Origin: Podarcis bocagei
Taxonomy: Eukaryota
DNA: 64,000 bases
Assembly: GCA_964188305.1 (NCBI GenBank)
Contig: OZ076890.1
Reading direction: 5' to 3' (one strand)
In this document: positions 1 through 64,000 of the stretch, piece after piece
How the letters are laid out: each line of letters starts with the position of its first letter
Position numbering within the stretch: the first letter of the stretch is position 1
Program-made: the position numbers and the translations under genes
Notes under the pieces: generated by a model
What the model saw: the letters and a program-made list of their open reading frames with translations, nothing else
Told to the model about the DNA's origin: nothing
Database searches by the model: none

Positions 1-2112
1 CAGTGAAGGGAGCCACAGATACCATCCAGAATGGCACCCCCACTCAAACACATAAAGAAATATTGTTGGCAACAAAAATAAATAAATCGTTGTATCAAAT
101 GTTAATGATCAAATATTCACAATACATCTAGAATATCCCCTACCAAAGTACTCGTCCAGAATACTGCCTATCAAACATATTTTGAGGGCAAATTGCTGAC
201 TTGTCAGTGGCCATTAATACTGAAAAGAAGCAACAAGTGACAGATTGGGGCATTCAAATGTATGCTGCATCCTTGCTTGATTAAGCAGAAGCCAATGAAA
301 TGGAACTCAAAAGTAAATCCAGCCAGACACAGACTAAAAGAATCATTATTTAATATATTACTCTTGTAAGTTAGAGTTGAGTTTCTGACGGCATTGATCC
401 CAGCAAAATTACATAAACTATAATATATTCACAAACCTGATTGAGAAACAGCAAAACACTAACAATGTAATTCTAGACCACTTATCTGAGCAGGTATATT
501 TTATAAAAATAATATGTTTGACTCCTTCACCTTTCTCTTTCTGAAATTGTGTGTGTGTGCGCGCGCAGTAAATGATAGAAGTTGTAGTCAAATATTTAAT
601 AATGGTAATTAAAAATGAAAATGACATACCCTCCCACATTTTGAGAGAAAAATTCAGGGCAACCCCCTACCACCCCTCATATCTGTCACTGACCCCTTCC
701 TCGCCCGCCCCCTTCTTCCCTCCCCTCTCTTACCTTTGTTTTCTTCGGCCTCCTGCTCACGAGACGTTGCATCGCCAGGCGATGTGAGGCTGAGCGGCCC
801 CAGGAAGGCTGTGCAGGCAGGCGGCCAGAGAAAACACAGGACCTAGAGCCCCAGGAAGGCTGCGTCAGACCTGGGGGTCACCAGAAACAACACGAGGCCT
901 AGAGTGGTCCCTGGCGGGTTGCCCCAGTCTGCCCTGCATCACTCACTCCGCCGGCTGCCGGCTGTGTCACAAACAAATGGTACAAAAATAAAAACCTGGA
1001 CATTTGGTAAACTTTTTTAAAAAATCTGCCCGGATGGTGATTTTACCTCTGAAAAAAGAGGACATGTCTGGGAAAACCATCTCCAGTGTTAGAGATGGAA
1101 GAGCAGCAAGCTAGAGAGGGCAGACCTTGTGACACAGCTTTCTAGCCACTTTATGCCCCTCAGAATTTGCTGCCTGAGGCAGCTACCTTACTCTGCCTCA
1201 TGGAAGGGCCGGCCCTGCGTGTAGGGAAAGCTCCTTGAATAAATGATGGGATCCCTTTAAGCCTCGCTTACAGGTTAAGCATATACTTACCTCTACCACC
1301 TAAAGTTGCTTAATTCTGTCAGTCCATGCCATTGAGTGAATTTTCATGCCGCTGTTCTCTGATGAGTACTAGCCATGATTCTTAGAATAATCTTACACAT
1401 TTCCTCTTTTCCATTTGTGCTCAGAGAGCACTGCAGGAAAAAATAAGGTGCAGAAGGCAGTTTGCATCAAGATTCTCATGAAGGTTATAAACACAGTTAT
1501 TCCTCATGTTATCTTGCCTTCCTCTTTTTAATGATTAAAAAAAGAAAAGGGGGGGGAGAAATGATGGAGTGTGGTTAGTTCTTTTATGAGTTCAGAAGCA
1601 TGATGGGGATGATAAAGGATTTTAGTGCTCATCAATTAAGGTGGTAAAAGCTGAAGACTTTTAATTAAGACAAAACACTTTAAGTACCTTAACAGCTAGC
1701 AATGAACTGTCATCCTTAATAAGAACAGAGTCTCATACTTTCTAATGCAAATGAGACTCAGACATGTAGAATCTGGTGCCTCACCAACAACCTTCCAAAT
1801 GACTTTGACGTGGACCTGATGGACTTCTCTAACAACCCAAATAAAATTTCTCCTGCACGCTGTAGAGGCATAAATCCAGTGCGTGTTGACCATGAAGCTC
1901 TAATACAATAGATGGCACAATGCCGTAGCATTACATCAGTTTTATCACAGCTGCAGCGGCCCTCATTTAACAGTGCTCTGAGAATTCAAAACTCCATTGC
2001 CAAATACGCCTGTGCTCTTCCGCAGTGACCCTTTCCAACAAGGCAGTGTACTTTAAACACTTTCAAAGCAAGCTCAGAATGACCGCTCCCCACTTAAAAC
2101 GGGGAGCACCCT

Positions 2113-2933
2113 TTGCGTGGACGCGCGCAGCCCTAGATCTGGAGCGGCCCCATCAGCATAGGCTTGGCTTTGCCTTCCCTCAGGTGGGATACCTGGAGGT
2201 CTCCGCCTACCTCAGTCAGTTGTCCAATCCCACCTGGGGGAAGCGTTGCCAAGGAGACCAGGCCAGGTAGGGGGAGGGATTACCTGCCCACACAATCTTA
2301 CCTGGGAATCCTCACTTGGCTCCAGAGCTTCTCCCACCCTACCCACCCTCAGTTAATGTCTTCCTTTGCAGGTTAACTTTTCTTCATAGGTTTTGCAGGT
2401 TAACTTTTCTTCACAGGTATGCAGGTGCTGCTACGTTAAGGTCGCTGTTAAAGGGCTGGAAAGGAATTTCCCTGCATTGGCAGGTTTCGCCTTTCTCGTA
2501 GCAAAACGTCACAACTTTGGCGGTATCAGGCCTTGGGCGGAATCCTTTAGTCCATCTTCCTCTTTGCGGCGGCGATACCAGGGTTCCCCATTAAAGGGGT
2601 TTCTGAAGGGAGGCTTTGACCATACGCCGAAAGATCGTCATTGCTCTCCCCTGCGGCAGCGGCGTAACAGGGGCAGCTATCTCTGCTTGAACATACGTTC
2701 TCCAGGGCCAGCCTGTCCCCCCCCCCCACACACACTAGATAACCCTGATGCTCCCTAGGTCCCCAGCTGGGGACTGGGGAGGGAGAACGCCCAATGCCTG
2801 AGCCAAGGTCTACCCACATTTGAAATTTAATAAAGTTGTGGCCAATTTAATCCCATAGCACATTGTCTTGAGTCGTTATTCCACATGACGGGGGGGACCG
2901 CTCGGGATCTGGGGACTGCGCCTGTCCACGCAA
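2113..2933 (+). mobile_element. Inverted-repeat-bounded non-autonomous element, DIRS/Ngaro (tyrosine recombinase retrotransposon)-like
   Basis: TTGCGTGGACGCGCGCAGCCCTAGATCTGGAGCGGCCCC (2113-2151) is an imperfect inverse of 2893-2933 (…GACCGCTCGGGATCTGGGGACTGCGCCTGTCCACGCAA). No TSD seen. GC/CpG-rich interior, AATAAAGTTGTGGCC near 2829, frameshifted WRS-AY-like remnant near 2195. Confidence 0.5.
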
Positions 2934-3796
2934 GAGTAGGGCAGACGTTTACGGCTTTCCTTTCCTTTTCCTTTCTCCTCCACCCAAAGGCTTCTGTTCT
3001 ATGTTGGGAAAGGCAGATCAAATCTGGGATAAATCAGGGGACATTATCCTTCTAGGGTGGGTGATGGGGCGGGAAGGTATAGCAAGGAATGAGAGACAAG
3101 TATTTTGATTTTTTTCCCCCAAGATGTGCAACCCCACCCTGAGAAACAACTCTTATTATAATTTTCGCACACACTTTCCCTACATATATTCTCTCTGAGC
3201 AGGATCCTCCTAAAATGTCACTTGTGGCATTATTTGCTGGGAATTCTAATGGAAGTTTAAGGTGTCAAATGGCCCGGTTCAAATGTACTAAAAGCCAATC
3301 AAATGGCACTTTTTTGAAGTCGTGAAAGTGTGGGGAGGAAGAAGCATCTGGCCTGAAAAACCCACTTTAATTGGTGCCGCTTCCTAGCAATGCTTTGTTC
3401 AATTACTGTACTGTGCCACCAACCATGTTTATCTGCCATGCTAAGCTGAGCTGCCACCAGGCTGTGCTTGCACCAGTCAGAAGTTACTCCCTCTGCAAAT
3501 GACTCACATGCAGGGTTATACTGTCTTTGAACCAGATCCTCTCTGTCCTGTATTCTTAGTTGTGGTTAGTAGTGTACAAACAATGATACACTATTTATGC
3601 AAATAACTGTAATCACTCCAAAAACATCAGACAAGGAACATGCTTTAGGTTCTGCTGCCAAAACACCAGCATCTGTGCTCAGCAGCGTCCCTTTCTACAA
3701 AGTTCAACATTGAACATTGCTCACTTGAAAACTGCTCAACATTGTACTTTTCCACACAGGACAGACCTCATGTTATAAACAGGTTATCGGTATTAG

Positions 3797-3877
3797 CAGT
3801 GCTTTTTTAATTTTTAATTTTAGGGGGAAAAGGTGTTGATACTGGGCACCTTTGAGTTCCCCCAGAAAAAAGCACTG
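3797..3877. mobile_element. Tiny MITE with CAGTGCTTTTTT terminal inverted repeats
   Basis: CAGTGCTTTTTT at 3797 and AAAAAAGCACTG ending at 3877; TSD only partly conserved. Confidence 0.5.
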
Positions 3878-4997
3878 TGTGGTAGTCAATGGTTGACGCT
3901 TACAGGCAAACAGCCCAGTAGAAAAAGGTACAGAACGTCTTCCTTTCCTAAGGAAAAAGAAATCTTATTAACAGCTCACTCTTCCTGTTGACAATCCATC
4001 ACATACAAAGAGGATGTAGATGAATTAACTTTTGTCCCATTCTATCTATACATATTTAAGGGGAAACTCATTTCACAGAACAAGATCCTACAGACCATCA
4101 AGAAAGTGTAATGGAAAGAGTTTAAAGAGCCATTTTCACTATCTCACACATGAACTAAAAAACAATCAGTCACCATTTCACACCACAACAGAGCATTGAG
4201 AACCATGTCCCTACCTACCTGGATGGAAGCCAAGGAATGTGCTCTCCCGATATATTTGTCAATACACAGATATTATGAAAATAAATCAAGTTTTGAGAAC
4301 TTTCTCCTTATCAGGAAAGTCACCACATACAGGTGTCCTGGAAAACCCTATTGCCCCGGGAAATGGGGGAAATTACATAATATGAAATAATCTGTCAGAC
4401 CAGAACCAAACATTGCATACTGCTGTGGGGGGGGGGGAGGCCCATCAATGCCAGCCAAATGTATTCTGCTGGTTCTCACACCACCTGCTAAGACAAGCAT
4501 TTTTAAAAGTGTTCCTACACTGTTCAGACACCAGCTCCTGCCTTCACCTATTCCCTTCCCCACATTTCTGCCTGAAACAAGCCCATTTACCCTCCCTGCA
4601 TGACAGAGAGGGTACTGAGCCCCCCTCCCCGCTTACCGTTCTATAACTTCTAGTCATAAACTGTCTTCAGGTATTAAGTATGAATTTGTGAGTAGGCTAC
4701 ACTTGTGAGTGGGTAGCATGAGTGGGCTACCCCTGCCTCCTAGATATCAGTGCTCACATTGCATCAACAGCCAATGTGCACACATGGGGTTCTGTCTGCA
4801 GGACACAATCCTTAGTCAATCAGGAGCATAAGACCAGAGGACCTCCTTCAACTGATTCTGATCACATGTCAGTTGAAAGCATGACTGATGTGTGAGTCAC
4901 TGCCTCAGGCCTGGGGCTAGCCTGCCTGTGCACTGGAGTCCCTTCACATGTTCATATCAGGCAGCTAGAATGAGATATAGGGAACACATGCTCTGAT

Positions 4998-5455
4998 CAT
5001 GTTGGACTGGTCATGTTGTTCAGATGTCTGACTATCATCTTCCAAAGAAACTACTCTATTCTGAACTTTAAAATGGAAAGCGTAATGCTGGTGGCCAGCA
5101 TAAGAGGTTAAAATACTTTCTCAAGGCAATTTTTTTAAAAAAGGTAATATAAACACCGACAACTAGGAAGCACTGGCCTGCGAGCACTCCAATTGGAGAA
5201 CAGCCTTTACCAAAGGTGTCGTGGGCTTTGAAGACACTTGAACTCAGGATAAAAGGGAGAAACGAGCTAAGAGGAAGGTACATTTGGCAAACCCTCACCA
5301 TGATCAACTCCTGCCCAGAAAAATTGTCCCCACTGTGGAAGGACATGTGGATCCAGAATTGGCCTCCACAGTCACTTACAGGCTCACTGTTAAGATCGTG
5401 TTCATGGAAGACAATCTTACTCGACTATGAGTGATCGCCAAAGAAGAAGACGAAG
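4998..5455 (+). mobile_element. 5'-truncated RTE-clade LINE 3' end
   Basis: Decayed WTGHVV.M...PK.LLYSEL and CPHCGRTCGSRIGLHSH coding remnants; (AAG)n tail; 12-bp TSD ACATGCTCTGAT at 4986-4997 and 5456-5467. Confidence 0.8.
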
Positions 5456-6232
5456 ACATGCTCTGATGCCACTGCAATTCATTGGATATTCTACAGTTAT
5501 GGAAGACAGGAAAATACAGTGGAGTGCCTTTTGTATTATCACCTTTTGTATTATTAGATATCACATGGGGAAGGGGAGGACAGGAGAGCAAGAGAGACAG
5601 GGTTGTTGCTCTTGGCAGCCACGGATCAGTCTCATACAAAAATCTTCCATTTCTTCTTCTGTACAAAGTTTATTTGAATGAACTAAAGTGATTGATTCAG
5701 TGATTGATGACTGGTAAGCAACAGGCAGATAGAAATTATTCCAATTTTGTTACTTTTCTACATATATGGCTATTAATGTACAACTAATATTAGATCCTCA
5801 AGGAGCCAGTTTAATTTTTAAAATATGAAGTTTTTTGCACATAACAGTGTGTTTATGATGAATATTTAATCTCAAACAAACAGGAAACAGAAAGAGCGCT
5901 TCTTCAGGAAAAAAAGCAGACATACTAGCTAATTTTTTTAACGTCATGTCGTACCATTGGATATGTTTATGCCATCCATGAAAGCTGAGAACATGCTGTC
6001 TAGAAGAGGTTTTTAAACACTTAGGAAGACATGGGGCAGGGGGGAGTGCCACAAGTGAAAGTCACACAGTCCAAAAGGAAATGGAGGAAAATTATCACCT
6101 ATCAGACTACTTAAATAGGTGTTCACTAAACACAATGGTAAACTGCTGTGACGTCAAGTTATAAATAGCATATTTTGTATTTCGGTTTTGTGTGCCAGAT
6201 GTTACTCTGGTTTTGAACCACATATAGTCCTT

Positions 6233-6233
6233 A

Positions 6234-6295
<62 letters not shown>
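6233..6295. repeat. (AC)n(AG)n compound microsatellite
   Basis: Direct reading. Confidence 0.95.
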
Positions 6296-6300
<5 letters not shown>

Positions 6301-6600
6301 GTTTTCTCTATAAATAATACAAAAATAGGCTGAAATATTACAAATACAAAAGTGAACTATCTACCCTAAAGCTTGGGGTAGATACATTGGACTAGCCAAG
6401 GCCCACATCCTGATTCCATACCAGTCCCCATTCCAGGTTCCAAAAATATAGAATTTTCCCCAGTATCTGTAATGCTGCACAACTTGTGACACACCAAACA
6501 TGTTTGGATGATATCTTGATTCTTCTTGCATGTGATGGGGAAGCAACAGCATGGTTTTCTCCCTAGTCCACTTGACCCTATTTCTGAAGCCACTGAACAT

Positions 6601-6728
6601 CCGCACATGGGTGTACAATTTGAATAGGGTGCACACATCTGCTGTACATGTGAATCACACAGTTGGTGCCTGGGCACACTGGAATTTACACATGTGCACC
6701 CTTGTTCAATTGCTATACCCATGTGTGG
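6601..6728. repeat. Degenerate palindromic (MITE-like) element
   Basis: CCGCACATGGGTGTACAATTTGAATAGGGTGCACA is an imperfect inverse of TGTGCACCCTTGTTCAATTGCTATACCCATGTGTGG. Confidence 0.5.
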
Positions 6729-7627
6729 TTGCTCAGTAGGACAACTACAGCCACTGGGTTAGGCATGCCACAGCACAACATCTGAGCTGAGACCTTGTCC
6801 GTTTCATGAAGCTGCTTGCTTCTCCTTAATTTTGCTCCCTTTCACCTGAAGCGAACATTAAAACCACCGTGCTTCTGACACTGCCACCACCATCAAGACA
6901 TCAATCTCCTCTTATTCCTTCCCAGAGGCAAGATTCTAAAACGATATCACACACACACACACACCCTTCAAACAAATGTCTTTTCCAAACACAGCATACA
7001 GCTGCAATGACTTAATGGTTTTGCTGATCTGGGCCTTTTCTACTGAAAGCCTTTGTTAGTGACTTTATGGGAAGTTGAGATCAGCGCTTCTATGCAGGTC
7101 TAGGGGTGGGTGAGACTCTTCATAAAGACATATCATTCTCTGTATTTCAAACTGCACATACCATTGCTCATGCAACCAAAACAGCACTATTCACTCACAT
7201 AAGAGAGGTAGCAGCAGGCTTGGGAAAACTCCAAGATTTGCAGAAGTACACACACAAACACATTTTTAGGAAAGAAGTCTCTAAAAGCAGCAGAAGAAAA
7301 GCAACCACAAACAGCTCAGTGAGGACTGAGTATGCTCTGTAGCTGTGGAATGCTGACTGGCGGCTGCAGAAGCAGAAAATGGCTGGGAAGAGAAATGAAA
7401 TGGGAGTTGCTGGAATGGAATTCCCAACAGGCAGCACTTTATACTGCAACACTTGTGTTGCAAGTCCCTCTTGTTTGCTAATATACAGTAAGCCTGGAAC
7501 TTAGGTGCATTTAACCTGTGTGCATTCAGCTTCACACACATAGCAAAAACATTTAAAAGGGGGCAAAGCTCTGCGAAAAATGACTTCGGCAGTTCCACTC
7601 GCCATTGAACACAATGTGTTTTGACTG

Positions 7628-7853
7628 CAGTGGTACCTCAGGTTAAATACTTAATTCATTCCAGAGGTTCATTCTTAACCTGAAACTGTTCTTAACCTGA
7701 AGCACCACTTTAGCTAATGGGGCCTCCTGCTGCCGCCGTGCCGCCAGAGCACGATTTCTGTTCTCATCCTGAAGCAAAGTTCTTAACCCAAGGTACTATT
7801 TCTGGATTAGTGGAGTCTGTAACCTGAAGAGTATGTAACCCGAGGTACCACTG
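7628..7853 (+). mobile_element. Tc1/mariner (Tigger/pogo-like) MITE, copy 1
   Basis: TIRs CAGTGGTACCTC…GAGGTACCACTG; TA on the right, TG on the left; highly similar to three other copies in the window. Confidence 0.85.
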
Positions 7854-8607
7854 TATACACAATTTTGGCTTTAGCTGCAAACCCAGGAATGTAACCCCGA
7901 CATAAGTTGCAGGCTTACAAGTAAATGTATTTAAAAGGCATTTCCCCCAACATCTTCCAAAAAAGCAGAATAAAAATAATACGGGGATGAGGTACCAGAA
8001 CATAGGGACAGTGGAGCATATGAGCTACTAAAACAGAGACATTTGCTACATGCAATATATTTGTTTTTCCCCAGACAGTTACAGGCCAATTAGAGAAATT
8101 TCTTGTCTCCTTTGAATTTTTACAGCTGAAGTGCTTTCGTACCTCTGCAAGATAACAAGCCCCTGCTGCGGATCCAACATCAACGAAAGGCAATCAAAGG
8201 TGTTTGTGTCCATCCTAGCTCAGTACAAAGAATCCTTGTGGCATCAGAAAGCAATGGTTTGTTATTCAATATTTCTTTTCCACAGTGAATGGGCCTGAAA
8301 AGGCCCGTTCTTCTCGTAATTTTGTAATCTAAGAGGACCTTCCTAATACAAGCTCCATTCTACCTTAGCTCTGGGCCCTCAGGCAAGCAAGCTGATAGTG
8401 AAAGTGTTCCCTCCTTCAGAAGTCATGCTTTGCAATCTTACCTCCCACTGAGACTCTGAAACGATATACAGTATGTGACAAGTGTGACCTTGTCAGACCT
8501 CATCAAGTTTGGGAAGTAAAGATTACTGTTCTCAAATGAGTCCAGTCACACTTTTGGATTCTTTGCTTCTGAAACATGGCATTCCTCACTGAGGCTGCAA
8601 TCCTATA

Positions 8608-8849
8608 CAGTGGTACCTCGGGTTTAGAACTTAATTCGTTCCGGAGGTCCGTTCTTAACCTGAAACTGTTCTTAACCTGAAGCACCACTTTAGCTAATGG
8701 GGCCTCCTGCTGCCACCGCGTTGCCAGAGCATGATTTCTGTTGTCATCCTGAAGCAAAGTTCTTAACCCGAGGTACTATTTCTGGGTTAGCGGAGTCTGT
8801 AACCTGAAGCATCTGTAACCTGAAGAGTATGTAACCTGAGGTACCACTG
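8608..8849 (+). mobile_element. Tc1/mariner MITE, copy 2 (nested in a short GGCTGCAATCCT-family repeat)
   Basis: Same TIRs, TA TSD on both sides. The flanks join to GGCTGCAATCCTATA…AGTCCTACCTAATTCAATGGGGCTTACTTCC. Confidence 0.85.
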
Positions 8850-10927
8850 TACAAACCTCATTAGGAGGAAGTCCTACCTAATTCAATGGGGCTTACTTCC
8901 CTCACAGCTGGTGAGGGAAAGGTTATACCCCACTGTGGAGTCAACCCCACACAGTTCCTTTTGAGTAAGAAAAAAACCACATATATAGCTACAGGCAATG
9001 TATTAAATGTGATGTTTAGTTTGACCCTTAGCTGATGTTGGCACAGGACCAAAACCAGCACTATGAGACCCACAACCCCCTGAAAATAATCCACAGTTGC
9101 TTCATGGTTTGAAGCTGGGGAGCTTAGCCTACCAAGCAACCACAGACTGTTTTGGCCAAGGTTTCTCACAGAAGACAACGGGGCTATGCAGCATCATCCC
9201 ATTGGCCTGAAACCTACCAGTTGGCCAGATGAAGAATAAATATCAGGAAACAGCTGGCCTTATAGCCTTGCCTGGTCAAGATAGCAGAACCTTTGCCTGC
9301 TGCACACATGTATTTTAAGCACCTTGAACACTCTTAAGCAGCATACAAATGCCTGGAATTATATCCAGTTGTTCGAGCGCTTTGTTCGGGGGGGGGGATG
9401 ACTAGCAATTTAAGGCTTGTTTGGCAGAGTCTATTATGCTTCTCAGGCAGTTACTGTACTGAAAGACACCCCAAGAACTGATAAAAACAAACTGCCCATG
9501 ACTGACATGGTGTCAAATAGGAGCTGCAGGAAGAGAGTTTCTGCAGGCTGGTAGACTGCCAGGAAAATATTTGAGCAACCCCCTCATGTGAAATGATCAA
9601 GTCGGTTGTTGACTGGGTTGTCAGGGTGTGGGGTAGGGGTTTCAGAGATAGCTTTATGCCTTGGTGCTTGTCTGTATAGCCACACACAAACTGGGAGATT
9701 AACAAAATAAATAAATAAATAAATAAATAGCAGCAGTGAATAAATATTAAAAGCAGGTTCTTATTATGACTCTCTGCAGCAAGAACAAACATATTTAATT
9801 AACTTTAATGGTAATCAGCTCTAAAGAAAATGTAAGGAACAGCCTAGCAGTGAAATCTTCCACCTGCACAGGAAGCCAGCCTGGCTCGCCCCTGATGGGA
9901 AACAGCTCTCTGCCAAGCAGGGAACTAATGAATTAGTGTCTTCCGGAGCTCCATGTCTGATCTGATTCTCTTTAAGTTTATAAAATTAGCAATCTACTGC
10001 TCACAGAAAAACTGCCAAGATCCAAAGTCAGCCTGTGCCACACAGTCAGCAAAAACAGCTCATTGCTAGAATTCAGATTTGCTTCTGTCAAGAAAACAAA
10101 GCAATTGGCTGTGTGTCTCTTTCACTACCATACATCTGCAATATTTCTGATTTAATTTTACAGTGGAAATGTGATATCACTCAAAAAAGGGGGTCCTCTG
10201 TGTTCAGTTAAAAGGGTGGTTTTTTAAATCTCTGATTAAATCAAGGTTCCTTCAATATGAAAAGACCTGAGCATCTTGCAGAAAAAATATCACCAGCTTC
10301 AAAATGATTGATGGTCCCTGCTGGATGGAGAGACGAGGATGCAATGAACAAGCAGGCACTTTGCAGGTAGTTTTAACCCATGAAAGAAAAGGAAGGGAGG
10401 GGAGTCTTCCTTTAAAAATACATGCATTTATCTTCTATAAAAGCATTCGCCTTTTTGTTTGTTCCAAGGGCACCAAGTGAAATTATACTGAAACTAATCA
10501 AGACTGCAAAGTGATAGTTAAGAATAGCTTTTATTAACACTGTTACACTTCCACAGGAAAGTGAGAAAAGGAAGAATGGCAGAGTGCCCATTCCACAACA
10601 AATATCAAATGAATATGAAGAGGCGCATCAGAATTAGGTGAGACAATTGTCTTTTGCTGAGCAACTGTTGCAGTAGATTAGTACAAGCATGGGCAATCAG
10701 TTCAGGATCTGCGAAGTCACTTTCTTTCCTCAAAGTTTAGGGATACATACACACACACACACACACATACATACACATACATACATACACACACACAGTA
10801 TATATATTGCATATAGCCTAAGGCGCATATAGCCACACATGGTTAAAGGTTCCTCCGCTCTACAGCGCATATATATGTGCTGTAGATAGGAGGAAACTCT
10901 AACTATGTGTGGCTATATGTGCCTTAA

Positions 10928-11282
10928 GGGACGCGGGTGGAGCTGTGGGTTAAACCACAGAGCCTAGGACTTGCCGATCAGAAGGTCGGCGGTTCGCATC
11001 CCCGCGACGGGGTGAGCTCCCGTTGCTCGGTCCCTGCTCCTGCCAACCTAGCAGTTCGAAAGCACGTCAAAGTGCAAGTAGATAAATAGGTACCGCTCCG
11101 GCGGGAAGGTAAACGGCGTTTTCATGCGCTGCTCTGGTTGGCCAGAAGCGGCTTAGTCATGCTGGCCACATGACCCGGAAGCTGTACGCCTGCTCCCTCA
11201 GCCAATAAAGCGAGATGAGCGTTGCAAACCCAGAGTCGGTCATGACTGGACCTAAATGGTCAGGGGTCCCTTTACCTTTACT
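10928..11282 (+). mobile_element. Full-length Sauria SINE
   Basis: tRNA-like head GGGACGCGGGTGG…GGTTCG; central CCTGCCAACCTAGCAGTTCGAAAGCA…GTAGATAAATAGGTACC; ACCTTT tail; TSD approx. TATATG(T/C)GCCTTA. Confidence 0.9.
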
Positions 11283-12588
11283 TATATGCGCCTTAGGCCA
11301 TATATGCAATATGGTTTACAAAATCCTGATGAATAAACAATAAAATCAATGCATCTAATGTCAGCAAACAAAATCCAACCCCAGTAAATAGACGAAAAAA
11401 ACACAATCAACAAGCAAAAACAGGAGCAGGCAGAAAATTAAACTCAAGGCAGAGTTCAAAACATGCGCCATTTTGTCCCAAAACTTATAGGAAGATACAC
11501 CAACTATTTCAGACAGCAGCACCTGCCCAGGCTTTGCTCCTACCAGTCATTGATCTCATCCCCTAATAGAAGGATTTGCAGCAAGACTTTCCCAGCTGAT
11601 TTTAACAGTTGTAAGGGGAGGGTAGCCAATGTGCCACTATCCACAAAACGGCTAGTTAAGATTTAAAATCCCATTGGCATTAAGGTAGACATCCCGTTAA
11701 TTAGAATCAATCTCAATTAGAGATAATGAGAACGATAGTTCTGCAATGATAGGTTAGGTGGATTTCCTAATAATTGCTATATGTCTAAAAATCCAATTAA
11801 CATCTATGGAACCAGTTTTTGACAACTTAAAATACATTCTTCCAACATCCTCTCTCTCTTTGTGCCCCCCAATGCATAGCTGTATAAAAGAACTGTGCTT
11901 GCATGTGACAAATTGCCAAGCCACATGAAAAATTAATTTCTCATGGATCTTTGGCTGCATCTGTTGACCTTTGGTGACTAATGTACCACTTTGGGATTTA
12001 GTGCAACATTCCAAGTCCCTGTACAGTTTTAAAGCTCCAGTTCATATAAAGACAAAAGGTTTGAAGACTGCCTCCTCTTTCTTTTCTGGAAGTAAATATT
12101 CGACTCACATAATAAATATTTGTAGTAGATAAATCATCTGCCTTTTTAATCAATAAATTGATTTGCAGATCACTAAACCCTCAATATTTGCACCTCTGAG
12201 GAAATAGTAATGGAAGCAAGGGATAATTTATAATATTAAAAACAAAAGCCTCAAATTTTCTAAAACAAAAATAACATATAGAATAATACAGCTGTATTCA
12301 ATATAGTGATTAAACAGATTGTGCTATGCAAACCTAGGTGGAAAGAAAGTGCATCCTAACATATCCAAATTATTGGATCCTCCCTCAGTTATAGAACATA
12401 TATTCTCTGTTGTCTGAGAATGAATAATATTAGAACTAACAAAAGCAAATTATATGTTTCAGCATTCATAGTTGCTTTTATCACCAGGTGGTGATCTCAA
12501 ACACTTCATTTTGCAAATGAGGTCTATTGAAATCAAATTTCTGTTTTCTTCAACTATGCCTGTTGCAGGCTATGGCAGTATTTATATA

Positions 12589-12830
12589 CAGTGGTACCTT
12601 GGGTTACATACGCTTCAGGTTACAGATGCTTCAGGTTACAGACTCCGCTAACCCAGAAATATTACCTCGGGTTAAGAACTTTGCTTCAGGATGAGAACAG
12701 AAATCACGCAGCAGCAGCGCGGCGGCAGCAGGAGGCCCCATTAGCTAAAGTGGTGCTTCAGGTTAAGAGCAGTCTCAGGTTAAGAACAGACCTCTGGAAC
12801 GAATTAAGTTCCTAACCCGAGGTGCCACTG
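12589..12830 (-). mobile_element. Tc1/mariner MITE, copy 3 (opposite orientation)
   Basis: Reverse complement of copies 1, 2 and 4; TA TSD. Confidence 0.85.
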
Positions 12831-13741
12831 TACTAGTTTTAGACAGCCAGCATGATGCAGTGACTCTAGAGGTGGCTATAGACTGCAACTGACCAGACTC
12901 AGGTTCAAATCTCACTTGGTGACCTTGAGCAATCCATTCTCTCTTAGGCAGAAATCCTATGCAGAAGAACCCAGCATAAGTTAAGCCTGTGTTAAATAAA
13001 CTGGCTCCAAATTCCGTTCAGCAGTGGGGCTACCACGGGCTGAGCTGTTCTAAGCCAGGCAGAGGAAAAAAGAATATCTAAAATAGAGTTAGAATTACGT
13101 CATCCAGTTTGAGTTACACCACCTGTATTTCTGCCACCTTCATTTATGTCGAGTTTTGAGGTCATGTGACTGAGCTGATCAGGCTCAGGATCCAGCCTTA
13201 GTCTCCCCTCTCTGGTTCTGCCCCTATGATGGCATTTTTACAGGGCTTAAACACTGGCTTAAAATCACCAGGCTTAGGTCAGCAGGTTGGGTTGAGCTGG
13301 CTGAGCTGGAATGGGGGAGATATGCTAGCATATCTCCAACTGAGCCAAGGATGAGCATTTCACTGCTATAGCTCAGCTGCGCTACGAACCTTCCAGCTCA
13401 GCCAGAGATGCATGGCATCCTAACCCTGCTCTTCCTGGTGGATCTTGTTACAGGATTGTTGAGGGAGTATAACCTTCCTCGTGCAGGTGGTTGAGAGGTT
13501 AAAATGGATGAAACCATGTCTGCTGCCCTATTATGAAAGAATATGGTTTGCATTAACCATAGTTAATATCAGTGCACACATAAACCACAACTGAAACTAT
13601 CAAGGAAAAAAGGGGTGGAAATTTGCCCCAGAGCTGGGAGGAAGATGTGTGTGCATGCATTCCTCAGGCTGTATCACAATTTACAAACCATGATTTTCAG
13701 GGAATTGGTGTTGAGCCTTTGCCTTTCATATCAATAGACCT

Positions 13742-14212
13742 CAGTGGCGTAGCGTGGGTTCTCAGCACCCGGGGCAAGGCAAGTAATTTGCGCCCCCTAA
13801 CCCATGGATTTTAGCACTCGAGTCTCTTCCGCGCCCCCCCAGATGTTGTGCCAGGTGCAGCAGGCCCCCCTGCACCCCCCACGCTACGCCACTGCTCCCA
13901 CCACAAGTCTTCAGGACAGCCATCCGAAGGCTGGCGCGGGGAGAAGGTCTCTCCACCCCACCGCCAGGCTTCGGAGCAGCCATCCGAAGGCTGGCGCGGG
14001 GAGAAGGTCTCTCCGCCCCACCGCCAGGCTTCGGAGCAGCCTTCCGAAGGCTGGCGGCGGGAGGAGGTCTCTCCGCCCCACCGCCAGCCTTCGGAGGAGG
14101 TCCGAGGACAGTGGGGTTCCTGCTTCCTCGAGGAGGGCCGGCCAAACGCGCCCCCCCAAATGTTGCGCCCGATGCGGCCGGCACCCCTGGCACCCCCCAC
14201 GCTACGCCACTG
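13742..14212. mobile_element. hAT-type non-autonomous DNA transposon with internal 60-bp tandem repeats
   Basis: TIRs CAGTGGCGTAGCGTGGG…CCCACGCTACGCCACTG; perfect 8-bp TSD ATAGACCT at 13734-13741 and 14213-14220. Confidence 0.85.
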
Positions 14213-15846
14213 ATAGACCTAGAATCACAGTTTGCATTAGCTCACATAGGCTTCTAGCACTGCATAAGAACAAGAATAGTTCAGGAAAATATGAGGAAAA
14301 AGAACGAGAGAAGAGCAAATAGTGATGGGAGAGTTAAATACATTAATGCTAAAACAACAAGCTTAAAGTGCTGCTGCAAATGAAGGAAAATGAGGTGTGT
14401 ATTGCTACAAGACCAGAAGTTGCCTAGTGAGGTATCTGAGTAGATATTCATGGTAAACCAAAGTAACAGAAGGAAGTGAGAAAATGGGAAGGCAGGTGAA
14501 GAAACCAGAGGCAGCAAAAGGGTCCATTTTAAAAAGGAGGTTAATTTACTTACAGTCTTTCCAAACCACTTTTCAAGATAGCTTGAAGCAATAAATTATT
14601 TCCTTAAAAGAATGGAATATAGTCCTGCCCTGTAGGGGAGCAGAGAACCAGTCTTTGGCTCATCTCTGTGAAAGCCCTTCAGGTATCTGAAAAGTGTTAT
14701 CATGTCCCCTCTCAGTCTTCACTACTCTAGGGAAAAGAAAATGTTTACACCACATTTTCACCCAATTGCATATACCACAGTCCTCCATGTTTCCCAGCGC
14801 TGGCCCAGAAAGTCCTTAAACAAGCACCATGTTTAGCATTCTTGCACCTGAATTTTCCTGAGATGAACAACTGCCACTTAATCATTCCCATCATTGCTGA
14901 TCCTCTTTCTTGCTCCACCCCCACCCACCAGCAGTGAACATAGACCTTCCTGGTGCACCCAGAGAGAGCTGCCCTACAGTCTTTGCCACCAGCTTCTGAA
15001 GTCTCTGTGCTGGTAGAAAGGGCTGCTGTAATTGCCCCTTTCAACTGAGACCGGATAAATTTTCATAGGGATTTTTCTTCTGTTTTTCTCTGCTTAAAAA
15101 AAATGCAAAGTGATGCAGAAACTGAGATTCATCCATACCTCTCTAAAAACACGTGCAATTGAATTATCACACATCTAGGCTTAGTTCCATTGCTTGAGAA
15201 CATCAGTATAACATCCCTTTGTGAGGGAGCTGAAAACAGGCCACTGCAATGACAATCTACTATTGCCATTTGCATTTGACAACTGAGTTGCAGAGAGCTG
15301 ACTAGAAGACAGCTGGTACAAAACATGTGAATCTCATCTAGAGTAACTACTAAAATTTCACTACAATGAAAATTCAATTTAGAGGTTTTCTCCTCGGGCA
15401 AAGGATCGGAACAATTTCTAGGAAAGCCAAGAAATTTTATTTGCAGTAGACTCCAAGTCCATTCCACAATCAGTTCCTCCCCAGCTGAAACCTAGGATTC
15501 TGCACTGCTTTCTGTAGAAATATAATGTCAGCAAAATCAACGAACGCCATTTTTGTCCTGCAATTGAATACAGAATTACCCTGATTCTCTGTCCTTGCTG
15601 AAGCTCTAGGGTACACAGGCAGCTCCTATGACCATATGGACATTCTCAAATGGGGATGTATATCCCCATTTCATTTGCTTTATTTATACATAACCTCATT
15701 GCATTTGGAAAGTTGCTCCAATTTAGGAATGAACTGGATGGTTTGTACTCATCAATAGCTCCCTGTATGCCTTAGTGCTCCTGCCAAACGTTCAGTTTGG
15801 GATAATGATCTTTTAAAACATTACTTGAACTAAATAAGCTAGAAAT

Positions 15847-16390
15847 TGTAGCACCCTGCTTGTGGTTAACGCTTAGCTGGAATGAAATAATCAACGCAGC
15901 AATAGAGAAATTAAAATAATTATTTATTTGTCAGACAAATAAATGAGAGGCACAGTGGTATATGGTTACCAAGCTCTGGCCTGGCCTCCTGCCATTATGG
16001 CCAGCACTTATATTCCCTTAATCCAGCCCCCTTTGCTCCTCCTTTGGCTGCCTCTGTCCAATCAGCCTGGTTGGATTTCCTATTGGCTGATTGCTATAAC
16101 CAATCCTAAAAGATACACCCATATCCTCCTGTCCTTATATGGAACACAAAGAGCTATATATTGTTAAATGCCCTCCTTGCCCTATTGCCTTCTAAAACAA
16201 ATGGTTAATCTTAAATTTTTATCTTAAACATATGTCAAGGATCTTGAGTTTCACATCAACATTGAAAGATCTCCTTCATTTGAAGGTTTCTAAACAAATG
16301 TCTGACAGCTTATATATCAGGACAGCTTGGATGGCGTCTTCCTGTCTGGCAGGGGGGGCCCGGCTGGTGGCTGACTTAATTACAACTCTT
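15847..16390 (-). mobile_element. Possible solo LTR (boundaries uncertain)
   Basis: On the minus strand, in order: CCAAT-box cluster (~16045-16105), TATA-like TATAAG (~16007-16012), AATAAA (~15923-15928), ending …GGGTGCTACA at 15847. No TSD found. Confidence 0.35.
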
Positions 16391-17207
16391 ACAACTATAT
16401 GAAATAAGAATTTAGCATTTGTTAAATCCTTTGCATAATTACATCTATGCCAATACACTTAATACACAACACAGGTAGCCTCTTAAAAGGAATAAGGTCT
16501 TTGTAAAGTAGAAAAGGGAACTCAGTAAAAAAAGGAACACAGTAAAAAACCGCTTTAAAAGAAGCCTCTTCAGTTTAACACCCCCCCTTCAGCCAGCTGC
16601 TTTTCCCATTAGCTCTTCCCAACATTTATTGCCCTCTAACTCTCTCAGTTTAAGAAAGAAACAGCTTTAAAAAGAGACTTCCCAAAAATGCTCTCTTTCT
16701 GCCAGCTAAATGCTTCTCCAAGTTAGGAAATCTTTCCCATCCCCACCAATCCAACTCCTAGAGTATCCGGCAGGTGCTATTTTTTTCCAAGGTTTACTTT
16801 AAACAGCAGGTCTCCCAGCACTGGCCAAATACCTTAAGCATCTTTTTCAGATGCTAGATTTTGAGCTCACTTTGCAGCAATCAGTCATCACTGCTCCCAA
16901 GCATGCAAGAAGAAAAGGGTGGAAGGTCCTGACCTAGATTTCAGTCCACAGGAGTCAGCATCAGAACACAGACATTGGCCTTTCTAGACAGAAATGGCAT
17001 GCCAGAGTGAGTGAAGAAGGTACTATAGAACTTGAACATATTTTCATATTTTTTTAGCCAGGGACAAGGCAGTGGACAGGGGGGGGGGCTTTCTTTAATC
17101 TTTTGTCTTCATTGGTTTGTGTAATAATAAACTCCTAACAAAAGAAAAAGTAGGGTTATTTTAATAAGAAGAAGAAACTGCTGCTGTTAGCAGAGAAAGT
17201 AGCTATA

Positions 17208-17433
17208 CAGTGGTACCTCAGGTTAAGTACTTTATTCATTCTGGAGGTCCGTTCTTAACCTGAAACTGTTCTTAACCTGAAGCACCACTTTAGCTAATGG
17301 GGCCTCCTGCTGCTGCCACACCGCCGGTGCACGATTTCTGTTCTCATCCTGAAGCAAAGTTCTTAACCTGAAGCACTGTTTCTGGGTTAGCAGAGTCTGT
17401 AACCTGAAGCGTATGTAACCCGAGGTACCACTG
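17208..17433 (+). mobile_element. Tc1/mariner MITE, copy 4
   Basis: Same TIRs and interior; TA TSD. Confidence 0.85.
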
Positions 17434-18144
17434 TATTATGGTTTATAATTAGTGAGAAAGAAAGTCACCATTGAATACACCATTACTTTTTATTGACAAA
17501 GTCTGGGGAAGTTAGCCTATGTGTTACTATTTCTGAATAATATTTTTATGATAGTCCACCCCATCACACACACTTTGGGGGGCAGAGATGAGTGGGAGGA
17601 GATTGTAGACTCAGCATACTGGCCAACAAATGTAGGCTATTCCATTTCCATAATAGATTGATAAATTCAAATGTATATCAGCAGCATAATATCTGATTTT
17701 TTTATTTTTATTTTTGCATTTGTAGTCTATATTCCCACAATTACAGGAATAAACCATCTGCATGCACACTCTCAGGTTATAATTCAAGTCTATTAAAATT
17801 ATTATTTGTGATTACCTAATGCATGTAGTCTTTGAATCATTCTATCAACCTTTTCTGTATTCATTCAACTTCCAGATAAGTTTTCATTAACTATTTCTCA
17901 GAAAGTAAATATGTAATTCTGCAAAATGAGCACGTTATATTGCTGGATAATTTATCCTCCTACCAACAGCTGCTTCACAGTGGTAAATGACAAACCAGCA
18001 ATTCATTTGAGTCAACAATAAAAGGAATAGTTGTTCACATTCAAATTCATCTCAAGCTGTTAATGGGCATTGTGTAATGGCAGAGACCAGCGTGTGTGGT
18101 TGATCCACCATCAGCCACATAAGATGGCAAGTAAGACGAGACCT

Positions 18145-18380
18145 TCCTGCCAACCTAGCAGTTCAAAAGCACATCAAAGTGCAAGTAGATAAATAGGTAC
18201 TGCTCCGGCAGGAAGGTGAATGGCATTTCCATGCACTGCTCTGGTTTGCCAGAAGTGGCTTAGTCATGCTGGCCGCATGATCCGAAAGCTCCCTCAGCCA
18301 GTAAAGCGAGATGAGCACCGCAACCCCAGAGTCATCTGCGACTGGACCTAATGGTCAGGCATCCCTTTACCCTTTACCTT
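18145..18380 (+). mobile_element. 5'-truncated Sauria SINE
   Basis: Matches the 3' two-thirds of the 10928 copy; ACCTTT tail; TSD TAAGA(C/T)GAGACCT at 18132-18144 and 18381-18393. Confidence 0.9.
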
Positions 18381-20893
18381 TAAGATGAGACCTACTGGAT
18401 CAGACCAAACACCTACCTTCTCACACTGATCAACCAGATATGTATGTGAATCCCACAAGAAAGACATGAACGTGATAGCACTAATGTATAACTCCCAGAA
18501 TAGGAGGCCTATCAACTAGGGACAAAAGGGCATGTGTAGGTAGATCACCCTTTATTATCACTATCCAGGAATCCTCATACTGTCTTGCTAAGGGATTTAA
18601 AAAAGAAACAAGCTATAGGCTTCAAAATAAATAACTCAATTTAAATCTAGTTTAAATTTGTCATTGGTGAACTCAGGCCACTTTATACCTCAGATATGAG
18701 TCTATCTACATATACAAAGTGAATTCAACAGCCAGCTGTTTGCAAACACATGTGCTAGTCAGTAAGTGACCATAGGTCCCTGTTGGGCATACTCAATGTG
18801 ACTTGGGTTCTCTACTGTGCAGTTAGTCTTGCATTTCTGAGATCCAAATTAAAAGTTCTACTGAAACCTCTCTGACAACAAATAACTTTGGATTGGCTGA
18901 CATCTCTTCTAATCACCACTTTGCCTTTTGGCATTTGGTGATGGGTATCTGACTCAGTGAAGTGACTCCAGTGAGATGTGTTGCATTTGAGGTGACTCTG
19001 GGTAGTGTGAAGGTTCTGCCAATGGTGGGTGATCTATGATGACTTGTTAACAATGCAAGAATCACCACTTCATATTTTGGCCACCAAGTGGAGAACATGC
19101 ATCTGTAAGGCTTTTTAGTTTGCATGAGTCTTTAAGAAGGAAAGAAATATTTTCTCTGTGTTAGATTTGGCTTTCTTTACTCTGCCCGCCTGCCATGTGA
19201 TAAATTATCAATGAAGAGAGATATGCACACTGCTTGTGATAGGTGCATAAATTTAGTAAATTACAGATTGTGCAAACAAAGCTGCTTGGCATTGTCATAT
19301 TATAATTGAATAAAAGCTTCCTAATTTGGATACTTGTACTTGTGTCCCAACAGAATCTTCTCCTTGTTCCCTGTTAGAACAATAAATTTAAAGCAAAGAG
19401 CTTAATGGTATTCTTTTTTAGTCCAAACTGATGGAGTGAAGTAATTGCCTTTTTGGTGCTCACATATCTCCAGCTTAGATGGCTTTACAAGCAGAGCACT
19501 TTAGCCTAAGAACAAATGTATGAATATGTAGTAGGCATTTGCATTACATTTAACATCTCTGAAACACAAAAATCAACTTTGGCATAACATGGCAAGCAAA
19601 TAAGTAACCAACTATCACTTCAGGTGGGGAGCTGTAATGCAAAGTGGCAGAATACCTCCTCCCCCTCTGCTCTAGGTAAGTACACTCATGAAGCAGCCAC
19701 CACAATCCATCTGAGGAGTTAAAAAGTGAGAGGTTTCACATGTTCATTGTCAAACTGGAGAGAGGCTTCTGGTGGAGTGCTGTTAATCTTCAGCGTTCTT
19801 GATGATTTAGATGAAGGGGTGGAGAAAACAACTTTCATCCAGCATATTAAATTAACAACCTGCATGTGCTAATATGTCAAAAAGCCTTTGTGTCTGCCAG
19901 AATGAATGCTTTGCTTTCCCAAGTCCTGCTAGGAAGATACTGTACAGCATTCCAATGGACTCCTATGTAATGAACTTCAGGTGAAAACAGTGGGACATGC
20001 CTCATGTCTTGCAATTTGTACTATGATATTCGTGAACATCCAATTAACCCTCTGCCGAGCTCTTTACCATTAATTATGGTAAATATCTACTGATAATGAC
20101 CCATGCATCTCTCAAGCAGTTGCCAAGTTTTTAGCATTAGCAGAAGAGAGCAGTAAGCAGTTGGTGGGCTGAAGGATTGTCTCTATGGTTGCCTTGGTAT
20201 GTCAACTCTGCAAATCCCTGAACAGCCATGTGCTGCGAATGCGCCAGCTCTGGGTCTTCTTCACTGAGCACTGAACTGAGTTAGATGCTTTACAAGACCC
20301 CCTCTAGCTCCATGATTCTGTGATAGTGCAACTTTTTCCATGTCCATTCAGAAGGGGACCTCATTAAGTTTGATGGGACTTTCTCCTAGGTAAGCCTGAG
20401 CCAGCCATCTGTTTTGTTTTGGCTCCCTTCCCTTCCCTCCACACCCAACTCTTCTCATTATTCCCCAATTATAGGGTACTACACCACACTTGCTGACACT
20501 AACATCTTTTGTTTCAATAGTCTTAATAATACTGTTAATGTGTCATCAGCAACGCTTTCAACAACTAACTATGCATTAAGAATCTGTTATTTTCTCAAAT
20601 GCCTGGTATTTCCATGAAACAAGGAGGCATTTGGCACAGGACCTGGTTTGGCATCTTGAGTAAACAAATATGTTGTGGATTAATTGAAGGGCTGATTCAT
20701 GGAATCAAGTCACTCATTAGCCCTTAATACACTTACCATTTAATTGCACCTAAAGCAAAATCCGAGGCATTTTGGGAGGCGGCTCCTCAGGCAAAACATC
20801 TGCAGTACGTGTTGAGGTAAAGAAAAAGGACATCAGCAGCTGTCAGCACTTTTCTTTAGTTTTCTTCCTACAGTGCTAAGCTAGTTTTCTGGG

Positions 20894-21010
20894 ATAGCTC
20901 AGGGTTGTAGGTTTGAACCCCACACTGGGCAAAAGTTTCATGCAATGCAGGAGGCTTGGACTAGATGACCCTCATGGTCCTTTCCAACTCTACATTTCTA
21001 TGATCCTATG
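20894..21010 (+). mobile_element. Short tRNA-headed SINE with CR1-type 3' end
   Basis: Degenerate B-box GGTTTGAACCCC followed by TGGACTAGATGACC…TTCCAACTCTAC…CTATGATCCTATGA. Confidence 0.55.
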
Positions 21011-21043
21011 AGTCTATCATACCATGGAACTCTGTTCATGTGT

Positions 21044-21720
21044 CAGCCAGGTCAATTCTGTGTCCAGGGCAGCTGTTTACCAGTTCCATCTGGTATGCAG
21101 GCTGAGACCCTACCTGCCCACAGACTGTCTCGCCAGAGTGCTGCGTGCTCTAGTTATCTCCCGCTTGGGCTACTGCAATGCACTTTACGGTGGGGCTACC
21201 TTTGAAGGTGACTCGGAAACTACAACTAATCCAGAATGCGGCAGTTAGACTGGTGACTGGGAGCGGCTGCCAAGACCACATAACACCGGTCTTGAAAGAC
21301 CTACATAGGCTCCCAGTATGTTTCTGAGCACAATTCAGACTGTTGGTGCTGACCTTTAAAGCCCTAAACGGCCTCGGTCCAGTATACCAGCCTTCTGGTG
21401 GTTCCCTCACTGCAAGAAGTGAGGTTACAGTGAACCAGGCAGAGGGCCTTCTCGGTAGTGGCACCCGCCCTGTGGAACACCCTCTCACCAGATGTCAAAG
21501 AAAAAAACAACTACCAGACTTTTAGGAGACATCTGAAGGCAGCCCTGTTTAGGGAAGCTTTTAATATCTGAAGGACTATTGTATTTTAATATTTTGTTGG
21601 AAGCTGCCCAGAGTGGCTGGGGAAACCCAGCCAGATGGGCAGGGTATAAATAAATTATTAATATTATTACCATTACCATTACCATCATCATCATCATCAT
21701 CATCATCATTATTATTATCA
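21044..21720 (+). mobile_element. L2-clade LINE 3' fragment
   Basis: Decayed ORF2 C-terminus (ALVISRLGYCNALY; HITPVLKDLH.LPV; LTFKALNGLGPVY), 3' UTR ending GGGTATAAATAAATT, then a (TTA/CAT)n tail. Confidence 0.8.
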
Positions 21721-22644
21721 TCTGATTACAGATAAGTTCAGCACTAAAATCAGGAAAAAGGCTAGAGCTTTATTATGAAGACGTGAAGGTTTATTGATTC
21801 AACTACCACCTACTCAAGCAGATTCTAATCTAACTAACAACCACTTGAGTAGATCAATACATATATACTCTGACTGGCAGCAGCCCAACATTAGTTTTTT
21901 CCGAGACACGCTCACCTGTGAGCTTGCACTTGAACTTGCATTGAACAAGTAAAACTTGTGTTCTGTCACTGAGCTATGCCCCTACCCCTGAAGATGAAGA
22001 ATAGTCTATAATGATGAATCTGTACAGGTAACTTGATGGGTAATTATAATGTATATCAAGTGAAATGACTATGTATAGCCAGCCCAATTTACTACAGATA
22101 ATACGATTCCTCCTAACAGTATCAGACAAATAGAGAAACATGCATCCTTGATTTTAGATGTCGTTAGAGATAACAGCTTTCAGTTTTAACAAATATGCTT
22201 TGAGGTACAGTAAGAGATCATGAATAAGAAAAATATGACTGTATGTTAACAGTACACAAACTGATAAGCCAATGAGGGGGATTACCACTGCACGCCATCA
22301 CTTTATCACCCTATAGTATTGCATGCAGTAATCCATCTGTGACAAGTCAGGACAAATCCTTTATTCTTACAGATTCCTTCTTTTTAAAGATATCTTAGGA
22401 ATCATTTCAATACATAATCCCCTTGCTAAGCTTCTGAATGATAGCAGTATCTGGCACAGCTCAAGTGCAACAACAAGAGATTCAGATGGCCGATACAGCC
22501 TTGATCTCAGCTATGGGGATTCAAAGAAACAAAGAGGAGACAGAGAATGCAAGAGATAAACAGACTGAAGTGCAAATAGCGCATGCAGCACCAGGTGCAA
22601 TAGTAGCACCACTGGAAAATGTGGGGTAACACCATGACAAGCAA

Positions 22645-22870
22645 ATCTCCATTACGAGAAAGGAGATTCTGAGTAAACATTAGGAGGAACTTTCTGACAA
22701 TAAGAGCTGTTCAAAAGTGGAACGGTCTCCCGCGAGTGCTGGGGGACTCTCCTTCATTGGAAGTCTTTAAGCAGAGTTTGGATGACCATCTGTCATGAAT
22801 GCTTCAGCTGAGATTCCTACATTGTAGAGGGTCTGACTAGATGACCTTCCAACTCTATGATCCTATGATT
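22645..22870 (+). mobile_element. CR1 LINE 3' fragment
   Basis: AACATTAGGAGGAACTTTCTGACA…TGGAAC…TTTAAGCAGAG…CTTCCAACTCTATGATCCTATGATT, a CR1-type 3' terminus. Confidence 0.75.
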
Positions 22871-22932
22871 GAAAGCCACATTTTGATATGACTGCACATA
22901 TTTGTGATTAGCTATTATATCTAATATTTGAA

Positions 22933-23283
22933 GGGACGCGGGTGGCGCTGTGGGTAAAACCTCAGCGCCTAGGACTTGCCAATCTCATGTCGGCAGTTCG
23001 AATCCCCGCGGCGGGGTGCGCTCCCGTTGCTCGGTCCCAGCGCCTGCCAACCTAGCAGTTCAAAAGCACCCTCGGGTGCAAGTAGATAAATAGGGACTAC
23101 TTACTAGCGGGAAGGTAAACGGTGTTCCGTGTGCTGCGCTGGCTCGCCAGATGCAGCTTGTCACGCTGGCCACGTGACCCGGAAGTGTCTGCGGACAGCG
23201 CTGGCTCCCGGCCTATAGAGTGAGATGAGCGCACAACCCTAGAGTCTGCCAAGACTGGCCCGTACGGGCAGGGGTACCTTTAC
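22933..23283 (+). mobile_element. Full-length Sauria SINE, divergent subfamily
   Basis: Same architecture with a different 3' half; TSD CTATTATATCTAA at 22912-22924 and 23284-23296. Confidence 0.9.
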
Positions 23284-25762
23284 CTATTATATCTAAAGGG
23301 AACCTCCATGTTCAGAGGAATTATACCCGGGTACCAACAGGGAGTGCTGTTCCATCCATATCCTTCCTCAGAGTTTTTGGGTGGCCACAGATGAAAACAG
23401 GATGCTGGACCTTTGATCTGATCTACCAAGTCCCTTGTTACGTCCCGAGGCACACCTTACCCTTCATAACATTCTGCATGAGCAACGCCATGTCCTTAGA
23501 ATGCTCTTGTAATATATAGATCAACATTAGCTTTCTTTCAGAGAAGGGGAATGGAAGACAGCATGACAAATTGTAGGCTTTCCCCTCATATAGTGCTTGA
23601 GTTCATATCACATCTTTACTCAACATTGAGTGACTAGCAGCTGAAGGCCCAACTAAACATGCTATGGGAGACCCATGATCAGGATCCTTCATGCGTTGCT
23701 TTGGGGTGTCTGTTGTTGTTTACTTCAAAGCAGGCGTGTGTGTCCAATCCTTTCCTTCTGCACCACTTCCCTCCTCAAGCTAATCCATAGAAGGGTGGAG
23801 GGGGAGCGGAATGAATGGCACAGGAATTTATTCCATTGAAATGCATTGCATTCAGGATGACATGAGATGAAATACAAGTTCTACAAGTGATGATTCATAG
23901 GCCATGGCTCATTCTCACATGCAAATCAAGTGCTGAATGTGAATGTGTGAACCAGCCCTATACCTTTCCAAATCTGCTCTACAAAAACAGGTGATTACAC
24001 TCATGTCCCCAGCCCCAAATCAGCATTTTGTTCTCTGGGGCGTCACAGTCACAAGATGGTTTCTGTGTATGGGAATGACTTCCCACACCACTCCAAAAGA
24101 AAGCGTAACAGAAGAACCATAATCAAATTACTGGAGAGGTGGGAGAGTTGAGGGCACCTTGATGAAATGTGTACACACACACACACACACACACACTGCC
24201 CCCACTTTCAGTCAAATTGTGGCCCCTTATTGCTCCTAAAAACAATAGCTTACAGGAGACACAATTTAGATACTTTTTTTTTATAAAATTATGTTATGTA
24301 TAAAAAGGTTGCTTGAGGAACCAAATCCCAATCCCATATGACATGCATGTAGTGGTGTATGCAGATGACCATTTTATCACCCATCAGAATCTGATATATT
24401 GTTTTTAAAAATCTCTTTACCATTTGACAGGGTGATAAGGGAGAATAAGCTATTCATGGGTGCAAGCAAATCAGTACAATTTGCAGCCATTTTTGTGTCA
24501 TTCAAAATAATCACAAAAAACCAATATTTGCAAAACAGACTGCCGTGGAAGAGGAAACAGAATGTTTAAATTGATTATGGTGAGGTGAAGGATGGACGGA
24601 TCAGTCTATTTCTGTACTGTGTCAATTTCCCACATATTCATTCAGAAGTGTTTTCTGTCCCATTTTTTAATCTGCGTTAAAAAAAGGCATGGAATTTTGT
24701 ATCTATATATTACCAAAATATTTTATTGCAAAATATGCATTTAAATACATATTTTATGCCACTGTACAGATGTGTTTTATACTAAAATGCATTTGGTCCT
24801 TTTCTTTTAGTCAGGACTACTGCAAAATTCAAAGACGTGCAAAATCTGAAGAAGGGTTATGCTCCAATCTGCAAATTAGTCTGGCTATTTCTAAACCAGC
24901 CTCATTATGTTGCATCTGACTTTACGCAAAGGCATTTTTTTTTTAAAGACAACATCTTTCACTTCCTATGTCAAGTTACAGAATAGCCAAGCTTTTTAAA
25001 TATGGCACTTTCCAGCCTATGTCAACAATGTACATGAATTCACATAAAAAGCAAAAGAGAGGTTCAAAGAGCTTTTTAAGCAACGTATGTGAAAACACTC
25101 AGAAAATAATTTAGACTTTACAGCAAAAGCAAAGTCACAAGTTAAATGATCAGTGTCACGGACAGTCTGTACAAGAACAAAATAAAGAAATAATCAGCAC
25201 ACATTTTTTCTCTCACACAAACCCATTAGGGCTGTGGTGAAAATGTTTTCCATTCCCCCCACTCCTTGACAACTCTTCATTACTGTAGTTAATGAGAAAA
25301 GAAACTGTATTCAAAAATTATCAAAGGAGGAAAGAAAAACTTTTTGGGGAGGGGGGAGACCTATTTTTGTGGCATTTTGTTGTTGTTGCATTCTCCTTAA
25401 TTTAAAAGTAGCTGAGAGAATTTGTGCCTTACTTTGCAAAGCATCTATCTGGTAGTCTGCATTGTGAAGCCTTCCTGCTCAAACTTTCTGAAAATGCCAT
25501 TGGGTGTGAGAAGTCTGTCATGTGCCTAAACACCTGTTCCTTCTAAAGAAAACAATGCAGATTTCTTAAAAGTTAAAGGGAACACTTCCCTTAAAAACAA
25601 AATTAGCACCCTACACTCAGGGGGTTGGTTGCCAGCTGCCCCACTTTGCCATGTCCCAATTAAAGCCCAGGGAAAGACGTAATGAGGCAACTCATTGAGC
25701 CTTTTCAGGTCAGGAAGTTTGGGCAGTCGGAGAAGCTACAGAGTGCTGAGCACTACACAAAT

Positions 25763-26760
25763 GTTTGGCTGGCATCCATCTGCCTCAGGAGACAATGGAG
25801 GAGTGCGCATTTGGGGATGAGGCCAAGCTCTTAGAAGGTTGCAGTGCCTGCTGTGGTTCTAGAGACCCATACAGGAGAGACATGTTGCAGCTGGGGCAGA
25901 TGAAGGCATCTGGATGTGCTGCTGCAGATGCGCTCCTCCCAGCAGTCATTCTTCCTCTGCTCACTGCTGTGGATGCAGGACCTGTTTGTCTCAAGGCACC
26001 ATTGTCTTCTGCAAGGGATTCCTACATAGTGGGATTGACGTTGCCAGCCTTCATGTCATGTTTGCAGCCATCTTTATAACACAGAGCTGGTCTGCTAATG
26101 GGCATGGTGCCAGAAGCCAGCTCCCCATAAAGCACATCCTTTGGAGATCCTGACATCATTTTGCGGACATGACCAAGCTAGTGTAGACGTCGCCGAGACA
26201 GGAGTGTGAACATGCTCGGGAGAGCACATCATTGTTTGGAATTCTGTCCTGCCATGTGATACCCAAAATCCTCCTGATGCAGCACATATGGAAGGCATTG
26301 AGGCATTGCTCCTGACAGTTGGAAGCTGTCCATGACTCACTTCCATAAAGTAGCATGCTCAGCACATAAGCCTTGTAGACTTTCTTCACCTTGGTATTGG
26401 ATGTTGGCACCACATTCTTCCATACACTTTGGAGATGTGAGCCATTGCCACAGCTGCCTTGCGGATACACTTGTCCAGCTCAGTGTCGATGGAGAGATTA
26501 TTGGCTATGGTGGAACTCAGACAGACAAAATGTTCTACTACCTGAACCATGTAGTCACCAATGCTGATGTGTGGAGTGCTGGCGACATCCTAACCCAAGA
26601 TGTTGGTCTTCATCAGGCTTATGGCAAGGCCCAACTCCCTGCAGGCTTGAGCAAAATGGTAGCTGAGTCTCTGTAGAGCTTCCTCAAGTCTGCATCATCT
26701 GGAAACAACATCTCTCAGATAAGGATCCGCCACACTTTTGTCTTGGTGCAGAGACATGCC
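25763..26760 (-). mobile_element. Decayed 5'-truncated RTE-clade LINE
   Basis: Minus-strand remnants EMLFPDDA (YADD-like), YKAYVLSMLLYGSESW and AFHMCCIRRILGITWQDRIPNNDVL, with frameshifts. Confidence 0.8.
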
Positions 26761-29700
26761 AAAGACTAGGACCAACAAAGAATCTCTTCTGAACACTACA
26801 ACGAAAAAGAGAGATGAAAGCCTGCAAACCATGTGTGAAGGAAAACACATGTATCATCTGCAGCAAAAGGTAAGATAATGATTAGATAAGCTCAACCCCA
26901 CCAAACTCACAAGAAATTATAAAGAAATTCTTGTGCCATTTGAATGAGGAAGAAAAAGAGAAGCCTCTTTTGTGGAAGAAGAAACTTCTGAGAACTTGTA
27001 GGACAGGTAACACAGCACTTGAACACACACACATGGTTTGCAGGCTTTCATCTTTCTTTTTCTTTGTAGCATCGATAAGAGATTCTTTGTTGGTCCTAGT
27101 GTTTGGACGCAGAGATTAAGAAAAATGAGCAGGCTGGTGTTTTCATGTTCATCTAAGTATACAGAAGCGTGTGTATGTGCTTCATTTTCATTTGAAAAGG
27201 AAGTGGCTTCTGTTCTGGTGGGATTGTTGCTGGGAAGTTAATCCTTGTTTTCACAGCTTATTTTGGCCCTTATGACTGAAACTTTACACAGCTTCCAAAA
27301 GGTTAATTTTTATTGTAGTTATGACAAAGCAGCTATCGTGTATATAACAGTGTCTTGCCAGCTGAGCTATGGCTTATCCTGGGGCTTACTACCCAGCTAT
27401 TGGAATGGGCATGTTCATGTCAAGCTGAAGTCACATCTCATCAAAGGAAGGGCATTCAGACACTTTCTGGGACTAAGTGTTTTCTCCTTTTTGAAAGACA
27501 GTGAGATTTCCATTGAGTGAAGAGAGATCAAAGGTATGGAGAGCAAAATGGGTATTTTTGCACTAAAGGTTTGCCAATGTATCATATGGAGCAGCAACAG
27601 CTAGCCTTGGGGGCAAGTGTGCCACAAATCAGCTCTGAGCATGAGACTAAGCTACTCAGCTGCTCTCTGTAGTTCAGATACCCCTGATGTTTTCATGTAG
27701 TTTTGCCTCTGGTCTACTGATCTGGACAGCAGGCAACAGCATAGCAGGACACAAGTACATGGAAGTGAAGGACTGATTTTAGGCCATATCTTGGATTCTT
27801 CTGCTCCTGTCCACCAATGCCACAAATACCTGCTACCTGTGCCATTTTGACCACTGATGCCACAGAAAGGGCGACCATGATATAGGCCTAGGGAAGAATT
27901 CTACCTCATGCTAAGTTCATCATTTCATCAACGCAAGGATTTCAGCTTGCCAGAAGGAATGATCCCCCTCCCCTCACATGCTGCTCTGAGGGGTCTCGCA
28001 GCCTCCCAAAACTAATTTTGGTTTATGAGGGAAGAGGACGGGGAGAGCCCAACTGCATGAGTCCTTGTGCAGCGACCTGTTAGGTGATTCCTGCCCTTTG
28101 TTCTTTCTCAGGTGCCAAATCCATATCTGGCATATATCTCACATTGAAGGTGGTGGAATAACCCTCCCTAAATAATAAGTAAGTTCCTGCACATAGAAAC
28201 CTAGCATGTATGTAGACAGCGAGGCTAGAATGCCTCCACATTTCTTCCATACTTCTCCAGTTCCTATGGAGAAGTCTCCCTCCTCTCTCTTTCTCGCTCT
28301 ATCTTGATCTTGTGAGCACACCTCCTGCCACACAGGTTTGCCACTTCACTGGGAACCAGGCCATAGGACAGGAAACTTTTTCATTATCTCGTGAGTAACC
28401 TTCCAGGGGCCACATACCAGTGGTAGGAGAGGCCAGAGGCAAAAATGGGTGGAGCAGCAGGTGTGATGCTTGATATAGTAGGTTGCAATCTAGCCAAGTG
28501 GAAGTCAGAGGCTTCAATACACACAACTGTTCATCTAGGACGCAGGAGGCATTATCAAGGCCACATTCCAGGCAAAAGCTCTTAAGGATGATCGAGAGTA
28601 TGACCAGTAAGAAGTGAAGCCTTGGGAGCAGGGATTGGTCGGGAGAAGAGGTGTTGCCGAGGGAAAGTCCCAAGGGCTCAATGAAGGGGCCTAGGATACA
28701 TTTGGCCCCCAAATCTGGGGTTCCCCACCACTGCCTTAGAGTTATGCTCTGACACTCTTAAAAGATGAACTACGGCTTCCTCCCATGGCTCTACTTTCTA
28801 CTCAACTATTGCTACTCTGGAATAAAGTGACCAAGACATAGACTGCTGTGGCCAAAAATTGTAATTGGTAATTGTTTGTGTCGGGTTATTTGAACCAAAG
28901 CAAGATTTCGCCAAACCCCCTTTGTAATAATTGTCATTCTCATGAGGATGAATAATTAAGAGAACCTTGGAATGATCCAATAAACCGTAAACAGTAAACC
29001 AGAAGGATTCTATTACCTGCTGTAAAAGTCAAATTACATATGATTTTTAGCATCAATAAAAGTGCCACAGTTTTATGACAGTTGCTTCATGACATTGGCA
29101 AGGGAAAGTGACTTTTATCATCAAAATCCCTAAAGTATAAATGTGCTCTTTAAATACAGTTTAATGAATTCCTGCATCTTTGACAAGCACAGACAAGTTT
29201 TCTTTTTACAAATCTGTTGACTGCTTTGTGAATTAAGGCTGAGTCCCTTTCCCAACAAATCTCAACACTGAACAGTGGCAAAGGTATTAAATGTGGGAGG
29301 GAACTGATTCATAACAGAAATGTGTCAAATCTGTGTAAAAAAATACCTAAACTAGGATGCATTATAGTAGGAAAGCAAATCTGGATAGAACTGCCTAGTT
29401 TCCACTGGGGATCAACACTTTGCTGTCTTCTGTGGCAAAGGATGTGTTCACAAGAACAAAACAAACTGTGGGATTTGTTCCTACCGCTGTATCACTTTTT
29501 TTATTTTATAACCTACTTTTCTAGTATGAGGTACTCCAAGAGGTTTGTGCACAGAAACAACAGAAAGCATAAAAAAATATTAGAAATATTTTCATTATAT
29601 TTAAAGTACAGTATATCAAAGCATCACTTTTTAATTTTGTTGGCTTCTATGAGCCCTGATTCTGATTGTATTGAACATACATGAAAGACAGGACGGCTAT

Positions 29701-32307
29701 ATCATCTTCACACAGGATTTCAGGACTGCCTGTTTCTTTGGCCAACTTGCTGGTTCTGTGAACTGAGTGATCAACTAAAATCTATGGACATGATCTGAAG
29801 GAAACCAAGAATTAAAGGAGGAAATCCTTTGGCAATATCCATTTACAACTTTATTACCAGCTTGCCTTACACCAGCATTTTGTGCATAGGCTTGTTCCCA
29901 AAGGCTGCAATCATATGAGCACTGAAATGGGAGTAAATCCCATTGAATACAAAAGGACTTACATCTCAATAAATATGCAAAAAGTGTGCTGTTAGACAAA
30001 TGCTTAACTCTTCTATAAAAATCATGTGTTCAGCTTTGGCTAGAATGTGTACCAACATTTTTTGCTCTTGTCATTAAATATCCACTCTCTTTTACAAGTG
30101 CTTTTTCAAAGCAAAATGAATAAAGAAGAGTTATTACATTTAATTTGCACAAGAAAGGATTATGCTATTAAACAGAGCAAAATATTAAAGTATAAGAGGA
30201 AAATAACCTCACAGATTCATGAAATTTGTTACAATTACCGCACCTTAATAATCTTCTTGATTTATAACCAAAGACCCGATAGAGAGAGGACATTAACGTA
30301 TTTGCTGCCCTCTAAAACTGTATTATACTGGGTACTTGTTTTGTGTTGGCAGCAATTTAAACTTTCAATAAAGCTCAGCACAAAGATTGGTCCTCATAAA
30401 CTTAAAAGGATCATACAACCACAGCAGGCACTGTAACAATGGTTTGACTAAGGTTTTCTGAGGTTCTTTTCCACATGGTTTCCAAAACAATAGGAACAAT
30501 CCAAAAACTCTGTTTATATATGCAAAACTCCAGGGTTCGTAAAGAAATTGCACAGCGAAGCAAAAACTTAAAATATGTATACATGTCTCTATTTGACCTG
30601 AAGAAATTCGTATCTTAACTTTCTAATAAAAAAGCTTTAAATGCAACTCTCAAAAAATAGTATATTAAAACTTGAAAGAACAATAAACTAAATAAAAATA
30701 CATAACATAATAGCAATGAAGATATGTGGTTAAAACCAGTGGGTGGTAGTCAACTATGTTTTATTCAGAGTAAACTCACTGACCTAACTTAGGGATGTTC
30801 ATTTTACTCTGAGTAAAGGTTAGTTAAATATCACCCAGCTTAATTTAGGGAGCAATCCTACAGCAGGATGAGTGGGTTAGAATCCAGTGGATCTCTGACT
30901 AAGCCATAAACTGCTTGGCATAGCCAGAATATGACGGCTTAAATCACTCATCCTCAACTCAGCTGGTATATACAGGCAGCTGCCATTTTAGGTGCATCCA
31001 ATATGTGAGCAACTGCACATAGACACATCGCGTCAAACCCAGAATGACCTGAAAAAGTCACAGAAATGTCACAAAAAGAGCAGAACGAAGTGTTTATGGG
31101 CTTTTTCAATGGTGTATTTCCAATACGTTCAGTGCCTCAGAACGTAACCTCCAATTAAAGGGGAGCTGCCCATCACGGTGTATCCCTCCCATCCCAGCTC
31201 TGCCAGCCCCCAAGTGGACGAGACAAGTTAGGTGTAAACTTAAGCTAGTGTAAACCCTGAAAGGGGGGTGTTCCAGGGATGTGATGTGGTGGAACCGGGG
31301 TGGGTGTGTGAATTAGGTTGGATCCTAAGCCTGTTCAGCTTGGTCACGTGATCTGGAAATCCACCATAATTTAAGCCAGCAAAAAGGGTGGCGCAATTCA
31401 AACAGTATTTTAGAGGCTTGTTTTTTCTCTCTCTGCCAGGATTAGGCTGGCTCAGCCAGCAGCAGTCTCGTCGCTGAATGGAGTTTGGATCTGTTATAAC
31501 TTTATGCTGCCATCTCTTACACTGACTTGCTTTATGCCAGCTTCTTGTGTTCCCAAAATCTCAAATTCAGGCAAACATTATAAACTCCATTTGGACTTTG
31601 CCAGTAAAATATCTGGGATAAAAACACTACTGTTTGAGAGACTTGAGAGATGCTTCTGCATACTTAAGCAAAGATGTGAAGAAATCATTAAATCTTAATA
31701 CTGTAATGTGTTACTAAATGCAATCATTTCAAACAACTATCAGACTCAATATGAAATATTGCTGTGAAGAAATTTAGATAAATGATGCATTAGATATAGT
31801 TCAAGCCTGGCCAAGTAACCGGTTCAGGTGTTTTCCCAAGTGGCCATCCTGAGAGAAGATCAATGGATGTCATCCCATGGTGTTGGAGGATGGAAGTAAA
31901 AACCATTTACCTTTTCACTGGCTACTAAGTCCTTTCAGATGGATAAACTACAGAATGATCTCATGTATTCTGATGTTTGGCAAGTCCCTAAGCCAGAGGA
32001 TGTAACACAATTCTTAGTAGTAGCTGCTGTGGTGTAAGCAGTCTCCCTATGGCAAGAGATGTGAGTTAGGGAGCACTTGATAAAATCAATTTCAGCTTTC
32101 ATGCTTGCTTTCCAAATTCTGCCTACAGAACATGACTGAGGATGAGCCTCAAGAGCGGAGCAAAAACAATCACCAGATAGGGCTAGTTGCTATAAACCAG
32201 TAGCCCCTGTCCTAGAGGAGAAGCCACAATTCTCCCGGTGGGGGTTGTTCTCCTACAGATTGCAGGTGGAGGAAACAGAAGCCCCCTTTGACCCGATAGG
32301 TGAGAAA

Positions 32308-32449
32308 NNNNNNNNNNNNNNNNNNNNNNNNNNNNNNNNNNNNNNNNNNNNNNNNNNNNNNNNNNNNNNNNNNNNNNNNNNNNNNNNNNNNNNNNNNNNN
32401 NNNNNNNNNNNNNNNNNNNNNNNNNNNNNNNNNNNNNNNNNNNNNNNNN
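32308..32449. other. Assembly gap (run of N)
   Basis: 142 consecutive N. Confidence 1.
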
Positions 32450-32665
32450 TGCTTTATCACTACCCGAAATAGTCTCAAAGCGGCTAACCATCTCCTTTCC
32501 CTTCCTCCCCCACAACAAACACTCTGTGAGGTGTGTGGGGCTGAGAGACTTCAGAGAAGTGTGACTAGTCCAAGGTCACCCAGCAGCTGCAGGTGGAGGA
32601 GCAGGGAAGCAAACCCGGTTCACCAGATTACGAGTCCACTGCTCTTAACCATTACACCATGGCTC
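32450..32665 (-). mobile_element. tRNA-derived squamate SINE (3' end runs into the gap)
   Basis: Minus strand begins GAGCCATGGTGTAATGGTTAAGAGC (A box) …CCGGGTTTGCTTCCC (B-like), with a GGGTGACCTTGG core. Confidence 0.7.
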
Positions 32666-34587
32666 ATACACAGCGCTGAGTGACAAGGGTTCTAAATCAC
32701 AGGGCAGATCTTCTTCCCAATGGGTGGCTAGCAGGAGGAGGGGCCAGCAGAGACGTATGGGTGGTAGTGTAGCCCCTCCATGCCCAAAGGGGGCTTAAGA
32801 CATTTTGTCTTTCCTCAAAATTCATCCAATCCAATCCAGTTTTTACTACATTCACTGGCAAGCACCCTCCCCCTGATCAATCTTGGTAAGAACTGTTTTA
32901 TATCTAGTATTCTGACAAGCAAATTTTCTCCATTCCTCCTATGACCTCCACCCAAAACGCCAGATTAAGGTGGATCTGTTGCATTTGTAGCAGCAGGGCT
33001 TCGCAACAGACGACTGTGGGTGTCGAATTGTGGCCCTTCACAAATGAGTTGCCAGCTTGAAATGCAGTGATTTGTGTTAATGTTCATTCCGAATCGTAGT
33101 TAAATGGGATTCATATGGGAAAACTCCTGACATTATCAGCAAGATTCTACAGAGAAGTTCTATAGTGCAGCACAGTCTAGTCTGATACTACTAGAACTCT
33201 GCTTTGATTGTCAGATCCTCTGATCATCATTTCATTACTGCAAGGATCTGGCTTTGCCACTGGCTTGAATTCTGTACTTTGCCACCTTTTTTCTCAACCT
33301 CTCCCTCCCCCACTTCATTTCATCACAGGTCCTTTGAAATGACATCTATATCACAGCTGCAACCTGGTGTCTGTCAAAACTAGAAGGATTTTTGATACTC
33401 CTGCTGAGAGGCAGCCCTGGTATGTGCCTCAACGAAGCCCTCCAGAACTACTCCACTGGTACAAAGGTTCCCTTTTCTGGTTTTGTTCTTTGGGATTCAG
33501 TTTCATGGCCTCAGGGTTCTTTCCATTCTTTGTGGAGGTTGAGCTTTTCAAGAAATCTTAAACTCTGTTTCCTCTGCAATTTATCCATTTGTTTATTCCC
33601 CCTTTCTTTCAAGAGGGTCCTTCCTCTCAAAATTGGCTGCCTGTCAAAGATTGTTTACAATCTGATCAAGCTTATTTCAATAAATTGTTCCAGCTGCTAG
33701 AACACAATTTGTTTACAACTTCTGAAACGGCCTCCTTAATATGTGAAGCCAAAAATACATTGTCATTGAATTTTCTCCTAAGTGAAAGCATCCGAGGGAT
33801 TCTTTGGGAAGTGGAGAGTTCTGATAAATTCCTCAGAGGATATTTCAGATATCCTTAGCCAAGGGTCGAACTAACTCCCATGTCATATCTTGACTAATGC
33901 CACTCCTCTGGAAACATGCATGCAGAGGACTCAGAAGAATCATTATATTGACTGCTTATTAGCTGTCAAATCCAAAGGGTAGAAATTCAGTAAATAAATA
34001 AAGAGTACACAAAAAGAAATCTGCCGTGGAGCTGTTCATTGCCTTTACTTCTGCCCAACTTCTTGCTGAAACCTGAGCTAGGTAATACAGTACCTAAAGT
34101 TTGAATTTGTCTTATTTTGACCACCCCAGCTGTTCCATCAATGCTCTGAAACCTGACTTCAGAATTGTCCTATTGATTCAGAAACCGAGTAGCTGGATGT
34201 TTAAGCGTACTTCACTTTGCACGCAAAAGGGTAAAGCCGCTTGCTTCTGATCCAGGGAATTCCTAGAGGAACTCCGGCTTCTCAACTGCCATTCTTTCAG
34301 AGCATATCGCATATTGTTCTCTTTGAACAGGGCTAATGACCTATCATTTCAAGGGCTGCTTTTTATCTCTTCAGGAATGCTGCTAGACTGAAGCCACCTC
34401 TACCAATATAACTATTCTAAGCTTCTATTATCTCAGAGAGGAATCACTGCAGCTCATTGCAGGTTTGGAGGATACCTCACTGTTCTGGATGGTTTGGCCG
34501 CTCTTAGAAAATCCATTGGCCTTAATGGTTTCCTTGTGATAAAAACTGACTTAAAGTTATATCTCGGTAACAGTATATACATTAGAA

Positions 34588-34836
34588 CAGGCATGTCCAA
34601 CAGGTAGATTATAGTCTACTGGTAGATTGCATGGCATTCCTGGTAGATCCTGTTAGATCTCTGGCCCCTCAGTGATCCCCTTACAAACAACACCCCCCCC
34701 CAAACTTTGGCTTCCTAAAAAAATCTCAACAACTTTGGGTAGATCATAGCCAGTCTTTTTATGACAGTGGGTAGATCACTGCCATTTTTTTTATACTGCG
34801 AGAAGTTCGCAGTCTATTGGGAGTTGGACGTCCCTG
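34588..34836. mobile_element. hAT-type MITE
   Basis: Imperfect TIRs CAGGCATGTCCAAC / GTTGGACGTCCCTG; 8-bp TSD CATTAGAA / CGTTAGAA; internal GGTAGAT repeats. Confidence 0.75.
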
Positions 34837-35266
34837 CGTTAGAATCTGAACATCTATTTGAAAAAGCAACCTTCTTTTTATGATTGCTGGCAGGGCCACT
34901 ACGGACTCCAACCTACACAAGCTCCAAACAGCCATTTTAATTTCCCACCTTGCTCTGTAGTGACACTTCATCAGGGCATTATGGGAAATTAAAATGGTAG
35001 CTAGGCTCAGCCACACAGCAAAGATTTGAATGCGGCTACCAGCCACTGCTAGCCCAGTGAAAATGTGGGTATCCCTTAAACTAGTCAGATTAACTAACCA
35101 GAAATATGCCCTAACCTAGAATATAGAAATATCTTCCTACTCAAGGAGTGTAACAGAACACAAAGGAAGATAAACTGTATTCCATTCCTAGTTCCTTGCT
35201 GTGGAAACAAAGTCAGAATAAGAAAGCAGGCAAAGGCCTATTTTGCCCAAGAGATCGATAGATGGA

Positions 35267-35269
35267 TTT

Positions 35270-35325
<56 letters not shown>

Positions 35326-35337
35326 TTTCTTTCTTTT
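35267..35337. repeat. (TTTC)n microsatellite
   Basis: Direct reading. Confidence 0.95.
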
Positions 35338-35747
35338 GAAGTACCAAGGAAAAAACCCATAAATAAAGATTTACATATAAAGTCTAAATGCAGTGTCAAT
35401 AAATATATGCTTTTTCCGAGATCACAAATTTCATTCAAACTAAAATACACAGATTTACTGTATATAGCACCTCTAACTGTCTACATAGACCAGCAGAACC
35501 TCTGAGATAATTTCCCACCGGTCCCTTCCTGAAATAGGGGAGGTGCAGTGGTTGTAACAGTTGCAAATTTTGGCTACCTACGAACACCTGCCAAAAAGTT
35601 ATGACACTGCTCCCACATACTACTTTTGATGTAAAATTATATGAAATCTGGTAAGAAAATTAAATTTCAAACAAAAACTCCACCCCATAGTAAATACTGT
35701 AGTGGTGGTGGGGGATATTTAATGGTCTTCTTGCGTTATCAGTGTGA

Positions 35748-35984
35748 GAGCCAGTGTGGTATAATGGTTAGAGTGCTGGACTTGGATCTGGGAGTTCAAA
35801 TCCCCCCTCAGCCATGACGTTCCCTGGGTGACCCTAGTCAAGACACTGCCTCTCAGCCTGATCTACTTTATAGGGTTACTGTGGTGATTAAATGAGAAGG
35901 GGGGGGGGTGAGTAACCATGTATGCACCCTTGACCTCCTTGGAGAAAAAGGTGGGATATAAACACAACAGATAAATAAATAATA
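35748..35984 (+). mobile_element. tRNA-derived squamate SINE
   Basis: GAGCCAGTGTGGTATAATGGTTAGAG (A box), GAGTTCAAATCCC (B box), GGGTGACC core, (ATAA)n tail. Related to 32450-32665 and to a partial copy at about 12842-12945. Confidence 0.7.
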
Positions 35985-38900
35985 GGAGTAGTTCAACATG
36001 AAGGATTTTTTTTAAAACTGGCATTTCCCAAAATGTCAGATGACGAATCAATCTTGATGTGACGCTAGTAACTGTAAAAGTGTTTATGCTGCCTGATTGT
36101 GAACTGCCATTGTCCATCAGGAACAAGCAAACAAAACAACAATAACATCCTTCTGGCCACTGAACTAAGCTCATTTTAACATTTGAAGGCAGCTTGATCT
36201 GCCTGGCTCAAAGAAAACAACAATCCTCTAAGAACTTCAGTAGGCCTGGAAGTTTACTGATATCTGAAGCAAAGAGAAATTGTCTGGGGACTCCAGAAGC
36301 TGCTATTAGATGACATAACCCACATGGAACTGCCGTCCTCCCAGAAGTGCCTCATTCTTTCCCACCTAGAATTCGGCAGCGCAGCTGATCAGTGTAAACA
36401 TGTTTCCTCCCAACGGCCACCCTGGCCCTTTGGTTTTCACCTGTCCCCAGCTGGCATCTCCGTCTGATGCTGAAGGCAGACACCGGCCATGCTGTTCACT
36501 GCACAATGACAGGCGAACAAAAGAACAAACAAGCTGGGGAGATTTGAAACATGGGAGCTTGGGGACCCGTGTGAGTTTCACTGTGCCACTGTGAACCTCC
36601 CACTAAATATAAAAGCTGTTCTCTTCAGTGAAGGAAGCCAATAACAAACGGCTTTCCTTATGTCTCTGAGTAAACCCTTTGGGAGTCAGGAAACAGCAGC
36701 GTGTGGAACTCCGCACACATACACAGACACCCTTGGACAGATTTGATATCCATACTGCCAGGTGCCATAAGCTCTGTTGAGGCCAGGTGACACCTGGCAA
36801 GCATTTAGCTTGAGAAAAGGGTGTTTGGGGGGGGGGAGAGCTTTTGTTTGTTGGTCTGCCAGATATTGTATTTCAAAGGGCTCCTGATCATTGAGGATTT
36901 TTAATACATCAGTTGTCTGTCCCCTGTCTTGCATACGTCTTCATGATTTCATGTCAAGTTAGGTACCGGAGACAGATGGAGCAAATCTCCCACGAGTATT
37001 TGGCAGTAAATTCCAAAGTGCTAATGCATCCAGAAAAAAATTTCAATACTGTTTTCCCCTTGCTGTTGAGAGTGCTCAACAACTTGTTGGTTCTTGTATC
37101 ATGTGAAACGATGCAACACACATTATGTTGAAATTATCAAGCAAATTGTGGTGTTAACATTAATCCTTCAAGAAACTCCACCCCTTTTGCATGCTAATCC
37201 AAAAATCAGCCCATGCAATCCTTTTTGATGTGGCAGGATGTTGGAGGATGGAAGATGCTCGGCTGAGTGTTCCAAAATTAAAGTAAGGTGGCAGTGAAGA
37301 GCAGTGAACCTCAAGCTGGTGCAAAATGGGGGGAGGGGTATATATTGGTATTGAACAATATCCTTCTTCATGGACAACAATTCTGTTTTGTTGCTGCCTT
37401 TGCTGTTCTTAGATTGTTGCCGACATTCCATTTTTATATACTGTGAGCCACTTTCAACAGCTGTGCCCCCCAAAGTGACTGATAATTTTAATTGAAAACA
37501 ACAACATTGCAGCACTTCCTCCTTAAAAGCGAAACGCCTTAAAAAGTGATTCCTGAAGAGAAGTGTCTCTAGGGAAGTCCATATGTTTCATTATTACCTC
37601 AGATGGTCTCAGGGGAGACACAGATGAGAGAACCTGAAAGTAAGATTGCTGCTCAGCTGCTGAAGATCACTGATTGACCTTGGGTCTGTTATTAACCCTA
37701 AACTACCTCAACAATTGTTGTGCTTGTGAAATGGGTCAACCCCATATACTCCATAAGCTCAAGTCTTGCAAGGAATAGTAAATAAAATTTATATTCTGAC
37801 AGACTTCAGCAATCAGATGGCAGAAATAAATCAAAGTGCAGATATAAATGATTTTAGGGTGAACTTCATAAATGTATCCTTGAAACAAAAAGCCTCTTAC
37901 AAGGACAACAAAGTATTTAGTCAGTTGTAGCATGCTGCAAAATACTCTTCCTTGTTATACTGGCTTGGAACTACTGTAACATGCTTTTTCCCATTCCTAT
38001 AGTAGTTTCATTTCACTCTACTACTCGTGAACAATGAAGTCAGCATATACTGATAAAAATAAATCTAACAATTCAGGGAAGAGAAAAAGCTAACGAAGAG
38101 AAGGGGGGGGGAAGAGGCAAGTCTGTGCTTTGCAAAATCTATAGTATACAGTCACTGAGAAATGAAATAAGATAATAAGCTTCCCAAACAATTTGAAGGG
38201 ACATACGCTTTTAAAAAAAAATTCTTGCACATCACTCACTCCCATTCATTTAAAAAGCAAGGCAAGAAGAAAGGAATTTACTCTTGCCTCTCTTAAAATA
38301 CACAAACTGAGTAAAAAAAATAACCTGTAACCCTAAACTCACATTCTTTAGAAATCTTAGATGCACAGAGACGATCATCCGAAGTACAGGTGGTACAGCC
38401 AGGGGGTGGTGGCCATGCAAAGGCCAGCTCAGAAAAGTGACTTGTAGGTGGGGGTACACACACAGGCCGAGATCAGTCGCCAACTATGCTGCTTTTCTTG
38501 GTTGGCAGCTAGAATAACTCAAGGAGCTTGGAATATAACCAAGCGCCTCATTCCCTTGATAATAGACAACTTGCTACATTCTGCCTTAGTTCTTGGTAGT
38601 CTAGCCATTGCTGGGATTCATGCAGAAGATACCAAGTGATGCTTCAGCAAAGCGAGCTGGAACATTCCCTCTTACGTCCCTTGGGTTTGCTCTGCTCAAG
38701 AAATTAGGAGGTAGAGAGGAACGCATTCTTGATACTACAGGGACAACAGAAGATAGTCAACATTTGCCAAAATTATAATATCCTAGAAGTCCAAGAAGTT
38801 GTGACTCACTTATTTCAGCTGTGGTTCAAGATTTCCTAGCCTGTCTTTGCCCCTTGTCCTGGCCTAGTAGCCTGCTTTTTAGACTAGCATGTTGCTTTCC

Positions 38901-41900
38901 AAGACAGTTGGGGGCCTCTGAACACATTAATGAAGAAGAGGTAAATGTGTGTTGCTAAAGATATACAGTTATTCCATGATATGATGTTGTGCAAGAGTGA
39001 CTTTTCTCCAATCCTTCTAATGTTTGTTTAACCCTGGCACAGACACACACACACACATCCATCTTCCAGGGGTCCCCCCCCCCCGCTCAGTATTCCTGAA
39101 AGGGAGGCGGTGTCACACAAATCTCTGCACGTACTAAAACTGCAAGAGACAGGTTGTGGGATTGTGCCCCAGTGAGCCCCACCCTCTGCCAACTAGGCAT
39201 GCATACTGTACAGCCATATAAGGCACCTCCACACAAGGGAAAACTTGACTGGCCTGGGATTCCTCCTTGTGCAGATAATCCTTGTTCACAGATGACTAGT
39301 GAAGGCTGCGATCGGCATGAGACATTGGCAGGGCCAGGGATAGCTGATGTCACCCTGCAACCTCACATGGTAGGGATTATGTGTGGTCCCCTTTTCTGTC
39401 TGTGAATTGGATCTGGATAGATTTTCGGGTGTCCAGGTTACCATCTATCGCTTATTGAAGAACAGAGAAAGAGGGATCTATAGCCCCAAGCTGTTATACT
39501 TAAGTAATCAACTATAGTAATCATGTATTATTACATGTAAGTTGCCCGACATTCTCCCAAAGGGACACTAACTGAGTCCGTATATAAAAGTAAAAATGAA
39601 TCTTAAATGCACAGACACAAAAGTATTCAAGCAGAAGTTATGTACAAGTATATATAACGACCAACCGTCATGCAATGCAACACCATATGTCCTGTAGCAT
39701 CCACATTGGGTTGGGGGGACGTGGAAGGATAAACAGTGATAAAAAAAATATAATGAACAACTTTAAAAGGAAACATGTCCTCCTAATTATAGCAGATTTT
39801 AACTGCCTCTCCCCCTTACGGAAAAGCAACTGCATTAAAAACTTCAAAATGTTTTCGTTAAAAAGCCAACAACGAAATGAAATAGAACGAGGCATTCAGA
39901 AAGCAAGTCTCAAGGTTGCTTGATACAATACATGAATGACACATGAGATAGAAAAGCCACGGAGGTGCAATAGATATAAAGAATGCAAATAAAAGTCAAG
40001 CAAGCAGCCTGCTTATGTTTTATAACAGATCTTGTATGGGGGGGGGGAATCTATCCACAAGGCATAGTAAAGAGTGCATATAGCCACTAACAGAGGGCTA
40101 AATATATTCCTCGTAGTTGCTCCTCACCTCTACAAGGAAAATTGAAGGGATGCAAGAGGAACACACCTGAAGGAAAAACAAAGCCTGTCTTCCAGTCCTG
40201 ATACTGGGCAGCCTGATCCCCAATGACAGGATTCCTAAGAGGCAGAATGCGCTCAGAGAGTATGGAGATAGTCTACTGTCCCTAGGAACTCTTAAGAAGG
40301 CCCTACGTCCACACATTCACACATGACACACACATAATAATGATGGGTATTTTGCTAGTATAGAGCTGGTGCCATATCTTGACTCTCAGCTTCAGGATAG
40401 TAAGACTGACATACCTCCTGAAGTTGTAAGCATTACAGCTGCATAATGTATGTGAAGCACTTGGGACTTTTTTTTAGGTACTGTACAAATGGTGTTGATC
40501 ATAATGATTAATAGCCAGGTACTATTTTCACCCAAAATGAATGGGCTGAGGACAGAACCTTTTATTTGAGGCAGAACTAGAGTAGGAATTGCAGTGCTTA
40601 GACCCTGAAGTATCTGTGTGAATGCAGATGCACTGGAAAGCCACTAGAAGCCCAACTTCCTCCACACGCACATGGCAACTTCTGCTAGGAAATAATACTG
40701 TACACAATATTACAATATGCTCCCATGTTCTTCCTGAAAACATTATGATTGATGTGATTACCATACTGCTGGCATTTTAACACACAGTTCCTGTCATCAC
40801 AAAATGAAATGATGGACAAATCATATTTTGATGTTTTCCTTATGCCCTGAAATATTTTGTTGTTGCTCTTCCATTGGAAAGACATGCCTCAACACCCTCT
40901 CCTACTAAGAGTTATTCTGAATTAAATCTAGAGACCATATAAAACACTTGAAACGTTTTCTGTTTTAACATTAGCAATGCTTATGAACATCACAGCACTT
41001 CCAAGGATGCTGTGAGGTTTTCCATTGTCCTTACAGCAACATATGGGTGAGAACTGCAGACTGAAGGTACCATTTTGGGATTTTCATGTGGGTGAACAGA
41101 AAAGCTAAGACAGTCAACAGTTCATTGACACACCATTACTGATCACATTTACTGTATAGGTATTAGGAGTTGAACTGAAATGGTCTCTCAACTGAACATC
41201 CCAATTCTCTTGTGGTAAATTTGGGTGGCTGTTCCAGGGGCATGAATGAGGGTGGGTGGGGCTGAACCAATTCTTCTCTTTCAACTTTGGAACTTACTGC
41301 AGCATCAGCTTTGGCTTATTTATTTGTTTATCTTTTTTTTAAAAAAAAAATTGTCAATCTGTATGTGAGAGGCAGGGAAATTCTTCTCCTGTCCCACTGG
41401 TCGCCTATGGTGTTTAACTAAAGGTATACAGACTGGGTTGTCGCTCCAGTCAATGTCCTGTTTCTCCACTCCCACAGGCTGAACCAGGCATCCCAGTTCA
41501 GCCCACGCACACCTCAAAATGGCTGCCCATGTTTGCTGTGAGGGGCGGGGAAGCCTTGAAAAATGAACTCTGAAACTGGGTAAAATATTATTGGTGCTAA
41601 CATAGATGGTACAAAATTAACTCTGGGGTGGCTTATGCAGGGCCAACTTGGACTATTACACCAGTCTTGTTCCTATAGAATGTAGAGATTAAATATCCCC
41701 CAGGATTAGGTAATCATGTGAGATTCTTGCATTTAATTACTGCAATGTCTACCTGATAGACTAAAAATACTTTGAAGAGTTGAATAATTGCATGTCTGTA
41801 TAGAGGTTATAAAAGCTACCAGGTCCATTCTTTTCATTAAGCATGCCAATGATTTCTAAAAGGCTCTTGTGGGGTGATTGTATTAATTGTTTTACTGCTC

Positions 41901-44900
41901 CATAATCTCTGCTGTGTTCGATTTTGGAGGATATAGGCTTTTTAATTTTTTTATGACTATCTTCCATTGACTCATTTTATATTTTTCTTATTTATTAGCA
42001 AGATGGGGACTCTAGGAAAGACAGAAGACCCAAGGGCAAGAGTTTGCAGGTAGCTGCCACCTACCCTATCTACTCCTATTTCCAAACAAGCTGTACCTGC
42101 GATGAAAAAAGAAATAATAAGGTATTCCAGTTACATATTTTTCCATTTTGTTACCTGAATATGTATCCATGAGGACAGTTCTAGATGCTCCTGTTGCTCA
42201 GCAACAACATATCAGCTTTACAAAAGAACATGGTAGAGGGTCTGTGAAAAGAAACCTGGCTTTGTTCTTTTTAGTCAGGCAGGGAAAGAACAGCTCTGAT
42301 TCAAAGCTTTGAAATGCTGAAGTGGAAATGAGGGATATAAGCGAAGTACGAAGATGACATCAGAGGGAAAACCATAATTTGTTTATCAGGCCCTCTTCAC
42401 ATCCAGATTCTATTTTACCATACGCTATGCAAGAATGGGGTTTATATTTTAAAAGGCAACTCGAGAAAATCCTGAAACAGTTCAGCAGAACTCACTCCCA
42501 AGTAAGTGTGAAGAGGACTGCAGCCCCAAGGTCTTAATTTCTTTCTTTCTTTCTTTTAGAGCATATTTACACCACAGAATTAAAGTAGTTGAATATTTTA
42601 TCCCCAAGAAACAGGAAATGAAGAGGGGGTCCAGGTGTGCTAGGGATCTCTAACAAGAAATTCTCAGCAGACTCACAAAACTTGCATTAGGGTGGGCTCT
42701 GAAATACACATTTGAATATATGAATATACATGTATAGTAAGTACTATATACTGAATATACAGTCTACTCAGAAGTGGGTGCCATGGAATTCAATAAGATC
42801 ACACCCAGGTAAACTGGCATAGGATTGCAGTGAGTTAAAACTATCCTATGGAGTTGTGAAGTCTGTGGCAGAGGAACAATCATTTCCAACGCCCCACAAA
42901 GCTCATGCAAAATATGGTAAAGGTGAGAGGAAGCTTTTTCCCTCGCACCCTGATATAACACTTTTTATAAATAAATCACATTGGTTTCAGGGAGACTCCA
43001 CAAAGCTTAGTCCATTTCCCTCTTTGGTACTAGACTTTCAGCGTTTGTGCACCTTGTAAACTTTATTCTTCATGCATGAAGGAAATATATCTCTTTGGTT
43101 TAAAATAATGGTAAGTTTCTCTGGAAGCTGAATTCTGCCCTTTGCCCAGACAAGCAGAGTACATAGCCCTTTTGTCATTTAAGGTAAAAGCAATAAATGA
43201 AACTGAAAATAATGAAATCTCTCACACAAAACCCATAGTGTTCCTACTCCTTAGAGAAGACAATGGAAAACTCTCACTGGTCATAACATATTAGGATTTT
43301 ACTCTTGATATATAAATTCTGGAAGTCTGAGCAGCATATGAATACAAAAACAAACAGGTATCTAGACAGCTCCATCTCCTACAAACTTTACAAAATACTA
43401 GCTTCATTATTACATACACAAACCCCTTCTAGTAAGAATCACTTCAGTTTGAAAATAACAAAAATTCTGTGTTGTTTACTTCACAGACACCAATTTGATT
43501 TGTAACTTTAGAGCAAATTTCATTGTTTAAGAGCAAGGCTTTTTCAAAGGCAGGCTCTTTTCAAAATTATAGTTTGAGACTTCTTGTTTCCATGGAAATG
43601 ACCTTTTACTATTCTATGGAAATGGAAGTAGTTTTATATATTTCTCTTCTTCCGGGCTTTATTATACCAGCAAAACTATAATTCAGAATACAGTCCTCAT
43701 GGCACAGCTGCCCACTCACCTAAGAGAAAATGGTGAAGCAACTCAGAGGAGCTTCCTGAGAATATAAAATTTCTGTTCATCTTTTCAACATTGCAAGAGT
43801 GCCAGGAGATCATCTAGTGCATGCCGTGAGTGGAGGGAATGTGGTTTTTTGTCCATTGATAGGTTCCTAGGGGAATATTTGGATCTCGATTTCTTTCCCT
43901 CTTTTCTAAGTCACTCTCTTGTGCCTTTTTATCTGAAGAACTGTAGAAGAGGTTTTAAGAAGTGCAGGACAATGGAGTTAGTTCATCTCCAATAGCAATA
44001 TAAGAACAGGCTCCTCATTCGGAATCAAAATTTAGATTCTCCCTACCCACCTGGTTCTCTCTGCAATTTTTCTTAGAATAAAACTCTTCAGTAGGCAGTG
44101 TGGTTTCTCGCCTGGAACACCACAGAAGATAATCCGCACAGTGGAATACTCTTTCCACGCAAATGTAAAGTTCCACCCATCACTCTGTCAAGTTTGCAGG
44201 TCACATTTATTGCATTCAGCTTTACACCTTGTGCAGCAGACAACATTTGTGCTAGTACCGTACAGGGAAACTCACCACTGCAAAATCCCATGTTGAAATT
44301 GTTCTGTAGAAAAATCCTGCTCCAGATTAGGGCTGATCCAAAACTGCTTATCTGTTTTCAAATTCTGCTTAGAGCCTTCTCTCCTCTGTGCAGTAACCTG
44401 CTCACTCCCTTTACATTTGGGGCGTGTTCATCTCATTTCCTTGGTCCTTTTCCTTTCACGTGACTTCCCCTACTCTGACTTAGCTCTGATTCCATGTTAC
44501 ATCAGTAGTAACAATAACCAGACAGTGAGCTTCAAATCTGATTTATTAATATAGAGCCCTTCATCCGAGGATCACAGGACAGTCTACAATAGGAAAACAC
44601 AAAAATACAAACCAAACAATAACGCTGGACTAAGAGGAGGCTGGACTAACTAGATGGGCCACTGGCCTGATTCAACAGGCTCTTCTTAATTTCTTATGCT
44701 CTTATCATTTTGTATGAGCCACCTTACGTACTTTTGTAGAAAGGTGGAATATAATTCAAACAACAACAACAATTTTAGATAGAATCCAACATAATGCTAA
44801 GGCAATTGTGCTGCCTATGCAAGGATTTCTGCTTGCACAAAGAAATGTTATCCCACTCTCATTCCCCCATGCTCACTCTGTATCCTGTAATACTTCCATA

Positions 44901-45356
44901 ATTTCACAGGAGTTTTCTGCCTTATAACAGCAACTCCTCTTTCACACATTTATCCACTTTCTGGCCACTCTTCTTGAGTACGGGGATTTAAAATTGTAAG
45001 CAGCTCAAACATTGTAATATACTGCCTTGTCACATCTCCAAAAACATTTCACAATCATTTACTTAAACTGCCTTCCACATTGTCATCTGCCATATTGTGA
45101 TTAATGCAATCGGAACAAATTAGGAAAATATATTTGACTTCTGAGTGCAATTTCTGATGATGTCACTTTGTTATTTCTGATGAGATGGCAATTGTGTCAC
45201 AGTGGGGGTGGGAATAAAGAGAGTACAGGTCTAGTGAGGCAAGATTATAGTGCTAAATACAGATAATATGAAACTATTTCTCTGGACAGTTTTGCAAAAG
45301 CCACATCTTGTATTCACATGCCATGTTCTGGTACTGTTATGAGAGACAACAGCCTT

Positions 45357-45814
45357 AGAATCATAGAACCGTAGAGTTGGAAGGGACCCCAAGGGTCATC
45401 TAGTCCAACCCCCCCCCCCCCAATGCAGGAATATCAGCTAAAGCATCCATGACAGATGACCTCCAAGGAAGAAGAGTCTACCACCTCCAGAGAGAGTCCA
45501 TTCCCACTGTCAATATCTGAAGGAGCGTCTCCACCCCCATTGTTCTGCCCGGACACTGAGGTCCAGCACCGAGGGCCTTCTGGCGGTTCCCTCACTGCGA
45601 GAAGCCTTCTCGGTAGTGGCGCCTTTCCTGTGAAACACCCTCCCACCAGATGTCAAAGAGAACAACAACTACCAGGCTTTTAGAAAACATCTGAAGGCAG
45701 CCCTGTTTCGGGAAGCTTTTAATGTTTGATGTATTATAGTATTTTAATATTCTTTTGGAAGCCGCCCAGAGTGGCTGGGGAAGCCCAGCCAGATGGGCGG
45801 GGTATAAATAATAA

Positions 45815-45874
<60 letters not shown>

Positions 45875-45955
45875 TCTTACTATCAGAAAGCTCTTCCTGA
45901 TGTTTAGTCAGAATCTCCTTTCTTGTAACTTGAACCTATTGGTTCAGGTCCTTCT
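45357..45955 (-). mobile_element. CR1 3' fragment interrupted by an L2 insertion
   Basis: AGAATCATAGAACCGTAGAGTTGGAAGGGACC (reverse CR1 tail). CR1 sequence stops near 45513 and resumes at 45873 (CTCTTACTATCAGAAAGCTCTTCCTGATGTTTAG), matching the reverse of 22645-22870. Confidence 0.75.
45514..45872 (+). mobile_element. L2 3' fragment with (TTA)n tail
   Basis: Highly similar to the 3' part of 21044-21720; long (TTA)n tail. Confidence 0.8.
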
Positions 45956-48904
45956 TTATGCAACCATCTTTCAGAGCCACAGAAGAAGCTATTTATCATA
46001 AATAAGCCTCTTTGTTAGTGTTCACTGAGAGGTTATGCTTCTGTTCTTCCATGATCCTGGAATAGCAAAGAAGAATGAAGATATCCACTCTCTCACATAC
46101 ATTATGAGCTCAGTTCAAGAGAAAAATGTTGCTTTGATCTAAGGGCACCAAAGACAGACAGGACAACATTTCCTGGTGCCAGTGGTGAATTTTCCGTCAC
46201 TATGGTAACCTGATTTCCAGTACTGTATGTTTCAATCCTGAATAGAAAGCATCATGATAAAGAATTATAACTGGCGTGATTATGACACTTAACCACTCTG
46301 AGTATCTCACTTGTGTTAATGATATATTTTAATTCAATTCACTGTGTTAACTGGGGCTGCATGAATTGCTACCCTTGCTAAGGGATGGAGGAGAATTTTG
46401 TTTGGTCTGCATACAAGTGACAGGTAACAATCAAATTTCACACTTCTCTAACTTTGTAGTATCATTTCAGAAATATTTTTTTTCTGGGTGGAAATACAAA
46501 CAAAATGCATATTTTGGGGGAGATTTATAGAATAGCAAACAAAAACAATATTTTATGGGTAAGATTGTATACAAAAATATGTACAATTTTAATGCAATTT
46601 TATGTGTGTGTTAAAAAAAAATGGATGGAATAGACTTATCATTGAATGTGTGAAACAAGCATGGAATGGAAAGAAACTGCTCAATGTGTCCCTACCCTCA
46701 CTCAATGTCACATCAAAGTCTAGATACATCATGTAATGGAATTTTCTCACACTCCCTTCTTGCTATTTTTGCTCCTTCCCCATGCTTCCTTGGAATGTCT
46801 CTGCACCATCAACCCTTTTGTGGCACGGTCCTACCTTTACAATGATGGTGCAATATTAAGATAGATGGTTTAGCAGAGTAACTAAAGCTTGGTTCTCACT
46901 GAAGTTGTATGCTTTTGTCCCTGACTGCTTTGCCACACAAAAGAATATCAAGTCAGAGAGAGGTTCTCTAGCCTAGTCTTCTCCTGACATGACATGGTAG
47001 TCTTCCATGTGCAGCCCATGTTTATGGAGGAGCATTCAAAGGCCAGGGTAAATTGTGTTGCTGTAGCTTATTCCTATCCCAGACTCCGTGTAGAAGCAGG
47101 GTACTGCTGGCTCAGGGGCTGCTCTACTATGAAACTATGAATTAAGCTTAAGTTTCAGGGCTCTTGATCCTGGAGGGGTTCCAGAAGCAACTTTAGTCCA
47201 CATTGCAAATTTGAGTTGCACAAATCAAATGGATTAATCTTTTGCTGTATATATTTCAACAATCCCGAAGCTTAAGAGCACAGTAGCACAGACATTGTAA
47301 ACAACCACACTGAAGAAGATTACAGGGGTTACCCAGAGCTGGTTGCTGGTTGCGAAGGGACCCCCATAACAGTTCAAGCTTCAGCCCCCCCCCCAATGTA
47401 GGTCCATCACTGTGCTGGCTGAGCCTGTCAAAAGGAAAACAAGTCTTTAAAATAGAGTTTGGATTGCAGCACACTGGGTTGTTAGGTCATGTAACTGAGT
47501 TTGAAAGCGGGTCAAATCTCCCCCTGCCCTGCCCCCAGAACTTACCCAGGACTTATCCCAGCCTTGGCTCAGTTAGCTAAGCCCCAGCTAAGGAAGACTT
47601 ACACCTGTGTGTCTGTGGCTGAGCCAGGATCATGGACTCCAAACTCCACTCATTCCAGCTGATCTTGGGTTTGGATTACTCCCTGTGTGAGGGCCAGGTT
47701 TAGGTGCTTTCTGTAAGCCAAAATTCACTCAGAGAAAACATCATTGCTAGGTAGCCTTAAGGAAGCCCCTTTCTTTTAGAGTCAGACACACCTACTTGAT
47801 AGGGCAGCAGGAGCAAGGATGAGATAATGTACCTGAATTGGCTTAAACAATCAAAAACATAATGTGAGTATTATTTATGAAATAGGGCATTTTGTAGAGG
47901 TAGTAGTGAGTAGAATCACTCGCTGGTTTATAGTTAACATATTCAAGATGAAGGATTAAAGGACTAAAATACATCATTAAAATAATGGCCTGACTTTAAA
48001 AAGAAAGGAAGACATGGCGTGCCTGGAATAGGATCCATCAGTTGTCACCATCTTTCTCAAATATATTTTATGATCCATCTAAACAGCTTTGTCACTGGGT
48101 AAAATCAACCCCATACTTACTTACGCTACAAGCTGGCAGAGCCACTTGGATTCAGAAAAAAAAGGATTAGGTTCTTCTCAATTTTTAATTACCACATTTC
48201 TGGCTGCAGTCAAAGCAGCACAGAGAAGTTTCCATTTAGCATTTCTCATGCAACTGAATCTTAATCCACCCACTCTTTTTGATAAGACGGTGAATTGTGA
48301 CCTAAAAGGGGGGGAAATGTGGTAGAAAAAAGCATTATGGAAAAAGCTTGGATGTATGTTATTTAAAAAAAATTTAGCACTGAAAATATTGTTAGGTAAT
48401 GGTTACTAATTTAAATGGCTTATTAACAGAAACATTTTGTTTTTCTTAAAGGGTTTTTCAAAAAAGGAAATGAAAAGTATATTAAATGGCTGGATCTTAT
48501 AGACATGAATAGGTGGTTTCAAATTACTCATGTCTTTCATGCTTTACTGGTTCCTGTTTTCATTAATGAACTACCAAATAATCTTAAAATTATTTGCATG
48601 TAAAGGATACAGTTATAAGGTGGAATAATGTGCATGTGTACCCACTGATTCTTATGGGGAGGAAAAAGGAGGTACCATCCCTGCCAGATCGTGATGGGGA
48701 AGGAGCGAGATGCCTGTGCCATTTTGTACCAGGCTTGTGCAGCAGCTACTTCCGTGGGAGCCACTGCTACATTTTCATATTAAAACCATGAAGAATAGGC
48801 CCATCACAAGGGTATTTCCATGTCTGCTAAGAAGAATTTACACAGAGGCAGCTTATCAAATGGTAAAAGATAGCCATCACCTTCAGGCCTTGCCTGTGTA
48901 CTCC

Positions 48905-49526
48905 CAGAGCAGAGGGCGTATGGGATATTAGGGGAGCGGTAGCACCTCTAGTGGGGGACACGTCATGCTCCTTCTGGTGTAGTTTGTCCACCTTTGGTCC
49001 CCACTCTGCTCTCACCTGTGGCCCCTAGAAGCTGTCCACACGCGACAGTGGCTGTACCCTGAGAATGGCTTCAACTGACCAGCTAAACCAGGTTCCTACA
49101 CACATGCTAAATAGGGAAGTGAGGTGCAGATGGAGCTTGCCAACCTGGGAAGACAGCCCATCTAGCTGAAGGAAAACTCTGATCCTCAACCTCTGCTGCC
49201 TTGCGGGATATCTCTGGGAGAGAAAAAATGCTAAAGGGTAAACCCTACACAGATCCAGAGTGGAGACCCTAAGGTGGTTGGATGTCTCCTTGTAACCTCT
49301 TTCCAGCAACTCCTGCAGCCAAGCTGGTGCTCTGCTTTCCTGTGGACACCATCAGTGAGACTGGGGGTGGGCGGGTCTTGTCACCTGGGCAGCCCAGGAC
49401 CTCCATACACACTACCCAGGCTTGTGCTTGGGGAAGTCACTTTGGTGCTGCTAAGACAGCGGTTTGACTTCATCCCCGGAAGCACACCCCATTATCTCTT
49501 GAGACAAACGAACGCCAACAACAGCA
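48905..49526 (+). mobile_element. Non-autonomous RTE-related retroelement (5' boundary approximate)
   Basis: Non-coding, relatively GC-rich segment. Its last ~60 nt align with the 3' end of the RTE at 25763-25830; (CAA/CAG) tail. Confidence 0.55.
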
Positions 49527-50020
49527 GTGGCCAACAGGGCTGTGGGGGTGGGGATCCATTGCTGTACTGATGCCCCAGCACCCTGCATCACTTCCAGTTA
49601 CCAGTGGGGCTGGTGGGCAGGCAGTGGGAAGCTCGGCACCGTGCAGGGGCGGCAGTCAAGCCCACGCAAGTGCGCTTATGCCATGCCAAGCTCCCCACTG
49701 CCTTGGTAACTAACCATGACGTGTGGTGTTGGGAAACCAGTAGATCAAGGCTACCCTGCCAGCCGCTACTGCCCAGAGGAATGGCCAACTTCTATATTCC
49801 TAAGGATTGTACTGTTTGGTCCCAAGGCCAAGATTCCCCAACCCCCTCACATATGGTTGGCTCTGTAATCAAGTGGACATAATAGCAGTGATGACTTCAG
49901 TGTATATGAACTAAGATGGGAGTGGTTCAGCAATTTAGAAGAATGAATGTGCTTCCTAAAATGTTCCCCTCAGGAGGCAGATTGGAAAGACAAAAGACTA
50001 CTCCCAGAGAGTTCAAGAGA

Positions 50021-50022
<2 letters not shown>

Positions 50023-50071
<49 letters not shown>
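50023..50071. repeat. (GT)n microsatellite
   Basis: Direct reading. Confidence 0.95.
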
Positions 50072-50072
<1 letters not shown>

Positions 50073-50413
50073 TATAGACCACCGATTCATTACTTACTTA
50101 CATTCATTACTAAATCTGGACTAAGGGCCACTACCAAGTGCATCTGGCTGACAAAGTTTGAAATATAATACAGGTTTGACCCTTTTTAGGTCAACTAGGC
50201 TAACTAATATTTTCCACAGATTCCAAGTGTGTGCATACAGTTTTATACGGAAGCCCTGGGATCACAAATCAAGCTTCTCTTTGTAATATACATGTGTGGC
50301 CCTCAGACTTAGCCCCATATTTTCAAGTCATAACCATAACAATAAAGTTATTGATTAATGTACAGAAAGCAGAAAACAATGGAAAATACATTTACTGGGA
50401 GCCTGCAGCAATG

Positions 50414-50440
50414 TAATAAATAATAATAGTAGTAGTAGTA

Positions 50441-50488
<48 letters not shown>
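50414..50488. repeat. (TAA)n/(TAG)n microsatellite
   Basis: Direct reading. Confidence 0.95.
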
Positions 50489-50489
<1 letters not shown>

Positions 50490-52226
50490 AATTATAGTTG
50501 TGCAACTCTATAATGTGAGATGACATCTAATTTCCCCATAAATTTCTATTTAAAAGTTGTAATGTATGTTTCTTGTCGGGGTTGCCAAAACACACTGTGT
50601 TTTCTCCTATTGCCACGCTGTGACTAAAGTCTGCTTGCCAGTGCCTGCAAGTACAAATATTCCCCCCTCTATGAAATGAAAGTGAACAAGCGAGAATGAA
50701 GAGGATCACGCTCCTGCTGCAAATACTCTCCATGCATTCAATCTAGGAGAAACAGTCTTCAAAGATGAAAACATTTAAGTTCCACTTATGAAGCACATTC
50801 TGTCATGAAAACACTTGCTGACGAGTTCACTTGAGCGTCAAACTGTTTTATCACAAACAGTGCTGCATATACTGTAGATATTCCAGCACTCTGAAAGGTA
50901 GAAGACTCTCCCCTTATCAAATATAACACAAATAATTAATTTACATGAAACTGCCTAACAGACCAGTATTGAGTTGACCTCTAATCTGAGGGACAAACAA
51001 CCATCTCCGGATGTAGATGAATATACATCATCAAAAGACCGGAAGTTAACAAAGTGACTTTTGCTTAAAAGATCAAGGAAGCACTTGAATTAGAACCCAA
51101 AAGGTGCATAAAAACATGGAGGGCCTTTTTAGAAGACCGCCTCATGTTCAATGATTGCATTAGGTGGGTTCATGGGGTTGTACAACTAGCCCCACCTTGC
51201 TGTCCACGAGTTCCCTTTGCATAAAAGATGTTCTACATGTATATTCACAAAGATACCTAGAGATCGTCCGTGCAAGTGGTGACCCTGATTCGGTAAGGTG
51301 CATGCACAACTTCTCATTCTCATAAAACACCAAACACACAAAAATAGGGGTTGTGGTACAGAACCATATTACAACTTTCTCAGGAAAGAAAAGAGATATC
51401 TTAGATTTTATTCTCCAAGATAAAGAGTTCTTTCCACATAAACTATGATGAAATAATAGTAAAATATGTGGAGCACACTCTTGTTTGTTTGCATAGATTG
51501 TGAAATCTGATTTATTACCCCATCTGTCAAATTGATCTGAGGAAGAAATCTGATATGTATTAAGGCAATACTAAGCCCACTTCAGATGAAAAGAATGAAT
51601 ACAATTCTATAATTGTTGTAAATAGCTAGACATTTTTCATGATCCCAACATGTTTGAGAAATAAATGTATTAGTAGCATGAATATGTCAATGGACATTAA
51701 CTATAGTGGTTCAAACTAGAAATTATTTTTTTAAAAAAATGAATCAGAATTTTAAAAGGTTTGCTAACATTTCTGTTGCCTTAGGGTGCTTCCAGATGGG
51801 TGTTTTGTATGCGATCACTGTGGTAGTCAAGCATACAGTATACATTTTTCACAATATCCCCATATAATCAGTGTCAAAATGCCAGTTCATAGCTTTTCCC
51901 TTCATTTATTCACAGTTTACACCTCCCATGGAAAATCTGATACATTAAAAAAAGAAAACCATTCATTCACATTTTCTCAATTATCCGTTTGTGACATCAA
52001 GCCCCTATCTATACGCACTCTTACTTACAGATTTTTTTTAAAAAAGAATGGTTTAAAATGAAATCTTGACTGAATACAAACATGATGAGATATATGCTTT
52101 CAGTCTTTTAAAACTGAATCTGTAACCCTTTATCAAACACCTAGATAGCTTTTCTATGTATAAGGAAGAACCGCAAGGAAAATCTGTAACTTCTGAAACC
52201 AAGCCTTATTAAATGACACTATAGAT

Positions 52227-52350
52227 CAGGCTGACTATCTTGTGGCCCTACAGATGTTGCTGGACTACAACTCCCATCATCCATGACCTCTGTCTGCGCA
52301 GGCTGGGACTGATATGAGTTGTAGTTCAACAGCATTTGGTGATCCACCCA
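52227..52350. mobile_element. Short palindromic squamate MITE
   Basis: CAGATGTTGCTGGACTACAACTCCCATCA is an imperfect inverse of TGATATGAGTTGTAGTTCAACAGCATTTG. Confidence 0.6.
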
Positions 52351-53815
52351 TCATAGGTCATGTATTATTGTTGAATATTCCAAGTATGTATAACTATCAC
52401 TCAAATAGCTCATATGTTTTCTTTCTGTCCCATATAAACACATGGTTACCCCAGTAACTACTATCCCTAAATTCTGGGATACTAAATTTAAAGTAAACGG
52501 TCCTGCTCAGTATCCTTGCATATATACAGAGTCAAGAAGGAAGGAATCTGCTAATTTCAGTGTTTCCCCTCTTCTCTCTAATCAGGTAATTGCAAAACTG
52601 TGTATGTGGATAGCATGGTCAGAGATTATAGGTCATATTTAGTTGCAACCCAATAGGTTTCCATTGTTATAGCAACCAATCTGTATGCTTGTTTGTTCAA
52701 GAAGTGAATTATAAGATGGTAAACTAAATTGGTTCTTTTTATTGGTAATTTTTGTTGTACTAAGGAAGTACACTTCCATAGTGTACGCTAGTGAACGCTA
52801 GTAAGTAGCAATGCATTACCTCAGAAGCAGGTCAGGCCCTGTTTAAATGCAGTGTTCTCAATTCCTCTCCCAGGCCGCACCTTTCTCTGTATCAAGGATA
52901 AATATTCCTATTCTGTATTTTTATTTGGGTACTATTTGTGTTGTTAGCACTAGGATTACTGATTGGCTGAAAACATTTTGCTCCCACCTTTGTAAAACTA
53001 AGGTAGCTCCCAACATTCAGGATAGCACTACAATGCAGCAACTCGAGGCTAGGTCGCATTCTGCTCCTTAAAAGCTTACGTTTTTCTGGGTCTCCAGCAA
53101 GCAAGGAATGGTAAGGTTTTCTATGAAAATATTTCCAAAGAACCACAGCACCTAGCATAAAGGACTCCCTCTCTACCTCTGCTGTATCCATGCGGGTCGT
53201 GTGGTGCAGCATCTGTAGCAGGGCAACACTGGTGACATTAAAAGGAAGGTGGAGGAGGCTCCCATGGTAAAAATGTTTCCCATGTGGTAATTTTGATAAT
53301 AAATTCTGCTACTATAGCAGTGATATTGAAGTCAACACAATGAAGGCATAACTTTTGCTATTAAAGTGCGTATTTTAATTAATCTTATTAGTCAGTTAAA
53401 AAATGAAATTTAACCTCAGATTCTTAAACCTCACATCGATCTTGCACATGGCTCACCAATCCTGTCACCTTCACTCCAGGTACCTTGTTAAGCTCTAACT
53501 ATTCATTTAGTGAAAGAAATCTTACCATTAAGGAGGCTGCCATCCCACAGGAATGGACTTGACATGCCTATGGACTTTCAGCCATAACCTCACACTCCAG
53601 ATGTCCCTTTGAACCCCAGGGGGCAGAGGTCTCTTCTATGGGCATCTTCTCTTGCTTCCTCAGTGCTTACTTTGCATGGACAATGTCTTGTACTCTTCAA
53701 ACCTCATCCACCTCCATTGGGTTAGAAGGTGCTCAGTTTCACTAGGTCAATGGTACCACTTCGTAGGTGTATACCATCACTGCTATTTTTTACTTTATAC
53801 ACTTAATCAAACAAT

Positions 53816-53926
53816 AGGTGATAGCTAACTAGGATATACTCAGAGCAGATCCACCGCAATCAATTACTTAGGTCTATTATTTCAGTGGGTATACTCTGAA
53901 TATGACTAACACTGGATATCATCCAA
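53816..53926. repeat. Short palindromic repeat (related copy at about 30741-30837)
   Basis: GGTGATAGCTAACTA…ACTCAGAG…ACTCTGAATA…GGATATCATCCA, imperfect inverted symmetry. Confidence 0.45.
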
Positions 53927-54974
53927 TGAGTCTGTAAAGGTTGTAAGATTATATCCAACAATTATTTATCCTCACTTGTTCTATATTTCTGCTCTGTTGT
54001 GGCTATTCCCCATAATACTTCAGATGTGCGTTGTGTTGTGATAGACACCATCGCTGAACACATTTCCAAGTCTCTGTAGCAGGTCAAACTTATGTGTGCA
54101 AATCCCCCAGTCGCCCCATGACCACTAGACACCCCAGCTTCTTATTCTGCTTCGGAAAATATAACAGGTCCATGTGTGAACTAGCCCTAGCTCTAGAAAC
54201 TTTCCAGCCCTTGTGTAGTTAAAGAAAGTAATGTGTGAACCAGGGCAATTTTGTTGGCAGGGCACCACTTCCCATCAATGACTCACATATGGGTGTGGGC
54301 TCACTATGTGAATCCACATGCTCACACAAATGGCATAAATTTGGCCATCAACGTAACTGAGCCAGCCTCATGTGTTACTTTCTCCACGTGACTGTATCTA
54401 CAAGGCCGTTCCACCTGGGGAATTTTAGGTTATCTGAAGGAGCTCACTCAAGTGTTGAACAATCAAGTAAAGGGAAATCAAGTGCTGTACATGGATGTGG
54501 GGGGGGGGGTTGTCTTTAGATATGGAGTCCTCTGGATTGCATCCATTGTGACCTACATCAGAAACCCAGCATGATTTTGTTCTCAAGATGCACTGGTAGC
54601 ATCGACAACAGTTCTATCGTAGAGTTACAAGCATGTGTGCTCATACTGAGTACTCTTGTGTATCTCAACCCATGCACCTTGAGCTACAAAGAATTTTAGG
54701 TTATGACCTTTAGCATTTTCTCAAAAAGTGCTGTTGGAATCAAGAGGGTGCCAGGTTTCCATACGTAAAATGAGACAGCACTTGACTGAATAGTCAGTCA
54801 TTGTATGACACACCACATTTATGCCATTTCAATATCAAGTTATTTATGTATGCAATTCAGAAAAGACTGCTAGGTCTCTCCAGCCCATTGTATCACACCA
54901 ACTCAAATTCTCAAAAAATAAAAAATAAAAATTCAAGACAAAGCCTCAACATTGTACAAAACAACTTCTGAAAC

Positions 54975-54980
54975 TTTATT
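54975..54980 (-). promoter_or_regulatory. Candidate poly(A) signal of a minus-strand host transcript
   Basis: On the minus strand, AATAAA is followed by a GT/T-rich downstream tract (GTTGTTTTGTAC…TTTTTATTTTTTATTTTTTGAG) and preceded by about 1 kb of U-rich, TGTA-rich, repeat-poor sequence. Confidence 0.45.
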
Positions 54981-56135
54981 GTGAATTTTTCCCCAAGGTA
55001 CATTTAGTAAATGATCATAGCCTTAAAATCATCAGTTAAAAAATATAAGTTGAAAGAAGTCCACATTTAAGCAAAGTTAAGTTTCAGTACAGACTTTAAA
55101 AGTCACAGAATATAAATATATACAATTATATGAATGAGATAAAATTGCAATTACATTAGGTTATATATAGATATAGAGATATATTGTAAATAAATAGGGT
55201 TTTGATTTGACAGGCATGAGAGGCATACTGCTTTACATTTAAAGTGTTCAACAAAATGAAGCAAAAAATGGAATGTAGTACAATTTGCAAATACAGTGAT
55301 TCTTAAAACCTTATATCTTTTCTTCTGTCAATATTTAAATTATAATGTACAAATATCAATTTTATAAAGGGCAGCCATTAGCTTTCACCAGCCTTGCAAA
55401 TAAGTCCAGGAAATGTCCTAATTCACATATATGGGGTTTGTTTTGTCTTGTATCATCCCACCTACCCACACATTTGTGGTATAAAAGAAGCAAAGTTTGT
55501 CATGTTTTGCTGTGCAACCACCTGCAAGCAATTCCAATTCATCAAGGCAACTGGGCAAGTCGGTATTTGCAAGCCTGGCTTTCACCATCCAAACCGAAGC
55601 ATTACTTTGCTATACATGTGCTTAGTGAATTTCCAGCCGAGTGGTAGATATAAAGTACACAAAATATCTCAGATAAATGCATAGAATCTTTTTATCTAAA
55701 CTACTTACATGATAAATACATAGCAACAGGATTGAAATAGAATGAATATCTGAATTTTGCAGCTTTTTTCCCCCTTGTAAAAGAATGTGTTGAGAAAATG
55801 TATTCATTCACCAGTCCAGTGAACATGTACATACTTTTGTAAAATATTGCCTACCCTGTACTGGCACATGGAAGGAGTACACCCCCCACATGAACTGTTA
55901 TTATTTATGCAATGCTTTCAAACCATATTATTATTAATCCATAGTGACCACATCATACACACATAGCAGGAATATGTGCTTACTAAATACTGAGGAATAA
56001 TAACTGTTGAGTAGTAAATAATTATATTGGAAATGCTCCAAGTGAGCACAACTGTGTTCTTCTTATTATTATTTTTTACATTAACTAACATCATGGTATA
56101 CAAAATGCAGGTCATGGGCCAAGGGAGGCTGAGGT

Positions 56136-56212
56136 GGCAATCCTATGTGCACTTACCTGGGAGTAAGTTCCATTGGAGTCAATGGGCTTACATCTCAGGA
56201 AGATTACACTGC
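56136..56212. repeat. Short GCAATCCT…GGATTGC-family interspersed repeat (related copies at about 8593-8900, 29903-29985, 42764-42830)
   Basis: Shared GCAATCCTAT…ACTTACCTGGGAGTAAGT.CCATTG..TCAATGGG.CTTAC core. Confidence 0.5.
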
Positions 56213-56933
56213 TAAGTTTCTTTTCTATCCCCCCCCCCATTTAACGGGCATTGGGTAAACAGGTAGATCAATGTTTCACCTATCCATGTCAAGCAGGTGC
56301 TTGTATGGCCTGTTCTTCCCTCCACTTATCTGCCCCAATCCCATAATGAAGATCTGCAGTCAGAAATAGGTTTTGATATATGCAGCTAATGCAGATGGGT
56401 CCATCTTTATCATAATACTCACTGGGTCTCCACTGAACTGGCTAGACACCTCTTTGGGTGCATGTGGGCATTAACCAACTATTGCATGCAAGACTAGAGC
56501 AGGACTAGTTGTTTAGATTGTCAGCAGGAGCAAGGTTCTGTTTTCCACACACTTTTTTCTTCCCTATGTTGGTTCTTCAATTTTGAAGCACATTTCTAGA
56601 CTCTGTCATTCTAATTCCCACCCATGCCCCTTCTATCAAATCGCCCTCCATGTTCTCAGTTTGGTGCTCACCTACTAAATTAGAATGAAGGATGAAGGAT
56701 GAGCTCACAAAATAATCTTAAAAATTGTGTTTATGTGTTTCCAAAGACACAGCATGTATATTCAATTTAACAATTGTTCTCTTCCTTTTCTGCCACATTA
56801 ACAAAATTAAGATGCACTTCAGACTGAAAGACAGGGGCAATCCAATGTGGTTGAAAACACTGCACTTTCATGATATATTTTTTTTAACCTTTTAAAAAAG
56901 GAAAGTAAAAAAGAAACAAACTGAGATCTTCCC

Positions 56934-56943
56934 CAAGATGGCG
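56934..56943 (+). promoter_or_regulatory. YY1-type motif CAAGATGGCG near the LINE 5' end (candidate internal Pol II promoter element)
   Basis: Matches the YY1 consensus (AAGATGGCG) 11 nt from the inferred 5' end, analogous to the YY1 site in the human L1 5' UTR. Confidence 0.55.
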
Positions 56944-57496
56944 CCGAGGTAAGACGCTCTTATCGGAGCTCAAAGAATTTCTTAACTAAATGCCTTTGTT
57001 GCCGGCTCTCCTCCTTCTTCTGGATTTTATTTCCTTTCGCTACTTCGCTGGGCTTTTGAACATCTTATCTTATCCTCCTCGGTGCCGGGACTTAGTGAAG
57101 TTAATGAAGTTTTAACGAAGGCTCTCAGACATTCCCTCCCGGGCATTAAGGCACTCCCTCCCAGTTTCTCGTTGACTCCTCGTGACAAACTTATCCCAAG
57201 GATCTTTAAGGACCTCTAATGGGCTTTTAACCCTAAAAACTATAAATTTATAAAACCACAAATTTCTCCCACCACCTCTAATTTCGTGGACCCCCAAACA
57301 TCTCAGCTGTTTTAACAAACTGAGAAGAAGGGGGGGGATACTTCAAAGGAGTGCTCTAATTGGACCCAGTTTTAAACTCCTCGCAGCAGCCCAGCCAGGA
57401 CTGAATGAGAACTGAATGAGATTGCGACCTGAGAACTTTAACACTCTATCACTCCGTTTAAAAGTCTGATCTCATTGATTTAAGAAGAATCTAGCA

Positions 57497-59137
57497 ATGA
57501 GAAGAGCCAAAAGACTCAGATGTTCTGATACAGAAACTGACGCAGAGCCCTCCGGTTTCAAACAGAGTAATCTAGATAATTACCTGCTACCTCAAAAACA
57601 GCACATATCTCCTCCCAAAACCTTCCTCAATTCTTTACATGGAAAGACAGTTGAAGAGATATCCCTAGGAATAAATGAGGACAAGGCTACTACTCCCATA
57701 ATCGAGGCACAAGTGCTAATTGATAGAAAGGTGGAGCTGCTGGAGGAATGCTGCCTAATGACTGCTCAAACAGTTCAAAAAATCTTTGAACAATTACAAA
57801 ACATCTCCAAGAAGCTGGATAACCCAGATGAAAGGAGGCAACTCACTCCCTTTTTGCCATCCTTAATAAGCCCTGGAGACAAACAGAACAAATACAAATT
57901 TATACCTCTAAACCAGCCAAAAACCAGAGGAAGCCCCCCTCACTCAGTCAACCTGATACTGAGGCCATGCGAGATTGTTCTCCACATTTTTCCATATAGA
58001 GGGCCCCTACCTTACTGGGAGTCATCCTTCTGGGCCAGACACCATCTAAATCTGCTCCTAGGCCTTGAGGGTGGAAGCATCGACCTAAAAGCAGTCAAGA
58101 GGCTCACTAACGATGGACATTCCAAAAAAGTACTACTAAAATTTGGTAGTCATAGAATTCCAACCAAAATCCTAAGGGTAAAGGCTTATTTAGCCCAGAA
58201 AGGAATTATTCCGTGTCGACACTTTGAAGATATATCACTCAGACCATTGATTGCATCTAAAAGACAGAACAAGATGAATAAGGCCATTCTACCAGAAGCC
58301 GACATCTGCCCTACTCCCGTGGAAGAACCCAGTAGATGGGAGAAACCGCAGCCAGCTACCCGGGAAATCACACAAGAAAAATCCAAGCTCTCAAACCAAG
58401 CGACTGTAGCATCAAATAACAGCCTCGCCCTTGATACAATAGACTGGACAGTCCCAGAAGAAGTAGATCTGCTGAGTAACTTTACCAAGCTACCAGACAA
58501 AGAACAAATAAACATACTCAGTAAATTGACGAAACTACAGGCCAGATTGACCGAAATTCACCAACAAGGGCAACAAAATGCAGTAGAAACAATACACAAT
58601 CAAACTTTACACTTTCCAGCCCTCTCCCCTAAATGCATAGTCAAAAAGAAAGCCACCAATGGAACTTTCAAATGTATAGATGCAGACCTTCAAATCCAGC
58701 CTCCTTTAGAATATGAAATGGCAAGGAAAAACTCCAGCAATGAGACCACAAATTCCTGGCTGAGATATCAAATACTAGCTCTAAACGAAATAGGTACCCC
58801 TTATTTAAGTACTACAAAGGACTCTAACATTGCTGAAAAAAAGATGACCTCCAACAGACCTGATTCACTGAGCCCAACATCAAATGAGGCCAAAGAAATG
58901 GAACTAGAGACTGAAAACAGTCCTACTGTCCACAACAGTCTACCAACCACAGAAATTTCTCAGGAACAAGGAATAGTTAAGGAAGAAAACCAAGAAAGGG
59001 AGGAAATCTTAATTTCCCGCACTTTAAAAAAGAATCTAAAAGACCCACCATTATGTTCCCCGCCGAAAGCAGTGACAAATGGCTGTATCTGCACAAGACA
59101 AAATCCCTCGCTGGACTCAATAACAGAACTAGAATGA
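57497..59137 (+). CDS. LINE ORF1 protein (546 aa), putative RNA-binding/chaperone
   Basis: Long uninterrupted ORF directly upstream of the APE-RT ORF. Basic N-terminus (MRRAKRLR), amphipathic helical segment (VELLEECCLMTAQTVQKIFEQLQNISKKLD), central hydrophobic/basic domain possibly RRM-like (inference), low-complexity S/T/E/N/K-rich C-terminal half. Confidence 0.85.
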   Translation: MRRAKRLRCSDTETDAEPSGFKQSNLDNYLLPQKQHISPPKTFLNSLHGKTVEEISLGINEDKATTPIIEAQVLIDRKVELLEECCLMTAQTVQKIFEQLQNISKKLDNPDERRQLTPFLPSLISPGDKQNKYKFIPLNQPKTRGSPPHSVNLILRPCEIVLHIFPYRGPLPYWESSFWARHHLNLLLGLEGGSIDLKAVKRLTNDGHSKKVLLKFGSHRIPTKILRVKAYLAQKGIIPCRHFEDISLRPLIASKRQNKMNKAILPEADICPTPVEEPSRWEKPQPATREITQEKSKLSNQATVASNNSLALDTIDWTVPEEVDLLSNFTKLPDKEQINILSKLTKLQARLTEIHQQGQQNAVETIHNQTLHFPALSPKCIVKKKATNGTFKCIDADLQIQPPLEYEMARKNSSNETTNSWLRYQILALNEIGTPYLSTTKDSNIAEKKMTSNRPDSLSPTSNEAKEMELETENSPTVHNSLPTTEISQEQGIVKEENQEREEILISRTLKKNLKDPPLCSPPKAVTNGCICTRQNPSLDSITELE

Positions 59138-62100
59138 CTAAATGCTGTCAACCAGCCATCAACTCAAAAACGGATCCTACGCTTGCTGTCCTGGAATATT
59201 GCAGGGTGGGGAAACAAAGACGGAGACCCAGACCTAATGAACTTCCTTAAAGATTTTGAATTAATACTTCTACAAGAAACATGGTCAACTAGAGATATTA
59301 AAATCAATGGATTCACCTCCTATACGAAACCCGCAGTGAAAACAAACACGAAGGGCCGGCCGAAAGCAGGGTTCTGTTGCATGATCAAAGACAACTTAGG
59401 GTTTGAAATCAAGCAGCTAGAAAAATGCTTACCACTTGCACAAGCTCTACTTTTAACCCAAAAAGACGATACTTTGCTACTTGTAAATGTCTATATCCCC
59501 CCAACCAAAAACAACAGCAGCAGTGAAAATTGGTCACAACTAACCTTTTATATAGAAAATTTGATCGATAAATACCCAAATGCCTCACTGATAATAGCAG
59601 GTGATTTTAATGCCAGAGTGGGAACCAACAATGAACAACTATGTAGCAAACTAAATTGGAATACTGATAATGATATCGCACATGCTCTGAAAATAGGACG
59701 ATTCTCCAGAGATAGGGTTGTAAACAACGAAGGCTTACGCCTACTTGAATTATGTAACAACTTTAATTTGCAGATTGTGAACGGTTCAACAAAAGGCGAT
59801 AGAAGCGGGGAGTTTACATACTTCTCCCCCCGAGGATGCAGTGTCATCGACTATATTCTTGTCCCTTATAATATTATAAATTCAATCATGGACCTCAAAA
59901 TTGGAACGCGTACTGAAAGCGACCATCAGCCATTATTGCTGTCTATTAACTTAAAGGACGAAACCAAAATAACCAAGTACAATATCATAGAACCTTCTCA
60001 ATACAAACAAATGACCCAATTAAAATGGTCCCAGGAAATGAGTGCAGCAGTGGGGCAAAAACTTACAGCCAACCTGAGAAAACAAGTATTATCCAACTTA
60101 AAGACCACTAATCCCTACAGTGATATTCCGAAAATTTATAATGAAATCTTCCAAATGTTCGTAGAGCTTAGTACTCCACCTAAAGTTTGGGTACTTAAAC
60201 ATAGCGCTAGCCCTTGGTTTGATGATGAATGTTTCCAGCTAAAAAGAAAGCTGCGCCAAACATTTAAAAATAATCGCGCTAAACTAGAGCCCTCTTATCT
60301 TGATGAAAAAAGACAATACCATTACATTCTGGCCGAAAAGAAACAGAAATATGCAACCCAAAAATGGCTACAATTACTCGACTCAATTCAGAGTAAAAAC
60401 AACAAAGCGTTCTGGAACCTGGTGTACGGAGGATTGAAAGCCGAAAACCAACTAACTCTACCACCAATTGCAGAATCCAAATGGTCCCAATACTTCACAT
60501 CTGTATTTAACAATCTACACAGTGAACTCAAAGGAAATGAGACCACTAAAAATAAAATCAATAAACTCCAGGAGTGGCCAAGGGTAGAAGAAGAGGAAAT
60601 TAGAGAGATAGTTAAAAATTTCAAATCGGGGAAATCTCCTGGGCCAGATGGTCTACCAATAGAATTATTCAAGACCTATATAGATTGGTGGGCAGAACCC
60701 TTAGCTCAATTGTTTACTCTCATAGATAAATATGGGATCATACCTGAGATATGGTTAAGATCAATAATTATCCCAATCTTTAAAAACGGTGACCCAAAAG
60801 AACCAAGGAATTACAGACCGATAAGCCTATTATCAGTGATAGGGAAAATCTACGCCAAGCACCTTTTATCTAAACTTCTTACCTGGATGAAAAATCTAAA
60901 TTTACCAGGGAAAGAACAAATAGGTTTCTCCAAAGGTTGCTCTACATTAGACCACTGCCTTATACTTATGCATTTGGTTGAAAAATATAGATCCCAAAGG
61001 CAATCTAAGATATATGCTGCTTTTGTAGACTTTCGTGGTGCATTCGACTCAATTGACCGCCCAAAGCTGTGGAGGAAACTCGCAGAATTAAAAATTGATC
61101 AACGCTTATTGATTCTAATACAAAATCTATACTCTTCCAATACCTGTCAAGTCAAACTTAACACCAAAGGTCACCTTTCATCAGACATCCCAAACTCGAA
61201 AGGGGTAAAACAAGGGTGTATTCTCGCTCCCTTTCTATTTAATTTATTTTTATCAGACTTGCCAGATCACCTCCAAAAAATAGATTCACATGCCCCTAAA
61301 CTTAATCAGAAACCAGTTCCTCTCTTATTATACGCAGACGATGCTGTCCTACTATCATTAACGAGCTTGGGTCTGAAACGTCTTATATCTTCTCTGATCC
61401 TTTACTGCGAATGTAACAAACTCTCTATAAATTATGAGAAGACAAAAATTTTGGTCTTCTCGAATGGTTGGAAATTAGAGAAATGGAAAATAAGAGGGCA
61501 AGAAATCCAACAAGTGAAAATCTATAGGTATCTGGGAATCTTATTCCAGAGCAATTTAGGGTGGGCAAATCATCGCACAAATGCCATAAAACAGGCAAAG
61601 TGTACCTCATCAGCAGTTGCCCGTTTTTATTATCAGAAAGGTAATCAATTTATTCCTGCGGCCAATCAGATATTTCAAACAAAAGTGCAATCCCAGATAT
61701 TCTATGGAATCCCGCTATGGGTCCAAGCATATAACAGTGATTTAAAAAAGATTCACTCCAGCTTTCTGAGACGTATTCTTGGACTCCCAGCTGTGATCAA
61801 ATATGAAACAATGTGTGCAGAAATAGGCATACACACAATGGAATATTGGGCATGGTCCACCTCAATAAAGTACTGGTTACGCTGCCATTTTCGCTGCCCT
61901 CCATCAAGTCTGCTCGCTGATTTGCTCAAAGACTCCTATAAATCAAGATGGTATCAGTACCTCGAAAAAAAGATTGAATCTTTAGGCATCGAGCTGGAGC
62001 CCCTGTACAATTCTAATGAGCAATACATTTTCCATAATATCCTAACTAGACTAAAGGATGTCGAGAGACAAAATATTATGGCAGCTGTAAACAAAATTTG

Positions 62101-62482
62101 CTCCCCCATATTCTATGATTTAAATATCCTAGACAGCAGAGCCAATTACGTCACTAAATTAATAATCCCAGCCCAACGTAGGGCTTTTATGCTGGCCCGT
62201 TTGAATGTTTTTCCCTCAGCATTTGTCAGGGGAAGATATCAAAACATTCCTAGAAACAAGAGATTCTGCAGATGTTCTATGAATGTCCCGGACACTGTAG
62301 AGCATATTCTCTTTCATTGCCCATTGTACAGTATCCCACGTCAACGCGTGCTGTCCCCTCTTTTGGGTGGTCTGGAACCCCAGCAAGGTGAATGTGTGGG
62401 ATTCTGCCTATCCGACGTCGACCAAAGGGTAACGGCGGGGGTAGCCGAGTTTTTGGCAGCAGTCCTCCAAGGAGCAGGTTAA
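59138..62482 (+). CDS. LINE ORF2: apurinic-like endonuclease + reverse transcriptase + C-terminal Cys/His motif (open from the codon after the ORF1 stop; start codon unresolved)
   Basis: APE motifs SWNIAG, LQETW, NVYIPP, GDFNA, IDYI, SDH. RT motifs SPGPDG, NYRPISLL, FVDFRGAFDS, GVKQGCILAPFLFNLF, LYADD, YRYLG. C-terminal CRC-x9-H-x4-C. No stop codons over about 3.3 kb. The ORF track starts it at a TTG (59183), but the frame is open back to 59138. Confidence 0.95.
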   Translation, partial: LNAVNQPSTQKRILRLLSWNIAGWGNKDGDPDLMNFLKDFELILLQETWSTRDIKINGFTSYTKPAVKTNTKGRPKAGFCCMIKDNLGFEIKQLEKCLPLAQALLLTQKDDTLLLVNVYIPPTKNNSSSENWSQLTFYIENLIDKYPNASLIIAGDFNARVGTNNEQLCSKLNWNTDNDIAHALKIGRFSRDRVVNNEGLRLLELCNNFNLQIVNGSTKGDRSGEFTYFSPRGCSVIDYILVPYNIINSIMDLKIGTRTESDHQPLLLSINLKDETKITKYNIIEPSQYKQMTQLKWSQEMSAAVGQKLTANLRKQVLSNLKTTNPYSDIPKIYNEIFQMFVELSTPPKVWVLKHSASPWFDDECFQLKRKLRQTFKNNRAKLEPSYLDEKRQYHYILAEKKQKYATQKWLQLLDSIQSKNNKAFWNLVYGGLKAENQLTLPPIAESKWSQYFTSVFNNLHSELKGNETTKNKINKLQEWPRVEEEEIREIVKNFKSGKSPGPDGLPIELFKTYIDWWAEPLAQLFTLIDKYGIIPEIWLRSIIIPIFKNGDPKEPRNYRPISLLSVIGKIYAKHLLSKLLTWMKNLNLPGKEQIGFSKGCSTLDHCLILMHLVEKYRSQRQSKIYAAFVDFRGAFDSIDRPKLWRKLAELKIDQRLLILIQNLYSSNTCQVKLNTKGHLSSDIPNSKGVKQGCILAPFLFNLFLSDLPDHLQKIDSHAPKLNQKPVPLLLYADDAVLLSLTSLGLKRLISSLILYCECNKLSINYEKTKILVFSNGWKLEKWKIRGQEIQQVKIYRYLGILFQSNLGWANHRTNAIKQAKCTSSAVARFYYQKGNQFIPAANQIFQTKVQSQIFYGIPLWVQAYNSDLKKIHSSFLRRILGLPAVIKYETMCAEIGIHTMEYWAWSTSIKYWLRCHFRCPPSSLLADLLKDSYKSRWYQYLEKKIESLGIELEPLYNSNEQYIFHNILTRLKDVERQNIMAAVNKICSPIFYDLNILDSRANYVTKLIIPAQRRAFMLARLNVFPSAFVRGRYQNIPRNKRFCRCSMNVPDTVEHILFHCPLYSIPRQRVLSPLLGGLEPQQGECVGFCLSDVDQRVTAGVAEFLAAVLQGAG

Positions 62483-64000
62483 CAACGAAAACCACTGATT
62501 TTATATGTATATATATATATATGTATGTAGCCAACTGCTGCCTTTTATATATATTTCAAAGCTTTTATATGTTATTTCCTCTTTTATGGTTTTATTTGCA
62601 CAATGCCTAATAAAGGTTTGATAAGTAAGTAGAAACAAAACTCACTAAATCTATAAATTAGCACACCAGGGAGCAAAGTTTGTAGCCTCACCCTCTCCCT
62701 GATTGCAAAGAATTTGTTTCTGTGGGGTAACATTCAAAATTTTGCACGCTTGCACTTTGAAATAATATTGTGTGTCTTTGCACTGCATAATTTTACTGTA
62801 GAGTTTTGGTTTTGAGTCAAGTTGCTTATTCAATTACCACCAATGAAGTTACTGAGTGTCTGGCTCTGTGTGAAGGCAAATATGACTTCGAAGAGAGATG
62901 GAGGTGGCTTGCTAGTGCTGCTACTCTCTGGGGTGTGTTCTCTGTTAGACCTGCTTTGAAGCTCCTCACATTGTACAGAGTAAATGAGATAAAAACTACT
63001 TGTATTGGTTTTACCAATAATATCACCAACACAGTGCATGCATTCAGTTCTGCAACTGTTTTTAAAACGTTTATTTTATGTAAGATGTAAAATGTAAGAT
63101 GTAAGATGAATGCATCGTCACATCTATCCTCTTTTAAAACTGGGAAAATAAATGGCATGCAGCTCCTCTGATGCACAAGGGAGAGGCATGGAAGAGGGCT
63201 GACACATCTCCTTGTCAGGGAAAGCAATTTGCTGAGCCGGCATTTGACTTGCTGCTATATGTATGTCCATAATGTAACAAGTGGTGAAGGGGAGTTCATA
63301 CTGTGAGTGTAGAATATAGGATTGCAGCTTTAAATAGCTTGGAAATAATATTTATCTCACTGTTTTGGGTGGATGGCAGAAGCAGACACAGGGGTGAGGA
63401 AATGTGCTGTTTTGATTTGTTTTGTACAAAGGAGTCCAATTGTTTCACCTAGCTAAGAAGCAAATGAATGAAAAGTGGAGTCATGGATTCAAACATCACA
63501 CAGTAAGGTTATATCACTCATGCTCCACAACCATACTGTGTGCATTGCCAAAACAAGTTGGAAAAGCAGGCATTACTTGGCAGAGGCAAAAAGAAAAGCA
63601 TCTCTACTGAGTCTTTCCTAGTTCAAAAATGTAAACAGCGGTTCATATTATACTACTTATTGTACAGAGTTTTTCTAACTAAACCAACTTCTTGTAATGG
63701 TCTTACTTGGTTGGTGGATCACAGCCAAAAAGGCATCTGGTTTGAAAACTTTCCAAAAATACAACTGGTTATTTGAAGAAATTTCCCCAGGGTATACGTA
63801 TGTATTCAATATATATTTTTAAACCACCTCATTTCTATACTGCACAGCTGCTGAAGCTCTTTGAGCAGTTCAAAAGATAATGCCAGTGTTCACCTTTCCA
63901 GAGATCCACTGCTGACAAACCATAGTTCTGTTATTTGTGCCTTAGAGGGCTTATGCTTATCTGATATAAAAGCTCAGCTACCCCCATCACAGATATTTTC

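Follow-up and report, generated by a model that had tools for sequence, protein, structure and literature searches.

The route by which two-ORF LINEs translate ORF2 is not settled; L1 and SART1, the two studied cases, are described as using reinitiation, which gives a separate ORF2p. The question is raised by a LINE in a 64,000-nucleotide stretch of Podarcis bocagei DNA (GCA_964188305.1, contig OZ076890.1), hereafter the window, in which ORF1 and ORF2 stand in one frame on either side of a TGA. The original prediction read this layout (ORF1 of 546 amino acids, TGA-CTA, then 1114 open codons) as a candidate readthrough junction, and the layout was confirmed in our study. From the junction and its conservation, we consider it very probable that an ORF1-EN-RT fusion of 1661 residues is made by programmed UGA-CUA readthrough in a small share of ribosomes. 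The following features were found at the locus.

56912..56922, + strand: probable target-site duplication, left copy, AGAAACAAACT (sequence, 20-copy end comparison)
56927..62631, + strand: full-length APE-type LINE copy (ends set from 20 further copies)
56927..57496, + strand: 5' untranslated region (sequence, 20-copy end comparison)
57497..59137, + strand: ORF1, 546 aa (ATG 57497 to TGA 59135-59137)
57563..57586, + strand: candidate peptide QSNLDNYL near the ORF1 N-terminus, which we take to be PIP-box-like (by sequence; similar motifs in other families)
59078..59134, + strand: ORF1 C-terminal motif of NG-x8-9-LDxI type (family comparison)
59135..59143, + strand: candidate readthrough signal TGA CTA AAT (sequence, copies, family comparison)
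59138..59170, + strand: stop-free linker of 11 codons, predicted disordered (structure model, residues 1-11 pLDDT < 50)
59138..62482, + strand: ORF2, 1114 codons, with APE endonuclease, reverse transcriptase (60794-61540) and C-terminal Cys/His motif (62267-62320) (ORF list, Pfam, structure search)
59174..59197, + strand: endonuclease strand beta-1 with conserved Asn, ILRLLSWN (structure model, strand 13-20, pLDDT about 82)
59237..59239, + strand: first in-frame ORF2 ATG, residue 34, too late for motif I (sequence, structure model)
62483..62631, + strand: 3' untranslated region, AATAAAG at 62609-62615, then (TAAG)n tail (sequence, copy comparison)
62631..62642, + strand: probable target-site duplication, right copy, one A longer (sequence, 20-copy end comparison)

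The LINE of the window is an intact, recently active element. It is without LTRs and was found to have a common 3' end with a simple-repeat tail, variable 5' truncation and target-site duplications, and its ORF2 contained an APE endonuclease followed by a reverse transcriptase (Pfam PF03372, PF14529, PF00078). Among 20 further copies, the 5' ends lay at 56927-56935 and the 3' end was AATAAAG plus the (TAAG)n tail. The solved proteins nearest to ORF2 in a structure search were human L1 ORF2p and the L1 endonuclease. In the tree, the group of the window's LINE was separate from RTE-like proteins (P0032 serving as proxy for RTE). The element presumably belongs to the RTE group and may be RTEX-like; the RT motifs in ORF2 appear RTE-like by eye, and we take the C-terminal Cys/His motif and the microsatellite tail to be RTEX traits. 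The predicted architecture of ORF1 (structure model, mean pLDDT 51) contained a long helix at 68-108, an RRM-like region at 153-245, helices at 320-368 and, over residues 370-546, a tail that was modelled with low confidence and is probably disordered. The RRM-like region matched many RRM structures, all weakly (E >= 1.4e-3, from a model of pLDDT 51), and a Pfam search of ORF1 returned no domains, including no esterase.

After the ORF1 TGA the same frame continues CTA AAT GCT ... (LNAVNQPSTQKRILRLLSWN) and stays open for 1114 codons to the TAA at 62480-62482. The conserved W-N at 59192-59197 aligned profile-wise with T-L-N of the human L1 endonuclease. No in-frame AUG was found upstream of strand beta-1 or of the conserved Asn; Met34 follows both, and the position noted earlier for the first in-frame ATG (59237), downstream of SWN, was confirmed. 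A start of the L1/SART1 type, namely an AUG in the ORF2 frame that coincides with or closely follows the ORF1 stop and precedes motif I, was absent in the window. The sequence signature of Type II readthrough, a UGA in the reading frame with CUA or CGG directly behind it and base-level conservation, is present. Most ribosomes would terminate here, yielding ORF1 protein by itself, and about one to a few percent of those reaching the UGA would decode it by a near-cognate tRNA, aided by the C and the bases that follow, and proceed through the short flexible linker into the endonuclease. Such readthrough would set a high ORF1:ORF2 ratio, and, as with retroviral Gag-Pol, the ORF1 coat would hold the enzyme on the RNA that encodes it.

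TGA-CTA was found in frame and without a 1-nt indel in 30/30 fetched copies (93-100% identity). When the six junction bases were left free in the search, TGACTA was present in all 100 listed matches of 115 in total, of the 100, 74 sat on a single contig and resemble segmental duplicates. A private nonsense mutation and an extra base in this copy, both offered earlier as alternatives, are ruled out because all 100 listed copies read TGA-CTA; the family showed neither a sense codon at the stop nor a missing base. A complete ORF2 of 1114-1115 codons was found in 15/20 further copies, and their EN and RT substitutions were mostly synonymous, so the TGA-CTA junction is carried by functional elements. 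In contigs from four public runs, which carry the names of four organisms, positions 59135-59140 showed no letter change or joint, although such contigs drop rare variants.

The junctions of related families were compared by a census blind to the junction, which gave 30 families in this genome; an initial pattern search had selected for TGACTA and was used as a lead only. ORF1 and ORF2 were in frame across one stop in 22/30 families, and the stop was TGA in 22/22. The linkers were always of whole codons. Seventeen of the 22 contained TGA-C, and the leaky context was kept although the linkers differed in length (13-19 codons) and sequence. In these, base +4 was C and base +6 a purine in 17/17, though codon +1 encoded Leu, Gln or Arg, and base +9 was A in 10/10 families without CUA and in 3/7 with CUA. 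The conserved junction signal in this genome is UGA-C[UAG]R-NNA, and the conservation is at the base level, not the amino-acid level. As controls, stop triplets lying out of frame within these elements were 33% TGA and 6.5% TGA-C, and terminal ORF2 stops were TGA-C in 0/14. The +4 C was missing in five in-frame families, one with a short linker (TGA-A) and four with linkers of 60-68 codons (TGA-A/T). Of the remaining eight families, four contained an ORF1/ORF2 overlap at U_UUU_UUA and four were assigned to neither layout. The predicted conserved leaky TGA-CTA therefore stood in that the context is kept between families whose ORF2 proteins are 32-63% identical, but the signal proved wider than CTA here and is mostly UAG-G elsewhere.

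The in-frame stop might have no function of its own, being a chance feature passed down by descent or a long-standing nonsense mutation in one long ORF, with ORF2 supplied in trans. Related families do inherit their junctions together, yet the linkers differ in length and sequence, neutral sites are saturated at 32-63% ORF2 identity, and the stop is carried by young copies with an intact ORF2 under purifying selection; we regard this explanation as highly improbable.

A more serious rival is termination at the TGA followed by restart at a non-AUG codon of the linker, which would give a separate ORF2 protein, the weak context perhaps only slowing termination. Published work explains ORF2 translation in L1 and SART1 by reinitiation, which withstands loss of the AUG (excerpts of PMC5972666 and PMC2881922), and non-AUG restart is possible both in L1 and in caliciviruses (excerpt of PMC5972666; PMC5009743). 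CTG directly follows the stop in 3/17 TGA-C families, the window's linker contains ATC, TTG and CTG, and an in-frame AUG, often present where linkers are long, was found in most of the four families with 60-68 codons. However, an in-frame junction and a leaky context are both dispensable for reinitiation, yet TGA was found in 22/22 and the linkers were always whole codons. The linker TTG is missing from the 93-96% subfamilies, and most families have no near-cognate codon at the second position before W. Among the 17 TGA-C families, one contained an in-frame AUG in the linker, five an overlapping ATGA that was out of frame, and three lacked any in-frame AUG and any near-cognate codon at least five codons upstream of W. 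These three families without any candidate start, together with the slippery-site branch, which reinitiation leaves unexplained, weaken the restart that had been listed as an alternative and make it unlikely, with a small chance remaining. Gene callers start such ORF2s at false near-cognate codons; P0001 starts one codon before SWN.

The distant set comprised 52 metagenome clusters, and a one-stop in-frame junction was found in 25 of them: 14 TAG-G, 3 TAG-C (one reading TAG-CAA-TCA), 1 TAG-A, 7 TGA and no TAA. An in-frame single-stop junction is thus common to most families here and to about half of the distant relatives, and the stop contexts of these LINEs are those of three viral readthrough classes. 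ORF1 ended in TAA in 8/12 distant clusters with other layouts vs 0/25 in frame (Fisher p=1.3e-5), and ORF2 ended in TAA in 7/18 distant clusters vs 0/25 in-frame junctions (p=0.001); the families share ancestry, and both p-values overstate independence. An AUG before W was present in 5 of the 25. The distant ORFs were open for hundreds of codons with a single TAG, and an altered genetic code is unlikely because this TAG occurs only at the junction and because distant ORF2s also use TAG and TAA as terminators. The viral contigs that matched contained RT fragments only.

The absence of TAA would also follow if the RNA were altered first, either by A-to-I editing, where a single edit turns UGA or UAG, not UAA, into the Trp codon UGG, or by splicing or an internal promoter giving an ORF2 message. 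TGG was indeed found at the stop in two single copies, L141 and L103. If, by cis preference, the edited or spliced RNA is the one copied, new insertions should be marked by it; such marks were seen in 0/100 listed copies, 1/13 and 1/20. The junction was unchanged and free of joints in the contigs of the four runs, which drop rare variants, and neither editing nor splicing accounts for the +4/+6/+9 pattern or for the existence of the frameshift branch. Eighteen raw RNA reads from four runs could be placed, none of them across the junction, and they speak neither for nor against expression or editing. We therefore give prior alteration of the RNA very little credence, and readthrough remains the preferred reading. 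L141 (TGG at the stop, 1729 open codons) and L103 were considered as natural fused lineages and rejected, each TGG being private to a single copy (1/13 and 1/20 loci of their families, respectively). The distant family L169 was open through the junction, but indels occur at this place in L168 and L186, which are related to it; no permanently fused lineage was established. A weak search for longer, fused ORF1 relatives found none.

Three intact families (L152, L153 and L149) formed one clade nested among readthrough-type relatives in the tree. They contained a conserved GTT TTT TTA, a -1 heptamer in the correct phase within the ORF1/ORF2 overlap, ending 77 nt before W in all three with no AUG; the length of the slippery run was kept in 28/30 copies of one frameshift family. 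The heptamer sits on the V-F-L codons of the ORF1 C-terminal motif. Their ORF1 stops were TAG-A, TAA-A and TAA-A, the leaky context being lost where it would no longer be needed. A fourth family was degraded and contained an AUG before W. We infer that this nested branch swapped readthrough for -1 frameshifting and would make the same kind of fusion. Fold prediction gave no hairpin common to the frameshift families at the usual 6-8 nt spacing; in pseudoknot-free folding, predicted stems began 9-15 nt downstream and differed between families. The in-frame layout of the 22/30 families is not shared by this branch, which appears to use -1 frameshifting.

The stimulatory stem-loop sought at 59138-59300 was not found on folding: the 166 nt from the stop folded no better than shuffles (z=+1.14), and just 3' of the stop the folding z averaged -1.0 over 13 families of this genome and +0.25 over 24 distant loci, giving no 3' stem-loop. 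In the seven families compared, the linker and the 3' end of the element showed no specific pairing (own pair ranked 7, 1, 4, 6, 5, 1, 6 of 7; 14/21 loci were left out, their 3' end not being located). The 3' stem-loop of Type II readthrough was thus absent in local folding and 3'-end pairing; such a stem-loop is general, not universal, according to the excerpt of PMC3159437. A recurring hairpin over the S-W-N-I-A-G-W codons was rejected (151/200 paired vs 147 in the family-swap control, p=0.08, with one of 25 rows out of register).

Taken over the whole widespread LINE group, we lean towards the view that EN-RT was ancestrally made only as a Gag-Pol-like ORF1 fusion, that lineages may have sampled all three viral contexts (UGA-C here, mostly UAG-G elsewhere), and that one may have switched to -1 frameshifting through a slippery site in conserved ORF1 motif codons. 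If true, LINEs also use the retroviral Gag-Pol solution, a retrovirus-like strategy in elements for which a separate ORF2p has been assumed; the ratio would be set by recoding, and the enzyme may reach its own RNA via the ORF1 part. One genome with young, intact readthrough and frameshift families makes this directly testable, since the signals can be swapped, and a natural series of leaky-stop contexts is now available from these families.

Previous studies distinguish gammaretroviral UAG-G with a pseudoknot, alphavirus/tobravirus UGA-CUA/CGG and tobamovirus UAG-CAA-UYA, and the +4 to +9 contexts CAR-YYA/CAR-NBA and UGA-CUA/CGG have precedents (both in the excerpt of PMC3159437). UGA-CUA alone gave 1.5% readthrough in human cells (PMC4132726, in excerpt). 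As in viral gag-pol, a structural protein and a polymerase lie in one frame across a leaky stop, and all three contexts occur in these LINEs. Unlike gammaretroviruses, the LINEs are without LTRs, protease and integrase, and no 3' stem-loop or pseudoknot was found; the fusion would probably escape cutting by an element protease because LINEs have none. As a caution, reporter assays gave no support to the gag-pol readthrough that had been predicted for Candida Tca2 (PMC7175516). The nested branch shares with the HIV-1 gag-pol -1 frameshift site, U6A (PMC3458567, in excerpt), the U_UUU_UUA heptamer in the correct phase in an ORF1/ORF2 overlap; no stimulator common to its families was found at 6-8 nt, and its site lies inside a conserved ORF1 motif amid readthrough-type relatives. 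ORF2 of Dictyostelium TRE5-A/TRE3-A is said to need a -1 frameshift (excerpt of PMC5911963). Human L1 and Bombyx SART1 are likewise two-ORF APE-type LINEs, in which ORF2p is made separately by termination-reinitiation, with a 63-nt spacer and AUG in L1 and an overlapping stop-start in SART1 (excerpts of PMC5972666, PMC2881922); in the window's LINE, by contrast, a single in-frame stop separates the ORFs, and motif I is not preceded by an AUG. It resembles RTEX, which unlike RTE has a full ORF1 (excerpt of PMC3905857), in its full ORF1 and differs in that no esterase was found there; the excerpted texts on RTEX mention no recoding (PMC3905857, PMC5753468). Readthrough was suggested from sequence for Group 3 of the Paramecium tetraurelia non-LTR retrotransposons (Guerin et al., 2017, PMC5405496), and we found no experimental test of LINE readthrough in print. 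Those elements form a ciliate clade of their own and, as far as the excerpt of PMC5405496 goes, were given as consensus sequences only, without context analysis or test; in our study, the candidate junctions lie in a vertebrate-sized genome with the standard code, in many families with defined contexts, internal controls and a nested putative switch to -1 frameshifting.

The LINE in the window was found to contain two open reading frames, laid out as follows.

56927–62631, full-length LINE
57497 (ATG) to 59135–59137 (TGA), ORF1, 546 aa

After the ORF1 TGA the reading frame (CTA AAT GCT ...) stayed open for 1114 codons, so the in-frame joining of ORF1 and ORF2 by TGA-CTA, claimed in the original prediction, is real. 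ORF2 contained both the APE endonuclease (EN) and the reverse transcriptase (RT), and its nearest solved protein was human L1 ORF2p. In the predicted model (mean pLDDT 80), residues 1–11 were disordered and residues 13–20 (ILRLLSWN) formed the first endonuclease strand, whose W-N lined up with T-L-N of the L1 endonuclease. The claim that the first in-frame ATG lies downstream of the S-W-N motif was borne out; the earliest methionine was residue 34, and an AUG start there would lose the first strand, which precedes it. A PIP-box-like motif was present in ORF1 at 57563–57586. Elsewhere in the window, a 173-codon open frame at 13801–14322 contained a tandemly repeated unit and is probably a minisatellite rather than a gene.

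Searching the 1.6-Gb own genome at DNA level gave 141 candidates, of which 40 were scored and 30 loci examined. TGA-CTA was found in frame in all 30 copies of the window family (identity 93–100%). With the six junction bases unconstrained, there were 115 matching places, and TGACTA was present in 100 of the 100 listed. A single 96-Mb contig (C19) carried 74 of these 100 copies, many as inverted pairs 12–19 kb apart; these 74 are non-independent, and the cluster looks like an amplified palindromic sequence. A complete ORF2 of 1114–1115 codons was found in 15 of 20 further whole copies, and subfamily differences in EN and RT were mainly synonymous (in RT, for example, 33 synonymous versus 9 non-synonymous codons). 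At positions 59135–59140, no variant base was seen in the contigs of four public runs, each under a different organism label. The junction belongs to the whole family, not to the window copy alone; since 30/30 copies and 100/100 listed matches read TGA-CTA, an extra base in the window copy and a private nonsense mutation in a single long ORF both fall as explanations.

A stimulatory RNA structure 3' of the stop was not found, either at the window stop (folding z=+1.14) or immediately 3' of the stop in 13 own-genome families (mean z −1.0) and 24 distant loci (mean z +0.25). No specific pairing of the linker with the 3' end of the element was found in 7 families. A motif-I hairpin as RNA signal was rejected, being accounted for by coding constraints, and no permanently fused lineage was found, the TGG copies being private. 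One otherwise intact own-genome copy (L141, G000 C4:98476448–98483527) had a sense codon in place of the stop, with 1729 open codons; its relatives retain TGA-CTG.

A junction-blind census used the endonuclease motif W-N-[IV]-A-G-W, which gave 787 matches against 0 for its reversed control. Of these matches 200 were listed, and 60 loci were taken together with 40 picked to represent every visibly different sequence. The motif was present in 195 of 240 own-genome loci; these comprised 147 distinct contexts, which an 80% identity threshold grouped into 30 clusters, one of them classed by its relatives. Seventeen families contained TGA-C 13–19 codons upstream of the conserved W of endonuclease motif I, the codon after TGA being CTA in 7, CTG in 3, CAA/CAG in 6 and CGG in 1. 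One family contained TGA-A 14 codons upstream of W, four contained TGA-A/T followed by a stop-free linker of 60–68 codons, and in four ORF1 overlapped ORF2; the remaining four were without junction class (two look like chance matches, two were degraded). The frame upstream of the stop in intact copies was a long ORF1 of up to 640 codons. ORF1 proteins were alignable across all junction types, and ORF2 proteins were 32–63% identical among seven intact representatives.

The ORF1 stop was TGA in 22/22 in-frame families, whereas off-frame stop triplets of the same elements were TGA in 33% and TGA-C in 6.5%; at ORF2 terminal stops TGA-C was found in 0/14 (9 TAA, 3 TGA, 2 TAG). Counted from the first base of the stop, position +6 was a purine in all 17 TGA-C families, and +9 was A in 10/10 families lacking CUA and 3/7 possessing it. 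PMC3159437 lists the readthrough classes UAG-CAA-UYA, UGA-CGG/CUA and UAG-G, plus CAR-NBA in yeast, and PMC4132726 gives 1.5% readthrough for UGA-CUA by itself. The junction is conserved in its individual bases, which agree with leaky stops already described; an in-frame stop devoid of function is highly improbable. The families share ancestry, which makes formal probabilities too strong; their linkers, however, vary in length and sequence.

An in-frame AUG was present in the linker of only one of the 17 TGA-C families; ATGA overlapped the stop in five, out of frame there, and three contained neither AUG nor a near-cognate codon at least 5 codons upstream of W. Reviews attribute ORF2 of L1 and SART1 to reinitiation (PMC5972666, PMC2881922, PMC5009743); in the families studied here, production of ORF2 by non-AUG reinitiation is unlikely. 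In the long-linker families (L145/L146, G000 C2:22363090; L151, C4:97407142; L157/L099, C9:34774127), ORF2 may come from reinitiation at an AUG in the linker or from a weaker readthrough. L157 lacked an in-frame AUG in the linker, with an ORF1 end like that of L145, an ORF2 sister to that of L092 and a Ser codon at the position of the L092 TGA; it is probably the product of an ORF1 swap. PIP-box-like motifs (a PCNA-binding pattern) were also found in ORF1 of other families, near the N-terminus (L145, L159, L092) or about 15 codons before the stop (L094, L097, L102, L141, L091). One clade carries a C-terminal QxKITDFF, which a fusion would set directly before the endonuclease.

Three families (L152, L153, L149) contained ORF2 in the −1 frame, overlapped by ORF1 and without AUG. 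Their ORF1 codons GTT TTT TTA, within N-G-x-V-F-L-D, give U_UUU_UUA in the correct phase, 77 nt from its end to W in all three; this is the HIV-1 heptamer (part of PMC3458567). The V-F-L codons are part of a motif close to the ORF1 end in other junction types as well. The ORF1 stops, outside the ORF2 frame, were TAG-A, TAA-A and TAA-A. The T-run length was kept in 28/30 copies of one family, two having one extra T; the fourth overlap family was degraded, with the T run retained and an AUG two codons upstream of W. The three formed one clade (support 1.00) nested among TGA-C families (FastTree tree rooted at its midpoint, with X inserted where copies were broken). This nested branch carries a predicted frameshift signal in place of the candidate readthrough stop. 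Two different recoding-type signals at one joint, each of which would yield ORF1-EN-RT, are the strongest argument for the fusion; removal of the stop by RNA editing or splicing is very doubtful.

Metagenome contigs scanned with the endonuclease GDFNAR motif gave at least 361 confirmed relatives; motif I was located in 62 of the best 80 (identity 21–35%), giving 52 clusters at 60% identity. In 25 clusters a long upstream frame ran on into ORF2 across a single stop (TAG-G in 14, TAG-C in 3, one of these reading TAG-CAA-TCA, TAG-A in 1, TGA in 7, TAA in 0), with no AUG in the linker in 20. Another layout was found in 12, which include two from one family with indels and one perhaps degraded in-frame case, and 15 were without visible ORF1. 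TAA was found in 0/25 in-frame junctions versus 8/12 other-layout ORF1 ends (Fisher p=1.3e-5) and 7/18 ORF2 terminal stops (p=0.001), whereas TAG-G was found in 14/25 versus 1/18 terminal stops (p=0.00085). Outside the 25, L221/L223 contained a further TAG-GAC junction with 445 open codons. Coiled coils are expected in LINE ORF1s, and weak matches were present in 4 of 12 upstream frames scanned. The upstream part of contig L181 was chimeric, a bacterial pyruvate:ferredoxin oxidoreductase fragment (L181:3–1607) passing in frame into the LINE ORF1 end, probably a misassembly. In an RT tree of 143 sequences, in-frame junctions occurred on most of the branches, which suggests, with the root assumed, that this layout is ancestral. 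Contigs L165, L167, L171 and L229 formed another distant branch, placed in the tree with an ant-derived protein. They showed ORF1/ORF2 overlap with ORF1 ending AAG ATT TTT TAA, where a second −1 slip of independent origin might take place at the stop. LINE-like RT sequences were also found within large viral genomes (L242–L244, L246–L250).

From these sequences, the in-frame, putatively leaky stop junction is real and conserved, and ORF1-EN-RT is very probably made by readthrough. The stop would occasionally be decoded (or a −1 slip would occur), giving a protein of 1661 residues beside free ORF1 as the main product; the ORF1 tail (residues 370–546, probably disordered in the model) and the linker would tether the enzyme.

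The window LINE is RTEX-like in its traits (cf. PMC3905857) and may belong to that clade. Among open full-text papers, outside Repbase and subscription journals, we found none that deals with readthrough in LINEs of animals or of the RTE group, and none that tests it by experiment in any LINE. For Paramecium Group 3 LINEs, readthrough has been proposed on the basis of consensus sequences (PMC5405496); PMC5911963 states a −1 frameshift for Dictyostelium TRE5-A/TRE3-A, and Tca2 shows that predicted readthrough can fail (PMC7175516). The recoding proposed for the present element follows the logic of retroviral gag-pol, but the element is a LINE.
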